IMG/VR virus record: IMGVR_UViG_3300006802_012847
Coordinates: 36,319 to 100,318 of that record
Origin: a virus
Strand: one strand, 5' to 3'
DNA: 64,000 nt
Shown: one piece after another, positions 1 through 64,000 of the stretch
Numbering within the stretch: the first letter of the stretch is position 1
Layout of the letters: the number at the start of each line of letters is the position of its first letter
Made by a program: the position numbers and the translations under genes
The notes under the pieces: model-generated
What the model was told of the DNA's origin: nothing
Databases searched by the model: none
Seen by the model: the letters and a program-made list of their open reading frames with translations, nothing else

Positions 1-396
1 ATATGTGAATTAGCAAATAAAAATTTTGATGTGAATAAAGATGGAATTGTTAGTTACGACGATGCTTACATGATCTGGAACTATTTTATAGAGAATTTAA
101 CTATAGAAAATTATTATCAATATATTTCGCCGACATCGAGACGTAAAAATTATAACGATATTATATCATTTTTAGATTTAAAAACTGCTAGAAATAGTCA
201 AAATAAGATCAAGGGAGAATTCTTTAATTATAATTATAGCTCGTCGGTTGATCCAACAGGATCTTATTTAGCACCATATATAACAGACGTTGGTTTGTAT
301 GCTGGAGCTGATTTAGTGGCTATAGCAAAAATAGCTTCACCTATAAAAAATAATGGACAAATACCTATTAATATTGTGGTGAAATGGGATACATAA
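1..396 (+). CDS. 3' end of a virion structural (baseplate/tail-type) protein with a dockerin/EF-hand-like loop; 5' truncated by the window
   Basis: Frame is open from base 1 (ICELANKNFDVNKDGIVSYDDAYMI). C-terminal PYITDVGLY..LVAIAKIASPIK..IVVKWD resembles tail/baseplate proteins of large phages. Confidence 0.5.
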   Translation: MCELANKNFDVNKDGIVSYDDAYMIWNYFIENLTIENYYQYISPTSRRKNYNDIISFLDLKTARNSQNKIKGEFFNYNYSSSVDPTGSYLAPYITDVGLYAGADLVAIAKIASPIKNNGQIPINIVVKWDT

Positions 397-427
397 TTAT
401 ATTTATTATATAAGAACTTAAAATATT

Positions 428-910
428 ATGGCAACTTTACCCGATAGTAAAATCATAGATCGTGAATCGTCTGTTAAAAGTTTAGCAGATAGATATTTGG
501 CAGGTCAACCTGCTGGTGGTGCATATAATGTACAAAAAGACGTTAAAACCAACGGAACAAATGAATTAGCTTTAGGAGGAAGTAGTTTTGATCAAACTTA
601 TACAACCGAAAAAGGTTTTAAACTAGGTGCGACTACAGGCACCGAAAACTTTAATAATAAGTCTCTTAATTATAGTGATACTATCAATGGTGGTGTCAAA
701 ACAACAGGCGTCAATCAGATTTCTACTAATTGGAATGGAAATGCTTCTTTAAAAGATGCTACATATACTGTAGATCCAGGTTTTAAATTGCAAGCTCCTT
801 TAGGTCAAACGCAGTTTAAAGATGCTCAAGGAAATGAATCCAGAAATCAGTCGATTTATTTAAAAGGATTCAATAGTAACAAATATATTAACGGCAAGTT
901 CAGTCGATAA
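428..910 (+). CDS. hypothetical late protein with a two-copy internal repeat
   Basis: 160 aa; DQTYTTEKGFKLGATTG and DATYTVDPGFKLQAPLG repeats; TATTTAT box at 400-406. Confidence 0.55.
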   Translation: MATLPDSKIIDRESSVKSLADRYLAGQPAGGAYNVQKDVKTNGTNELALGGSSFDQTYTTEKGFKLGATTGTENFNNKSLNYSDTINGGVKTTGVNQISTNWNGNASLKDATYTVDPGFKLQAPLGQTQFKDAQGNESRNQSIYLKGFNSNKYINGKFSR

Positions 911-924
911 TATATATATTGTTA

Positions 925-1437
925 ATGGTTATATTAGGTTTAGACTCATCAACATCTACTACTGGATGGGCAATTAGTGTCGGTGGTAAAATTAAACATG
1001 CTGGTTTTATTGATACTAAAAAGTTAGAAACTACTAAAGAAAAAACGTTACACGTGATTTCGGAGTTAGAAAAAGTCCCACTTATAAAAAAAGTAGATTA
1101 TATTAACCTTGAAGCCGCCCTTAGTGGTTTTGCTGGAGGATTTACATCGCAACAAGTAATTATAACTTTGGCAAGACACAATGCTGTATTTGCTTATATA
1201 ATTGAAGAACATTTCAAAAAGAAAGTCAATCTTTTATCAGTTACAACAATGCGCAAACAACTATTTGGTAAATGTAGAGTTAAAGGTATTAAACCAAAAG
1301 AGTTTGTGAAGGAAGAACTAGAAAAAATGGTTCCAGATATTACTAAATTCAACATTAAAAATAAAAAAGGAAATTGGGACGAAAGAAACAGTGACATGTA
1401 CGATGGAGTTGTATGTGCATTGTATCAACAAATATAA
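925..1437 (+). CDS. ruvC: RuvC-like Holliday junction resolvase
   Basis: ILGLDSSTSTTGWA (catalytic Asp), INLE, C-terminal DMYDG; ATG at 925 (track starts at TTG 919). Confidence 0.8.
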   Translation: MVILGLDSSTSTTGWAISVGGKIKHAGFIDTKKLETTKEKTLHVISELEKVPLIKKVDYINLEAALSGFAGGFTSQQVIITLARHNAVFAYIIEEHFKKKVNLLSVTTMRKQLFGKCRVKGIKPKEFVKEELEKMVPDITKFNIKNKKGNWDERNSDMYDGVVCALYQQI

Positions 1438-1480
1438 ATGCTTGATTTTTATCATTTGTACATTACTCTGATAATGACCT

Positions 1481-2398
1481 ATGGTAGAAAAATCCGTTAT
1501 TGAAACATTAAGTAGACTTTTCAAGCATACTCCCATCATTCAAAAAGGTGGTACTGAAGTAATGTTTTTCTGTCCAAATTGCGATCATTACAAAAAGAAA
1601 CTTAATGTAAATACTACGAATGGGTATTATCATTGTTGGGTGTGTAATTTTAGTGGCAAAAGTTTTAGGACTCTTTTAAAGAAGTTAAAAGCACCGAAAG
1701 AGTTTTATGATATACTTTGTCAAATAAAATCAAAAGTCAGTTCTTTTAAAACTGAGGACACTAAATTATTTTTGCCGAGTGAGTTTGTTCCATTGTATAA
1801 CAAGTCATCTGACATAGGTCATAAACATGCACTGTCATATTGTGTTAAAAGAGGACTAACGGTTCACGATATTGTAAGATATAATATTGGATATTGTTCA
1901 GATGGTGTTTTTAAAAATAGGATAATAATTCCATCATACTCTGCATCTGGAGATTTAAACTTTTATTGTGGTAGAGACATTTATGATAGTAAAATGAAAT
2001 ATCGATTGTGTGACTCGTCTAAAGACATGATTGGATTTGAACTATTTACAGATTTTAATCATCCGTTAACTTTGGTCGAGGGAGTATTCGATGCTTTTTC
2101 TGTAAAGTATAATGCTGTTCCTTTATTTGGAAAAACATTATCTCATAGTTTGAAATTAAAGTTGATGAAACAAAAACCGCCACGGATAAATGTTTTATTA
2201 GATAATGACGCAATTCAAAATAGTATAGGAATATGTGAATTTCTTATTCAGAATGGAATTGATACACGATTGGTTTTATTAGATGGAAAAGATCCAAATG
2301 AGTTAGGACATATAAAAACTTGGAATGCCATAGATGCATGTGATAGGATGACTGAGAGTAGTTTATTTAAATTAAAGATTAAGTATAAAATTTTATGA
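1481..2398 (+). CDS. DNA primase (Zn finger + TOPRIM)
   Basis: CPNC...HCWVC Zn finger, RIIIP, LVEGVFDA, LDND, KDPNE. Confidence 0.9.
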   Translation: MVEKSVIETLSRLFKHTPIIQKGGTEVMFFCPNCDHYKKKLNVNTTNGYYHCWVCNFSGKSFRTLLKKLKAPKEFYDILCQIKSKVSSFKTEDTKLFLPSEFVPLYNKSSDIGHKHALSYCVKRGLTVHDIVRYNIGYCSDGVFKNRIIIPSYSASGDLNFYCGRDIYDSKMKYRLCDSSKDMIGFELFTDFNHPLTLVEGVFDAFSVKYNAVPLFGKTLSHSLKLKLMKQKPPRINVLLDNDAIQNSIGICEFLIQNGIDTRLVLLDGKDPNELGHIKTWNAIDACDRMTESSLFKLKIKYKIL

Positions 2399-5300
2399 TT
2401 GTATTAAAAAATACACAGACTAACATTGATAATGTAGTACAAGTTTCGGATATTCACATTAGATTAACTAAACGACATGACGAATATACTTCTGTATTTG
2501 ATAAGTTGTATAGTGCATTGGATAAATTAAAAAATAATACAAATGTAATTTGTTTAATAACAGGTGATGTATTTCACAACAAAGTAGATTTATCGCCAGA
2601 ATGTGTTAAGTTAGGAAGTGATTTTCTAAAACAATGTGCTGACAGAGTTCCTACAATTTTAATTGCGGGAAATCATGATGCGTTATTAAATAATAAAAGT
2701 AGGTTAGATAGTTTAACTCCAATTGTTGAAGGATTAAATCATCCTAATTTACATTATTTAAAAGAAACAGAAATTTATAGATACGAAAATATTTTATTCA
2801 ATCATTATAGTGTATTTGATGAACCCGATAAATACATTAATTTTGATACAGTTCCTACAAAATATAAATTAGAAACGGACCATCATATTGCTTTATTTCA
2901 CGGACCTGTTAATGATGCTGTTACCGATGTTGGGTATACTGTAAGTAATCGTGCTATTACGAATGATATTTTTGACGGACATCATATGGTTATGCTTGGA
3001 GACATTCATAAACATCAAGTCTTACAAGAATATGATGAAAACAATAATAAACCGGTGATTGTTTATGCGGGGTCAATGATTCAACAAAATCATGGAGAAG
3101 AACTTAAAGGACATGGATTTTTATTGTGGAATTTAAAAAGTAAATTATTTAAACATTATGAACTGCCCAATGATTATGGGTATTATACTATTGAAATCGA
3201 TAAAGGACAGTTAATAACTGATATCACTGATATTCCTAAAAAGGCTAGAGTTCGTGCAAGATGTTTTGAATCAATTCCATCTCAAGTCAAGAATATCATG
3301 AATGAGATAAAAAATAAATGTGAAGTTATAGAATCTACATTTATACGAATTGATGAATATGCAAATTCAATGGTTAAAAGTAATGGTATATTAGATATAC
3401 ATAATATATTCAATACCGATTATCAAAATACTCTGATTGAAGAAGCACTAGTTGCAAAGAAAGTTGAAAGGCCTTTAATTGAAAAAATTAAAGAGTTAAA
3501 TGCTAACATAAATACCGAAATATCAAAGGACAAGACTCCGAAAAATATTAGATGGAGGCCAAAGACTTTTGAATTCGATAATATGTTTAGTTATGGAGAA
3601 AATAATTTCATTGATTTTACAAAGTTAAAAGGAACGATAGGTTTATTTGCTCCTAATGCAAGTGGAAAATCATCTATCATGGATGCATTAGCATTTTGTA
3701 TTTTTGATAAATTTAGTAAAGGATATAAAGCTATCCATGTGATGAATGCTCAAAAAATGAGTTTTCGTTGTAAATTTAATTTTGAAGTTAGTGGAGTAGA
3801 TTATTTCATCGAACGTGAAGGCAAATCAGACAAAAAAGGAAATGTAAAAGTTAATGTTAAGTTTTATAAAATAGATAATGATGGAAATGAAGTTCCTTTG
3901 AATGGAGAAGCCAGACGAAGCACAAATGATATTATTAGAGATTACGTTGGTTCGTATGATGATTTTATTTTGACAGTATTGAGTGTTCAAAATAGCAAGG
4001 CTGCATCTTTTATTGACTTGGGACAGACAGAACGAAAAGATTTGTTGTGTCAGTTTATGGGACTTAATCTATTTGATAAACTATACAGTGTGGCAAATGA
4101 TAATTTCAAAGAAACAAATACATTGTTAAAGAACACTAGCAGAGAACAGTTAGAAGAAGAGTTAAAAGATGTTCAAGATGATATCAAAATCAATAAAAGT
4201 AAAATTGATGAGTGTCATAAACAAAATGAATTATTGGAAAATGATAAAGATGTTGAAAGTAGTATTTTGTTAAAACTAAGTAATGATATTGTTAAATTAG
4301 ATAGTTTTGATTTTGATATTAAAGATCTAGAATCCAAAAAAATTAAATTAGATTCTAACATTATTGATATAGACAAAAATATAAAGCTAAATCGATCTGA
4401 ACTGTCATCTATTAAAGAAGAATTAAAATCGTTGGAGAGTGAATTGGCTAATTGTGAAAACATTGAAGGAGACTTTGATGAATACAGATTATATAAAACA
4501 AAAGAAGCAAAGAAATTATCAGAAATTGAACAACTGAAACTTCTTATTAAAACGAAAGTTGATAAACTTAAAAAATTAGAAGAACACAAATACGATCCAG
4601 ATTGTGAATTTTGTGTCAATAATGTTTTTGTTAAAGATGCTATTGCAACTAAAAATGAATTAGAAGAAGAAAAGTTAAATGCTAATAACATTGTTTTAGA
4701 ATATAATGAATTAAAACAAAAAGTTGAATCGTATGGTGACATTGAAACGAGATATAAAAGTTGTCAAAAACTACAAACTGATAAATCTTCTAAAGAAAAA
4801 GAATTAAATAATGTTAATTCATTGATATTGAAGTTTGAAAACTCTCTTATAAAAGATAAAAATGAATTGAAATCGGTCAGTCAACATATCGACACATTTT
4901 ATAAGAACAAAGATATTATTGAAAATAACACAAAACTTTTAAAAGAAATTGAATCTCAGAAGAATTTGATTAAAGAAATTGAATTAAAAATGAAATCTAA
5001 TAATCAAATTTTACATGAAGCATTAAATGAGTCTGGAACGATAAATTTTAAATTAACCAATGTTACAGAAAAACTAGATAAAGTTAAAGAGTTAGAAGAA
5101 TCTTATGAAGCTTATAAATTATATACTTCTTTGGTAAGTAGAGATGGTATTCCATACAATGTAATTAAAAAGACATTGCCAGAAATTGAGAAAGAAGTAA
5201 ATAATATCCTACACTAGATTGTAGAATTTACTATTACTTTGAATACAGATGGTAAAAATATAATGACCAATATTGTGTACGATGATAAATATTGGCCTTT

Positions 5301-5583
5301 AGAAATGGCAAGTGGTATGGAGAAGTTTATTAGTGGACTCGCAATAAGAGTAAGTTTAATCAATATTAGCAATTTACCAAGACCAAATTGTATATGTATT
5401 GATGAAGGATTTGGTTGTGCTGATAGTGATCACTTGGGTCAGATGGGTTCATTATTTACATACTTAAAACACCAATTTGAATTCATTTGGGTTATTAGTC
5501 ATTTGGATCAATTAAGAGACATGGTTGACGAACATCTAGAAATTAAAAAAGAAAATGGATTTAGTAAGATAAATTGTGTTTGA
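2395..5583 (+). CDS. Mre11/SbcD nuclease-Rad50/SbcC ATPase fusion (gp47-gp46-like), interrupted by one in-frame TAG at 5215-5217
   Basis: DIH, GDVFH, GNHD, GDIHK phosphoesterase motifs; Walker A APNASGKSS; coiled coil with CEFC zinc hook. After the TAG the same frame gives the signature LEMASGMEK, Walker B ICIDEGFG and H-loop VISH. Confidence 0.85.
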
Positions 5584-5600
5584 TTTATTTTTAAACAGTT

Positions 5601-5634
5601 CCGTCAAAGTGAATGCCATTCTGACGGTTTTTTT
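5601..5634 (+). terminator. intrinsic terminator
   Basis: CCGTCA...TGACGG stem followed by T7. Confidence 0.55.
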
Positions 5635-5766
5635 GTGCATTTGTTATTTTTTTGTCTAAAAAGTTCAAAGTCGTTATAAATAGTATGATGTTCGACTTTT
5701 TTGGCAATATTTATAAATTAACATAACTTAAAAAAAGTTAAAAGTTTACTGAAAGGAAAATAACAT

Positions 5767-8700
5767 ATGCCAATACAAGAAGGTGGAAGATTCAGTCCAA
5801 CACAAAATATAGTGAGTCCAGGCGTATTTACACGCGAAAACGACTTATCGGGGCTAGCACAAGGCGTAGCCAACATAGGAGGGGCAATTGTGGCGCCGTT
5901 TGCTGACGGTCCCGCGTTTTACCCCAATATTATAACAGACGTAGCAACTTTAGAACAACGATTCGGTTTAGCCGATGGAATTTACTACGGTCCATATACA
6001 GCAAAAGAATATTTGTTGCAACAAGGTATTGTGACAATTGTTCGTGTAGGTGGATTAACTGGTTACTGGCAGAAAAACCCACTAGTGGTTTATGCCCAAC
6101 CAGGTGAATGGGATAGAAGTTCGGACATAGGAGCGTTAACAACAGCGTCCTTTATGTACTTAAATAGTGATGATTATACCACTAATATTCAATATGTACA
6201 TAGTTCGTCCGCGTATGAAATTTCAGCATCTACATCAGTTCACAGAACCGGTTCATTATCTGGTGTGGGATGTACAGGTCAATTAACTACGTTGTCCGAA
6301 ATTTCTTCCTTTTTGGGATCTAATTCTGGCCTACCGTCAATTAATAATTTATCTGCTTCATTAGCAGCTGCATATGGGGATCGTAAATTAGTATCATTGA
6401 CAAGTATTCAAGCTTATACCGCATTTTCTGCATCTGTTGTTGCAGGTGGTAAAAAAGTTGGAACTACTTCCGACTACACACTTGCTTGGTGGGATGTTAA
6501 TAAAACAATTCCATCTGGTTCATTGTATGAATCTGGAAGTAATGGTTCAAGTACTATTGGCATTAATTCTACACTTAATGGTACTTACACTCCAGGCGGT
6601 GGAAAATCATTTAGTGCTGGATCTGGTTCATATCTGACTGCTTCGGTTATTATGACCACCTCTGGACAAATTAAATGGCCATTTGTGTTTGTCAATAATG
6701 CTGTTTCAACTGGAGTTACTGTAACTTCTTATGTGAATAATGCAGAGGCACAACCAACTGGAAGTAACTTTAGAGTTATTTCTTCGTATGATAACTCATC
6801 TATGGTGTTTAGTGGAAGTATCAATGCTAGATTTGGTCCAAAAGGAGCTACTAGTGGATATCCATCATCTTATAATGGAGAAGGAGCTAGTTTAAGTGGA
6901 AGTAAATTATATTACAATAAACAAGTTTCTTTAGGTACTGTTAAAACTGGAATGTTGGCAAGGTCATTCGATGGGGTAAGTTTACCATCATGGGCTGCTG
7001 GATATCATTATTTATCCTCCAGTGTTCAAGGATCGGATACTGATGAAGAAACACAAATTGCAACAGCAATTGCAGAAAGTACAGAAACTACTTACTTATT
7101 ATCTTGTAGTGTTCTTAATGTAGGAAGTACTACTTCTCAACTCTCATTGACATACGATCAAGATACATTTGATGCTACTAGTACATTATACATAAAGTCT
7201 GGTAGTTTCACTGCTGTTCGTAGTGCCGCAACTTGTGGTGCTGGTTTAAGATTCTTAGGTATAATTAACGGTGAATATGGTCCATTTGCTGGAACATTTA
7301 CTGCTAGTGATGCCGGATTAAATGATCCATGTAATCCAGTAACTGATGTACGTAAACCAATGGTATTATCTGTATTAGCAAATACCCAAAATGCTTCTAC
7401 GCAATTTGGAACAGATTATACAGTTAATGGGTTTGCAACTTCAACCATTAGTCAACAAACTAGTTCGGTATTTCCATACAATGGAGGCGTTAATCCTACA
7501 GAGAATGATTATCAATTAGTATTGAAGTATAACTACACTGACACAGAAGATAATACTTTTGCTGGCACTTATGGTTATTATAACTTTAGTTTAAATGAAA
7601 GTGATAATAACTACATTAAAGATGTATTTGGTATGATTGCTACTGTTGGTAATCCTGCTAAACAAATTGCTGGACAAAAAGTTGAAGCAGCTTACAACTA
7701 TGTATTGTTTGAAGATTCTATCAAACGATTCTTAGCTGAGAAAACTAGACCTTCGGCTGAAGGTGGTGGTTGGCAGTTAAGAGTTGCTTCAGTGCCATCT
7801 GCTTCGTTCTCCACAGGCGAATCTATGAAGTTTGTTGATCAATATTCATATGATCCAAATAGCGGTGACTCACAGTTTGCTATCACAAATGCAAAAACAC
7901 CATGGATTTATTCTCAAAAGGTATCTCCATTCAAGGGTAGTGCTGATGAAGCTGCTAAACCAACCAAATTCAAATTATTTAAAGTTCACACATTAAGTGA
8001 TGGTACTTTAAGTAATAAGAAATATAAGATTGAAATTAGTAACGTTAAATTAGCAGGCACAGTTCCAGGTAGTGATTGGGGTACATTCACACTTGCTGTA
8101 CGTGCTTATAGTGATACTGATAAGAGACCTAAGTATTTGGAAATCTTCCAGAACTTAAATCTAAACCCAGACAGTGCTAACTTTGTTGCACGTAGAATTG
8201 GTGATAGATATTCTTATATTACGTTTGCTGGCAAGATCATAGAATTCGGTACTTATGCTAATTTGAGTAAGTATATCAGAATTGAAATGACTGACGTTGC
8301 TTATCCAGATATTGTTGTTCCTTATGGATTTGAATCATACTATGCTCCGGTAGACGGAACAATGAGTACATTGTTACCTGCTGTAAGATATAGTAAGGCT
8401 TCTATCTTCGGATTGTCGCCTGGTAAATATCCATCTGGTACTGTGTTTGGTGAGGTTCCAGAAGCATCTGACGAACTTGCTTCTCTATATCCTACATCTT
8501 CGTTTGGTGTTGGTGTTGAAAATGACACTAAGAATTGGTTTAAACCACTTCCAACTTATGGTGGTGCTGATCAAAATGGTGACAACATTGACTTCAGTTT
8601 GGAAGATAAATCTTATGGAGGAGGAACTAGTGGATATTATGGACAAGGTGTACCAGCAAGTACAGGTTCTTTACTTGCTCCAAGTCTAAGTGGTAGTATT

Positions 8701-9744
8701 CCTGCTACATACGATCCAGTTAATGAAACTACTTACGTTAAACTTCGTAAATTCATTCTCGGATTCCAAGGTGGTTTTGATGGTCAATGGCCAGCAATTC
8801 CAATTAATGTAGGAAGTGATATTACTGCTGGTAACACTCAAGGTATGGATTGTACAAATATCAAGAGTCCAGGTAGTATCGCATACAAACAATGTATTGC
8901 TGCTCTTGGAAATGCAGATGAGTTCGATATCAACTTGATTGTATTGCCAGGTATCTTCAGAGAACAACACAGCTATGTAACTGAAATTACAATTGATATG
9001 TGTGAAGCTCGTGGAGATTGTTTCTACATTATGGATAACGTAGTATTCCCTGCTAGTAACCAATCTATTGGATTAATTGATGCAGCTCTTAATTCGGTTG
9101 CTACAATTGATAGTAACTATGTTGGTACATACTATCCATGGGTTAAGATTCTTGATACGAACATGAACAAGATCATCAGTGTTCCTCCATCAGTTGTCTT
9201 ACCGTCGGTATACGCATCAAATGATAATGCTGCTGCTGAATGGTATGCTCCAGCTGGTTTAAATCGTGGTGGAATTACAACTGCTGTTCAAGTTCTTGAT
9301 AGATTGACACACGCAGAACGTGATCAACTCTATGAAGGTCGTGTCAATCCAATCGCTGCGTTCCCAGGTCAAGGTATTGTAGTTTGGGGTCAAAAGACTC
9401 TCCAAATTGCTCCAAGTGCTCTTGATAGAATTAATGTAAGAAGATTGTTGATCAACTTGAAGAAGTTTATTGCAAGTTCAAGCAACTATTTGGTATTCGA
9501 ACAAAATGTTGCTTCTACACGTAATAGATTCTTGAGCATCGTCAATCCATTCTTGGAAAGTGTACAACAACGTAATGGTATTTACGCTTACCAAGTCAAG
9601 ATGGATGCCGAAAACAACACACCAGACTTGATTGATAGAAACATCCTATACGGACAAATCTTCATTCAACCAACCAGAACCGCTGAGTTCATTATCTTGG
9701 ACTTCAACATTCTGCCAACTGGAGGGGCTAGTTTTAGTGCTTAA
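5767..9744 (+). CDS. contractile tail sheath protein (gp18-like), enlarged
   Basis: N-terminal SPGVFTREND; C-terminal YYPWVK, WYAPAGLNRG, LYEGRVNPI, VWGQKTL, DRINVRRL, PTRTAEFI; SD GAAAGG upstream. Confidence 0.95.
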   Translation: MPIQEGGRFSPTQNIVSPGVFTRENDLSGLAQGVANIGGAIVAPFADGPAFYPNIITDVATLEQRFGLADGIYYGPYTAKEYLLQQGIVTIVRVGGLTGYWQKNPLVVYAQPGEWDRSSDIGALTTASFMYLNSDDYTTNIQYVHSSSAYEISASTSVHRTGSLSGVGCTGQLTTLSEISSFLGSNSGLPSINNLSASLAAAYGDRKLVSLTSIQAYTAFSASVVAGGKKVGTTSDYTLAWWDVNKTIPSGSLYESGSNGSSTIGINSTLNGTYTPGGGKSFSAGSGSYLTASVIMTTSGQIKWPFVFVNNAVSTGVTVTSYVNNAEAQPTGSNFRVISSYDNSSMVFSGSINARFGPKGATSGYPSSYNGEGASLSGSKLYYNKQVSLGTVKTGMLARSFDGVSLPSWAAGYHYLSSSVQGSDTDEETQIATAIAESTETTYLLSCSVLNVGSTTSQLSLTYDQDTFDATSTLYIKSGSFTAVRSAATCGAGLRFLGIINGEYGPFAGTFTASDAGLNDPCNPVTDVRKPMVLSVLANTQNASTQFGTDYTVNGFATSTISQQTSSVFPYNGGVNPTENDYQLVLKYNYTDTEDNTFAGTYGYYNFSLNESDNNYIKDVFGMIATVGNPAKQIAGQKVEAAYNYVLFEDSIKRFLAEKTRPSAEGGGWQLRVASVPSASFSTGESMKFVDQYSYDPNSGDSQFAITNAKTPWIYSQKVSPFKGSADEAAKPTKFKLFKVHTLSDGTLSNKKYKIEISNVKLAGTVPGSDWGTFTLAVRAYSDTDKRPKYLEIFQNLNLNPDSANFVARRIGDRYSYITFAGKIIEFGTYANLSKYIRIEMTDVAYPDIVVPYGFESYYAPVDGTMSTLLPAVRYSKASIFGLSPGKYPSGTVFGEVPEASDELASLYPTSSFGVGVENDTKNWFKPLPTYGGADQNGDNIDFSLEDKSYGGGTSGYYGQGVPASTGSLLAPSLSGSIPATYDPVNETTYVKLRKFILGFQGGFDGQWPAIPINVGSDITAGNTQGMDCTNIKSPGSIAYKQCIAALGNADEFDINLIVLPGIFREQHSYVTEITIDMCEARGDCFYIMDNVVFPASNQSIGLIDAALNSVATIDSNYVGTYYPWVKILDTNMNKIISVPPSVVLPSVYASNDNAAAEWYAPAGLNRGGITTAVQVLDRLTHAERDQLYEGRVNPIAAFPGQGIVVWGQKTLQIAPSALDRINVRRLLINLKKFIASSSNYLVFEQNVASTRNRFLSIVNPFLESVQQRNGIYAYQVKMDAENNTPDLIDRNILYGQIFIQPTRTAEFIILDFNILPTGGASFSA

Positions 9745-9755
9745 TTAAAAAACAC

Positions 9756-9783
9756 AAAACCTCATCGTAATTGATGAGGTTTT
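9756..9783 (+). terminator. intrinsic terminator
   Basis: AAAACCTCATC-gtaatt-GATGAGGTTTT hairpin after the sheath gene. Confidence 0.75.
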
Positions 9784-9836
9784 ATTTTGTTTACTAGGTT
9801 TTTAACTTTTTACCCACTTATATACTATTTATTAAT

Positions 9837-10580
9837 ATGAAGAATATTAAAAAAATCTGTGAATGGACTGGTCAAGAATTTTATGTTGATTTTAAACATA
9901 GAAATCAAAGATTTATAGATAAAAATGCAATGTATACTTGGCGAAAAAATCAAAATAGAGAAACTGTTAAATGTTTAAAATGTGGAAACGAATTTGAAAG
10001 ATATAAAAATATATTACATCCAAAAAGCGGAAAACCCACACAATATTGTTCCAATGAATGTAACAGAACGTCCGATGAAAAACGAGAAAAATTAAAAAAA
10101 TGGGCAAATTCAAACAGTAATCATTGGTTTAATAAAAAGTGTCAATCTAAAGTAAAATTGACAAAACTTGAAAAATACGGAGATGAAAATTACAACAATA
10201 CAGAAAAGTCAATAGAAACTTGTTTATCTAAATATGGTGTTCCGTATACAGTTTATTTACCACATGTTAGATCAAATGGCAAAACCATATCTAAATTTCA
10301 AAAAAGAATTTATGATGAGGTTAAAAAAGAATATTCGGATGCTTTATTAGAAGAATATCTGTCGGATATAAATAAATCGGTCGATATTTATGTTCCTTCA
10401 AAGAAACTAATAATAGAATGTTTTGGTGATTATTGGCATTGTAATCCAAACGTATATAAACCAGAATACTATCATAAAAATGTTAAGTTAACAGCTAAAC
10501 AAATTTGGGATAGAGATAATGAACGAATTGAACATTTCAAAAAACTCGGTTATGATATAAAAATAGTTTGGGAATCATAA
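9837..10580 (+). CDS. free-standing Vsr/DUF559-like (putative homing) endonuclease with Cys-rich DNA-binding repeats
   Basis: CLKCG..YCSNEC, KYGDENYNN / KYGVPY repeats, VDIYVPSKKLIIECFGDYWH, RDNERIEHFKKLGYDIKIVWES. Confidence 0.75.
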   Translation: MKNIKKICEWTGQEFYVDFKHRNQRFIDKNAMYTWRKNQNRETVKCLKCGNEFERYKNILHPKSGKPTQYCSNECNRTSDEKREKLKKWANSNSNHWFNKKCQSKVKLTKLEKYGDENYNNTEKSIETCLSKYGVPYTVYLPHVRSNGKTISKFQKRIYDEVKKEYSDALLEEYLSDINKSVDIYVPSKKLIIECFGDYWHCNPNVYKPEYYHKNVKLTAKQIWDRDNERIEHFKKLGYDIKIVWES

Positions 10581-10600
10581 ACAGTTTATATTTATAATAT

Positions 10601-10888
10601 ATGATACTTTTTTCTAAAATTTTTAATGATATCAAAGAATCGGATGAATCTGGTAATTACGATGAACTAGTCAGATTAATTGATGTTGTTTTGAATGATA
10701 CTAATAAATTAGTTGTAGATAACTTAGAAGCTATTAAAAAAATGATTCAAAGCGGTAATATTAATAAAGACATTTTAGAAGTTTATTTATCTAATTACAA
10801 ACGTTATTTTAATAGAGATAGTGGTGGAACACCAGAAGTAGTTAGAGGAATAACAATGCAAAGTAAAATCGAGGATTTATTAAAATGA
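10601..10888 (+). CDS. hypothetical late protein (putative internal head protein)
   Basis: 95 aa; leader MILFSKIFNDIKE; TATTTAT at 10589. Confidence 0.55.
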   Translation: MILFSKIFNDIKESDESGNYDELVRLIDVVLNDTNKLVVDNLEAIKKMIQSGNINKDILEVYLSNYKRYFNRDSGGTPEVVRGITMQSKIEDLLK

Positions 10889-11658
10889 TTACTTTATTAG
10901 ATTTATTATCAGAAGCTAAATTGCCTCAGAGTGAACAAAATATGGATTTGTATGCTCGGAAGTATAAACGTACAATAGATTATTTAAGTGGTAAAAATAA
11001 AGTATTGTTATTAACAACTAGCAATCGTCGGAGTGTACACAGAGAAGATATTCCTAAAAGTACGCAGTTGGCAATTAAAGCGCAAGAATTTTTAGGTAAA
11101 GAAAAAGTAACTTTAATTGATACTACAAAATTAAACATAGTCCCATGTGAAGGAAATGTTTCATCTAAATGGGGAAATAATTGTGGCATAAAGGATGCGT
11201 CATTAAAAGACAAAGAGAAAAACCCAACTGGAAATCATCGTTGTTGGGCTAGTATAAATAATAAAAATGATGAACTTTGGAAAATAAGTAAAGAATTATT
11301 TGAAAGTGACTGTGTTGTATTTTTTACAAGTATAAGATGGGGTCAAGCAAATGGCTTTTATCAAAAATTAATTGAAAGATTAACTTGGATAGAAAATAGA
11401 TTTCATAGTTTAAGAGAAGGAAATATTGTAAAAAATATCGATGCTGGGGTTATAGCAATTGGTCAAAACTGGAGAGGAAAACAAGTAGTAGATGTTCAAA
11501 AAGAAGTGCTAGAATTTTATGGATTTAATACTCCGAATGAGTTATACTGGAATTGGCAATATACACAAGATGCGGATGACGAAACATTAAGATCTTATAA
11601 AAAGGCAATTACTACATTCGACAAAACATTTAAACCGAATTCATATGATAAAATTTAA
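10885..11658 (+). CDS. flavodoxin-fold NAD(P)H-dependent FMN reductase / iron-sulfur flavoprotein-like protein
   Basis: KVLLLTTSNR..KSTQLA, IVPCEG..CG..RCWAS, SDCVVFFTSIRWG..QKLIERL. Confidence 0.7.
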   Translation: MITLLDLLSEAKLPQSEQNMDLYARKYKRTIDYLSGKNKVLLLTTSNRRSVHREDIPKSTQLAIKAQEFLGKEKVTLIDTTKLNIVPCEGNVSSKWGNNCGIKDASLKDKEKNPTGNHRCWASINNKNDELWKISKELFESDCVVFFTSIRWGQANGFYQKLIERLTWIENRFHSLREGNIVKNIDAGVIAIGQNWRGKQVVDVQKEVLEFYGFNTPNELYWNWQYTQDADDETLRSYKKAITTFDKTFKPNSYDKI

Positions 11659-12694
11659 TAAACTTTTAAAGAAAATTATAAAAGAAGTATTGTCAGAGGG
11701 TGGTGTAGGAGGACATATGGCCCATCCATTCGATTTTGCTTCTAATGGCAAGGAGTTAATTGATATTTTTAATAAAACAATTCTATCATTAGAAAAAGGC
11801 GACAGTGGTAGTGTTAAGATAGATGGTGTTAACTCTAGTATTAGATTAGTAGATGGTCGATTTGTTATGGATAGAGGTAGCGCCAAAGCATTTGATTTAA
11901 AAGGCATGCGTCCAGAAGATTTGCCGAATAGATTTGCTCCAGGCCATGGTTTTATAAAAATCGGAAGTAAGGTGATTAATATTTTCGACGAAGCTATTCC
12001 GTCAACTAAATCTGAACTTAAAAGTTTAGGGTTATTAGACAATCCTAATATTCTGTTGAACATAGAATATGTCGAAGGTCAAACTAATGTTGTTGGTTAT
12101 GATAACATTGGAAACTTTTTAGCAATTCATGGACTTAAAGAAATTAAACCAAGAACATTTGGAAAAGACGGATCTGTTAAAAGCAGAAGCACTGTTGAAA
12201 TTCCTTATGATAAAAATGTAATGCAATCTTATATAAATAAGTTAAACGTGGTTGCTAAAAAACATGGATTTAAAGTATTAGGAAGTGTTGATACGAAACT
12301 AAAAAGTAGACCTAAATTAAATAGTGCTTTAAATGAAAAGATTACATTTTATCCAGAAGGATTGCCCGTTACTAAAACATTAAATGAGTGGTTGAAGGAT
12401 GTTAAAATTGAAACACCGTTAATTACAAGAAAAGAGTTTTTGAATGTAACTAATAGTAAAAACTTGTCTAAAGATTTTGAGGGAAAAGATGTTAATAGAT
12501 TAATTAATGATTCTGTTGTATATCTTGCTACAGTTAAACTAGGCGATGAAATACTAAAACAAGCTACAAGTGAAATTGGAGATTTAAGTTCCCATGAAGG
12601 AATTGTTATTCGCGATCCAAGTATTTATAAAGATCCATACAAAATTACAGGTAATTTCTTAATAAGAGGCATGGGCAGTGAGTTTGGAAAATAA
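11645..12694 (+). CDS. ligase/capping-enzyme-fold nucleotidyltransferase-like protein
   Basis: Motif I-like SVKIDG, III-like LNIEYV, IV-like HEGIVIRD, V-like PYKITG; N-terminal GGVGGHMAHPFD. Confidence 0.5.
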   Translation: MIKFNKLLKKIIKEVLSEGGVGGHMAHPFDFASNGKELIDIFNKTILSLEKGDSGSVKIDGVNSSIRLVDGRFVMDRGSAKAFDLKGMRPEDLPNRFAPGHGFIKIGSKVINIFDEAIPSTKSELKSLGLLDNPNILLNIEYVEGQTNVVGYDNIGNFLAIHGLKEIKPRTFGKDGSVKSRSTVEIPYDKNVMQSYINKLNVVAKKHGFKVLGSVDTKLKSRPKLNSALNEKITFYPEGLPVTKTLNEWLKDVKIETPLITRKEFLNVTNSKNLSKDFEGKDVNRLINDSVVYLATVKLGDEILKQATSEIGDLSSHEGIVIRDPSIYKDPYKITGNFLIRGMGSEFGK

Positions 12695-12718
12695 AATAAA
12701 TACGTATTAAACAAAGTT

Positions 12719-13357
12719 ATGAAAAAAGGAAAATCTAATTTAGATATTCTTCGCAATTATGTCGAAGGAACTCGACCATTTATTCAAGTTGGCTATGATG
12801 AAAATACTGCTTTGGAAAGTAGAAAAGAGGGTGAAGAATGGGAAGATGGTAGGGGTAATAGATGGAAAAAAGAAAATGGTATCAAGAAAAAAATATCGAA
12901 GAAAGCTACAATAATTAATGAAAAGAGATGTAGGATTTGTAACTGTGATACTCGTTGGGGCAATTATTTAGATGATAGAGTTTGGCCGAAAACTCAACTT
13001 TGTTATGATTGTTTTAATGAAGAAGAAACTAGAATGAAGTTAGACGGCACTTGGGAAATATTTAATAAATTAAGAGATTTAAAAAATGGAAAATCTGCTT
13101 TATTAGATCACAAAAGTAAATTTGAACAAACTAAAAAATGGTGTGAAGAAAATAAGGGAAAGCCGTTGGAGTTTGTGAATGAAGATGGCAGTATTGAGAA
13201 GTGGGAAGGCGATACTAGCGCAGAAAAAATATTAAAAGATGTTACGTCAGATTTAGGAATACTTGAGAATAGATTGACTGAAATAAATGATCTTATTGAT
13301 GGATTAGAAAAAGAATATGAGTCAAAATCTAAGAGAAATAATAAAACAAGAATATAA
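12719..13357 (+). CDS. conserved hypothetical protein with CxxC..CxxC, upstream of terminase
   Basis: 212 aa; CRIC..LCYDC; overlaps the TerL start. Confidence 0.6.
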   Translation: MKKGKSNLDILRNYVEGTRPFIQVGYDENTALESRKEGEEWEDGRGNRWKKENGIKKKISKKATIINEKRCRICNCDTRWGNYLDDRVWPKTQLCYDCFNEEETRMKLDGTWEIFNKLRDLKNGKSALLDHKSKFEQTKKWCEENKGKPLEFVNEDGSIEKWEGDTSAEKILKDVTSDLGILENRLTEINDLIDGLEKEYESKSKRNNKTRI

Positions 13358-14165
13358 GAAGTGTGTAGAAAATCCAATATACTTCATGAAGAAGTATGTG
13401 AAGATTCAACACCCGATTAAAGGAACATGTAGTTTTGATTTATTTCCTTTTCAAGAAGAAGCATTATCTAGTTTAGTAAATAATCCACTAAACATTATCT
13501 TGAAAAGTCGTCAAATGGGTATTTCTACTCTTACAGCTGCATATAGTTTGTGGTTGATGACGTTTCACAATGATAAAAATATTCTTTGTATTAGTATTAC
13601 ACAAGAAACTGCAAAAGAAATTGTCACCAAAGTTAGATTTGCTAACGATAACCTTCCGTCATGGTTAAAAGTTCAATGTGTAGAAGATAATAGATTAAGT
13701 CTTCGTTTAAAAAATGGTTCTCAGATTAAAGCAGTATCTTCTGCTGGAACTGCTGGTCGTTCTGCCGCACTATCGCTTTTGGTAATAGATGAAGCTGCTT
13801 TTATTGATGGCATTGAAGAAATATGGTTATCTGCTCAATATACCTTATCTACTGGTGGTAGAGCAATTGTGTTGAGTACACCGAATGGAGTGGGTAATTT
13901 CTTTCATAAAACGTGGATAGGAGCAGAGTCTGGCGATAATGGATTTAAAACAATAAGACTTCCGTGGCATTTACATCCAGAACGAGATCAAGCATGGCGT
14001 GATAGACAAACAGAATTATCTGGTGTAAAAGGCGCGGCACAGGAGTGTGATTGTATATGGGGAGAATCTGTCGTCCGAGTTAAAGATAAAGATACGAATG
14101 AAGAATTTACAATTTCTTTAAAAGATTTATATAATTCGGGGTATTGTATAATTAATAATATTTAA
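13317..14165 (+). CDS. terminase large subunit, N-terminal ATPase half plus 37-aa N-intein
   Basis: LKSRQMGIST (Walker A region), LLVIDEAAF (Walker B), STPNG; ends AQECD|CIWGES...NNI*. Confidence 0.92.
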   Translation: MSQNLREIIKQEYKKCVENPIYFMKKYVKIQHPIKGTCSFDLFPFQEEALSSLVNNPLNIILKSRQMGISTLTAAYSLWLMTFHNDKNILCISITQETAKEIVTKVRFANDNLPSWLKVQCVEDNRLSLRLKNGSQIKAVSSAGTAGRSAALSLLVIDEAAFIDGIEEIWLSAQYTLSTGGRAIVLSTPNGVGNFFHKTWIGAESGDNGFKTIRLPWHLHPERDQAWRDRQTELSGVKGAAQECDCIWGESVVRVKDKDTNEEFTISLKDLYNSGYCIINNI

Positions 14166-14544
14166 TTTTTTTAAAAATACTTATATAATTTTGATATTAG
14201 AATAAAATATAATGGAATTTAAATTAAATAAAAATTTAGAGATACTTACCCCAACTGGATATAGAAATTTCCACGGTATTCGTAAATTAACAAAAGATGT
14301 TTGTTTTGAAATAAAATTTAATAATAATAAAAAATTAAAATGTTCAGAAACACATGTTTTTATCAGTGATAACAAAGAAATAAAAGCAAATGAGTTAACC
14401 GTAAAATCTTCAATTGACGGTAAAAATGGAGAATCTGTAATTGTTACAAGTATTAAAAAAATACAAGAAACTATAGATCTTTATGATATTGTAGAGGTAG
14501 ATAATGGTAATGTGTTTATTGTAGATGATATAGTTTCACACAAT
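14052..14544 (+). mobile_element. naturally split intein (IntN 14052-14162, 37 aa; IntC 14212-14544, 111 aa)
   Basis: Cys1 block A CIWGESVV; block B LKCSETH in the C part; block F LYDIVEV; terminal SHN|C; joined exteins read AQECD-CDFSTSG. Confidence 0.88.
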
Positions 14545-15399
14545 TGTGACTTCTCAACTTCTGGTAATCAAGTTGTATCTGTAGAAACATTAGAATATTA
14601 TAAAGCTACGTTTGTTGTTGATCCTATTGAGAAAAGAGGAGCAGGCGGTGATTTTTGGATATGGGAGAGACCCGATTATAGTAAAAACTATATTATAAGT
14701 GCTGACTGCGCTCGTGGTGATAGTAGTGACTATAGTGCATTTCAAATATTCGATGTTGAAAGTATGGAACAAGTGGGTGAATACAAAGGTCAAATTACCA
14801 CTAAAGATTATGGCAATATGTTAGTTGCGGTGGCCACAGAATATAATAACGCATTGTTAGTTGTAGAAAATAACAACATAGGATGGGCTACTCTCCAACA
14901 AATAATTGATAGAGATTATAAAAATACTTTCTATAGTACTCCAGATTTAAATATAATTGATGTTGAACACAGTTATACTAATAAACTCAGTCGTCAAGAT
15001 AAAAAGTTAATAGCTGGATTTACAACTACAAATAAAAATAGACCTTTGATTATCAGTAATATGGAATCGTGTTTTAGAGATAAATCTATTACAATTAAGT
15101 CTGTTAGATTATATGAAGAATTGAATGTTTTTATTTGGCATGGAGCTAAAGCAGAAGCTATGAGAGGATATAACGATGACTTAGTAATGTCCTTAAGTAT
15201 AGGCTTGTGGATTCGTGATACAGCGCTTAAACTAAGAAATGAACAAATAAGTTATACTAAGAATATGTTAAGCGGAATTAAAAAAGTAACTAGTGTAGAA
15301 ACAAGACCAGGGCCGCAAAATAAGATATTAGCATCTCCAGAAGAGTCATGGGCTATGGAAGTTAATGGGAAAAAAGAAAACTTAAACTGGTTATTGTAA
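14212..15399 (+). CDS. C-intein plus terminase large subunit nuclease half
   Basis: After HN|C: ISADCARGDSSDYSA, VVENNNIG, GFTTT, NDDLVMSL (RNase H-like terminase nuclease). Confidence 0.92.
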   Translation: MEFKLNKNLEILTPTGYRNFHGIRKLTKDVCFEIKFNNNKKLKCSETHVFISDNKEIKANELTVKSSIDGKNGESVIVTSIKKIQETIDLYDIVEVDNGNVFIVDDIVSHNCDFSTSGNQVVSVETLEYYKATFVVDPIEKRGAGGDFWIWERPDYSKNYIISADCARGDSSDYSAFQIFDVESMEQVGEYKGQITTKDYGNMLVAVATEYNNALLVVENNNIGWATLQQIIDRDYKNTFYSTPDLNIIDVEHSYTNKLSRQDKKLIAGFTTTNKNRPLIISNMESCFRDKSITIKSVRLYEELNVFIWHGAKAEAMRGYNDDLVMSLSIGLWIRDTALKLRNEQISYTKNMLSGIKKVTSVETRPGPQNKILASPEESWAMEVNGKKENLNWLL

Positions 15400-15423
15400 T
15401 ACTTATATATAAGATAATACTGT

Positions 15424-18400
15424 ATGGACGATAAATCATTTCAAGAATTAAAAAACAGATCATTATATGCTAAATTAAAAAGATTATTTAGCAATGATGT
15501 AGTTGTTCGAAATGTTGGTGGTAAAAAATTAAAAGTAATTGATACCGATGAAGTTTTTTATGCAACGGATCGTAATAGTTTAAGAGACAGATTTAATCGT
15601 CTAAGAACTACATCATATAATCAATATACCAGAGATTATAATTTATCCTATCAAAGTTCCCGTGTAGAACTATTTCGTGATTATGATTGCGTTGGACCAG
15701 ATACAGTAGTACCACTACCCGATGGAACTTTTCCCACGATCGCGGAACTTGCTGAAAAATATAAAGATAAACCTCAAGAAAGATTTTATGTATTTTCATA
15801 TGATCATGAAACAGACAGTATAAAATTAGGTAAAGCATATCATCCTCGTAAAAAGAAAGGAAAACGTCAAGGATATAAAGTAACATTTGATAATGGTCAA
15901 TATGTCATTGCCAGTCTTAAACATCCATTTATGATGCGAGATGGAACATATAAACGAACATTTGAACTTAGAGTTGGTGATTCTATAATGCCATTTTATC
16001 AAAGAGAATACGGATATAAAAAACACGGGTTTAAAAGATATCGTAGATTGTATAATTTTTCAAAAGGATGGCAATCAGAACATAAAATTGTCGCTGAACA
16101 ATTTGATAGACCTCTTAAAAAAGGAGAGGTTGTACATCATATCAATATAAATGGCGCTGATAATAGTCCAGAAAATCTTTTGATAATGGATTGGAAAGAA
16201 CACAAAAAATTTCATTCTGAATATAATAAAAATGCGTTATGGGGTAAAGAAAATTATGAGAAACAACTAAATAAGTTGAGATCACATCCGAATTATATTA
16301 ATAGAAATATTCATCATTGGAATGGGGAAAGAAAGGGAGAAAATAATCCATTTTATGGAAAAATACATACCGATGAATCAAATAAACAGAGATCAGATAC
16401 TTTAAAGGAAGTATTTAAAAATAGAAATCAAAATGGAAATAAAAATCCAAAATATAGAGATGATATAACTTTTGATAATGTTAAAGAAAAAGCATACGAA
16501 TATTATAAAGAATATTCTAAAATTAATCTTTGGGATTTTATTAAACATATACATTGTGATCACTCCACTCTTCAAAATCGTTTAAAAACAGAAGGACATG
16601 ATTGGAAATCATTCAAACAAGATGTTGAAACAACATTGAATCATAAAATTATTTCAATAGAACACATTGGCGAAGTTGATGTATACGATGTAACAGTTGA
16701 AAAATATGAAAATTTTGCAACAGATAGTTGTTTCGTCTCGAATACAATGGATATGGACCCAATTCTTGCTGCAGCATTAGACATATATGCAGATGAATGT
16801 ACTACTAGAAATGAAATGGGCGAAGTAATCACTGTTAGAAGCACTAATGATGATGTTAAATTAGTATTAAACAATTTATTCTATGACATTTTAAACATTG
16901 AATTCAACTTATGGTCGTGGATTCGTAGTTTAGTTAAATATGGTGATTTTTATTTAAGACTTTATATAAGTCCAGAGTATGGGGTTTATATGGTAGAACC
17001 ACTAAGTACTTACTATGTCACCCGTGTAGAAAATGCTCATTTAACTAATAAAAATTTTGTAAAGTTCCAAGTTAATATGCCTTATGGTAATAAGATTGAA
17101 GACCTCGAAAATTACCAAATGGCACACTTTAGACTACTAAGTGATAGTAACTTTCTGCCATACGGTAAAAGTATGTTAGAAGGCGCAAGACGTGTCTGGA
17201 AACAATTAAGTTTGATGGAGGATGCAATGTTGATTCATCGTATCATGCGTGCTCCAGAAAAACGTATTTTCAAAGTAGATATTGGTAACATCCCACCAAA
17301 TGAAGTGGACAATCACATGGAGAGAATCATTAGTCAAATGAAAAAAACTCCATATCTAGATCAAAATACTGGTGATTATAATCTTCGATTTAATTTACAA
17401 AACATGGTCGAAGACTTTTTCTTACCAGTTCGTGGTAGTGATAGTGGTACTGCTATAGATAATTTGCCAGGTCTAGAGTGGACAGGTACAGATGATATCG
17501 AATATCTACGTAATAAAATGATGGCTGCTCTTAAAATACCTAAAGCATTTTTGGGTTATGATGAAACTGTAAGCGGTAAAGCTACATTAGCAGCTGAAGA
17601 TATTCGTTTTGCTAGAACAATTCAAAGACTCCAAAGAATCGTTGTTAGTGAATTAAATAAAATAGCAGTAGTTCATTTATATAGTCAAGGATATCGTGAT
17701 GAGGCTCTTGTTGATTTTAGTTTAGAATTGACAAATCCATCTACAATCTTTGAAAAAGAAAAACTCGATGTTTGGAAAAGTAAAGTTGAAGTTAGTGAAG
17801 CTATGCAGCAAGAAAAACTGTTTAGTAAGAAATGGATTTACGAAAATGTATTTGGTATGTCTGACCAAGACATGATTACAATGCAAAAACAACTGGTTGA
17901 TGATGCTAAAGGAATGTATCGATTTAAACAGATCGAAGAAGAAGGTGATGATCCAGCATTAGCATTTTTAAAATCTAAAGACGAAGAAGGCGGAGAAGGA
18001 GCACCAGAAGAAGGTGGGGAAGAAGGGGACTTAGGAGATCTTGCTGGTGGTACTGGCGAAGAAACGCCTGAAGGTGGAGCCGAAACTGAACCAGCAGCTG
18101 GGGGTGGTGGCGAAGAAGAAACACCTACATTAACTGAAAAAACGAAATTGACTGCTCATGAACGTGAAAAAGCAGCAAAAGAAAAAGAAAAAAATCGGGA
18201 TAGAGACCAAACTGGAAGAAAAAAAGCTAATGATTATAGATTTGGCGAAGATCCATTAGGTTCTCTGGAATTAAATTCGGAACCTGATAGAAGTGTATCT
18301 CATAAATATAAAGGTAGATCTCCTTTATCGCTTGAGGGATTATCTTCTATATTAGATGAACTAGAACAACATAAATCTATGTTGAATGAGACCAAAGAAA

Positions 18401-18444
18401 AATCATCAGGGTCTTACATGGATGAAATAAATATTAAAGAATAA
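15424..18444 (+). CDS. portal protein (gp20-like) containing an intein
   Basis: LDIYADE, YGKSMLE, MEDAMLIHRIMRAPEKRIFKVDIGN, EDFFLPVRG, LKIPKAFL; acidic Gly-rich C-terminal tail. Confidence 0.93.
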   Translation: MDDKSFQELKNRSLYAKLKRLFSNDVVVRNVGGKKLKVIDTDEVFYATDRNSLRDRFNRLRTTSYNQYTRDYNLSYQSSRVELFRDYDCVGPDTVVPLPDGTFPTIAELAEKYKDKPQERFYVFSYDHETDSIKLGKAYHPRKKKGKRQGYKVTFDNGQYVIASLKHPFMMRDGTYKRTFELRVGDSIMPFYQREYGYKKHGFKRYRRLYNFSKGWQSEHKIVAEQFDRPLKKGEVVHHININGADNSPENLLIMDWKEHKKFHSEYNKNALWGKENYEKQLNKLRSHPNYINRNIHHWNGERKGENNPFYGKIHTDESNKQRSDTLKEVFKNRNQNGNKNPKYRDDITFDNVKEKAYEYYKEYSKINLWDFIKHIHCDHSTLQNRLKTEGHDWKSFKQDVETTLNHKIISIEHIGEVDVYDVTVEKYENFATDSCFVSNTMDMDPILAAALDIYADECTTRNEMGEVITVRSTNDDVKLVLNNLFYDILNIEFNLWSWIRSLVKYGDFYLRLYISPEYGVYMVEPLSTYYVTRVENAHLTNKNFVKFQVNMPYGNKIEDLENYQMAHFRLLSDSNFLPYGKSMLEGARRVWKQLSLMEDAMLIHRIMRAPEKRIFKVDIGNIPPNEVDNHMERIISQMKKTPYLDQNTGDYNLRFNLQNMVEDFFLPVRGSDSGTAIDNLPGLEWTGTDDIEYLRNKMMAALKIPKAFLGYDETVSGKATLAAEDIRFARTIQRLQRIVVSELNKIAVVHLYSQGYRDEALVDFSLELTNPSTIFEKEKLDVWKSKVEVSEAMQQEKLFSKKWIYENVFGMSDQDMITMQKQLVDDAKGMYRFKQIEEEGDDPALAFLKSKDEEGGEGAPEEGGEEGDLGDLAGGTGEETPEGGAETEPAAGGGGEEETPTLTEKTKLTAHEREKAAKEKEKNRDRDQTGRKKANDYRFGEDPLGSLELNSEPDRSVSHKYKGRSPLSLEGLSSILDELEQHKSMLNETKEKSSGSYMDEINIKE
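15688..16743 (+). mobile_element. 352-aa intein with HNH homing endonuclease and NUMOD3-like motif
   Basis: YD|CVGPDTVV start; ASLKHPF block B; VVHHININGADNSPENL..EHKKFH HNH; GENNPFYGKIHT; VYDVTVEKYENF..VSN|T end. Confidence 0.9.
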
Positions 18445-18499
18445 ACAATTACCGAAGATTTTTTATTTTTAATTATATTTATAAATAATAAAGAACTAT

Positions 18500-19375
18500 A
18501 TGCGAAAGAAAGCTAAACATTCAAAATTCAAAAACAGTGGGGTGCTGTTTGAATTGTTGACTCGTCAGATTACAGCAGATATATTGGCCGGTCGTGACGA
18601 ATCTTTTACAAAAAATTTGATGTTTCGTTATTTTAATGAACGCACCGTACTTGGAAAAGAATTTCAATTATATAATTTTATTGTAAACGAGACATCTAAA
18701 AGTGTGGAGTCTGCTGATCGTATTTTAAATGTCGTCTTACACACACGTTCTAAACTTAATGAACGTGAGTTGGAAAAACAAAAGTATAATCTTATTAAAG
18801 AAATCAAAGAAAAATATAACATCGATGAATTTCTTAAAAATAAGATTCCTAACTACAAACTTTATGCTTCTGTTTACAAGTTGTTTGAAGATCAATCTCC
18901 AGGCGAGTCAAAATTTGAAGTTAAAGAAATTATTGAGGCTAAGGAATGTGTAGTAGAAAATTTAACTAAAGAACGTCGAGTTGATGAAAAGTCTTTAGAT
19001 GTATATAGTTCTCAAACACCTGAAGTTAGATTATTAGCATATAAGTTCTTGATTGAAAACTTCAATAAGAAATATTCTTCTTTGTTATCATCTCAGAAAG
19101 ACTTATTGAAACAATATATTACAAATGTTTCAAATACAAACAAGTTTACTGATTATGTTAATAAAGAATACAAACGTGTCTCTGAATCATTAAAAGATTC
19201 GACTTCATCTATTGAAAACGATGTAATTAAAATTAAGTTAAATGAGACCGTTTCTCAACTATCTGGTAAAGTAATTACTGGTGTAGTCAAGGAAAATCAA
19301 TTATCCGCGCTTTTAAGTGCTTATGAATTGATTGAGGAAATTGATAGACTAAAAAATGAAAAGGTCTCTTCTTAA
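18500..19375 (+). CDS. conserved head-cluster protein (putative prohead core component)
   Basis: 291 aa between portal and protease; TATTTAT at 18476. Confidence 0.6.
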   Translation: MRKKAKHSKFKNSGVLFELLTRQITADILAGRDESFTKNLMFRYFNERTVLGKEFQLYNFIVNETSKSVESADRILNVVLHTRSKLNERELEKQKYNLIKEIKEKYNIDEFLKNKIPNYKLYASVYKLFEDQSPGESKFEVKEIIEAKECVVENLTKERRVDEKSLDVYSSQTPEVRLLAYKFLIENFNKKYSSLLSSQKDLLKQYITNVSNTNKFTDYVNKEYKRVSESLKDSTSSIENDVIKIKLNETVSQLSGKVITGVVKENQLSALLSAYELIEEIDRLKNEKVSS

Positions 19376-20483
19376 AGAATCTATCGATGAAATTAGAGAT
19401 ATTGTAAAAAAATATGCTCAGAGTTATCGACAGAATGAAGAAGCATGTAATGATAAATATCATACATGGTTAGATAATCACGCCGATAAACTTTCCAAAT
19501 TGTCTCCAGAGCTGGTTGATAAAATAAAATCAGCCGTATTAACTAGAATTAAAGAAGCATCTACTAGTAGTGCAGCTGGAGCCTATATGACTCCATTTGC
19601 TTTTTCAACCAGAGGGCCTGGTAATGTAAGAGCTGCCACACAATTGGGATATAGACTAGCTAAGCCTGTTAAAAGAAGTCCCAAATATGCTTTAGAAAAT
19701 CAAGTGTACAGTGAACCAGCATATGTAACACCTGCACAAGATATCGGGTTAGTATCAACTTGGGAAGATGAAAATGGTTTAATTCAACACGGAGATCCAG
19801 AAATGGACCCAGGCTTGGATGGTTACAAGCAATGTGAACTGCCTACTACAGAAACTATTGTTAAAGAAGGAATTGGAGTATCTAAATATATGACATTGGA
19901 AGCAGAAATAGAACCTGATGTGAAGGTGAAAGAAAAAGAGAAGGTGATCGTGAAAGATCCTCAACAAACTCCCACGCCTTCAGTAAATGTACAAACTTAT
20001 AATGTATTACCTGATTTCACTGCATTTGATGTTAAATTAAAAAATAGTACAGAGAAATTAAAGTTGGACTTACAGAAGAAAATCCAAGATCAAATTTTAA
20101 ATAAGAAGGTTGTTATTCGCGCCGCTAAGGGATATAAACAACCAGAAATGGATTATACTGTTAATGTAACAGGTGTTGCAATTGATTATTACTACGATAG
20201 ATACGTTATTATTGTGGTTGGCCGTGAAGAAAACAAACAAAAAGTTTCCAAATTCTTTTTGAAGCCTGGATATAAAATTAGAATATTAGGTCCTGCTGAT
20301 GTGAAACCTAAAGATAAATATCAAATTGCTAAATCACAAGCTTTAGTTGATCTAGATGCTTCTGCGATTGGAAGTGATAACGTTGTAACATCACCTGAAC
20401 CTATTGCTAAACCAAAAGAAGAACCAGTTGACCAACCTTTGGCAGAATTTACTTTTAAAAAACATTTAGATCAATTGAATTAG
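19356..20483 (+). CDS. putative internal head protein with several L/I-x-E sites
   Basis: MKRSLLKES, RIKEAS, ALENQ, IVKEG; lies in the head cluster. Confidence 0.55.
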   Translation: MKRSLLKESIDEIRDIVKKYAQSYRQNEEACNDKYHTWLDNHADKLSKLSPELVDKIKSAVLTRIKEASTSSAAGAYMTPFAFSTRGPGNVRAATQLGYRLAKPVKRSPKYALENQVYSEPAYVTPAQDIGLVSTWEDENGLIQHGDPEMDPGLDGYKQCELPTTETIVKEGIGVSKYMTLEAEIEPDVKVKEKEKVIVKDPQQTPTPSVNVQTYNVLPDFTAFDVKLKNSTEKLKLDLQKKIQDQILNKKVVIRAAKGYKQPEMDYTVNVTGVAIDYYYDRYVIIVVGREENKQKVSKFFLKPGYKIRILGPADVKPKDKYQIAKSQALVDLDASAIGSDNVVTSPEPIAKPKEEPVDQPLAEFTFKKHLDQLN

Positions 20484-20490
20484 AAATACT

Positions 20491-21099
20491 ATGAAAACCG
20501 TACTTATTGATGTATTACCATTTGAGTTTAAAAAATCGTCACTTAATGAATCATTGAGTGATGGAAAATTATTAGTAACAGGCGTATTACAACGTGCTGA
20601 TCACAAAAATCAAAATGGTAGAGTATACCCAGAAGAAATTTTAAAGCGTGAGTCTGACAAATACATGGACAACTTTGTTAAACAACGTAGAGCTATGGGC
20701 GAATTAGATCATCCAGAGAGCAGTGTTGTTAATCTTAAAAATGTCAGTCATAATATTGTTGACATGGGTTGGGATGGAAAAGACTTAGTTGGTACAGTTG
20801 AAATTTTACCAACACCAAGTGGTAACATCTTAAAAGATTTATTAAAGGCTGGTATTTTATTAGGCATAAGTAGTAGAGGATTAGGTAGTGTTAAAAAAGA
20901 TATGCATGAAGGTGCAGATGTTGTTCAAGACGACTTTGACTTGATTGCTTTTGATTTTGTAAGTAATCCATCTACACAAGGTGCGTTTATGTATCCAGGT
21001 GGAAAAATAAACGAAGGAATTGTTCCAGTCACAAATAATATTGTTAATCCTTATGCTAATGTAGAAAGAATTATTCACGATATTATATCAGAATTATAA
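20491..21099 (+). CDS. prohead core protease (gp21-like)
   Basis: NQNGRVYP, GELDHP, VSH, GISSRGLGS, DFVSNPS. Confidence 0.93.
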   Translation: MKTVLIDVLPFEFKKSSLNESLSDGKLLVTGVLQRADHKNQNGRVYPEEILKRESDKYMDNFVKQRRAMGELDHPESSVVNLKNVSHNIVDMGWDGKDLVGTVEILPTPSGNILKDLLKAGILLGISSRGLGSVKKDMHEGADVVQDDFDLIAFDFVSNPSTQGAFMYPGGKINEGIVPVTNNIVNPYANVERIIHDIISEL

Positions 21100-21130
21100 T
21101 ATTTATTATTAACAATCAATTTAATGTAAT

Positions 21131-21583
21131 ATGATAAAGTTTAAGAAATTAGCTGAAAGTATGTCTCCAGAGGAAGCGTATAAACCTTTGGCGCAAGAAG
21201 AAAAAGTTAAACTCCGTGAGACTGTAAAAGCGTACAACGAATATCGTAATGCTTTGAAAGCGGAAGCTATTTATGCTACTGCTGCTAAAATCTCAGAAGC
21301 AATTAACTTAGCAGAACGTTATGCTTTGCGTGAATGTGGAGAGTGGATGGAGGCAAAGATGGTAGAACGTGATATGAAAGAAGTAAAAAAACTTTCAAAT
21401 AAGCTAGTTGAAGAAGCAAACAAAATAAAAGAAGTAGAACACCAATTAGAAATGTTATATGAAGAAATTGGTTTAAAATTAGAACGTTATTTTGAAATTG
21501 CAGATCCAGTTGAAGAAAACTCTGAATTGCCAGGTGCAAGACCTATTGTTCAGACACACCAACAACCTCCATATCAAGACTAA
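21131..21583 (+). CDS. hypothetical coiled-coil head protein
   Basis: 150 aa; leader MIKFKKLAE; TATTTAT at 21100. Confidence 0.6.
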   Translation: MIKFKKLAESMSPEEAYKPLAQEEKVKLRETVKAYNEYRNALKAEAIYATAAKISEAINLAERYALRECGEWMEAKMVERDMKEVKKLSNKLVEEANKIKEVEHQLEMLYEEIGLKLERYFEIADPVEENSELPGARPIVQTHQQPPYQD

Positions 21584-21605
21584 TACATAACTTTATGTGT
21601 GCAAG

Positions 21606-21634
21606 AAAAAGCCCTTCAAAAGAAGGGCTTTTTT
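21606..21634. terminator. bidirectional intrinsic terminator
   Basis: A5-GCCCTTC-aaaa-GAAGGGC-T6 between convergent genes. Confidence 0.85.
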
Positions 21635-21637
21635 GTT

Positions 21638-21991
21638 TTATATATTTAAAGAAGGAGTTGAGTCTATATACTCAAGCATTTTTTTAAAAGTTTCAAAAAC
21701 ATATTTTCGATTAGTTTCTAATACATAACCTTCATTCGTTTTGTATGCTTTTATATTTACTTTTTTACTATCTTCTTCTAGATTTTGAAGTTCGACTTCG
21801 CAAGTCATTTCGTCTTCACTGTTTATTATGAATCCCATGTCTCCTAAAGTATCGATTTCGTTAAATTTCCATCCTTTGGGGTTTTCAATATCAGAAAGAT
21901 TATATCTAGATTCTTTTACTGAATCTTCGTCTTCATTATCAGCACGATTCAAGAATGCTTTAAATTTTATTGTGTTTGGTTTATAGTCCAT
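21638..21991 (-). CDS. hypothetical protein
   Basis: 117 aa, coupled to the upstream minus-strand gene, ends at the bidirectional terminator. Confidence 0.6.
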   Translation of the reverse strand: MDYKPNTIKFKAFLNRADNEDEDSVKESRYNLSDIENPKGWKFNEIDTLGDMGFIINSEDEMTCEVELQNLEEDSKKVNIKAYKTNEGYVLETNRKYVFETFKKMLEYIDSTPSLNI

Positions 21992-22580
21992 ATGCGTTAA
22001 TTCTATCTATGAAGTCTGATAATACTTTAGTTTTTACTTCATCTTTGTTGTCAAATATACTACTGAGTGCGTATGCGACATTTTCAACTGATTTATCGTC
22101 ATCCGCATCTGATCCAACTATTCCTACAAAGCAACCGTAATTATAAAGACCAGGATTTTCATTATTTTTTAATTTCTTAAATACATAAGTCTTTGATGTT
22201 CCGTTATTGAAAACATTGGCAGATAATTCATTCGTAGATTTTTTATGAACGAAATTAACTCTACCCATACCACCAAACCCGTTTTGTTTATTTTGAAAAG
22301 ATAATAATTCTTTTTTATCAAATGGAACTCCGCCATTTTGACTTAGTACTTGTTTAAGACTTTGATTTGGAACTTCTCTCATTTTACTCATACTATACTC
22401 ATTTTCTTTAAGATTTTTGAGTATTTCTTTGAGTTTAGTAAAATCTTTTACATCACTTGGTTTTATATCTTTTGCCATTTTTCTTACTTTGGTTGATACC
22501 TTTTTTAACGGAATATTACCTGTTTGTACTCCACGTACTAATCTAAACAGTCTTGCTTGTTTTTCGCTTTTTGCAGGCAT
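21981..22580 (-). CDS. hypothetical protein with basic N-terminal MPAKSEKQ domain (DUF3008-like)
   Basis: 199 aa; minus-strand TATTTAT box at 22587-22593. Confidence 0.6.
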   Translation of the reverse strand: MPAKSEKQARLFRLVRGVQTGNIPLKKVSTKVRKMAKDIKPSDVKDFTKLKEILKNLKENEYSMSKMREVPNQSLKQVLSQNGGVPFDKKELLSFQNKQNGFGGMGRVNFVHKKSTNELSANVFNNGTSKTYVFKKLKNNENPGLYNYGCFVGIVGSDADDDKSVENVAYALSSIFDNKDEVKTKVLSDFIDRINAYGL

Positions 22581-22586
22581 ATACCA

Positions 22587-22633
22587 ATAAATATAATTTT
22601 TTTTTGCATTTTTAGAATTTTAATTATATTTAT
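22587..22633. promoter_or_regulatory. divergent pair of TATTTAT late-promoter-like boxes
   Basis: ATAAATA 22587-22593 faces the minus-strand gene and TATTTAT 22627-22633 faces scaffold/capsid; representative of about 20 copies. Confidence 0.6.
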
Positions 22634-22730
22634 TTTAAAATACACCAATTGTTTGGTGTCTACTGCAATTTAACTTCTTTGGAGTTCTCCAATAACTTCA
22701 CGACAAAAAATAAGAAAGGATAATTATATC

Positions 22731-23804
22731 ATGAGCGATCTATTAAAGGAAAGCATCGCAGACGCAAAAGCTGTTCGTGAAACTGCTATTGCTAATGCTA
22801 AAACCTTTCTTGAGGAAAACTTTGCAAAGAGCATGAAAGAAATGTTTGCTGAGAAACTCAAGGAAGAATCAGAACAACAAGAGGAATCTGTTGAACCTAC
22901 CACTGAGGTAGACGAAAACTTAGATTCTTCTGGTATCGGTAAAGATAGTGGTAACACTGTCTCAAGTCAACGTCCAGTCGAACCATCTACTGCTGCAAGC
23001 AAGAATACGGTTCCAGCTGGAAAACAAGAATTTGATGCTGCTCTTGAAGAGAGCGAAGAAATTACTAGCGAAGAGTTAGATGAAATTCTTGCTGAACTAG
23101 AAGGTCAAGAAACTGTAGCCGAAACAGCACCAATCGCTGAAGAGGAAGAAGTTGAAGCCGAAGAGGAAGAAGAAATCAACTTAGAAGCATTAATCGCTGA
23201 ACTAGAAGCTGAAACTAACGAAGGACATGGTATGGCACATGATGTTGCTGCTATCAGAGACGACGAAGATCAGATTTCTAAATTAGCAAAAGATGCTGGT
23301 GAAGATGCCGCTGATATCAGCAGTGAAGAAATTGCGGAAGATGGCGATGGATCTGAACCAAGTATCGATGAGATGGCTGATGCTCTTCTCGCTATTAATG
23401 AAGAAAATGAACAATTGAAAAAAGAACTAAGTGAACACCAAGAAACCGTTAAGTACTTGAAGGGTGTATTGGAAGAAACTAATCTTTTGAATGCTAAATT
23501 GCTTTTCACCAACAAATTGTTCAAAGGAAAGAATTTAACTGAGAGTCAAAAACTCAAGGTTATCAATACGTTTGATTTAACCAAAACATTACGTGAGATT
23601 AAATTAGCGTATACCGTTTTAGCCGAATCATTTAATGCCGGTGGATCGGTTGCCAAGAAAAAAACTAATGCAACTGTCTCAACTATCACCGAAGGTTTGG
23701 CAAGCAAACCAGTATCCAGTACAAAGCCTGAAGCTAACATTGTAGAGCCTCAAGCTGATGACATGGCCTCTCGATTCCAAAAACTCGCTGGAATTGTAAG
23801 GTAA
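22731..23804 (+). CDS. prohead scaffolding protein (gp22-like)
   Basis: Highly acidic with many LxE sites, C-terminal RFQKLAGI, directly before the capsid gene; SD GAAAGG. Confidence 0.8.
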   Translation: MSDLLKESIADAKAVRETAIANAKTFLEENFAKSMKEMFAEKLKEESEQQEESVEPTTEVDENLDSSGIGKDSGNTVSSQRPVEPSTAASKNTVPAGKQEFDAALEESEEITSEELDEILAELEGQETVAETAPIAEEEEVEAEEEEEINLEALIAELEAETNEGHGMAHDVAAIRDDEDQISKLAKDAGEDAADISSEEIAEDGDGSEPSIDEMADALLAINEENEQLKKELSEHQETVKYLKGVLEETNLLNAKLLFTNKLFKGKNLTESQKLKVINTFDLTKTLREIKLAYTVLAESFNAGGSVAKKKTNATVSTITEGLASKPVSSTKPEANIVEPQADDMASRFQKLAGIVR

Positions 23805-23851
23805 TTTAGTTTGCGAGTAAAACCAAAAAAATAATAGATAGGAGAAATAAT

Positions 23852-25591
23852 ATGGACGTAAAGAGTCTACTAACAAATAATATGAATCCACAGGCTAAGT
23901 TAATGCAAGAAACCCGTGGACTACAAAGCAAGTGGGACAAGACTGGTCTTCTTGAAGGTATAAATGGTGTTGAAAAAGCACACATGTCCATCCTTTTGGA
24001 AAACCAAGCTAAACAATTGTTGGACGAAGCTTCAACAACTGGTACTTCCGCTAATAGTGAACAATGGGCAGGCGTTGCTCTTCCATTAGTAAGACGTGTA
24101 TTTGCTGAGATCGCAGCTAAGGAATTCGTATCGGTTCAACCAATGAATCTTCCTTCTGGTCTTATCTTCTACTTGGACTTCAAATATGGAAACAATGGTC
24201 TAGGTCATACAGCTGGTGATAGCTTATTCGGTGGTAACCAAAAGAAATTAGGTTCTACAGACGAAGCTGTTAAAGGTTTGTATGGTCAAGGTAGTTTTGC
24301 TTATTCTGAAAGAAGTGCTAGCAGTAATAACGGGGCTGTTACAAATGGTCTCTGGACTGTTGCTTCTGCTTCTTTAAGTGAAACCCAATTCGCATTGTTA
24401 AATACAGGTTCTAATGGTTTTGTTAAGGGTGTATTTAAATTGACAATTAATGTTGATGAAAATACACAAGCCACAGCAACTGCTGCTAATGGATATATGT
24501 ACAACGTTGACTTAAACGCTGTACGTTCTTTCCAAGCCAAGAAAGCCAATGCTACTAATTACACAATGTTAAACACTTACGCCTATGCTGATAACACAGG
24601 TAGTTTGGCTAACCCATACTATCGTGTACACTTGTTCGTAAGTCAATCTAGCGCAGTTGCAGCTCCAACAGTATCTGGATCTGTTATTTACACGATCCAA
24701 CCAACTGATGATGCTCGCGGTGACTTCGAAGATGGTAAGACTGCTGGTGAAGGTTCTGGTAATTCTGCATTTACTGAAACCCAAGCTATTGGTATTGACA
24801 TTAACATCCCAGAAGTTAACTTGGAACTCAAGAGTGAACCAATCGTTGCTAAAACTCGTAAGTTGAAAGCAGTCTGGACCCCAGAACTTGCTCAAGACTT
24901 AAATGCTTATCACAGCATTGACGCAGAAGCAGAATTAACTGCTCTCTTGTCTGAGTATGTATCGATGGAAATCGACCTTGAAATCCTCGACATGCTAAAT
25001 GAGTCTGTTCTTGGTAGCACAACCGAAGCTTGGTCTGCCCAAATCGGTACTGAATACACCAAGAGCGTAAACGCTACAACTGGAAGAGCTAGTTTCACAA
25101 GAAACATCGACGCTTCTCCAAATCGTACCGCTTATGTCAAATCTACTTGGTTCCAAACTCTTGGTAACAAGATCCAAAAGGTATCCAATAAGATTCATCA
25201 ATTGACATTACGTGGTGGTGCTAACTTCTTGGTATGTTCACCAGACGTTGCAACAATCCTTGAATCTATTCCAGGCTATGTTGTTAACACGGATGGCGAT
25301 CAAGCTAAGTTCGCAATGGGTGTAAGCCGTGTAGGTAGCTTCGCAAGTAGATTCCAAGTTTACAAGAACCCATACATGACCGACAATGCAATTCTTGTTG
25401 GTTTCCGTGGTTCTAACTTCTTGGAAACTGGTGCGGTATATGCTCCATACATTCCGCTCATCCAAACTCCATTGGTATACGATCCAACAAACTTCACACC
25501 ACGTAGAGGTGTTATGACCCGCTACGCTAAGAAGGTTGTTCGTCCTGAGTTCTACGGTAAGGTTCTTATCTCTGATCTCGACACCGTATAG
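23852..25591 (+). CDS. major capsid protein (gp23-like)
   Basis: LLENQ, LPLVRRV, VQPM, KTRKLKAVWTPELAQDL, YAPYIPL, FTPRRGVMTRYA. Confidence 0.97.
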   Translation: MDVKSLLTNNMNPQAKLMQETRGLQSKWDKTGLLEGINGVEKAHMSILLENQAKQLLDEASTTGTSANSEQWAGVALPLVRRVFAEIAAKEFVSVQPMNLPSGLIFYLDFKYGNNGLGHTAGDSLFGGNQKKLGSTDEAVKGLYGQGSFAYSERSASSNNGAVTNGLWTVASASLSETQFALLNTGSNGFVKGVFKLTINVDENTQATATAANGYMYNVDLNAVRSFQAKKANATNYTMLNTYAYADNTGSLANPYYRVHLFVSQSSAVAAPTVSGSVIYTIQPTDDARGDFEDGKTAGEGSGNSAFTETQAIGIDINIPEVNLELKSEPIVAKTRKLKAVWTPELAQDLNAYHSIDAEAELTALLSEYVSMEIDLEILDMLNESVLGSTTEAWSAQIGTEYTKSVNATTGRASFTRNIDASPNRTAYVKSTWFQTLGNKIQKVSNKIHQLTLRGGANFLVCSPDVATILESIPGYVVNTDGDQAKFAMGVSRVGSFASRFQVYKNPYMTDNAILVGFRGSNFLETGAVYAPYIPLIQTPLVYDPTNFTPRRGVMTRYAKKVVRPEFYGKVLISDLDTV

Positions 25592-25614
25592 TCTATGGTT
25601 TAAGGGTAATATTC

Positions 25615-25645
25615 AAGGCTCGGCTCAAAAGGCCGAGCCTTTTTT
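25615..25645 (+). terminator. intrinsic terminator
   Basis: AAGGCTCGGC-loop-GCCGAGCCTTTTTT. Confidence 0.85.
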
Positions 25646-25677
25646 GTTTTTTGATTTGAAGGCGCATATATATTCAT

Positions 25678-26046
25678 ATGAACAGATTTGAACAAACAGT
25701 ATTATTAAAACACGCGGGCGGTATTACAGCACAATGGTTAAATTCGTTTTCCAATCAAGTGGCTATTTGTACCTATTCACCTAAAGACAATGGAAAATAT
25801 TCTTTAGATTATGTATCGAGTCCATGGACCGGAATTAATAAACACGATACAGATGATTCATCTCAGTGGGAGTTAACTATCATACCAGGTTATGAGAAAG
25901 AAAGAGAACAAATTGCTTCGGAAGCGATGTTGATTTTAACGTGTTTAAATGCTAGTGTTGGTGGAGAAAGAGCTTTACAATCAATCTGGAATGCTCCTAC
26001 AATTGGTTTTGATTGGCCTGAACACCACGAAGAGTCAGGAGAATAA
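25678..26046 (+). CDS. hypothetical protein
   Basis: 122 aa ORF filling the gap after the terminator. Confidence 0.55.
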   Translation: MNRFEQTVLLKHAGGITAQWLNSFSNQVAICTYSPKDNGKYSLDYVSSPWTGINKHDTDDSSQWELTIIPGYEKEREQIASEAMLILTCLNASVGGERALQSIWNAPTIGFDWPEHHEESGE

Positions 26047-26052
26047 TTTTAG

Positions 26053-26829
26053 TTAAAAAAACGTATTAGTTGATTCTACGAGTATTTCATAAACTTCTTC
26101 TTTAAACGATGTATTTTTCGGATAAGGGAGAAGTTTATGTTTTAATGACTTAGTAAGTTTTTTGTTTTCAATTTTATTGCTTATAAATTTAATGTAACGA
26201 TGCTTACCACTTTCACGTTTTCTCCAAAAAGTTTTTCCAATTCTTTCTTTTAGTTTGTCTACACTGTGCGTTTTCCATCTAGCATACACACTTCTACTAT
26301 GTATCCATTCATAACTTGGAGGACCAATTAAACTAACACTATAATTTGGCATTAGAGCTACATCTACATAATTATCTCCTTGATATAAAAATCCAGTTGC
26401 TTGATATATAGTTCCAGTGTGACCTGCTTCACTATCAGCGTAACTTAGAATACATTTAATTCTTGGAAATTCTATATTCAATTGTCTGAAACTTTCTGCT
26501 ATACAAAAACTCTCCATATTTTTTCCATATCCATCTTCTATCCATAAACGTGTCAATTCAAACACGTTTTCGTTTTTTAAAAGAGGACTTATACTGGTAC
26601 TTGCATTTCTTCCAACTGCATTTCCATAAACCATCACACCAATTAATTTGTATTCATCGGTATTGAAAAAATCATTATTGATGTCATCTTTATAATAAAC
26701 TCCGTATGCTACAGTGCAACTTGTCCATTTATGTGAATAATGATGTTTTTCAATCAAATTTCGTGCTACGGACTTATTGATAGATTTCAAATGAATTAAA
26801 TTTGTATCACAATATTCAGAGTTTTTCAC
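26053..26829 (-). CDS. mom: Mom-family GNAT-fold DNA adenine modification enzyme
   Basis: HHYSH, LIGVMVYG, FELTRLW, KNMESFCI, LSYADSEAGHTGTIYQATGFLYQG; minus-strand TTGACA-16-TAGACT promoter at 26836-26863. Confidence 0.8.
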   Translation of the reverse strand: MKNSEYCDTNLIHLKSINKSVARNLIEKHHYSHKWTSCTVAYGVYYKDDINNDFFNTDEYKLIGVMVYGNAVGRNASTSISPLLKNENVFELTRLWIEDGYGKNMESFCIAESFRQLNIEFPRIKCILSYADSEAGHTGTIYQATGFLYQGDNYVDVALMPNYSVSLIGPPSYEWIHSRSVYARWKTHSVDKLKERIGKTFWRKRESGKHRYIKFISNKIENKKLTKSLKHKLLPYPKNTSFKEEVYEILVESTNTFF

Positions 26830-26896
26830 AATTTAAGTCTAAATGATACAGAATATTTGTCAATTTATTATAATTCTATATTGTATTTATATTTGT

Positions 26897-27334
26897 ATGA
26901 TTCCAGTCGAACTAATTTCTATGGCCGCGGGTAGTATAACAGGCTTTATATTTAAATATGCAGCACAACGTGCAAAGGAAAGGCACGATAACTTTCAATT
27001 AGCTTTACAAGGTATAGAAGCACTTGATAAATCTAGAAATGCAGCTGTTGACCGCGTTTCTATTGATGCTGGTAAATGGGTTAGGAGACTTATAGTTGTT
27101 AGCACGTTATTCGGCGTGATAATTGCTCCATTCGTTTTATCATTATTAAACGAACCTATTTATGTTCAAGTGGATTCAGCCGCACGTACGTGGTTTTTTG
27201 GATTATTTGGTGGTAGTCCAGAAACATATTTTGTTCGAATAGATGGTTATTTAATGATCCCAGAAGTCAGACAGACATTAACTGCTATTGTTGGTTTTTA
27301 TTTTGGGAGTTCAACTGTTTCTTCCACTAAGTAA
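26897..27334 (+). CDS. holin-like membrane protein
   Basis: Hydrophobic segments and C-terminal AIVGFYFGS; start moved to ATG 26897 because TATTTAT lies at 26884. Confidence 0.5.
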   Translation: MIPVELISMAAGSITGFIFKYAAQRAKERHDNFQLALQGIEALDKSRNAAVDRVSIDAGKWVRRLIVVSTLFGVIIAPFVLSLLNEPIYVQVDSAARTWFFGLFGGSPETYFVRIDGYLMIPEVRQTLTAIVGFYFGSSTVSSTK

Positions 27335-27337
27335 ACT

Positions 27338-27793
27338 ATGAAAAATTTTGTTATATTTATATTAATTTTCTTAACCAGTTGTTCATCGGGTGGAGGTTTT
27401 GGTAGTGTATTTTTAAACAAAAAAAACTTAGTTAAAGATCCAGATGTTCCATATGTTTTACGTTTGAAAAGTGACGTTATTGAATCGAATCAATTAAAAT
27501 CTGATTTGGAGTCATCTGTTAAACCAATTGAAAAAACGAATGAAAAAAAAGTTTTAGTGTTTAGTCCATCACAAAATTCTGTAATTAGCATTCCCCTCAA
27601 ATCTGATAAGAAAGAATATTTGCAAGAGGACAAAAAAGCAGAAAGAGATGAACGTATATTTGTTGAAGATAAAAATGTTAATGATTTAGATAAACCTATA
27701 TCATCAAGACATTTTGCTTATTTATGGATGTTCTGCATGACGCCCATTTGCATTTTACTTTTTTCTTTATTGGTTAGGAAAAATAAAATTTAA
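27338..27793 (+). CDS. lipoprotein with C-terminal TM helix (u-spanin-like)
   Basis: MKNFVIFILIFLTS|C lipobox; C-terminal hydrophobic helix then RKNK. Confidence 0.5.
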   Translation: MKNFVIFILIFLTSCSSGGGFGSVFLNKKNLVKDPDVPYVLRLKSDVIESNQLKSDLESSVKPIEKTNEKKVLVFSPSQNSVISIPLKSDKKEYLQEDKKAERDERIFVEDKNVNDLDKPISSRHFAYLWMFCMTPICILLFSLLVRKNKI

Positions 27794-27804
27794 TATTTAT
27801 TATT

Positions 27805-28440
27805 ATGAAATTCAAAGATTTATTTAAAGAGATATCATATAGAACGGGAAACATTATATCCAATAAAAATGAAATTTGTTCTATGTGTTTGACTGAAGAA
27901 GTAGAAGTTAGTCCGAATTTAAAATACCATTTGACAAAAAAATTATCTCTAAGTGATTCTATTTTTAGAACTTATAGTGAATCGTATTTTGAATTGATTA
28001 GCGAAGTTCGTGATTTATATTTTAAGAATTTGATAGAGTTATGTGATGCTGATGCTGAATTAGTCGAAAGTGATTTAGGTGAAAAAGCAATCTTTGAAGG
28101 TCGTGAAGTATATTTGGATGCTCCAGTGGAAATCGAAGAAGATATAATTATGGAAGCAAAATATAAAGGTAAAAAGGTGAATTTGAATAAACCATTTAGA
28201 ACACCAGGCGGACCTAAAAAATATGCTGTGTATGTGAAGAATAAAAGGGGAAACGTTATTAAAGTTACTTTTGGAGATCCAAACTTGAAAGTTAAAGGAT
28301 CTAGTGCTGCTAGAAGAAAAAGTTTTGCTGCTAGACATAAGTGTAGTCAGAAGAAAGATAAGACTACCGCTGGATATTGGAGTTGTAGAAGTCACAGAAT
28401 GAGAAGTCTTGGTAACAAGGGAAAAGGTAAATATTGGTAG
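27805..28440 (+). CDS. conserved phage protein, acidic N-half and basic C-terminal domain (putative internal head protein)
   Basis: MKFKDLFKE leader; IMEA then NKPFRTPGGPKK..FGDP..RKSFAARHKC..GYWSC. Confidence 0.65.
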   Translation: MKFKDLFKEISYRTGNIISNKNEICSMCLTEEVEVSPNLKYHLTKKLSLSDSIFRTYSESYFELISEVRDLYFKNLIELCDADAELVESDLGEKAIFEGREVYLDAPVEIEEDIIMEAKYKGKKVNLNKPFRTPGGPKKYAVYVKNKRGNVIKVTFGDPNLKVKGSSAARRKSFAARHKCSQKKDKTTAGYWSCRSHRMRSLGNKGKGKYW

Positions 28441-28447
28441 GATTTGT

Positions 28448-28747
28448 ATGAAACCATATACAGAAATCGATGTTGGGGATAACAATTTTATACGAGAATT
28501 TAAGTCAGATATATCTTCAGATGAGTTGGAGTGGCACTTAGATAAAGAGGACAGAATTATCGAAGTGGTTAACAATGATGGTGGATGGGAATTTCAATTA
28601 GATAATAGTTTGCCCATTTTGTTAAAAGAAACAATATTTATACCTAGAGAAACGTATCACAGAGTTATTAAAGGAAAAGGTGCGTTGACATTAAGGATAC
28701 AGAAATTATATGGATCAGAAAACAATAATTACACTGGAAAAAATTAA
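28448..28747 (+). CDS. cupin-like protein
   Basis: EWHLDKEDR...IFIPRETYHRVIKG; likely ATG at 28448. Confidence 0.55.
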   Translation: MKPYTEIDVGDNNFIREFKSDISSDELEWHLDKEDRIIEVVNNDGGWEFQLDNSLPILLKETIFIPRETYHRVIKGKGALTLRIQKLYGSENNNYTGKN

Positions 28748-28847
28748 GAAAGCTAAAGACAAAAAGGAGCAGAAAATTCTAGAAGAAATTAGATCAAAAC
28801 TGCCTCCAGTATCGGAATATAAAAGGATAGCTCAATCATTTTTATAA
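28710..28847 (+). CDS. small hypothetical protein (45 aa, not in ORF track)
   Basis: ATG GAT CAG AAA... MDQKTIITLEKIKKAK...QSFL*. Confidence 0.35.
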   Translation: MDQKTIITLEKIKKAKDKKEQKILEEIRSKLPPVSEYKRIAQSFL

Positions 28848-28902
28848 TTGATTACATTTTAATCAAATATAATTAAGAAATAATCTATTTATATTATAAT
28901 AT

Positions 28903-30282
28903 ATGAGCTTTCTTGACAAAGATTTATTACTTACAAAATATAGCGGAAGTGTATTTGTTGAATCAAAAATAACTCCCGTCTCTGGCTCTGTATTATTTTT
29001 TAACGGCAATAGAGATTTAGGTACTTTACTTACTTCTTCTTTGACCGTTAATTCTGCTTCTTATGCTGTTTCATCGTCATATGCTTCGGAGGGTGGTACA
29101 AATTATAATTTAAGTACTGTTGTTGCATCTGAAGATATTTTGAAGGGTGAAGTGGTCGAAACTACAACTGCTTTATCAGGTGACATTGTTGTTCGTAAAG
29201 CTGTTGCTAAAATCCCAGATCCAGTTTCTGGCTCATTAAGTACTGTTGTGGGTATTGCTTCTCAGAATATTACATCTGGGTCTAGAGGCAATATTATAAC
29301 ACAAGGATATTTAAGTGGATTAAATACATCTACTGGATTTTCTGACGGAGATACTTTATATGTAAGTTCTACGATTTCTGGTTCAATTACATCAATTCGA
29401 CCTCTTGCTCCTAAAGATAAAATAAAACTTGGTTATGTTTCCAAGATAGATGGATCAGCTGGAAGAATATTTGTAGATATTGAACAACCTAAAGCATTTG
29501 GAGATTTAAGTAATTTTTCTGGTTCGGTATCAGCCGGAGCATTCATGGTTTATGACGCATCCACTGGTAATTGGTCACCTAGATCTGAAGGTTTAGTTTT
29601 AAGCGGTAGTTTGAGTGCTAGTAACGCCGATGTTAATAGTTTGGTGGCTGGCACGATATTAGTAAATGATACGTTTTCTACATTAAATGCTACGGTACAA
29701 AATGATTTAATCATCGAAAATGATTTAACTGTTGCTAGAGATGTTGTTGTTGAAAGAACATTAATAGCTAGTGGATCAGTTACACCGTTTAGAGTTGCTA
29801 GTGTTGATAGTGATTTGCCAGTTCTATATGTAACTGGTAGTAGAGTGGGTGTTGGTAGAACTGATCCTCAGTTTACAATGCACGTAAGTGGATCATTTGC
29901 TGCTTCGACAAAATCATTCGTTATTGACCACGCTACTCAACCAGGTAAAGCTCTAGTTCATGCTACATTGGAGGGTCCAGAACATGCTGTATTTGTTCGT
30001 GGTCGTACAGATCAGTTAGTGATTGATTTGCCTGATTATTGGACATGGCTTGTGGATGAATCAACGATATCAGTGAACGTCTCAGCGGTTGATAATCCTG
30101 CTATTTATTATATTAAGAAAATCGAAAATAATAAGATTTACCTGGGTGTTACTAGAAATGACGCGTGGTATCAAAAACTTAAATTGCCATGGTCTGGTAA
30201 GAAAACAGATAATTACTATTATTTAGTACACGCTGAACGTAAAGATGTTGATAAGTTGAGAACTGTTATCAAAAGACGATAA
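28903..30282 (+). CDS. tail-fibre/spike-like structural protein
   Basis: Ser/Gly-rich beta repeats, RVGVGRTDP, C-terminal TKSFVIDH..HATLEGPE domain. Confidence 0.6.
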   Translation: MSFLDKDLLLTKYSGSVFVESKITPVSGSVLFFNGNRDLGTLLTSSLTVNSASYAVSSSYASEGGTNYNLSTVVASEDILKGEVVETTTALSGDIVVRKAVAKIPDPVSGSLSTVVGIASQNITSGSRGNIITQGYLSGLNTSTGFSDGDTLYVSSTISGSITSIRPLAPKDKIKLGYVSKIDGSAGRIFVDIEQPKAFGDLSNFSGSVSAGAFMVYDASTGNWSPRSEGLVLSGSLSASNADVNSLVAGTILVNDTFSTLNATVQNDLIIENDLTVARDVVVERTLIASGSVTPFRVASVDSDLPVLYVTGSRVGVGRTDPQFTMHVSGSFAASTKSFVIDHATQPGKALVHATLEGPEHAVFVRGRTDQLVIDLPDYWTWLVDESTISVNVSAVDNPAIYYIKKIENNKIYLGVTRNDAWYQKLKLPWSGKKTDNYYYLVHAERKDVDKLRTVIKRR

Positions 30283-30326
30283 TAAATAAAGTTGGTGTAT
30301 AGTATTAAGTTACTATATATTGTTAT

Positions 30327-30614
30327 ATGACTACAGAAAATGTTATAAAGTTTAATGATGAGGAAATGCAGCAGATTGCTGAACTCCAGGCTAAATATCA
30401 ACAAAAAATCTTCGATTTAGGTCAGAATGAATTAGCTTATATTGATACCAAGCAACAATTGGAAGATATTGAAAATATCAAAAAACAAATTCTTGAAGCT
30501 TGGACTGATATTCAAAAAGAAGAAACTGCGCTTTTGAAATCACTAAGTGACAAGTATGGAGATGGTGTGTTGAATATTAAAGATGGAACTTTTAAACCAT
30601 CTACGGCTCAGTAA
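30327..30614 (+). CDS. small coiled-coil protein
   Basis: 95 aa ending KYGDGVLNIKDGTF. Confidence 0.65.
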   Translation: MTTENVIKFNDEEMQQIAELQAKYQQKIFDLGQNELAYIDTKQQLEDIENIKKQILEAWTDIQKEETALLKSLSDKYGDGVLNIKDGTFKPSTAQ

Positions 30615-30630
30615 TTGATATTTATATTAT

Positions 30631-30825
30631 GTGAAAACTAGAACAAAAGTAAGGTTTGAGCCTTACGACGATAATATTCTATACAACTCTTTGTTGGATT
30701 CTGATTTCAATTCCGAAGATCTTTCTTTTTGCGATTTATACGAACAAAAGTACCAAGGAGGAAAAATAAAATTAGATATTTCTGTAGGCCTATCCACGAA
30801 TTTTCTTGACATCCTAAATATATAA
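30631..30825 (+). CDS. hypothetical protein
   Basis: 64 aa, GTG start 5 nt after TATTTAT (30619). Confidence 0.4.
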   Translation: MKTRTKVRFEPYDDNILYNSLLDSDFNSEDLSFCDLYEQKYQGGKIKLDISVGLSTNFLDILNI

Positions 30826-30858
30826 AGTATAAGCAGCGCTATTGAGTGCTTTTAGTTA

Positions 30859-31248
30859 GTGCTTTTATTCTATATATTAATTATGAATGCTAGAAGTAAA
30901 TGCTTAAAAGCTAAGCAAGCTAAACAAGCTAAGCTTAAAACTAATAGTAATAAGCTATATAAAAAGAGCAAGCTTACTAAGCAAAGAGAATTGTGTGTTG
31001 AAACGCACCTTAATCAATTAATTCCTATAATTTTTAAAACTATGTATGTCGCTGATGGATTGTGTTTTGATCCAGAAAGTGACGAAGCAAAAATTTATAT
31101 AAGAAAACAATTGCAGAACAAAAGAAAATTAAATGTGTTGATTGAAGAAATAACACATGCTTTCTTTTGGGAGATGCCTGAGTATAGAGTAAGAAAATTT
31201 AGTGCTCAATTAGGTAAAATTATATACCATCTTTTCATAAAAAAGTAA
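30859..31248 (+). CDS. hypothetical protein with degenerate zincin-like EEITH motif; start uncertain
   Basis: DGLC..KIYI..LIEEITHAFF; N-terminus overlaps an AAGC-rich repeat tract. Confidence 0.45.
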   Translation: MLLFYILIMNARSKCLKAKQAKQAKLKTNSNKLYKKSKLTKQRELCVETHLNQLIPIIFKTMYVADGLCFDPESDEAKIYIRKQLQNKRKLNVLIEEITHAFFWEMPEYRVRKFSAQLGKIIYHLFIKK

Positions 31249-31280
31249 AAACACTTACTTTATATAATATTTATTAGGGA

Positions 31281-32444
31281 ATGATAAATACTAAGTATAA
31301 AATATATCTCGACATGGATGGTGTTATTGCTGATTGGGAAGGTCAGTTCAAGAAAAAATTTGGATATCCAGTTGAGGCATTTGATAGTCGTTTCGGTAAA
31401 GAAAAAAGACAGAAGTTAGTTCAACAGAATAGTCCTTTGTTTTATGAAAATATGCCATGGACTAAAGATGGTAAGATATTATTCAATTTTCTAAAACAAT
31501 TTCCTACAGAGATACTCAGTCATTCTACGGACGACCAATGTAAACAAGGAAAACAAACTTGGTTACAGAATAAGAATATTAATCTAACGCAACATTTAGT
31601 TGACAATAGACAAGATAAAGCTAAGTATGCTGGAAAAGATACTATTCTTATCGATGATAGAGAAGATAATATTGCTGAATTTCAAAATGCTGGTGGTATT
31701 GGCATTCTACATAAAAATTCAACGGATACAATTAATAAGCTGAAAGAAATATTAGGAGTAAAACAATCTCATAGAATTTATAATAGTATATTAAATCCAG
31801 AGTTATTCAATAATGATATTTTAAAACCAGAAGTGGTTGAACAATTATATAAAATTGCTAGAGAGTTTTATAAAGAAACAGAATTGGAAGTACCGATTGA
31901 AGATATTGTTTTATTAGGTAGTTCAGCAGGTTATAATTGGACTCCTACTAGTGATCTAGACTTGCATATAATTATAGATTTTAGTAAAATAGACGAAAAT
32001 ACTGACTTAGTTAAAAAAGCAGTTGATGGATATAAAAATAAATGGAATAATTTTCATGACATATACATCAACGAACATCCGGTAGAACTATACATTCAAG
32101 ACATTAATGAAGAAAATAAAAGTCAAGCAGTTTACAGTATTACTAAAAATGAATGGATCACTAAGCCGAAGTATGAATCGCCTAATATAGATAAAATAGC
32201 AATTAAAAGAAAGTATAAAGAATTAAAAGATCTCATTGATCGTTCTGTAACTGAATCCAACATTGAGAATCTTAAAAGTTTAGTTCGAAGAATTTACAAT
32301 ATGAGAGAAGCTGGACTAAGTTCCGGCGGAGAATATAGTACAGAAAATCTCGTATTCAAGCTATTGAGAAGTAATGGTTATATTGATAAAGTCCGTGATT
32401 CCATTATAAATTTAACGGATAAACAACTATCTAGCAGAGTATAA
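31281..32444 (+). CDS. HAD 5'(3')-nucleotidase fused to a Pol-beta-superfamily nucleotidyltransferase
   Basis: YLDMDGVIAD..ILIDDR (HAD); LLGSSAGYNWTPTSDLDLHII..VELYIQD (GS..DxD..D/E). Confidence 0.75.
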   Translation: MINTKYKIYLDMDGVIADWEGQFKKKFGYPVEAFDSRFGKEKRQKLVQQNSPLFYENMPWTKDGKILFNFLKQFPTEILSHSTDDQCKQGKQTWLQNKNINLTQHLVDNRQDKAKYAGKDTILIDDREDNIAEFQNAGGIGILHKNSTDTINKLKEILGVKQSHRIYNSILNPELFNNDILKPEVVEQLYKIAREFYKETELEVPIEDIVLLGSSAGYNWTPTSDLDLHIIIDFSKIDENTDLVKKAVDGYKNKWNNFHDIYINEHPVELYIQDINEENKSQAVYSITKNEWITKPKYESPNIDKIAIKRKYKELKDLIDRSVTESNIENLKSLVRRIYNMREAGLSSGGEYSTENLVFKLLRSNGYIDKVRDSIINLTDKQLSSRV

Positions 32445-32532
32445 TAATTTTGGTCAATATATATAAAAAAACATTGATTATTTAAATTTAGTGATATTTA
32501 TATTCATAAGACATAATTAGAGGACAAAACAT

Positions 32533-33024
32533 ATGGCAGAATTACTAAACCCAACAGAAATTTTCTACACAGCTTTTGAACCAAAAGTTCAAAACAGACA
32601 CATATTATACTGTGACGGCATTCCTTCATTCATTATTAAAAAGGTTGCTAGACCAACACTAACACAAGCCGCAAAAGAACTTGATCACATCAACATTAAG
32701 ACTTTTTATAAAGGTAAGTCAGTATGGGGCACAGTAGCTATGGAACTATACGATCCAATTGTTCCATCAGGCGCACAAGCAGTAATGGAGTGGGTACGTC
32801 TACACCACGAATCTGTGACTGGTCGTGATGGTTACCAAGACTTCTACAAGAAAGACTTAACTATCAATGTATTAGGACCAGTTGGCGATAAAGTTGAAGA
32901 ATGGACACTAAAAGGTGCATTTATTACATCCGCAGCTTTCGGTGAATTAGACTGGAGTAATGACGGAGATGCCCTTATGATTAGTTTAGAAGTACAACCA
33001 GATTATTGTATTCTCCAATACTAA
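32533..33024 (+). CDS. tail tube protein (gp19-like)
   Basis: FEPK..R, LYDPIVPSGAQAVMEW, YKKD, EWTLKGAF; SD GAGG. Confidence 0.88.
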   Translation: MAELLNPTEIFYTAFEPKVQNRHILYCDGIPSFIIKKVARPTLTQAAKELDHINIKTFYKGKSVWGTVAMELYDPIVPSGAQAVMEWVRLHHESVTGRDGYQDFYKKDLTINVLGPVGDKVEEWTLKGAFITSAAFGELDWSNDGDALMISLEVQPDYCILQY

Positions 33025-33049
33025 TTTATATAACTTTAATTATGTTAGT

Positions 33050-33080
33050 AAAAAAGCTCATCTGGTGGTGAGCTTTTTTT
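33050..33080 (+). terminator. intrinsic terminator
   Basis: AAAAAAGCTCA-loop-TGAGCTTTTTTT. Confidence 0.8.
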
Positions 33081-33086
33081 ATAGAT

Positions 33087-33539
33087 ATGACAAATATAAA
33101 ATCAGACGATAGAATAGTAATGGCAAAAGAAACAATTTTGCCTTTAAAATTCCCAGTACCGCAACGTGATAGAGGAGCAAAACCTAGAGGCTTATGGTAT
33201 GCTATTGGTACTAGTTGGATTGACTGGGTTAGAAATGAAATGCCTGATTGGGAAGGTGATTACATTTATAAATTACAATTAAACGTCAATAGAATATTGA
33301 TAATAAAAACTTACAAAGAATTACTTGAGTTTTCAAATCGATACACCAAAAAAGATGATTCTTATAATGTTTTTTGGTCAGAAGTTTCTAAATTATATGA
33401 TGGTATTGAAATAAATCCATATCAACCAGATGCCAGATTTAATGATGAAACTATTTGGTATTACGGATGGGATGTAGCATCTGGTTGTATTTGGAATAAA
33501 AATGCTTTAAATACAATTAATAGAATTGTTAAAAAATAA
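33087..33539 (+). CDS. hypothetical protein, possible ADP-ribosyltransferase-like fold
   Basis: KPRGLWYA..IYKLQL..YDGIEI..GWDVASGCIWN pattern. Confidence 0.4.
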   Translation: MTNIKSDDRIVMAKETILPLKFPVPQRDRGAKPRGLWYAIGTSWIDWVRNEMPDWEGDYIYKLQLNVNRILIIKTYKELLEFSNRYTKKDDSYNVFWSEVSKLYDGIEINPYQPDARFNDETIWYYGWDVASGCIWNKNALNTINRIVKK

Positions 33540-33581
33540 TATATTTATTATATATAGTCACACATTGTTTAAGTTTGTTAC

Positions 33582-33743
33582 ATGTTTTACAAACAATCAA
33601 AACAAACTAAAATGTCAGACGAAAAAATTAAATTAAATTATATAGAAAAAGATATTCAGAAACATCAAAGTTTATTAGAAGATTTACAATATAAATCTAT
33701 AAAAAGAGATGCTTTGGAAGATTTAGAATCGTATGCAAAATAA
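33582..33743 (+). CDS. small hypothetical protein (53 aa, not in ORF track)
   Basis: MFYKQSKQTKMSDEKIKLNY...ESYAK*, downstream of TATTTAT 33542; overlaps the next start. Confidence 0.35.
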   Translation: MFYKQSKQTKMSDEKIKLNYIEKDIQKHQSLLEDLQYKSIKRDALEDLESYAK

Positions 33744-34524
33744 TATAACAGTATTAATGCCTGGTGGATTTAAACCACCTCATGATGGTCACTTATCATT
33801 AGCTAATAAATTTGCTTCTAGAAGTGATGTTGATAAGGTATTAGTAATGGTTGGACCAACAGAACGTGAAGGTATAAACAGAAAACAAAGTCTTGCTATT
33901 TGGAATGCTTTGCCAAAAAATCCAAAAGTAAAAGTTATACCTGTTTCTGAAGATAATCCAATGACAGCAGCGTTTAAATATGTGTTTAATCTTCCAAAGG
34001 ATAGTACAGAAACTATCGCACTGGGTTCTAGTTCTAAAGACCCAGATGATGCTAAAAGAGCTAAGATATTTAGATTGGCAATTGAAAAATATAAAAATAC
34101 TCCCAGCAAAAATGGAGAAACAGCTCCGCCAAATATAGTTGTCACAGATTTAACAGATGATGTTTACAGTGTATACAAGAATAGAACAGATGATTTAAAC
34201 GGATCGAGTATAAGTGCTACAACTCTTAGAAACGATTTAAAAAACAATGATTTTAATAATTTTAAAACTAATTATCCTAATATAGATGAAAGAACTGTTA
34301 AAAAGATTTTTCACATTTTAAAAGGTACTACTATGAACGAATTGAAAAAACAAAGATATATGGCTATCATTAAAGAAATGTTAAAAGAAGAAGATGATAG
34401 TTTTATGAACGCAATATTGGGGTCAGAGAAAGATTATAAAACCACCTTGGATAAAATAAATAAACGTGCTTCTGAATTAACAAAAGCTGCTCATGATGCT
34501 AAATCTAAAGCAGTTCCAAAGTGA
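33733..34524 (+). CDS. HxGH nucleotidyltransferase (cytidylyltransferase/NMNAT-like)
   Basis: PGGFKPPHDGH and C-terminal ISATTLR motifs. Confidence 0.75.
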   Translation: MQNNITVLMPGGFKPPHDGHLSLANKFASRSDVDKVLVMVGPTEREGINRKQSLAIWNALPKNPKVKVIPVSEDNPMTAAFKYVFNLPKDSTETIALGSSSKDPDDAKRAKIFRLAIEKYKNTPSKNGETAPPNIVVTDLTDDVYSVYKNRTDDLNGSSISATTLRNDLKNNDFNNFKTNYPNIDERTVKKIFHILKGTTMNELKKQRYMAIIKEMLKEEDDSFMNAILGSEKDYKTTLDKINKRASELTKAAHDAKSKAVPK

Positions 34525-34575
34525 TCCGCAATTAAAATAAATTAAAATTGTTATATTTGTTCTATATATTAGTAT

Positions 34576-35391
34576 ATGAGTAACGAAGAAATTGTTTTAC
34601 AAAGAAGTGTACCTGAATTATCTACACAATCTCCAAAATATCCTACGGAAAAAATTGATTTACCAAGTAAAGGATATTTTTATCAAAGCAATAGTCCTTT
34701 GAGTTCTGGCGCAGTAGAACTAAAGATGATGACAGCAAAAGAAGAAGATATTCTAACTAGTCAAAATCTTATTAAAAAAGGAGTGGTTTTAGATAAACTA
34801 CTGGAAAGCTTGATTGTTACTCCAAACGTATCTGTGTCAGATTTACTCATATGTGACAAAAATGCTTTGTTTGTAGCAGCTAGACGACTTGCGTATGGTG
34901 ATAATTATGGTCCTTTACAAATAAAATGTCCACAATGTACTGAAGAATCTAAAGAAACTATTAATTTAAGTCTTTTAACTGATAAAGACGTAGACTTCTC
35001 TGGTTTTGAAAAAGGTCAAAATGTTTTTGAATTTGAATTACCTTACTCTAAAAAACTTATTCGTTTTAGGTTATTAACTTCTAAAGATGAAGATGAAATC
35101 GACGTAGAAGTAAAATCTGTTTCTAAGTTTTTAAAATCCGGTGGAAGTGCTGAAGTAACAACCAGATTAAAGAAATTAATTATAAGTATAGATGGAGATT
35201 CAGATAGGTCAAAAATCAATAAATTTGTAGATACAGAGCTACTTTCGAGAGATAGTTCAGCATTACGTACCTTTGTTAGAAAAGTGGCTCCTGAGCTAGA
35301 TTTGTCCTTTAATTTCACGTGTCCAAATTGCGCTCATGAAGAAAGGATGGATGTACCGATGACGGTACAGTTTTTTTGGCCTGAGTCTTGA
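34576..35391 (+). CDS. gp26-like baseplate hub / tail assembly chaperone
   Basis: IDLPSKG, MTAKEEDIL, two CPxC motifs, ends QFFWPES over a T7 run; precedes tape measure. Confidence 0.75.
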   Translation: MSNEEIVLQRSVPELSTQSPKYPTEKIDLPSKGYFYQSNSPLSSGAVELKMMTAKEEDILTSQNLIKKGVVLDKLLESLIVTPNVSVSDLLICDKNALFVAARRLAYGDNYGPLQIKCPQCTEESKETINLSLLTDKDVDFSGFEKGQNVFEFELPYSKKLIRFRLLTSKDEDEIDVEVKSVSKFLKSGGSAEVTTRLKKLIISIDGDSDRSKINKFVDTELLSRDSSALRTFVRKVAPELDLSFNFTCPNCAHEERMDVPMTVQFFWPES

Positions 35392-35608
35392 GTATAAGGT
35401 ATCACTCCACAAACAAATATTCGAACTGTCTTATTTTTCTAATGGGGCATTAAATGTTGATATTGCGTATAACCTCCCAATATATCTTCGTAATTTTTAT
35501 TATAAAACTTTGTTAGAGATAAAACAAAAGGAAAGTAAATCTTATGAAGATGCTACAAAAAAACCTTCCAAAAATACTAACAAACCAAGGGTAGATAAAC
35601 CGTTTTAA
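35372..35608 (+). CDS. gp51-like frameshift extension of the tail chaperone (no ATG of its own; not in ORF track)
   Basis: +1 frame open 35363-35608: FFGLSLEYKVSLHKQIFELSYFSNGALNVDIAYNLPIYLRNFYYKTLLEIKQKE... Confidence 0.7.
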   Translation, partial: FFGLSLEYKVSLHKQIFELSYFSNGALNVDIAYNLPIYLRNFYYKTLLEIKQKESKSYEDATKKPSKNTNKPRVDKPF

Positions 35609-35647
35609 AATGACATAGTTCTATATTTATAAATATAACTATAAATT

Positions 35648-38089
35648 ATGGCAAATTCTATCCGACAATCAGAACTCGATAGACTCAAAAATTCTATTAG
35701 GGACATGACAGACTTATCTAGGTCTGTTCGTAATACATTCGACGAGATCAATTCAGTAACAGGCGATACAGCGGATAAATTTAAAACTATTGTAGATAAT
35801 GCTAAACAAAATGCAAATCTTGTTGAAAGATATCTTATAAGTCAACAACTCACCAAAAAAATACAATCGCAGATAAATGAATTTAAATCTAAGTCTGGTT
35901 ATTTAGATAGATCACAGCTAGAATTTAGAAAGAGCGAACTTTTATTACAAAAGAAAATTGCAACTGCTCAGATTAGTAGACTATTAAATTCTCAATTAGA
36001 TAATGATGCTAAAGAACAAGCAATTAATGCCATCAAGACAAGAATGATGATGGAGAGTGCTGAGTTAGACATATTAGAAAAACAAGTAGACACTCAGAAT
36101 GATATTGTAAGAGCATTAGAAGATCAACTCACAGCAGCTCAAAAATTAGGAGAAGTTACTATAGAACAAGACAATTTATTTGACCAAGGAAAAAATAAAT
36201 TACTTGATTGGTATAACAAATTTAAAAATATTAATGTTTTACAAAAAGGCATAGCGATAGCGACTACAACATTTGTAGCAATTATTAAAAAAGGATATGA
36301 AAACTTTCTAGCATTTGATACAGCTGCAACTAGTGTTAGACAGACCCTTGGATTTTTCCCAGGCGAGATGGATGCGTTGAGAGGTACTATAAAAAATGTT
36401 ACTTTTGATCTCATGGACATGGGTGCAACATTTGATGATGTTGCAAAATCCGTAACAGCTATCGCATCGGAAATAAATGGAATTGTTGCCCAAGACAAGG
36501 AGTTACTAACTACCGTAACCGCTCTGGCAAAAAACTTTGGAATATCAGAAGCTACATCTGCAAAGTTTTTAAAAACCATGGGTGGTGTGAGTAATCAAAC
36601 TGCTAAATCTCAAACAGCGATGATAGGATTTAGTAAAAACTTAGCAAAAGCATCTGGAGTTCCATTAGATCAATTGATGAAAGATGTAGCTGATGCTGGT
36701 GATAATGCTAGAATATATGCAGGTCGTACCGCAGTTGAATTAGTTAAAGCAGCGGCTGGTGCTAGAATGTTGGGAACTAATTTAGAATCAGCCGCAAAAT
36801 CAGCGGATCAGTTATTAAATTTTGAAAGTAGTATTAACTCCGAATTAAAAGCAAGTGCTCTATTAGGAAGAAATATAGATTTCAATCGTGCTCGTCAATT
36901 AGCATTTAGCAAAGATATTTTAGGATCAGAAAAAGAAATTTTACGTATAACAAAAGGTATTAAATTTAATGAACTGAATCCAATACAACAAAAAGCATAT
37001 GCTGAAGCAGCTGGTAAAACCGTTGGTGAATTACAAGACATGCTTCAAGCAGAAAAGAATATGCAACTTCTTCGTGAATCTGGTACTCAAGAACAAAGAG
37101 ATTTGATTAATGAGTATGATAGATTGATGCAAATGAAAGAGGAACAAGCACAGAGTGAAGGAGAAATTGCTGAACAACAAATCAAACAAAGATTGAATCA
37201 AGAAAGAATGGCTCAACTTCAAAATAAATTTAATAAATTAATATCTGAGCTAGCCGGACCAGTTATGGATTTTGTTGAACCACTGTTAGATTTAGCTATT
37301 AAGATTTTTCCTGGACTTGTAGCGGGAATGAAAATTTTTAGCAATGCTGTACTCTTTGTTACTGGTCTCGAACTATGGAAAATGATTCCTAAAGCTATAG
37401 GTGTATTTTCTAGATTTTTCAGTGGAGGTGCTGGATTTGTCAAATCGCTTGGGGCTGCAACTGTATCGATGTCAAATTCATTTGGTATATTTGTCAAGGG
37501 CCTTAGTTTCATAGGTAAATTACTTGGACCAATTGGTTTAGTAATAAGTGCTTTTTCTTTAATAGGAAACTTAATGAAAAGATGGCAAGAAGCTCCAGAT
37601 GGTATCTTAGGAGGTTTCGAAGCGATAGCAGGGGCTTTGTATGATACTTTCTTAAAACCTTTCGTGGATGCGTATGATTGGATAGCCGGTATGTTTGTCG
37701 GCAAATCCCCATCAAAATTAGCACTTGGAATATTAAAAGGAATTCAGTCAGTTGCTGGACTCATACTAGATGCTTTAACATTGCCATTCAGATTATTCTG
37801 GAACAACACAGTTGCTAAGATACCTGGCGTACCAGCATTAGGTGCTCCTAGTGAAGCGTTAGGATTGGGTGGTGCTGGTGGCGAATCTGGTGAAGGATCT
37901 ATAGGAGGAAACGATAAATTAATGGAAGTAATTTCCACTGGCAATCAACAAATAGTAAATAAAATTGATGAATTAATAACCGCACTAGGTAATGGTGGTA
38001 TTGGTGTTAATTTAGATGGTGTCAAAGTTAACTATGCTCTTGCTAAATCAGCTGTAACAAGAGGGAGTTTTGGACAAGCAACATTCTAA
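35648..38089 (+). CDS. tape measure protein
   Basis: 813 aa helical, Ala/Gln-rich, hydrophobic C-terminal repeats; position after the chaperone. Confidence 0.8.
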   Translation: MANSIRQSELDRLKNSIRDMTDLSRSVRNTFDEINSVTGDTADKFKTIVDNAKQNANLVERYLISQQLTKKIQSQINEFKSKSGYLDRSQLEFRKSELLLQKKIATAQISRLLNSQLDNDAKEQAINAIKTRMMMESAELDILEKQVDTQNDIVRALEDQLTAAQKLGEVTIEQDNLFDQGKNKLLDWYNKFKNINVLQKGIAIATTTFVAIIKKGYENFLAFDTAATSVRQTLGFFPGEMDALRGTIKNVTFDLMDMGATFDDVAKSVTAIASEINGIVAQDKELLTTVTALAKNFGISEATSAKFLKTMGGVSNQTAKSQTAMIGFSKNLAKASGVPLDQLMKDVADAGDNARIYAGRTAVELVKAAAGARMLGTNLESAAKSADQLLNFESSINSELKASALLGRNIDFNRARQLAFSKDILGSEKEILRITKGIKFNELNPIQQKAYAEAAGKTVGELQDMLQAEKNMQLLRESGTQEQRDLINEYDRLMQMKEEQAQSEGEIAEQQIKQRLNQERMAQLQNKFNKLISELAGPVMDFVEPLLDLAIKIFPGLVAGMKIFSNAVLFVTGLELWKMIPKAIGVFSRFFSGGAGFVKSLGAATVSMSNSFGIFVKGLSFIGKLLGPIGLVISAFSLIGNLMKRWQEAPDGILGGFEAIAGALYDTFLKPFVDAYDWIAGMFVGKSPSKLALGILKGIQSVAGLILDALTLPFRLFWNNTVAKIPGVPALGAPSEALGLGGAGGESGEGSIGGNDKLMEVISTGNQQIVNKIDELITALGNGGIGVNLDGVKVNYALAKSAVTRGSFGQATF

Positions 38090-38101
38090 TACTTATACAA
38101 A

Positions 38102-40855
38102 ATGGCAAACAGTCAAACATTTTTAGAAGGAAATACTGGAGGCGGTGGACAGATTACAACTCTTTCCCAAGTACAGGGTGCGGGTCTTCAAATTCCAGGA
38201 AGTGATTTTATTAATATAAGATCGCCTGGTAAATTAAGAGCATTATTTGAAAGCAATGGTAATGCTGAACAAATTTATTCTGTTAACAAACCAGAAGATC
38301 TTGGATTAGCCGATGCTTTAAGAAATAGATTTCAGTATAAAAATCCAAATCAAGGTCAGCGTGATAGAAAAATTACAAACATAACTAGAGCTGCTGCTCA
38401 AGATGCCAATTTAGTAAGAAGTTTTTTACGTTCTAAAAATGGTACTAAATTTTTAACACAACAATTGTTGTTACAAGGATTTCAAGCATTTGACGAAACT
38501 AAATTATATAATCCACTATCTCCATATATTGCTGCTTTAAAACCGGCGTCATTTGGTTTAGTAGAAAATCCCACACGTCACGTTGATACGTCAAATGCGA
38601 TTGGCGGTATTGTAAATGGTCTGGGCATTGGAAAAATAACGTCTACTATTGGAGGTCTGTTTGGAGGCGCTCCATCTCAACCAGCACCGCCTCGTTCTTC
38701 TGTTGCTAGTGAAGCTAGTGGTGGATTTGGACTTGCTACGTTTACAAGTTTTCTAGGTGGTGGTGATAGAACAAGTAAAATTGTAGCACCTATTGCACGT
38801 GGTGATGTAAAAGGACTACTAAGAGGGGGAACTGCTACTGGTGCTTATAATGCTCCTAGATATACTAAGTTGGTTGGACAAGGAAACGGCGGAGGATTCT
38901 TCAAGAAACTTTTATCAGGTGTAGGAAAATTTATACAGAACAATACAGCTATAGGTGGACTATTACCTCCTAAACAACCATGGAATGCTAAGTATCGTGC
39001 TGATGAAGAAACATATGATTTGTATTTAAATGCTGGCAAACTTTTTGAGGCAGGAGATACTGGTATAGCTGGAGGTGGAATTTTAAGTGGAATTCTTAAT
39101 GCGATTGGATTTGGTAAAAAGGCTAATTATTCTTTAGCGGTAAAACAAAGGTTTCATACTACTTCTAAACAATCACCAGATTACAATAGATTAATTATAA
39201 CAAAAAATGTAGGTAAACAATCTGTTCCAAACACAACGTATACATACACAAATAATGTAGGAACGATTGCTGGACCAGGTAAACTTACAGGCAAAGATAT
39301 TGCTGAAGTTCCAGTGGCAAGTGGTTATGATTCAAATAGATCTAGATTAATTTATGGAGATGCAGTTGGATCTAGAGTGACTGGTCAATCAAGTGAAGCT
39401 GTTGAACAAAGCGATCAGTTATTAAACTATAAAGCATTAATAAATAATACAAAAGATTTTACACGTACATTTACAAACGAACAAGATGTAGTTGTACAAA
39501 GTTTAATTGAGAGTTTTAATGATGCGTTAATGGATATATCTACTCCAGAAAATGCAAAATATTCAATTAATCTTTCTAGTAAAAAGAATTTATATCCTTT
39601 ACAGTTTGCTAAATTTCAGTCTGGTAATAAAGTTGGTATGGATTATGTAGATCAAATTGATTCTACACCAAAAAATGACACAACTAAAAATAATAATTCA
39701 TACCAAGCAAGACTAAGATTTGACGAAACAAAAGCAAATAAAGTTCCATCTAGATTAGGAGAACTTGACTCAAAAGATAGATTCATAAGACCAACTAATA
39801 ATGTAGATTATGTTAACGCATTAGAAGTAATGAACGCAGAGGACTTTAAAAAGTATTACTCTGAAACAGAAAACTTTGGAGCATATGGTCCTGATATTAT
39901 CAAATTTTATTTTTATGACATTGTAAATAGAAAATATATTCCATTCAATGCTACGGTTAAAGGAATCACTGATACCAGTAATGCTGAATGGGAAGAAATA
40001 ACTTATATGGGTCGTGCTGATAAGTTACAATACTATAAAGGATTTACTAGAACTATATCATTATCATTTAAAACTGTTGTTCATAGTATTAAAGAATTAA
40101 GACCGATGTGGCAAAGAATAAATTATCTTTCTAGCTTAACTAAACCAGCAAATTATACGTTAGATAATTTTGGAGGATATATGATTTCTCCGATGGTACA
40201 ATTAACACTCGGCGATTTTTATAAGAATCACAATGTTGTAATTACGAGTTGTGGTGTTACCGTTCCAGATGATGCTTCTTGGGAAACTATACCTGAAGAT
40301 GCTCCGTCACATTTAAGTTGGTACTATGGATTGAACAGAGCAATTTCTTGGGACAGTACTAAAAATCTGTTAAACAGTTCTATAGATACAAGAAAAGCAA
40401 ATTCAAAAGGAAGATTTGCTCAGTTTCCAAGAGAGGCCGAGATTAGTTTACAAATGAAAGTACTTGAAAAAGATTTGCCAAAAGCTGGACGATCTTTATG
40501 GGGTGATTCTCCTGTTCAAAGAGTTACCGCAAAAGAGTATGATGCACTTTATGCTGAAGATGATCCAAATAATCTTTCTGCTGAAAAACTAGTATCGGAT
40601 GGAGCAACAATGGTTGACGTTTATTCTCAAGCATATAAACAGAACGTCACTGTTGCTGATGGAAGTGTACAACAATCAGATATTGATGTATCACGATTAG
40701 ACAGATTTTCAACATATATAAGATATGATAATTATCAACCTGTTGAAGATACTAAAAACGTAGAAGATCCATCGAAGAGTCCAGTAAATTCTCCTCCGCC
40801 TAAAATTGAAACGGCAGGTAGATCGATTACGGATATTCTTGGGCCAGCATCTTAA
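38102..40855 (+). CDS. baseplate / tail-tube initiator-like protein
   Basis: 917 aa; C-terminal YMGRAD..YKGFTRTISLSF..PMVQLTLGD tube-initiator-like segment. Confidence 0.6.
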   Translation: MANSQTFLEGNTGGGGQITTLSQVQGAGLQIPGSDFINIRSPGKLRALFESNGNAEQIYSVNKPEDLGLADALRNRFQYKNPNQGQRDRKITNITRAAAQDANLVRSFLRSKNGTKFLTQQLLLQGFQAFDETKLYNPLSPYIAALKPASFGLVENPTRHVDTSNAIGGIVNGLGIGKITSTIGGLFGGAPSQPAPPRSSVASEASGGFGLATFTSFLGGGDRTSKIVAPIARGDVKGLLRGGTATGAYNAPRYTKLVGQGNGGGFFKKLLSGVGKFIQNNTAIGGLLPPKQPWNAKYRADEETYDLYLNAGKLFEAGDTGIAGGGILSGILNAIGFGKKANYSLAVKQRFHTTSKQSPDYNRLIITKNVGKQSVPNTTYTYTNNVGTIAGPGKLTGKDIAEVPVASGYDSNRSRLIYGDAVGSRVTGQSSEAVEQSDQLLNYKALINNTKDFTRTFTNEQDVVVQSLIESFNDALMDISTPENAKYSINLSSKKNLYPLQFAKFQSGNKVGMDYVDQIDSTPKNDTTKNNNSYQARLRFDETKANKVPSRLGELDSKDRFIRPTNNVDYVNALEVMNAEDFKKYYSETENFGAYGPDIIKFYFYDIVNRKYIPFNATVKGITDTSNAEWEEITYMGRADKLQYYKGFTRTISLSFKTVVHSIKELRPMWQRINYLSSLTKPANYTLDNFGGYMISPMVQLTLGDFYKNHNVVITSCGVTVPDDASWETIPEDAPSHLSWYYGLNRAISWDSTKNLLNSSIDTRKANSKGRFAQFPREAEISLQMKVLEKDLPKAGRSLWGDSPVQRVTAKEYDALYAEDDPNNLSAEKLVSDGATMVDVYSQAYKQNVTVADGSVQQSDIDVSRLDRFSTYIRYDNYQPVEDTKNVEDPSKSPVNSPPPKIETAGRSITDILGPAS

Positions 40856-40862
40856 ATAATTT

Positions 40863-41153
40863 ATGAGATATCAATTTACTCCAACTAATAATAGATTTGA
40901 CGGAAGTAAGGTGTATAAAACTACATATTATCCAGTGATACCACCTGATCCTACCGATATGTATATCATTGCTGATACAGAACAATATCTGGACAGTTTG
41001 GCAAAAAAATATTATGGAGATGAATCTTACTGGTGGGTAATAGCAAATGCTAATGGAATCGGAATGGGAAAACTATCTATTCCTGTTGGGAAACAAATTA
41101 GAATTCCTGGCAATTTAACAAGAATACTCCAAAATCTAAAATCGGTTAATTAA
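40863..41153 (+). CDS. LysM-like baseplate wedge protein (gp53-like)
   Basis: LDSLAKKYYGDESYWWVIANAN..GKQIRIP. Confidence 0.8.
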   Translation: MRYQFTPTNNRFDGSKVYKTTYYPVIPPDPTDMYIIADTEQYLDSLAKKYYGDESYWWVIANANGIGMGKLSIPVGKQIRIPGNLTRILQNLKSVN

Positions 41154-41158
41154 GTTAT

Positions 41159-44100
41159 ATGGCTAAAACAGTAATAAAATCGAGGTCAATTAAAACAAAT
41201 CAGCCGTCTTCGCCAGCTCGTGCGAAACAACTGCAAGCTTTTGTAAAGACCAGTAATTTTACTACCGAAAATATTATTGAAGAACCTCGTTGGTGGGAAG
41301 CTCAAAATATTCCATGGCAGTTAGTGCAAGAATTAAGAAGAAGAAAGTCCAATAATAACATAGGACAAGACTATCCATCAAAAGTTCCATTCGATGTTAC
41401 TGGAGATTTTTTTACACACCATAAAGATTACAAAGGACCACTCACACCATGGATTAGAGCATTTTCAAACGGAACTGGTAGAGTTGGATCAACATACGTT
41501 CCTAAAAGTAAGTATCTTTATAAAAATGACGCCGTTCAAACATACAATGGTTTTTTGTTAGAAGGTGGTCACGGATTTAACCAAGCGTATGGTTTCAAAA
41601 GAAATGGAAATGTTTTAGATAATGATAAAGCAATTATAGGATTTCAAGCAAATGGAGAACCACACTACATAGATACAAAATATAGAGACAATTATAAATA
41701 CAGTTCTCCAATCGATTGTAATTTCCCACAAAGGTCTAATGTTCCGTCTGTGATACCTCCGCCGGGCATTATAAGCATTGACATAAAAACATCAAAAGAT
41801 ATGTTATCATTTGCTACAATTAAATGGAGATGTTATACACTTGCTCAATTAGAGTATATGACTCCATTTTGGTTGTCTCCTAAAATTAATGTTTTTCTAG
41901 AATTCGGGTGGAACTTATATAATATAGATTCTTTGTTAGATCTAACCGATTTAAATGAATGTCGTAGCTTAATCAGAACTCCGCAAATTGCTGTAGATCG
42001 ATGGTACGACTCGTATGGAAATTACGGACTTGTAACAGGCATAATAACTAAATACAATTTTTCTACGAAAGATGGTATAGTATATGATTGTACAACAGAG
42101 ATAACATCCAGACAAGCCATGTATTCTGGTTTTAGGGTAGATAACCCAGTTTCTACATTTTATTTATCAGACAATGGAAATAATCCAAATACAGTAGAAC
42201 ATTTAACTCTTAAAAACTTCATGAAAACATATTTGACAGCAGTAACTGCTAAAGATGTTTTAAGAGCTAACATGAATTATGTTGAATATCTTTATACCAA
42301 GAAAAATATTAGTATAGCTAAACAAGGAGTAGATAGTGATCCAAACTTAATACGAAGTCCTAAAGAGGATGTAAATTATTTTTATGAAGGAAAGTCTGAA
42401 AATAGAATTTTTGTACCGAGAATTGAATCTATATATGGTGCTGCAGCAAATTTTAAGCCAAGAAGTGTCGGCGGCACCGGAACTTATGGATATGCTCCAG
42501 TAGTTCCTCCACCAGGTTCATATTATGACATACCTTCAGTGGATGCTATCCAATATGGTACGGATGAGGATGGAGCAAGACTTATATCTGATTTAGACAC
42601 CGAAACAGATTTTGACGCTCCAAATCCGTCAGCAACTGATCGAGTTTGGTATCAATTGGATTTTGTCTTCGAAGTAATTAATTTGTTCTGTGAAGAAAAT
42701 TATACAAAGAACAATAGAATTGATATTTCAGATACCGTTATAGGAGCACACCCAAACTTAATATCATGTGATTCAGATATATTAATACCAAATCCAGTTG
42801 CACCTAAGTTTAATAAAGGTAGAATACCTAGTTCGACAAAAGAAGGATTTTTAGAACAAGACGATATAAAAGATTCATCTGGGAATATTGTAAACGAATT
42901 TCCATATCAATGGTCATTTGATGATTGGAATGGTTATATAAATGATGCTGATAAATTTAGAAATGAATTATCATCTAGTAGATCAGAATGTGAAGAAAAT
43001 TCATCTCAACCTCCTTGGCAAGCAGCTATTGCACAATATAACGCATTTAAAACATTAGGCGCGCCCAGAGATAATTTAGATACTATTATCAATAAACTTT
43101 ATTATCAAAAACAATTTGAATCCAGAAAAAATAATAAACAACGTGTTAAATTGGCATCATTTCCAGCAGCGATTGATATCAACATAAAACAAAATGATGG
43201 AAATGAAAATGTGTATAAAAGATATTACAACGGATATCTAAAACACATTTATATTAGTTCAAATGTATTAGTAAATCTTGGGTCTGATTCATCTATTAAA
43301 ACTTTATCCGATTTAGTAAAATCTATATTGGATAGAGTAAATAATTCAGTTGACGGATTTTGGAATTTAGATATAGTCGAAAATGCTCGAGGTGGATTGG
43401 GCGTAATTGATAAGAACGTAAATTTTCAAAATGCAAAAAATTTATACGCATTTGATTTAGGTACTACAAACTCATTTGTTAAAAGTTATGATTTACAAGT
43501 TAATATGACAAATGAACAAACCGTACAAGCTTTATATGGAGCTGGGCAAAATACCGATGCAACTGTAGAAACTGTTATAAAGAAAATAGATGAGATAAAA
43601 AAAGCTGGGTTACCAATTCAAGAACAGATGGATAGAATAACAACTGTATCAAAGATGCCTGGTATAGTATATAGAGATAGATTCGAAGATGAAGAATTAC
43701 AACAAATAGTAAATAATGAACTAGAAGAATTATTAGCACAACAAGAAGAAAAAGAAAAGTTGGAAAAAGATACTTCTAAAAACTCTACTAGTACCGCTAA
43801 TATTCCAAAGGGGCCATTTAAAGAAAAAAATGAAGAAATAAGACAACTACAGATTTATGGAAAAGGAAATGCGAAGGACGCACCTTTAACTATGAGGTTG
43901 AGAAAATTATCTGCGAATCATGATTTGAATGATAGAGGACAAATTATAGATAAGCGTGACAAATCTTTGGTAGATGCAACAAAACTGCATAATTGGGTAA
44001 ATTTAACATTGCCGTCATACATGAAAGAAAGATTAAGACAAATGTTGGATGATGGAGATCTAACAAATAATACTTCTACATATGCTGGACCAGCAGATAA

Positions 44101-44314
44101 TTTCACATTACAGTTGACATTGGATGGAATATTTGGATTTAGAATGTTTCAACATTTTGCTGTAATGAATTTGCCTAAACCTTATGTCCCTGGCAATGTG
44201 ATATTTCAAATAAGTGAAGTTTCTCATCAATTATCTGGTGGAAAATGGGAGACAAATATAACAGCGATGTTAAGATGTGTAGGCACAAAACGATATAATT
44301 ATATTGTAATATGA
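41159..44314 (+). CDS. baseplate hub-like protein
   Basis: 1051 aa; PPPGIISIDIK, VFLEFGW, LTLDGIFG, FQISEVSHQLSGGKWET. Confidence 0.6.
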   Translation: MAKTVIKSRSIKTNQPSSPARAKQLQAFVKTSNFTTENIIEEPRWWEAQNIPWQLVQELRRRKSNNNIGQDYPSKVPFDVTGDFFTHHKDYKGPLTPWIRAFSNGTGRVGSTYVPKSKYLYKNDAVQTYNGFLLEGGHGFNQAYGFKRNGNVLDNDKAIIGFQANGEPHYIDTKYRDNYKYSSPIDCNFPQRSNVPSVIPPPGIISIDIKTSKDMLSFATIKWRCYTLAQLEYMTPFWLSPKINVFLEFGWNLYNIDSLLDLTDLNECRSLIRTPQIAVDRWYDSYGNYGLVTGIITKYNFSTKDGIVYDCTTEITSRQAMYSGFRVDNPVSTFYLSDNGNNPNTVEHLTLKNFMKTYLTAVTAKDVLRANMNYVEYLYTKKNISIAKQGVDSDPNLIRSPKEDVNYFYEGKSENRIFVPRIESIYGAAANFKPRSVGGTGTYGYAPVVPPPGSYYDIPSVDAIQYGTDEDGARLISDLDTETDFDAPNPSATDRVWYQLDFVFEVINLFCEENYTKNNRIDISDTVIGAHPNLISCDSDILIPNPVAPKFNKGRIPSSTKEGFLEQDDIKDSSGNIVNEFPYQWSFDDWNGYINDADKFRNELSSSRSECEENSSQPPWQAAIAQYNAFKTLGAPRDNLDTIINKLYYQKQFESRKNNKQRVKLASFPAAIDINIKQNDGNENVYKRYYNGYLKHIYISSNVLVNLGSDSSIKTLSDLVKSILDRVNNSVDGFWNLDIVENARGGLGVIDKNVNFQNAKNLYAFDLGTTNSFVKSYDLQVNMTNEQTVQALYGAGQNTDATVETVIKKIDEIKKAGLPIQEQMDRITTVSKMPGIVYRDRFEDEELQQIVNNELEELLAQQEEKEKLEKDTSKNSTSTANIPKGPFKEKNEEIRQLQIYGKGNAKDAPLTMRLRKLSANHDLNDRGQIIDKRDKSLVDATKLHNWVNLTLPSYMKERLRQMLDDGDLTNNTSTYAGPADNFTLQLTLDGIFGFRMFQHFAVMNLPKPYVPGNVIFQISEVSHQLSGGKWETNITAMLRCVGTKRYNYIVI

Positions 44315-44697
44315 TAAACGATACTAGTGTAGATTTAAAATTAAAACTAGGATATGGAAATTACCAAGTAACATTTCCGTCTCCTTACATTCGTAAAATT
44401 GATGATAAAGATTATAAAAATGGATACATAAAAAGGTATTTTGTTACTAAAAGAAATGTTTTAGATTATATAGAAATAAGTTTAAAAGATTATAATTCTG
44501 TCAATGGTTCTTTTTTCAATAAAGGAGAATTAATGTGGAAAATAACTGGACCACGATTTAATGTTTACAAAGGAACAATACTTGAAACTACAGGCGTAGA
44601 AGAGTATAATGCTTATCAAATTGCTACACTGGAACAAACATTGCCCGGCGTTGCAAAAATCCTTCCCGATCTCACACAATATTGGCGCAAGTATTAA
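44311..44697 (+). CDS. conserved hypothetical protein
   Basis: 128 aa; DYKNGYIKRYF..WKITGP. Confidence 0.6.
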   Translation: MINDTSVDLKLKLGYGNYQVTFPSPYIRKIDDKDYKNGYIKRYFVTKRNVLDYIEISLKDYNSVNGSFFNKGELMWKITGPRFNVYKGTILETTGVEEYNAYQIATLEQTLPGVAKILPDLTQYWRKY

Positions 44698-44701
44698 TTT
44701 C

Positions 44702-44730
44702 TTGACCAGAATGATTCCGCCCTATAAGTT
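44702..44730 (+). promoter_or_regulatory. sigma70-type promoter, leaderless, for DNA polymerase
   Basis: TTGACC-17-TAAGTT; GTG codons at 44734 and 44737. Confidence 0.55.
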
Positions 44731-44733
44731 AGC

Positions 44734-46032
44734 GTGGTGATAGAGTCATCTAAAATATATTTAAAAATAGTTTGTAGAGATGGAAATATTCATCCATTCC
44801 ACGATGAACCTATTGCTGCATTTGTATATGATTATGATACAAATAAAATAAATTATTTTAATTTTTCCCATCCCGATAAAAGTAAAGACTGTACTTTTTC
44901 TCAATTTAAGAAGTTGTTGAAAGTTGATAAAATATTTGTAAACAATAAAAAACGTTACAAATATTATTTAGATGTAGAAAACTTATATGATGTTAATTTG
45001 TTTTCGTTTATTGATACTGGAGACATTTTGGAGTTTAAGACTGATTTTTGTACAACTCATCTAAGAATGAAGCATCATGGTATAAATCAATTTAATTTGA
45101 TTGTACCTTATGTAACTCACCAAAAAGAATTTGATAAAGAAGTTGATGTGATTTGTGATATTGATGATGATTTAATCGACTCGTATTGTTTTAAATTTTT
45201 CAACACTGTAGCATCAGACACATTGTTTCAAATTGAGAAAAATGGATTATCAGTAGATAAAGATATATTTCGTAAGTACTTTGATTCTAAAGTAACTAAA
45301 GGAATGGTACATACAGAGTATAGTATTTATAATCCAACTGGACGACCGAGTAATAAGTTTGACAATGTTAACTATGTTGCTTTAAATAAAGAAAACGGGT
45401 GTAGAGAAAGTTTTAAATCTAGATATGATGGTGGACAACTTTTAATGGTAGACTTTACTGGTTTTCATCCTTACCTAGTTGCTCGACTTATACAATATAA
45501 AGTTCCAGATGATGAAACTATTTATGAACATCTTGCTAAACAGTATTACAATATTGATAATGTAGATGATGCTATCATGGCGAAATCCAAAAAGTTAACT
45601 ATGGTTAATTTGTATGGTCAGATAAATGAAAGTTATTTAAACATACAGTATTTTCAGAAAGTGGAAGAATTAAAAGAAAGTTATTGGACCGATTTTATTA
45701 ACAATGGATACGTAACTACACCGATATATAAACGAAAGATCAATAAAAATCATATTATTGATCCTAATAAGAATAAGTTATTTGCATATATAATTCAAGC
45801 CACAGAGACTGAATATGGGTTAAATGCTTTAAATAATGTCATAAAGTATGTCAAAGGTAAAGATATTACGCCTATACTCTATGTTTATGACAGTATTGTC
45901 TTTGATATAAAAAATTGTAATATTGAAGACTCTGATATTCAAGATATTATTAATATAATCCGTAGTAACAGATTTAAAGTCAAAGTTTATATAGGAAATA
46001 ATTATAATGAATTGAAATTAGTTGATCTGTAG
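44734..46032 (+). CDS. polA: compact family-A DNA polymerase
   Basis: TGRPS, motif A LMVDFTGFH, motif B KSKKLTMVNLYG, IQATE, motif C VYDSIVFD. Confidence 0.75.
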   Translation: MVIESSKIYLKIVCRDGNIHPFHDEPIAAFVYDYDTNKINYFNFSHPDKSKDCTFSQFKKLLKVDKIFVNNKKRYKYYLDVENLYDVNLFSFIDTGDILEFKTDFCTTHLRMKHHGINQFNLIVPYVTHQKEFDKEVDVICDIDDDLIDSYCFKFFNTVASDTLFQIEKNGLSVDKDIFRKYFDSKVTKGMVHTEYSIYNPTGRPSNKFDNVNYVALNKENGCRESFKSRYDGGQLLMVDFTGFHPYLVARLIQYKVPDDETIYEHLAKQYYNIDNVDDAIMAKSKKLTMVNLYGQINESYLNIQYFQKVEELKESYWTDFINNGYVTTPIYKRKINKNHIIDPNKNKLFAYIIQATETEYGLNALNNVIKYVKGKDITPILYVYDSIVFDIKNCNIEDSDIQDIINIIRSNRFKVKVYIGNNYNELKLVDL

Positions 46033-46047
46033 TACTATTTATAATAG

Positions 46048-47904
46048 ATGAACTTTAGGTCAATTATAAATAATATTTGTTGTGACAGCAGGCTCAAAGA
46101 GGGTGTGCTGAATCTTGAGAATGCCGAACATGTATTCGTGTTACAAGAGTACTTAGAAGAAGCTGGGTATGATATTAATGAAATTGTCGAAAAGACTGCT
46201 AAACTATTTGAAGCAGGTAGATTTCCCGAAAGGCAAGCATACAATAAAGATGGCATTCTTGTCACGTTTCCAACAAAAGAATATCGTGACAGAGCCGTTA
46301 ATAAAGGAACACACTTTGCCGAAAATCCTAAAAAGAACATCGGTACATTATTCGCACCTGGTCACACAGGGGAATTATCTACATCCGACATCGACGGCAC
46401 CATTGATTCAGATACTACAAATAACAATGAACCAGAATCGTCGAAAGAACCAGAAGATCAAGATTCAAAATCACTAGATCAAGAATTAGATCAAAAGGTA
46501 ACTGGCGATGATGATGTTGATAATAGAACTCCGAAAGAAAAATATCAAGATGGAGAAGCGGTAGATTATATTTTAACTAATGATCCCCTTCAAAACTATT
46601 CTGTTAATGAAACGAAAGAATGGTATACAATTGAAGAAGCAAAAGAATTGGGATATATCAAAGACGGATTATTGTGGTACAGTAATGAAAAATTAATTGG
46701 AGAACAATTTTACGATGATGTAGATGGTAAAGTTAAAATTAAATCAAGAGAATTTTATAAACCACCTTCGACCTTAAATGAAGGACCTGGGTGTAATGCT
46801 CAGAAAATGGAGACATATATCGACCAAGAATTCAATGGAATCGATTCAAAAGATTCTACAGCTAAAATTATTGCTTCTAAGTTAAAATCAATTGACAAGA
46901 TCAAAACAAGTCAAGAATTAGGAAACAAACAATGTCCTATATCTAATCAATATTTTTCTGAATTAAATAAAACTTCTAAAACTGACTTAGTATTTAATGA
47001 TAAGTTGAGAGTCAGTATGAAGTATGAAATAGCACAATTGTGTAGTGCTCAAAATTTAGAAATGAATTCTGTAATTTCTTCTGTGTTGAGAGAAAACGGA
47101 GAAGAACAACAAATTTTAAATCAAATAGGTTCGTTTATTATGGACGGACTTAAAAAAGACTTCTATATTGGATTAAAAGATCAAATAAAGAGTGAACTGC
47201 ATAAATCGTTAACCACAGCGATCAAATCAAATGATGAATCTGAAATAACAAAAGCAGTATCCAATATAGAATCGATAATAAATAAAAATAAAAAATATTT
47301 AAATGATGGTGTATTACCTCTTGATTCTAATTTAGTAATATCAAAAATAAATCGAGTATTTACAGATCCTAAACTTAAACATCAATTTATTGGTGAACTA
47401 GCAACTGGTCGTCTTAGATTCAAACAAGGAAAAGCTGATTTCTCAGCGATTTGTATTGCTGATCATATGATGACTTGGAATTGCGATGGCAACTATAAGT
47501 TGTATACTGTAGATAAATTTATTAATCAAAATGTAAATAACATTAATTTTAGATTTTCTAATCGTGGAGGAGCTCGCGGAATAGCATTAAGAGGAGATAT
47601 TAAAACAAAAATATCTGAACAACAACTTGATGAAATATCACTTTCTTCTATTAAAGATTCAATCTTTTCCATTTTATCCACGGATATATTAGAATTATTA
47701 AAGAATTTGTCGGGTAAAACAAAAGAATATTTTTCAAATGCTTGGAATAAAATAAAAAGCATGATCGAAGAATTGTTAGAATATATTGCTAAGATTGGTA
47801 GAATAATTGCTGCTTATATCGAAGAGGGATATATTCGTGTTATGGAACTTCTAGGGTTTGAGTCAGAGGGATTTGGAACGTGGAAATGGGAACCGCCGAT
47901 TTAA
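46048..47904 (+). CDS. multi-domain late protein with PD-(D/E)xK-like segment
   Basis: KTSKTDLVFNDKLRVSMK; several LxE sites; TATTTAT at 46036. Confidence 0.5.
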   Translation: MNFRSIINNICCDSRLKEGVLNLENAEHVFVLQEYLEEAGYDINEIVEKTAKLFEAGRFPERQAYNKDGILVTFPTKEYRDRAVNKGTHFAENPKKNIGTLFAPGHTGELSTSDIDGTIDSDTTNNNEPESSKEPEDQDSKSLDQELDQKVTGDDDVDNRTPKEKYQDGEAVDYILTNDPLQNYSVNETKEWYTIEEAKELGYIKDGLLWYSNEKLIGEQFYDDVDGKVKIKSREFYKPPSTLNEGPGCNAQKMETYIDQEFNGIDSKDSTAKIIASKLKSIDKIKTSQELGNKQCPISNQYFSELNKTSKTDLVFNDKLRVSMKYEIAQLCSAQNLEMNSVISSVLRENGEEQQILNQIGSFIMDGLKKDFYIGLKDQIKSELHKSLTTAIKSNDESEITKAVSNIESIINKNKKYLNDGVLPLDSNLVISKINRVFTDPKLKHQFIGELATGRLRFKQGKADFSAICIADHMMTWNCDGNYKLYTVDKFINQNVNNINFRFSNRGGARGIALRGDIKTKISEQQLDEISLSSIKDSIFSILSTDILELLKNLSGKTKEYFSNAWNKIKSMIEELLEYIAKIGRIIAAYIEEGYIRVMELLGFESEGFGTWKWEPPI

Positions 47905-47919
47905 TGCGGAATAACGACT

Positions 47920-48315
47920 ATGATACAAAAACAACTACTTTGTACATTCACTGATAGTACTAGATATCAACAAGTAATAAAAGATGTTGAAAATACATAT
48001 GACTTAGTTGATAATAGACTATTTGTGTTTGCGAATGAAAAAAATTTAAGAGAATTATATTTGACATTCAATATTGAAAGAAATCCAAATAATAAAGTCA
48101 AATATCCAAACACCATCAGTGTGCATCGAAAAAAACAAACAAATACATTGTATACACTTAATGCGATGAATCGTTTGATTGAAGATGAAAATGAAGGTGT
48201 CTTCGATAAAACATTTCAATTAAACTGGGATTTATATAAAAATTCAATTATTTTAATCACCGATATTGGAGTGAAAATAGTTCCATTAAAATTGTTTTCT
48301 ATCATAAATATTTAA
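47920..48315 (+). CDS. conserved hypothetical protein
   Basis: QLLCTF..TISVHRKKQTNTLYTLNAMN. Confidence 0.65.
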   Translation: MIQKQLLCTFTDSTRYQQVIKDVENTYDLVDNRLFVFANEKNLRELYLTFNIERNPNNKVKYPNTISVHRKKQTNTLYTLNAMNRLIEDENEGVFDKTFQLNWDLYKNSIILITDIGVKIVPLKLFSIINI

Positions 48316-48329
48316 TATTTATTTAGACC

Positions 48330-48358
48330 TTGACATGGATAACATTTGAGTGTATATT
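48330..48358 (+). promoter_or_regulatory. sigma70-type promoter for SSB
   Basis: TTGACA-17-TATATT. Confidence 0.7.
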
Positions 48359-48455
48359 CACGTCATGGTAAAAACTGTTATATCGCTTAATTCGGGTGAA
48401 TTAAGACTAATTAACATAATTAAACCAATTAAACACTTAAAATAATTAAACAATT

Positions 48456-49337
48456 ATGGCATTAAATATATCTCAATTAAAGAATCGTTTGAGTGCTCTC
48501 TCAAACCAAGGAAGTGACAAGAAATCAAACATGATCTGGAAACCAAAGCCAGGTAAACAAGTTGTAAGAATTGTCCCTTATAAATTCAACCCAGAAAACC
48601 CTTTCATTGAACTCAAGTTCCATTATAATCTTAATGGTAAGACTTATCTCTCTCCTGACAGTTTCGGTCGTCCTGACCCAATTGTGGAGTTTTCTAACCG
48701 TCTTAAAAAGACTGGTTCAAAGGAAGATTGGCAAATGGGTAGGAAGATGGAACCAAAGCTTCGTACTTTTGCTCCAGTAATTGTACGTGGAGAAGAATCC
48801 GAAGGTGTAAAGTTCTGGGGATTCGGCAAGACTGTATATCAAGAATTGGTATCTGTCTGTCTTGATCCAGAATATGGTGATATTACAGACGCAGCTGAAG
48901 GTCGTGATATTACTGTAGAATTTAAGACAGCTGAAGAAGCTGGAAAAAGTTTTCCAGAAACTACAGTTCGTGTTAAGCCAAATACTTCGCCTGCTGTTGA
49001 TCCTAAAAATAAGGATCTTATGGAAAACCTCAAGAATCAGTCTAATATTCTTGATATGTTTCCAGAACTTTCTTATGAAGAACTCAAGGAAGTTATGGAC
49101 GCATGGCTTAATCCAGATGCAGAATCAGATGATGATGTAGAACCTTCTCTCGATACGGGTGGAGACTCATATACGCCTCAATCCGGCGACGACGAGGAAG
49201 AAACAGTATCTGCTTCAGTTACTGCTGTAAAGACTCCTAAGAAGGCGGCTGTGGCATCTCCAAGTGCTGCTGCTTCAAAAAAATCTTCGATGACCGATGA
49301 TGTTTCTAAGGCATTCGACGATTTGTTTAATTCCTAA
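48456..49337 (+). CDS. single-stranded DNA-binding protein (gp32-like)
   Basis: WKPKPG..RIVP, VKFWGFGKTVY, GDITD..GRD, acidic tail ending FDDLFNS. Confidence 0.88.
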   Translation: MALNISQLKNRLSALSNQGSDKKSNMIWKPKPGKQVVRIVPYKFNPENPFIELKFHYNLNGKTYLSPDSFGRPDPIVEFSNRLKKTGSKEDWQMGRKMEPKLRTFAPVIVRGEESEGVKFWGFGKTVYQELVSVCLDPEYGDITDAAEGRDITVEFKTAEEAGKSFPETTVRVKPNTSPAVDPKNKDLMENLKNQSNILDMFPELSYEELKEVMDAWLNPDAESDDDVEPSLDTGGDSYTPQSGDDEEETVSASVTAVKTPKKAAVASPSAAASKKSSMTDDVSKAFDDLFNS

Positions 49338-49346
49338 AAAATAAAT

Positions 49347-49381
49347 AAAGCCGCTGGGGATTTTTATACCCCAGTGGCTTT
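49347..49381 (+). terminator. hairpin / weak terminator after SSB
   Basis: AAAGCCGCTGGGG..CCCCAGTGGCTTT. Confidence 0.6.
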
Positions 49382-49396
49382 CTAGTTATACATGTT

Positions 49397-50539
49397 ATGG
49401 TAAAGAAATCTAGTAAAAATACTGCTTCTTCTGGAAGAGATGAACTTTTAGATCTACTTCAATCTGAGTTAAATAAGGCTAATAAAGATGGAGGTAAAAT
49501 TGCTTATACATTGGATGAAGATGATAATCCCACCGATGTGAGTGAATGGATCAGTACTGGTTCGTCAATGTTAGATTTAGCAATTAGCAACAGACCTCAC
49601 GGCGGTTTGCCTGTAGGTCGTATGGTGGAGTTTAATGGTCTAGAAGGAACTGGAAAGAGTCTAATCTCCGCACATGTTGTGGCAGAGACTCAGAAGAAAG
49701 GTGGAGTAGCAGTTCTGATTGATACAGAAAATGCTGGTTCTCCAGAATTCTGGCAAAGCTTAGGAGTAGACTTAAAGAAAATGTTATATGTACAGTGTGA
49801 AACTGTCGAAGACATTTTTGAACAGATGGAACGAATGATTACAATTGTAAGAAAATCCAATAAAGATAGAATTCTTACAATCATTGTTGATTCAGTTGCT
49901 GCTGCTTCTACTAAAGCTGAATTAGAAAGTGACCATGGTAAAGATGGATTTGCTACTGGTAAATCTATCATTATCTCTAAGGCCATGAGAAAAATTACCA
50001 ATATGATTGGTAAACAAAAAGTGTTAACTATCTTTACTAATCAACTACGTCAAAATTTGAATGCTATGGCATTTGGGGATAAGTATGTTGTTAGTGGAGG
50101 AAAAGCACTTGCTTATCATTGTAGTGTTCGCGTTCGATTGAATAATAGCGGAAAGCTCAAGAAAGGTACTGATGTTATTGGCAATGAGTGTAAAGCTGTA
50201 GTTGTTAAAAATCGAATGGGTCCGCCACAAAGAACCGCTATCTTTGAAATTTATTTTGATAGTGGTATTGCTGACTATAGTAGTTGGATCAAGGTTATGA
50301 AGGAAAATAACGTTGTCAAACAAGGCGGCGCTTATTATACTTACACAAAAGATGATGGATCGGAATGGAAGTTTCAATCCAAAACGTTTATAGATGAATT
50401 ACAAAAAGACACAAAGCTTAAAGAAGAAATTTATAGTAAGATTTGTGATGCTGTAATCATGAAGTACAAAGATCCAAATAGTAAAATAGTTGAAGATGCT
50501 GAAGTTTCTACCGACGAGGAAGATGACAGTGTTGAATAA
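49397..50539 (+). CDS. recA: RecA/UvsX recombinase
   Basis: ISTGS..LD, GLEGTGKS, IDTE, IVDSVAA, FTNQLR, SGGKAL, KNRMGPP. Confidence 0.93.
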   Translation: MVKKSSKNTASSGRDELLDLLQSELNKANKDGGKIAYTLDEDDNPTDVSEWISTGSSMLDLAISNRPHGGLPVGRMVEFNGLEGTGKSLISAHVVAETQKKGGVAVLIDTENAGSPEFWQSLGVDLKKMLYVQCETVEDIFEQMERMITIVRKSNKDRILTIIVDSVAAASTKAELESDHGKDGFATGKSIIISKAMRKITNMIGKQKVLTIFTNQLRQNLNAMAFGDKYVVSGGKALAYHCSVRVRLNNSGKLKKGTDVIGNECKAVVVKNRMGPPQRTAIFEIYFDSGIADYSSWIKVMKENNVVKQGGAYYTYTKDDGSEWKFQSKTFIDELQKDTKLKEEIYSKICDAVIMKYKDPNSKIVEDAEVSTDEEDDSVE

Positions 50540-50542
50540 AAG

Positions 50543-51610
50543 ATGAGTGTGTTTACTTCCAACGAAAAGAAAAGATTGTTTTCGCTTTTTGAAAACGTCA
50601 AGGAGGAAGACAGAGTTGGCGGTCTTAATGTGACCGCCGACTCTGATATTCTTATTGTTGATGGTCTTAATACATTTATTAGATCGTTTATGGCAGTGCC
50701 GTCAATGAATGACGATGGTATGCACACTGGAGGAATTGCGGGATTTTTAAAAAGTGTAGGATATGCTATTAAACTTTTAAAACCTACAAAAGTTGTAGTA
50801 GTATTTGACGGTCATGGTGGCAGTCAAAAACGTAGAAAAATTTTTCCAGATTATAAACGAGGACGTAAAACAAAGATTAGATTTAATAGAACTTATCAAG
50901 AAATGTCTAGTAGTGACATTGAAGATAAAAATATAAGAATGGAATTGTTGAGGCTTGTAAATTATTTAGAAGTACTGCCCGTTACATCTATGTCTATTGA
51001 TAACATAGAAGCAGACGACACAATTGCATATTTGTCCACAGATACATTTAAAGATAAAAATGTAACTATTATGTCTTCAGATAAAGACTTTTTACAATTA
51101 GCTAGTGATAAAGTAAAAATCTGGAGTCCTACAAAGAAAAAAATATTTGGTTGTAAAGAAATATTAGATGAGTACGGAATAACTTGTAATAACTTTGTAT
51201 ATTACAGAATTATGGAAGGCGATGATAGTGATAGTATACCTGGAATTAAAGGTGCTGGATTAAAAACTATATTAAAAGCATTTCCATTTTTAGCAAATGA
51301 AGAACAAGTTTCTTTACAAGAAATATATAATTATGCTGAAAATCATAAATCTAAATACAGAATTTATGAAAGAGTATTAGAAGAAAAATTAACGATGGAA
51401 AGAAATCTTGAGTTGATGCAACTTAAAGATACTCAGATTCAAAGTTTCACTCAACTACGCATTGAAGAAATTCTTCAGAAACCTGTTCCACACTTAAATA
51501 AGTTGGCATTCAGTAAACTTATTAATGAAGATAAAATGTGGAACAACTTACCTAACTATATTGTATGGCTTAATGAAACATGGGGCCGTGTAAATAGCTT
51601 CGTAATTTAA
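50543..51610 (+). CDS. 5'-3' exonuclease (PolI N-domain / T4 RNase H-like)
   Basis: IVDGLN, VFDG, YKRGR, EADD, SSDKDFLQL, GDDSDSIPGIKGAG. Confidence 0.92.
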   Translation: MSVFTSNEKKRLFSLFENVKEEDRVGGLNVTADSDILIVDGLNTFIRSFMAVPSMNDDGMHTGGIAGFLKSVGYAIKLLKPTKVVVVFDGHGGSQKRRKIFPDYKRGRKTKIRFNRTYQEMSSSDIEDKNIRMELLRLVNYLEVLPVTSMSIDNIEADDTIAYLSTDTFKDKNVTIMSSDKDFLQLASDKVKIWSPTKKKIFGCKEILDEYGITCNNFVYYRIMEGDDSDSIPGIKGAGLKTILKAFPFLANEEQVSLQEIYNYAENHKSKYRIYERVLEEKLTMERNLELMQLKDTQIQSFTQLRIEEILQKPVPHLNKLAFSKLINEDKMWNNLPNYIVWLNETWGRVNSFVI

Positions 51611-51634
51611 AACCCTAAACCCTAAAAATAAAAG

Positions 51635-51663
51635 TTGATTATGCTACGCATGATGTGTAGTAT
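51635..51663 (+). promoter_or_regulatory. sigma70-type promoter for helicase
   Basis: TTGATT-17-TAGTAT. Confidence 0.5.
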
Positions 51664-51686
51664 GGCGCTTGTAAATTGTAAAACAT

Positions 51687-53075
51687 ATGGAAGATAAAAT
51701 CATTATAGATAATTTGAAGAAGTTTGGAAATGAATTCCAAATTAAGTGTATTTCTGGACTAGTATCCGACAGACCATTTATTGAAAGGTTGTGCGATATT
51801 GTAGAACCAGAGTTTTTTGAAAGTGAAGCTCACAAGTGGATTGTAAAAAATAGTATTAAGTATTTTAATGAATACAGAGATTTACCTACTCTAAATGTTT
51901 TTAAAGTAAGATTAGAAAGTGTTACTAATGAAGCATTAAAAATGAGTATTGTTAATAATCTCAAAGTTGTTTATCAAAAGATGAATGATGGGGATTTAAT
52001 TTTCATCAAAGAACAGTTTCTAGAATTCTGTAAAAATCAAAAGTTAAAGAATGCTATTAATGAAAGTGTCGATCTATTAGTTTCTGGTCAATATGAAAAA
52101 ATTAAAAGCAAAGTTGATGAAGCATTAAAAGCTGGAATGGAACGAAATATCGGTCATGACTATGAATTGGATGTAGATAAACGAATGACAGTTATGGCTA
52201 GAGATTCTATCAAGACAAATTGGGAAGTTGTTGATTCATTGATGGATGGTGGACTTGCTGCTGGAGAGTTAGGAATTATTACTGCTTGTGCTGGATCTGG
52301 TAAGAGTTGGGTATTGGCAAAACTAGGAGCAGAAGCAATGAGACAAGGTAAGAATGTTCTTCATTTTACTTTGGAGTTGAATGAAAATTATGTTGGTCTA
52401 CGATATGACAGTTGTTTTACTGGCATTGACTTTCAAAATATCAGAAACAACATTGATATAGTAAAACAAAAAATTGAAGCCGTGCCTGGAAAGTTGAAGA
52501 TTAAGTATTTCCCAATCAAAACCGTTTCAGCTCACAGTCTTAAAGCTCATTGTGAACGCATTCATACTCTTGGAACTAAGATTGATATGATCATTGTAGA
52601 TTATGCTGATATTCTTCGACCAATACACAGTGAACGAAATAGTAATAGTTATAGTGAGGCTGGTGGAATTTATGAAGAATTGAGAAGTGTGGCTGGAGAA
52701 CTTCAAGTTCCAATTTGGAGTGCCTCTCAAAGTAATAGAGCTGCTATGGATGCTGATATTATTGAAGCAAATAATATTGCTGATAGTTATCGTAAAATCA
52801 TGACAGCGGATTTTGTTATGAGTCTCAGTCGTAAAGTTACTGACAAAGTAAACAACACAGCACGATTTCATATCATCAAAAATAGGTTCGGTCCAGATGG
52901 TTTAACTTTCCCAAGTAAAATGAATGCTGGGTGTGGACAAATCGAAATTTACAGCGATTCTTCAAGAGAGGGAATGGCTCTTCAAAATGAGATGATGGAT
53001 GGAGAAAATCAAGTTAAAAAGATATTAAAAAATAAATGGAATGCTCATAATACTGATGATGACGATGACGTGTAA
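51687..53075 (+). CDS. DnaB-like replicative helicase (gp41-like)
   Basis: AGSGKS, FTLEL, IVDYAD, ASQSNR, IKNRFGPDG. Confidence 0.93.
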   Translation: MEDKIIIDNLKKFGNEFQIKCISGLVSDRPFIERLCDIVEPEFFESEAHKWIVKNSIKYFNEYRDLPTLNVFKVRLESVTNEALKMSIVNNLKVVYQKMNDGDLIFIKEQFLEFCKNQKLKNAINESVDLLVSGQYEKIKSKVDEALKAGMERNIGHDYELDVDKRMTVMARDSIKTNWEVVDSLMDGGLAAGELGIITACAGSGKSWVLAKLGAEAMRQGKNVLHFTLELNENYVGLRYDSCFTGIDFQNIRNNIDIVKQKIEAVPGKLKIKYFPIKTVSAHSLKAHCERIHTLGTKIDMIIVDYADILRPIHSERNSNSYSEAGGIYEELRSVAGELQVPIWSASQSNRAAMDADIIEANNIADSYRKIMTADFVMSLSRKVTDKVNNTARFHIIKNRFGPDGLTFPSKMNAGCGQIEIYSDSSREGMALQNEMMDGENQVKKILKNKWNAHNTDDDDDV

Positions 53076-53191
53076 TGTATATTTTTGATATTAATAAAAC
53101 GGCCAATAAAAAAGTTAAAAAATTTTAGTTAATGGGGTAAGATACATTTATTTGAGTCATAGTTATTAACTACCGAGTTATCATTTTGTTT

Positions 53192-55480
53192 ATGAAAAAA
53201 GATATTTTTATTAAAAAAAGAGGTGGAACCGTCGAAAATTTTAGTGCGGATAAGATCAATAGGGTATTGCAGTGGGCAACTGACGGTATCAAGGGGGTCA
53301 GTTTTGAAGAAGTGGCGATGAACGCACATTTAAACTTCTTTGATGGAATGACATCTAAAGATATTCATTCTATGTTAATTGAAGCAGCTGCTAATTTAAT
53401 CAGTGAAGAAAAGTCAAATTATCAGTTTGTTGCTTCTAGATTGTTAAATTATCAGTTAAGAAAAGAAGTATGGGGTGGCAAAAATCCACCTAAGTTGTAC
53501 GATATCGTTAAAGATAATATTAGTAATTTGGTCTATGATGAAGATATTTTAAAGTGGTATACAAAACAAGAGTTTGATAAGTTAGATGAGTATTTAAAAC
53601 ACGATAGAGATTTTTCATTTTCATATGCTGGAATTAAACAGTTGTGTGATAAATACCTTGTTCAAAATAGATCTATTAAAAAGATTTATGAAACACCTCA
53701 GATTGCTTATATGTTAATTGCCATGACGTTCTTTAAAGATTATAAGGATCGTCGAATAGAATTAGTCAAAAGAGCATATACATACTTTAGTAAACATAAA
53801 ATCAATTTGCCTACTCCTATTATGGCTGGAGTAAGAACTCCGATGAAGAGTTATGCTAGTTGTTCATTATTTACAGTTGCTGATACATTAAAGAGTATTT
53901 TTAGTAATAATAGTGCTGTTGGTTTTGCTACTGCTAGTAGATACGGTATTGGATTAAACTTATCACGATTAAGAGCAACAAATTCGCCAATCAGAAATGG
54001 CGAAGTAATTCATACAGGTCCAATTCCATTTGCTAAGACATTTGAAAGTACTGTTAAAAGTTGTCACCAAAATGGTATTCGTGGAGGAAGTGCTACTGTA
54101 AACTTTTCATGGTTTCATTATGACATCATGGATATTTTAGTTCTCAAGAACAATACTGGTACAGATGATAATCGAGTTCGTAAATTAGATTACTGTATTG
54201 GTATGGATAAAGTTCTATTTGAAAGATTTTTAAAGAACGAAGAAGTAACACTATTCAGTTATCATGAATGTCCACAATTGTGGGATAGCTTTGGATTTGA
54301 AAATTTTAAAGAAAATTACGAAGCTGCTGAAAATAATAAGAATATAAAATTTAAGAAAAAGATCTCAGCTAGAGAATTAATGATGTTATTGGCTAAAGAA
54401 CGTCTGGAGACTGGACGTATTTATACAATGTTTGTTGATCATGCAAATTTCCATGGAAGTTGGTTGGAACAAGTAGATACTAGTAATCTTTGTTTGGAGG
54501 TAAATCAGCCATTGATTCCCATTGAAGATGTTAATGATCCAAATGGTGAAATTGGTGTTTGTATTCTTGCTGCTGTCAATTGGCTTGAAATTCAAAACGA
54601 CACTGAGATGAAAAATGTCTGTGAAATCATTGTTAGGATGTTAGATTCTTTAATTGAACATCAAGATTACTTTGTGCCTGCTGCTGAAAACTTTGCTAAG
54701 AAACGTAGAAGTTTGGGTGTGGGTGTTAGCAACTTGGCTGCTTTGTTGGCAAAAGAAGGTGTTAAGTATTGGGACGAAGCTGCTCCTAATATTGTAGCTA
54801 GATGGATGGAAAAACAAAGTTATTATTTGATTGAAGCATCTGTTCAAATGGCAAAAGAAATGGGTGTATGTGAAAAATTTGAAAAATCTAAATTTAGTAA
54901 AGCAATATTGCCTATTGACACATACAAGCCAGACATCAATGAATTTATTACAGAACCTCTCAACATGGATTGGGAAGCTCTTAGAAAAGATATTAAGAAA
55001 TATGGAATGAGACATTCTACTTTAACAGCTTGTATGCCTGTTGAATCTAGTAGTGTTATTCAAAGTTCAACAAATGGAATTGAACCACCTCGTAGTTTAA
55101 TTAGTTATAAAGGAAGCAAAAGTAACATTTTACCTGTTGTAGTTCCTGGCATTGAAAAGTATAAACAAAATTATACGTTTGCTTTTGACATGCCTAATAA
55201 TGAAGGTTATTTAAAAGTTGCTGCTGCTATACAAAAGTTTACGGATATGAGTATTAGTACCAACACATATTACATTCCGTCGCGTTATCAAAATAATAAG
55301 GTACCTGTTCAAGAAGTTATTAAAGATATGTTATTAGCATACAAATATGGCATCAAAAATCTGTATTACGCAAATACCGATGATGGTGATAAACAAACCG
55401 CAATGAATACATCTGGAACCACCAACGATAGACAGATTATGGAAGAATCAGGTTGTGCTAGTGGGGCTTGTGCATTATAA
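53192..55480 (+). CDS. nrdA: ribonucleotide reductase class Ia alpha subunit with ATP cone
   Basis: IKKRGG ATP cone, PTPIMAG, ASCSL, SNLCLE, GVCIL, MPVESSS, LYY, C-terminal CASGAC. Confidence 0.96.
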   Translation: MKKDIFIKKRGGTVENFSADKINRVLQWATDGIKGVSFEEVAMNAHLNFFDGMTSKDIHSMLIEAAANLISEEKSNYQFVASRLLNYQLRKEVWGGKNPPKLYDIVKDNISNLVYDEDILKWYTKQEFDKLDEYLKHDRDFSFSYAGIKQLCDKYLVQNRSIKKIYETPQIAYMLIAMTFFKDYKDRRIELVKRAYTYFSKHKINLPTPIMAGVRTPMKSYASCSLFTVADTLKSIFSNNSAVGFATASRYGIGLNLSRLRATNSPIRNGEVIHTGPIPFAKTFESTVKSCHQNGIRGGSATVNFSWFHYDIMDILVLKNNTGTDDNRVRKLDYCIGMDKVLFERFLKNEEVTLFSYHECPQLWDSFGFENFKENYEAAENNKNIKFKKKISARELMMLLAKERLETGRIYTMFVDHANFHGSWLEQVDTSNLCLEVNQPLIPIEDVNDPNGEIGVCILAAVNWLEIQNDTEMKNVCEIIVRMLDSLIEHQDYFVPAAENFAKKRRSLGVGVSNLAALLAKEGVKYWDEAAPNIVARWMEKQSYYLIEASVQMAKEMGVCEKFEKSKFSKAILPIDTYKPDINEFITEPLNMDWEALRKDIKKYGMRHSTLTACMPVESSSVIQSSTNGIEPPRSLISYKGSKSNILPVVVPGIEKYKQNYTFAFDMPNNEGYLKVAAAIQKFTDMSISTNTYYIPSRYQNNKVPVQEVIKDMLLAYKYGIKNLYYANTDDGDKQTAMNTSGTTNDRQIMEESGCASGACAL

Positions 55481-55492
55481 TAACGAAAGTAT

Positions 55493-56551
55493 ATGAAGAC
55501 TGTGCTAAATAAATCTAATATTGACCAATTGAAAAATCCGATGTTTTTCGGTGAAGACCTATCATTACAACGATACGATTTGATTAAGTATCCAAAATTC
55601 TATGATTTGTATGATCAACAACTAAATTTCTTTTGGAGACCACAAGAAGTCACTTTAGTAAAAGATATCAGTGATTATAAATCATTGTCGGCAGAAGAAA
55701 GATTTGTGTTTGATAGTAACCTTAAATTTCAAACTATGACTGACAGTATGTTAAGTCGTAGTATTCACGAATTAATGAAACATGTTACTAATTCTGAATT
55801 AGAAATTTGTATGAACACGTGGAGTTTCTTTGAAACAATTCATAGTAATTCTTACACATATATTCTTCAGAATGTATATCCAGATGCTACTAAGTTTTTT
55901 AATAGTATTTTGGAAGATGAACAGATCGTCAAAAGAGCAAAGGCTATTAGTAAGAAGTATGACTTATTATTAAGTAGTAAAGGAGATGAAAAACAACAAA
56001 TGTTTGACGCTATTTTAGCAACACAGATCACAGAAGGTCTTATATTTTATGTATCTTTTGCTTGTAGTTTTTATTTCGGATATCGTGGTAAAATGGAAGG
56101 AAATGCTAAAATTATTAAATTTATTTCTAGAGACGAAAATTTACACGTTGCTATCACTCAAAATATTATGAAAAACTGGGCTAATAATTCGTCCGAAGGA
56201 TTTCAAGATATTGTTAAGAAAAGCGAGGATAAAGTATATGCTGCTTATGAAATGGCAGTTAATGCTGAAAAAGATTGGGCTGACTATTTGTTCAGTAAAG
56301 GGAGTTTGGTAGGATTAACTGCTGAAAGTCTAAAACATTATATAGAATGGTTGGCAAATAATAGATTGACGAGTTTAGGGTACAAGAAACTCTATCCAAA
56401 TGCTAAGACAAATCCTTTATCTGGGTGGCTAGATAGTTACTACGATAGTAAGAAATTACAAGTTGCTCCGCAAGAAACAGAGTTAAGTAGCTATGTTAAA
56501 GGAGTTGATAATACAATAAATGAAGACGCTTTTGCTGATTTTAAATTATAA
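55493..56551 (+). CDS. nrdB: ribonucleotide reductase class Ia beta subunit
   Basis: FFWRPQE, ETIHSNSY, EGLIFY, RDENLH, APQETELSSY. Confidence 0.96.
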   Translation: MKTVLNKSNIDQLKNPMFFGEDLSLQRYDLIKYPKFYDLYDQQLNFFWRPQEVTLVKDISDYKSLSAEERFVFDSNLKFQTMTDSMLSRSIHELMKHVTNSELEICMNTWSFFETIHSNSYTYILQNVYPDATKFFNSILEDEQIVKRAKAISKKYDLLLSSKGDEKQQMFDAILATQITEGLIFYVSFACSFYFGYRGKMEGNAKIIKFISRDENLHVAITQNIMKNWANNSSEGFQDIVKKSEDKVYAAYEMAVNAEKDWADYLFSKGSLVGLTAESLKHYIEWLANNRLTSLGYKKLYPNAKTNPLSGWLDSYYDSKKLQVAPQETELSSYVKGVDNTINEDAFADFKL

Positions 56552-56598
56552 ATAATATAATTTTTGTTAATCATGTAATATTTATATGTAGAAATATT

Positions 56599-57237
56599 AT
56601 GAACAATAGAGTTAAACTAAAAAAAGTCATTAAAACGCTCGTAGAACAAGTAATTAAAGAAAAAACTACAGCTGTAGACAGAACCTGGGCTAGAATGATG
56701 GAATCTTTATCGGGTGCCATCAAAAAACCAATTGTTTTGGATGATGCTGGAAATTATAATATTTGTGAATGTGAGCCACATCATATTAGCTTAAGACCTA
56801 TTGTTCATGATGTTTTTGACCTTCTTTATATTAAGGATGGTGTAGAAAGACAGAAAGTTTTATTTGTACCATTTGAAGATGTTAAAAAATATGTTAAAGA
56901 ATGGTTGAATTCAAAAGAACTCAACTATGTTGATAACGAATATGACCGTTGTGTAGAAAACAGTAAAGACAAAGAAGGTGGAAAGAAAGCTGATAAACAA
57001 GCTGATGATTTGGCTGTAGATCCAGAAAAAGACTATGCTCCTGTCAAAAATATAAAAGCAGAAGACGAAAATCCTAAAGAAGACGATCCTACAGAACCAA
57101 TGCGACCTGCTGGTAAATTTGAAAGACAAATCGATTATAAGTCTAAGAAACCAAATTATGAACCACCTAAATTACCAAAGAATCTTAATAAATTAGTAGT
57201 GAAATATTCTAAATTGAATGGCAAACCTAGAAAATAG
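56599..57237 (+). CDS. hypothetical late protein
   Basis: Leader KLKKVIKTLVEQVIKE; TATTTAT at 56579. Confidence 0.6.
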   Translation: MNNRVKLKKVIKTLVEQVIKEKTTAVDRTWARMMESLSGAIKKPIVLDDAGNYNICECEPHHISLRPIVHDVFDLLYIKDGVERQKVLFVPFEDVKKYVKEWLNSKELNYVDNEYDRCVENSKDKEGGKKADKQADDLAVDPEKDYAPVKNIKAEDENPKEDDPTEPMRPAGKFERQIDYKSKKPNYEPPKLPKNLNKLVVKYSKLNGKPRK

Positions 57238-57258
57238 TAATTAATAGTCGTTTTCAGT

Positions 57259-57540
57259 ATGTCAAACGAAGAGTTCAATCCAAATAGTTACGATGCTATT
57301 TTAGGTGGCATTAAAAGTGAACTTCATAGCATAAATGAATCATTGACTAATTTAGAAGATAATCAAGGTCAAATTCATAAACGCATAAGTGATTTAGACT
57401 TAAAGGTTACAAAAAATGTTACGGATGTTAATAATAAAGTTGTTGCTTTAGAATATTTTAAGAATTATTTAATGGGAGCAGTTGCTGTATTTAGTAGCAT
57501 CGCATCTTACTTTTTTGTCAAATTTTTTGGGGAGAAATAA
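57259..57540 (+). CDS. coiled-coil protein with C-terminal TM helix (XhlA/holin-like)
   Basis: Heptad region followed by YLMGAVAVFSSIASYFFV. Confidence 0.5.
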   Translation: MSNEEFNPNSYDAILGGIKSELHSINESLTNLEDNQGQIHKRISDLDLKVTKNVTDVNNKVVALEYFKNYLMGAVAVFSSIASYFFVKFFGEK

Positions 57541-57572
57541 TATTTAAACCGAAACTAAAAGAAAGGTGATAT

Positions 57573-58016
57573 ATGAAAAAACTGATTATTGGTGCTTTGT
57601 TGGCATCATTAGTAATAACACAGCCTGTAGCAAATGCGGGTGATAAAGAATGGGCGGTTGCAGGAAAAATATTAACAGGTTTATTTGTTTTAGATAAAAT
57701 TGTAAGCCCGCCGCCACCTCAAGTAGTTTACACTCAACCAACAGTCGTTTATACACAACCTACAACTGTCACATCGACAACTGTAGTACAACCGACAACA
57801 GTGACGACTACAACGCAACATGCGATTGTACAACCACAAATCATTGTGCAACAACCCACAGTGGTTTATCATCAACCAATGATGCCATATTATAGTCAAT
57901 ATGCGCCGACATGTTCTACAAGCAGAAGCACATCTCTTGTGTTTAATTTTGGAAGTAGATCAAGTAGATCATCTTACCATCGTGAATGTGCTCCAATGCG
58001 TAGACATCAACGATAA
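57573..58016 (+). CDS. secreted Pro/Thr/Val-rich protein
   Basis: Signal peptide ending ANA|GDKEW; QPTVV repeats; SD GAAAGG. Confidence 0.6.
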   Translation: MKKLIIGALLASLVITQPVANAGDKEWAVAGKILTGLFVLDKIVSPPPPQVVYTQPTVVYTQPTTVTSTTVVQPTTVTTTTQHAIVQPQIIVQQPTVVYHQPMMPYYSQYAPTCSTSRSTSLVFNFGSRSSRSSYHRECAPMRRHQR

Positions 58017-58035
58017 ATAAAAATAACATTTAGTG

Positions 58036-58068
58036 AAAAAAAACCACGATTAATTTCGTGGTTTTTTT
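58036..58068. terminator. intrinsic terminator, possibly bidirectional
   Basis: A8-CCACGA-ttaatt-TCGTGG-T7. Confidence 0.8.
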
Positions 58069-58078
58069 ATTTTTGCCA

Positions 58079-58107
58079 TTGACATTTTTTAAAAGATCGC
58101 ATACTAT
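58079..58107 (+). promoter_or_regulatory. sigma70-type leaderless promoter
   Basis: TTGACA-17-TACTAT, ATG 6 nt downstream. Confidence 0.75.
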
Positions 58108-58113
58108 CAATAT

Positions 58114-59103
58114 ATGGTTAAAAACAAAAAGAAAGCTACTACTGAAATGAATGTTAATTTGATCACCAGCAAGAATTTTGATATGAAATCATATTTGAAT
58201 GATTGTGTTGAACTTCGACCATCTTCTCTCATCATGGAAGATATTAAGTGGAAATATCTTGTACGATCTGCTTTACGTGGCAAGAATATTCTTATGCTTG
58301 GACCCACGGGATGTGGTAAAACCCTCGCTGCTCAGACTATTGCCAATGTTCTAAAAAAAGATTCTAATTTCTTTTACTTTAATCTAGGTGCTACTCAAGA
58401 TGCACGAGCATCTTTAATTGGCAATACCCATTTTGATAAGTCTACTGGAACATTTTTTAAAGAATCTAGTTTTGTTAAAGCAATTAGAACTCCAAATGCT
58501 ATTATTCTTTTGGACGAAATTAGTCGTTGTCATCACGATGGTGTTAATATTCTAATGACTGTTTTAGATGATCTTCAACGGTATTTGAGGCTTGATGAAA
58601 AAGAAGATAGTGAGGTAGTGAATGTTGCTAAAGGAGTTACGTTTATTGCTACAGCTAATGTTGGCAATGAATATACCGCTACCAGAGTGATGGATCGTGC
58701 TCTTTTGAGTAGGTTCCCTGTCAAGATTGAAATGGAACCATTGAAGAAAGACAAAGAATTTGCTTTATTAAAAGACAGATTTAATATTGAAAATGAAGAT
58801 GATCTACACTTATTGGAAAGTGTATGTGATATTGCTGAACATACAAGAACCCAAGTGAAGCTAGAAGAAAGTAAGCTTACAAATTTCATTCCAACACGTG
58901 CTACTGTAGAAATTGCTGAACTTATTGTTGATGGTTTTAGTTTAGTTGAAATTGCCGAGACTACAATTTACCCTAATTTTAGTGACGATGGCGGTGTAGA
59001 CAGCGAACGAACTTACATGAAACAATTAGTGCAAAAATATATTAAGTCCACAGATGAAGAACTTTTCACTGATCCTACAAATGAATCTCAAGTGCCGTTT
59101 TGA
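58114..59103 (+). CDS. MoxR/CbbQ-type AAA+ ATPase
   Basis: GPTGCGKT, ILLDEISR, ATAN, MDRALLSRF. Confidence 0.88.
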   Translation: MVKNKKKATTEMNVNLITSKNFDMKSYLNDCVELRPSSLIMEDIKWKYLVRSALRGKNILMLGPTGCGKTLAAQTIANVLKKDSNFFYFNLGATQDARASLIGNTHFDKSTGTFFKESSFVKAIRTPNAIILLDEISRCHHDGVNILMTVLDDLQRYLRLDEKEDSEVVNVAKGVTFIATANVGNEYTATRVMDRALLSRFPVKIEMEPLKKDKEFALLKDRFNIENEDDLHLLESVCDIAEHTRTQVKLEESKLTNFIPTRATVEIAELIVDGFSLVEIAETTIYPNFSDDGGVDSERTYMKQLVQKYIKSTDEELFTDPTNESQVPF

Positions 59104-59117
59104 TTTAAAAAAAGTGG

Positions 59118-59146
59118 TTGACAAAGTGGCAGTTTTATTATAAACT
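59118..59146 (+). promoter_or_regulatory. sigma70-type promoter, near-leaderless
   Basis: TTGACA-17-TAAACT, ATG 8 nt downstream. Confidence 0.7.
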
Positions 59147-59154
59147 ACGCATAT

Positions 59155-61311
59155 ATGAAAAATACTACGTGTTATAGTGATTTCTGGTTTGAAGATTACG
59201 ACATGGATTGGGATTTTGAAGACGATTCCGTTGTGGATACTTCTCACGCTCAATCGGATAGTACTGAAAAACTCATTCGGTTATCTTCTGCTAGACGAGC
59301 TATTTCAAATTATGTTTCCATTTTGACCAATAAAAGCATTCCAGTCATGTTTAATGATAATAATAACAGCATGACAGATGGAAAGGTTGTGTACATCGGA
59401 TCTGATGCTAGTAGTAAAAAGAACTTCGATATTGCTGTAGGTCTTGCTTTACATGAAGGAAGTCATATTTGTTATTCAAATTTCGATTTGTTTAAAAATA
59501 TTTGGGGCAATGTTCCAAGAGAAATTTCTGATCTTGGTAAGAAGCTGAAAATTTCTAAAAGCGAGATCGTGGAGTTAGTGAAGACTCTTACAAATATTGT
59601 CGAAGATAGATATATAGATCATACTGTTTATTATAGTGCTCCTGGTTATAGAGGATATTATCAGGCTTTATATGATAAATATTTCAACGCAAAAGTTGTT
59701 GACGATGGGTTGAAAAGTGAAATGTATAGAGTTCCTAGTATTGAATCTTATTTGTTTAGGATTATTAATATCACAAATAAATTCACCGACTTAACCGCAT
59801 TGCCTGGATTGTATAATATTGCAAAAATTTTTGGTTTGTCTTCCATTCAAAGATTGACAACTCCAAAAGATAGGTTTGAAGTGGCTTGTAATATTGCCGA
59901 GGTTATTTTGAGTAATATTGATCAGTACATGACAAATTCAGAGAATTTGCAACTAAGTGATGGCGACGGTAATGAGGGCGATGGGAATGAAGAAAAGCCA
60001 GATACGTTTTCTATATTTGATGATATTAAAAATAATAATGTCCCAAAAGATAAACCATCTGATAATTTAGATGATATATTGGGTGGAGAAGATACACAGG
60101 TAGAATCTTCTAAAAGCGATGCTGTCATGAATGATATTGGCGATGATGAAAAAATGTCTGACAATAAAAAGAATAAATTGGCAAAAGCTTTTAATAAACA
60201 GAAAACTTTTGTATCAGGTGATATCAAAAGAAAAAAGGTAACCAAAAAAGAAAATGATGTTTTAGATATTATTGAAAAAAGTAAAGTGGATTTGGTAGAT
60301 GTTGGTCAACAATATATGCAAGATCAATATGCTTTGGAAAATAGTACTGTAGAGTGTATTCTTGTGAAGAATATGACCAGAGAATTAATTTTTTCACAAG
60401 ATTTTCCTCTGACTCCACATATAAACAGACACTTCCTTGCTAGTGGACAAAAACTATCTGAAAACCCATATTCTAAAAGAATGCAACAAGTTATTGATTC
60501 GGGTATTTCAATGGGAATTAAACTTGGAAAACGTCTACAATTCAGAAATGAAGTTAATGTAGAGAAATATAGCAGACGTGAAACTGGCAAACTTGATAAA
60601 CGTCTTATTAGTGAACTTGGTTATAATATGGAAAATATTTTCTATACTACTCATCAAAGTAAATATAAGAAAATGCACTTTCATATTTCCGTAGATGCAA
60701 GTAGTAGTATGACTGGACCAAAATGGGAAAAGTCTATTAAACTAACAACTGCTATTGCAAAAGCTGCTAGTATTTTGGAAAATATTAGAGTGAGTATTAG
60801 TTTCAGAAGTACAAGTCAAAATAAACCATATGTAGTAATGGCATATGACTCTGATAAAGATAAATTTAATAAAATCAAGAATTTGTTTTGTCATTTATCT
60901 GCTAATGGTACTACACCTGAAGGATTGGCATTTGAAGCTATATTGAAAGTTTTACCAAAAGTTGATTTGAATTCCGAAAATTACTTTATCAATATTAGTG
61001 ATGGAGAGCCGGCATTTTCATTCCAAGAGACTAAACATAATAATAAAATTACATATCAAGGACAAGGAGCCGCAAAACATACCAAAATTCAATGCAAGAA
61101 AATAAAAAAAGAAGGATATAACATTATCTCTTATTTTGTAAGTGAGACCGAATCATCCGATTCACGGTTATATCAAGCATATGGTGGATTAAACCCTGGA
61201 GATTTATTTAAAATAATGTATGGGACTGACGCTATTTTTACAAATGTAGAAAATTTGTCCCAAGTTGTAACAACTTTAAATAAAAAGATGTTGGAAAGTA
61301 TTGACATATAA
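59155..61311 (+). CDS. CobT-like HExxH metallopeptidase-like + VWA domain protein
   Basis: TDGK, GLALHEGSH, NIVEDRYI, acidic linker, MIDAS VDASSSM, GTTPEG, ISDGEP. Confidence 0.82.
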   Translation: MKNTTCYSDFWFEDYDMDWDFEDDSVVDTSHAQSDSTEKLIRLSSARRAISNYVSILTNKSIPVMFNDNNNSMTDGKVVYIGSDASSKKNFDIAVGLALHEGSHICYSNFDLFKNIWGNVPREISDLGKKLKISKSEIVELVKTLTNIVEDRYIDHTVYYSAPGYRGYYQALYDKYFNAKVVDDGLKSEMYRVPSIESYLFRIINITNKFTDLTALPGLYNIAKIFGLSSIQRLTTPKDRFEVACNIAEVILSNIDQYMTNSENLQLSDGDGNEGDGNEEKPDTFSIFDDIKNNNVPKDKPSDNLDDILGGEDTQVESSKSDAVMNDIGDDEKMSDNKKNKLAKAFNKQKTFVSGDIKRKKVTKKENDVLDIIEKSKVDLVDVGQQYMQDQYALENSTVECILVKNMTRELIFSQDFPLTPHINRHFLASGQKLSENPYSKRMQQVIDSGISMGIKLGKRLQFRNEVNVEKYSRRETGKLDKRLISELGYNMENIFYTTHQSKYKKMHFHISVDASSSMTGPKWEKSIKLTTAIAKAASILENIRVSISFRSTSQNKPYVVMAYDSDKDKFNKIKNLFCHLSANGTTPEGLAFEAILKVLPKVDLNSENYFINISDGEPAFSFQETKHNNKITYQGQGAAKHTKIQCKKIKKEGYNIISYFVSETESSDSRLYQAYGGLNPGDLFKIMYGTDAIFTNVENLSQVVTTLNKKMLESIDI

Positions 61312-61328
61312 TATATCTGTGATAAACT
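61301..61328 (+). promoter_or_regulatory. sigma70-type promoter
   Basis: TTGACA-16-TAAACT with TGn extension. Confidence 0.6.
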
Positions 61329-61363
61329 TTATTTAATAATGTGTAACTAAAGAAAGGTAATAA

Positions 61364-61726
61364 ATGAAAAAAACTGATAGAAAAAATAAAACCAACTTAA
61401 CTGTTTCATGGCCAACTAATATTTTCACCATTGAAGAGTTAAATAATCACAACCCTGAGTTTATTAATATTACTCTTAGGGTTCGTCTAAAGGCTGCTAT
61501 TTCTAACAATGAAGTATTAGAAGTAGGGTATCTACATAATGGAAAAGGTCGTCCACGATTGGTACTTGTTCATGGCAATATTACTCAAGAACATATCGCT
61601 CAAGCTAAAGATAGAGGCGTTATTCTCAAGGATAATTTGAGTGCCAATGTGATGGGTGATCACCACGTAGAAGAAACGGTGACGGTTATCAAAACGTTTG
61701 ATTCAACTCACGTAGGCGTTAATTAA
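61364..61726 (+). CDS. putative winged-helix DNA-binding protein
   Basis: FTIEEL..ITLRVRL..GKGRPRLV; SD GAAAGG. Confidence 0.5.
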   Translation: MKKTDRKNKTNLTVSWPTNIFTIEELNNHNPEFINITLRVRLKAAISNNEVLEVGYLHNGKGRPRLVLVHGNITQEHIAQAKDRGVILKDNLSANVMGDHHVEETVTVIKTFDSTHVGVN

Positions 61727-61735
61727 ATATAATTA

Positions 61736-61975
61736 TTAAACATTATGCGACCAAAGTGGACTCAATTTTAAGGGTCCACTTTTTTCTTTTGTATAAAAAT
61801 AAATGGATGCGTTAGGCATATGTTTTTTAATATTTCTAATAATACCTTCGCACATATTCCAGCTTCCAATATAGATTGGGAAGTCAAATCCGCTATCAAA
61901 TACTGAGAAAGTAATCGACGAAGTTTCTATCACATAAAAATTCTTTTCTTTTGGGTTGATTTTTTTAAACTTCAT
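61736..61975 (-). CDS. hypothetical protein
   Basis: 79 aa; minus-strand TATTTAT at 61994-62000. Confidence 0.5.
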   Translation of the reverse strand: MKFKKINPKEKNFYVIETSSITFSVFDSGFDFPIYIGSWNMCEGIIRNIKKHMPNASIYFYTKEKSGPLKLSPLWSHNV

Positions 61976-61999
61976 GGTACAATGCTATTAAATATAAAT

Positions 62000-63187
62000 A
62001 TGGATACATTACAAGAATTTTTTGGAATTGAGAAACAAGATTTCGATTATGATGAAAGTAAGAAAAAACTTATCGATAATCTTGATTTTTTAAAGTCAAT
62101 GTCTGTCCAAGAGCAAACCTTCTATAAGAAATGGAAGGAAGTTCAATCTTTGGAAAAATACATGGATAAATCTATTATTGTTAAAAATAAGATATGGACT
62201 CCATCCGATTTAAATGATGAAAAAAAGACCATCAAAGAAATCGAAGACATTAATCCAACAGTTGTTTATGTAAAAAATAAAACTAGTTTAGATACTGATT
62301 GGATTATGTTACGCACTTATGTGCATACTATGGCATATGACCAAACTCCAGGCAGATTCATTAAAATTCTTATTACAGATGGCAATAAAGATAATCCACG
62401 CTATCTTGGAGCGATTAGTATGTCCAGTGACGTTATTACTATTACAGACAGAGATAACTATATAGGATGGACTGCTGATCAAAAATTGAAGAATAAAAAA
62501 CTTAACAATAGTGCTATTGGCAGTTGTATCATGGCAACGCAACCATTTGGTTATAATTTTCTAGGTGGTAAATTGGTTGCTGCTTTAGTTACTGGAGAGA
62601 CAATTAGAAACCTATGGAAAGATCTATATGGACAAGTATTAGCTGGAATTACTACTACTAGTTTATATGGAAGTTATAGTATGTACAATAGTCTTAAATG
62701 GTGGCACAAATGTGGTACAAGTGCTGGCAAAATGACTATTAAACCAGATGATGACGTTTATAAGATATGGCATGACTGGATTAAAGAGAATAAGGCTGAT
62801 AAATATATTCAAGCTATGACTCAAAAAGAAGGAGTCTCTGGACCTGTAACGGGAGCAAAAAACAGAGTTTTAAGTATGATATTTTCTCAATGTGGTATAA
62901 AGTCTTCCAATTATGTTCATGGATTTGAACGTGGTACTTACTACGCATGTCCTTACACAAATAGTAGAGAGTTTTTAAGAGGAGAAATTGAAGAAAGCAA
63001 ATTAAATCCAAATACTAAATATACTGAAGAATATATTAAGAATTGGTGGAAAGAAAAGGCTATTTCTAGATATAAAACTCTGAAAAATGATAATAGACTC
63101 AAGCCAGAAATATTATATTATAATAAAATGATGGGTATGTCATATGAAGATTGTAAAAATATGTATTTTGGTGAGGTAGGACGCTGA
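62000..63187 (+). CDS. DUF4338 / DruA-like protein
   Basis: TPGR..YLGAISMSSD..RDNYIGW..QPFGYNFLGGKLVA..TTTSLYG..MYN; TTGATT-16-TACAAT (TGn-extended) promoter at 61956-61983 favours ATG 62000. Confidence 0.7.
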   Translation: MDTLQEFFGIEKQDFDYDESKKKLIDNLDFLKSMSVQEQTFYKKWKEVQSLEKYMDKSIIVKNKIWTPSDLNDEKKTIKEIEDINPTVVYVKNKTSLDTDWIMLRTYVHTMAYDQTPGRFIKILITDGNKDNPRYLGAISMSSDVITITDRDNYIGWTADQKLKNKKLNNSAIGSCIMATQPFGYNFLGGKLVAALVTGETIRNLWKDLYGQVLAGITTTSLYGSYSMYNSLKWWHKCGTSAGKMTIKPDDDVYKIWHDWIKENKADKYIQAMTQKEGVSGPVTGAKNRVLSMIFSQCGIKSSNYVHGFERGTYYACPYTNSREFLRGEIEESKLNPNTKYTEEYIKNWWKEKAISRYKTLKNDNRLKPEILYYNKMMGMSYEDCKNMYFGEVGR

Positions 63188-63215
63188 TATTCTTACTATT
63201 TATTATGGTAAGAAT

Positions 63216-64000
63216 ATGGGAAAAAGTAAAAATCCAAATATAGATTATACATTTGCAGATAGATATCAAAGATTTGTATCGAGTCTTGTTGTATTTGCAT
63301 CATCAAATCAACTTCCAACAGCCATTGATAACAGCCCAAATGGGATTTTCACAGGCGAAACGGGAGATTTAATAACTAAATTTGGAAATCAAATATTCTA
63401 CAGAAAAATTACAAATGCCGATTTTGTTTCCTTATCAGATAATTTTCCAATTATAACTGAAGATACCAATTATTTACTAAATCAAGGAACAAATAAATAT
63501 GCTACGTGGGTAAAAACTTCTGACTCAGAAAAGTCGTGGAATTTTGTTGGGTACACATGTGCTATTGCTGGTGTTAATTGTTGTTTTGTCAATGTATCAC
63601 CGACACCTACACCATCAACAACTATTAGTGTAACTCCATCTGTTACAGTAAGTAATACTCCATCTGTTAGTGTAACACCGAGTGAAAGTGTCACACCATC
63701 TGTTAGTGTAAGTTCGACACCATCTGTCAGTGTAACGCCATCTGTTAGTGTAACACCATCTGTTAGTGTAACACCAAGCGAAACAATTACACCATCTGTC
63801 AGTGTAACACCAAGTGTCAGTGTAACACCAAGTGTCAGTGTAACGCCGAGTATTAGCACATCTGCTGGTGTAAGTTCTACACCATCTGTTAGTGTAACAC
63901 CAAGTGAAACAGTTACACCATCTGTCAGTGTAACACCAAGTGTCAGTGTAACGCCGAGTATTAGCACATCTGCTGGTGTAAGTTCTACACCATCTGTTAG
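63216..64000 (+). CDS. 5' part of a Ser/Thr/Pro/Val-repeat (mucin-like) late protein; runs off the window
   Basis: ATG 63216 (MGKSKNPNIDY...) stays open to the end; TATTTAT at 63197; (TPSVSV)n from about 63600. Confidence 0.75.
   Translation, partial: MGKSKNPNIDYTFADRYQRFVSSLVVFASSNQLPTAIDNSPNGIFTGETGDLITKFGNQIFYRKITNADFVSLSDNFPIITEDTNYLLNQGTNKYATWVKTSDSEKSWNFVGYTCAIAGVNCCFVNVSPTPTPSTTISVTPSVTVSNTPSVSVTPSESVTPSVSVSSTPSVSVTPSVSVTPSVSVTPSETITPSVSVTPSVSVTPSVSVTPSISTSAGVSSTPSVSVTPSETVTPSVSVTPSVSVTPSISTSAGVSSTPSV
63596..64000 (+). repeat. 18-bp coding tandem repeat with a 108-bp higher-order unit
   Basis: ACACCATCTGTTAGTGTA units; GCCGAGTATTAGCACATCTGCTGGTGTAAGTTCT recurs at 63845 and 63953. Confidence 0.9.

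Follow-up and report, generated by a model that had tools for sequence, protein, structure and literature searches.

The large terminase gene (terL) described here is divided between two adjoining ORFs, and the sequences at their facing ends very probably constitute a naturally split class 1 intein of the atypical TerL type, with protein trans-splicing as the best explanation of how the two products are joined. The window, meaning the whole 64,000-nt stretch of viral DNA that was analysed (positions 36,319 to 100,318 of IMG/VR record IMGVR_UViG_3300006802_012847), carries the N-terminal intein fragment (IntN) at the end of the ATPase-domain gene and the C-terminal fragment (IntC) at the start of the nuclease-domain gene.

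Anatomy of the Divided Terminase Gene

The locus reads as follows, in window coordinates.

13317 to 14165, + strand: ATPase-half ORF, 282 aa, ending ...AQECD-CIWGES...CIINNI and a stop
13317 to 14051, + strand: N-extein, TerL ATPase domain, 245 aa, C-terminal end ...GAAQECD
14052 to 14162, + strand: IntN, 37 aa; conserved core CIWGESVVRVKDKDTNEEFTISLKDLY (block A, Cys1) followed by the non-conserved tail NSGYCIINNI
14166 to 14211, no strand: intergenic gap, 46 nt with 3 G/C (6.5% G+C) and stops in all three frames
14212 to 15399, + strand: nuclease-half ORF, 395 aa, in the +1 frame relative to the upstream ORF
14212 to 14544, + strand: IntC, 111 aa, beginning MEFKLNKNLEILTPTG; block B (CSETH), block F (LYDIVEV), and block G (IVSHN)
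14545 to 15399, + strand: C-extein, TerL nuclease domain, 284 aa plus stop; first residue Cys+1 (CDFSTSG...)

The junction between IntC and the C-extein reads IVSHN-CDFSTSG. These coordinates and sequences reproduce those of the preliminary description, which had reported a 37-aa IntN and a 111-aa IntC in two frames around a 46-nt AT-rich gap. Its claim that no endonuclease separates the halves holds as well, the gap being too short and closed by stops in every frame; frame analysis found no ORF that fits within positions 14166-14211, and the gap sequence has no second copy within the 100-kb record. The G+C content of the 493-nt insert (IntN, stop, gap, and IntC) is 22.5%, 11 points lower than the 33.7% of the exteins.

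IntN terminates at the stop codon 14163-14165, and another in-frame TAA lies at 14172. ATG 14212 is the sole possible start of the C-terminal half because an in-frame stop is found three codons upstream. Production of a single chain by programmed frameshifting or readthrough is ruled out, since IntN is followed by two TAA codons in its frame and a stop blocks the IntC frame three codons ahead of its ATG.

Both halves match structures of gp17, identifying the host protein as a T4-type large terminase. The ATPase half matches Pfam Terminase_6N (E=1.7e-12) and aligns to residues 128-346 of T4 gp17 (3cpe, E about 1e-28), and the C-extein aligns to the nuclease domains of T4 and RB49 gp17 (3c6a, 3ezk, and 3cpe, E about 1e-8 to 4e-9). 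The intein is inserted at approximately gp17 residues 368-373, which is the hinge or boundary between the ATPase and nuclease domains.

An Intein-free Allele

The limits of the insert are defined by a near-identical phage with an empty site. Viral contig L001 shares 98.8% and 99.0% DNA identity with the window on the two flanks and lacks exactly the 493 nt of the insert, whose boundaries are marked by a 5-nt repeat. In L001, one uninterrupted ORF encodes TerL and reads AQECD-CDFSTSG, and the proteins are 98% identical across the N-extein and 100% identical across the C-extein. That removal of the insert exactly restores the host sequence is far beyond chance. Contigs from two other freshwater runs (X2 and X6) skip the same 493 nt and again read AQECD-CDFSTSG. 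Run X2 yields contigs of both forms, one of them with no differences from the window across the IntC/extein junction, and therefore intein-bearing and empty alleles co-occur in nature. The sole joined form among the reads-derived contigs is this intein-free allele, never a contiguous intein.

Intein Family and Splicing Residues

IntC matches chain B of PDB entry 6DSL ("consensus engineered intein CatC") end to end with E=1.2e-15; as a single-sequence query, it aligns over residues 3-113 with residues 10-114 of CatC. The 37-aa IntN searched singly against the PDB gave chance matches only. It is too short to score alone, and for this reason a family profile was built from 19 IntN sequences of related loci. 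This 19-sequence profile matches CatN (6dsl_A) over its full length with E=7.5e-5. Since both 6DSL chains are matched, both halves belong to the AceL/GOS-TerL family and are split at the same place, and the fragment ends of IntN and IntC coincide with those of CatN and CatC. The assignment to the AceL-TerL/GOS-TerL type made in the preliminary description is thus borne out by the comparison with the Cat intein that it had suggested.

The residue set of a class 1 intein is complete and comprises Cys1, block B Ser45-x-x-His48, block F Asp92, His110-Asn111, and Cys+1. Cys1 and Gly4 are invariant in the alignment of 19 IntN sequences, and Trp3 and Leu26 are nearly so. Among 46 family members, Ser45, His48, Asp92, His110, and Asn111 fall on invariant or nearly invariant columns. 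The split follows block A, leaving IntN with Cys1 and block A only and placing blocks B, F, and G in IntC. IntC of this family is under purifying selection, as dN/dS values range from 0.07 to 0.19, including pairs that involve nuclease-less members.

Proposed Splicing Pathway and Its Alternatives

Most likely, the intein halves join the TerL halves into one enzyme by trans-splicing, as judged from the sequence. The host is a T4-like jumbo phage of fresh water whose terL is interrupted at the ATPase/nuclease hinge. The upstream gene is predicted to yield the ATPase domain with the 37-aa IntN, and the downstream gene, which has a separate start codon and perhaps a promoter-like box as well, the 111-aa IntC with the nuclease domain. 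By docking into IntC, which is itself nearly complete, the short IntN would finish the HINT fold, whereupon Cys1, the block B Ser and His, the block F Asp, the His-Asn pair, and Cys+1 could perform class 1 protein trans-splicing. The expected product is a full-length TerL with the junction ...AQECD-CDFSTSG..., as encoded by the intein-free allele. Predicted masses are 32 and 45 kDa for the precursors and roughly 61 kDa for the spliced TerL, which would contain the junction peptide AQECDCDFSTSG.

Two other explanations dispense with splicing. Association of the intein halves might tether the TerL halves without a covalent bond, or the TerL halves might act as separate subunits, and the position of the break at the ATPase/nuclease boundary makes a two-chain enzyme at least conceivable. 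This is improbable given that every splicing residue is kept, that the family is conserved under purifying selection, and that the close homologues GOS-TerL, AceL-TerL, and Cat splice in vitro, according to the review PMC11766414. Still more doubtful is the idea that the phage is defective and its terminase dead or decaying, or that assembly introduced the break. The record is indeed a metagenome assembly with an estimated completeness of 36%, and among the contigs listed for the likely source run X1 (index share 0.98) none covers 14017-14786, a result that argues neither way. However, both frames are clean, the exteins are 98-100% identical to those of the intact relative L001, and the X2 contig agrees with the window at every position over the IntC/extein junction. 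The layout is common to many other assemblies. Independent assemblies also contain a different TerL interrupted by a nearly identical intein that breaks off and resumes at the same places, with P0048 ending in ...CIINNI and P0001 and P0002 starting with MDNFKLNKN. An assembly indel in a continuous ORF, the objection anticipated in the preliminary description, is countered by this shared break in P0048 and P0002 and by the identity of the joined form, which is the intein-free allele.

Expression of the C-terminal Half

Two upstream elements are relevant to expression of the second gene.

14106 to 14135, + strand: best sigma-70-like hexamer pair of the region, TTTACA-18-TATAAT, 11/12; inside the IntN coding sequence
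14178 to 14185, + strand: TACTTATA box, possibly promoter-like, 27 nt ahead of the start codon of the C-terminal half

The TACTTATA box is no more than suggestive of a promoter-like element for the C-terminal half. There are three + strand copies in the window (14178, 15400, and 38090), each of them no more than 60 nt ahead of a gene start; the other two precede the portal gene and the gene at 38102. Of the 33 copies of the related TATTTAT, 13 occur in such upstream zones, which make up 4.7% of the window. A TACTTAT "late box" had been proposed at 14178, and the position is correct, but the 7-mer itself is not enriched in the window (10 found versus 21 expected), leaving the box as a weak promoter-like lead. 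The sigma-70-like pair, about 77 nt upstream of the C-terminal half, is likewise a lead and not evidence; such sites are fewer than in shuffled sequences (8 versus 16.5). Like most genes here, the C-terminal half lacks a Shine-Dalgarno sequence.

Origin of the Nuclease-less Arrangement

Relatives were found by searching IMG/VR and JGI contigs with the C-terminal half and an alignment of IntC, and they display the same site in several states. The TerL site is empty in 148 loci, which were chosen by extein similarity. A contiguous mini-intein occupies it in L112, L115, and L124 and in proteins P0020 and P0025. A split intein with an ORF between its halves is present in 39 loci (L005, L015, and L081 among them), and in 13 loci, including the window, the halves are separated by merely -14 to 62 nt. 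Other nuclease-less split loci are L003, L093, L098, L099, L109, L114, L126, and L137.

The commonest intervening ORF of these relatives, about 240-260 aa in length, has no significant sequence match in Pfam, PHROG, or the PDB. An AlphaFold model of this ORF (13 homologues, mean pLDDT 80.7) predicts that its C-terminal domain (about residues 164-250) adopts a restriction-endonuclease-like fold, with PD-(D/E)xK-type nucleases among the structures aligned. The modelled fold aligns to the catalytic domain of I-Bth0305I with Z 6.8 and to Vsr with Z 6.7. Some relatives instead carry HNH-like or GIY-YIG-like ORFs between the halves, and in L106 IntN is fused in frame to the intervening ORF.

Several loci are deletion derivatives of this arrangement. 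Compared with L005, L093 has lost about 676 nt from inside the intervening ORF in a clean deletion that leaves the first and last codons of the ORF. In L098 the ORF survives only in its 5' part, and in L099 this part is gone as well. Because of this series, deletion is a demonstrated route to the layout of the window. Loss of the nuclease gene is favored for the window itself since same-site relatives carry the ORF and clear deletion derivatives exist.

In the alternative scenario, a contiguous mini-intein was broken directly when a small rearrangement introduced a stop codon, a spacer, and another start codon, in a lineage that never had a nuclease. The contiguous mini-inteins at this very site (P0020, P0025, L112, L115, and L124) speak for this scenario. 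No trace of a nuclease gene can be recognised in the 46-nt gap. Architecture states are also intermixed on the IntC tree (46 sequences), where their labels are no more clustered than shuffled labels. Support is below 80 at 20 of the 43 inner forks of this tree, and the window/P0002 lineage sits on a long branch, so that the tree is too weak to place a loss of the nuclease or to count such losses. Against a direct break, the split falls exactly where relatives hold a free-standing ORF, L093, L098, and L099 have ended with the same nuclease-less layout, and the IntN tail and IntC head exceed the 5-6-residue linker of the contiguous forms. A direct break is therefore possible but the less probable of the two, and comparison of these sequences makes nuclease loss the likelier origin. 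Of the two options left in the preliminary description, a nuclease lost or never present, the former is now preferred on the strength of ORF-bearing relatives and deletion derivatives, with the remnant-free gap of the window as a point against it. In the favored reading, the element most likely arrived already fractured, with a free-standing homing endonuclease of Vsr/EDxHD-like type encoded between its halves, and the endonuclease gene would have been removed later by deletion.

Evidence for Recent Movement of the Intein

Nearly the same intein is found in a different terminase. IntN of P0048, which ends in ...NSEYCIINNI, is 97% identical to that of the window, and IntC of P0001 and P0002 is 95.5% identical. 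The exteins of that TerL are more divergent from those of the window, with 63% identity in the C-terminal part and 87% in the middle part. Inteins that are 95-97% identical within exteins that are 63-87% identical are evidence for a recent transfer between phages. The reading of recent movement rests on these near-identical halves in diverged exteins, on the 98.8%-identical phage with an empty site, and on the low G+C content of the insert.

P0048 and P0002 are carried on one 7,796-nt contig. When metagenomes were scanned with P0002, the sole match was L162, an intein-free relative with a 92% identical extein; the locus of P0002 itself did not appear.

It is conceivable, as a tentative reading, that the split intein is still moving despite its lack of a nuclease. 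If this reflects active homing, the intein may be mobilized in trans, for example by an endonuclease encoded elsewhere. The window phage has a free-standing endonuclease at positions 9837-10580. If homing is not active, passive recombination or a very recent loss of the nuclease in both lineages could account for the distribution. Mobilization in trans, if true, would amount to collaborative homing of a split intein.

Biological and Practical Implications

If trans-splicing proceeds as proposed, this terminase is a further case of an essential packaging motor that depends on post-translational ligation. The known working of such inteins is unchanged by the window element. At this one site, the near-twin with an empty site and the related loci preserve, in compact form, a natural record of how a split intein passes through its life cycle, running from an empty site to a contiguous intein, to a split intein with a nuclease gene, and finally to one whose nuclease gene has been deleted or fused. 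For protein engineering, the locus adds an atypical Cys1/Cys+1 pair with a short IntN and the native junction Asp-1/Cys+1-Asp+2-Phe+3, and the related loci hold many more intein pairs that are possibly orthogonal.

Comparison with Known Systems

The window element belongs to a kind of intein that is already described, as represented by the GOS terminase of Dassa et al. (2009), GOS-TerL, and AceL-TerL. A gp17-like terminase from Lake Gatun is "fractured at an unusual point" and has a 122-residue C-terminal part that contains all motifs except N1 (PMC2677866). The review PMC11766414, which summarises Bachmann & Mootz (2015) on GOS-TerL, lists fragment sizes of 37/115 for GOS-TerL (Ser1/Cys+1), 25/104 for AceL-TerL, and 30/104 for Cat, and reports trans-splicing for all three.

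The window element resembles GOS-TerL in its freshwater T4-like gp17 host, its break after block A (N1), its 37-aa IntN, and its Cys+1. Both also have a long C-terminal part with all other motifs, given as 115-122 aa for GOS-TerL. On the other hand, the window intein begins with Cys1, whereas GOS-TerL begins with Ser1 according to PMC11766414. The GOS loci were described as fractured genes with a free-standing endonuclease (PMC2677866), whereas in the window only 46 nt separate the halves. The locus thus differs from what Dassa et al. (2009) called fractured genes, having no free-standing endonuclease ORF between IntN and IntC; a search of the 100-kb record also found no homologue of the ORF that relatives carry there.

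AceL-TerL and Cat share Cys1, Cys+1, and the split point with the window element, and the Cat chains are matched directly. Their IntN fragments are shorter, with 25 aa (AceL) or 30 aa (Cat) versus 37 aa, and the surplus of 6-10 residues corresponds to the non-conserved tail. IntC is 111 aa long in the window versus 104 aa, and its identity to CatC is only moderate.

The absence of an intervening nuclease gene has a precedent in the gp41-7 locus, where the halves of a phage split intein adjoin without an endonuclease between them (Dassa et al., 2009; PMC2677866), but the host there is the gp41 helicase and the split point is canonical. Among cultured T4-like phages, Aeromonas phage PX29 (GU396103) has a terminase annotated as 17A (N-intein) and 17B (C-intein). 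The PX29 C-terminal half aligns to that of the window from residue 8, with a protein identity of only about 27%, and unlike the window IntC, the C-intein of 17B is annotated with a fused GIY-YIG endonuclease. The combination of Cys1 with a 37-aa IntN, a 10-residue non-conserved tail, and a 46-nt spacing distinguishes the window element from the characterised members of its family.

Nucleases associated with split TerL inteins

The split intein site studied here, in the gene for the T4-type large terminase (TerL), is occupied by different open reading frames in related phages. Between the TerL halves, the intervening ORF of one relative (L130) has an HNH-like motif, and those of two others (L127 and L134) have GIY-YIG-like N-termini; these are types other than the commonest, Vsr-like one. 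At least three nuclease families are therefore linked to one split intein site. At this site in a further relative (L106:2160-3003), a Vsr-like nuclease ORF is joined in frame to IntN, giving 281 residues after the extein, and the fusion shares 14 nt with the IntC gene. Such a layout may represent a transitional form linking free-standing nucleases with intein-embedded ones.

The TerL of another relative (L007:1995-5138) is broken only at the Walker B site. The 350-aa ORF between its halves combines NUMOD3 with a TnsA-like endonuclease N-terminal domain, and matches a PHROG annotated as endonuclease (E=1.4e-24).

TerL encoded in three pieces

A second split intein is found in three proteins of 235-238 aa (P0048, P0050, and P0051) that belong to relatives and not to the window. 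Each begins with IntC of the second intein, continues with an 86-aa middle piece of TerL, and ends with IntN of the intein studied. The second intein sits at the Walker B site (...IVDE|C). TerL of these phages is therefore encoded as three pieces, and, judging from this layout, producing the full protein would require two trans-splicing reactions. P0048 and P0002, a related protein with a near-identical IntC, appear to share a 7,796-nt contig.

One contig from the freshwater sequencing run X6 matches the window at 14146-14236 only (90 nt, identity at least 90%). The match runs from the last part of IntN across the gap into IntC, of which it takes in the first eight codons, and both of its flanks are unlike the window; the gap and the start of IntC may therefore occur in another context too.

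Other elements in the window

Further features of the window are as follows:

9759-10587, stretch after the tail sheath gene, absent from the 98.8% identical relative L001
9837-10580, ORF of 247 aa within that stretch, ~3.5 kb upstream of terL
15424-18444, portal gene
15688-16741, full intein within the portal gene, containing HNH and NUMOD3 motifs

In PHROG, the 247-aa ORF hits families of homing and HNH endonucleases (E=8e-11), which makes it a probable free-standing gene for a homing endonuclease. The portal intein matches Pfam Intein_splicing (E=9.7e-18), and two relatives (L002 and L004) lack exactly its ~1,054 nt.

The motif TATTTAT lies upstream of many plus-strand genes (e.g. at 400, 18476, 28886, 35624, 46036, and 56579). 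Thirteen of its 33 plus-strand copies in the window fall no more than 60 nt upstream of gene starts, zones that make up 4.7% of the window, and TATTTAT is a candidate for the promoter core of this phage.
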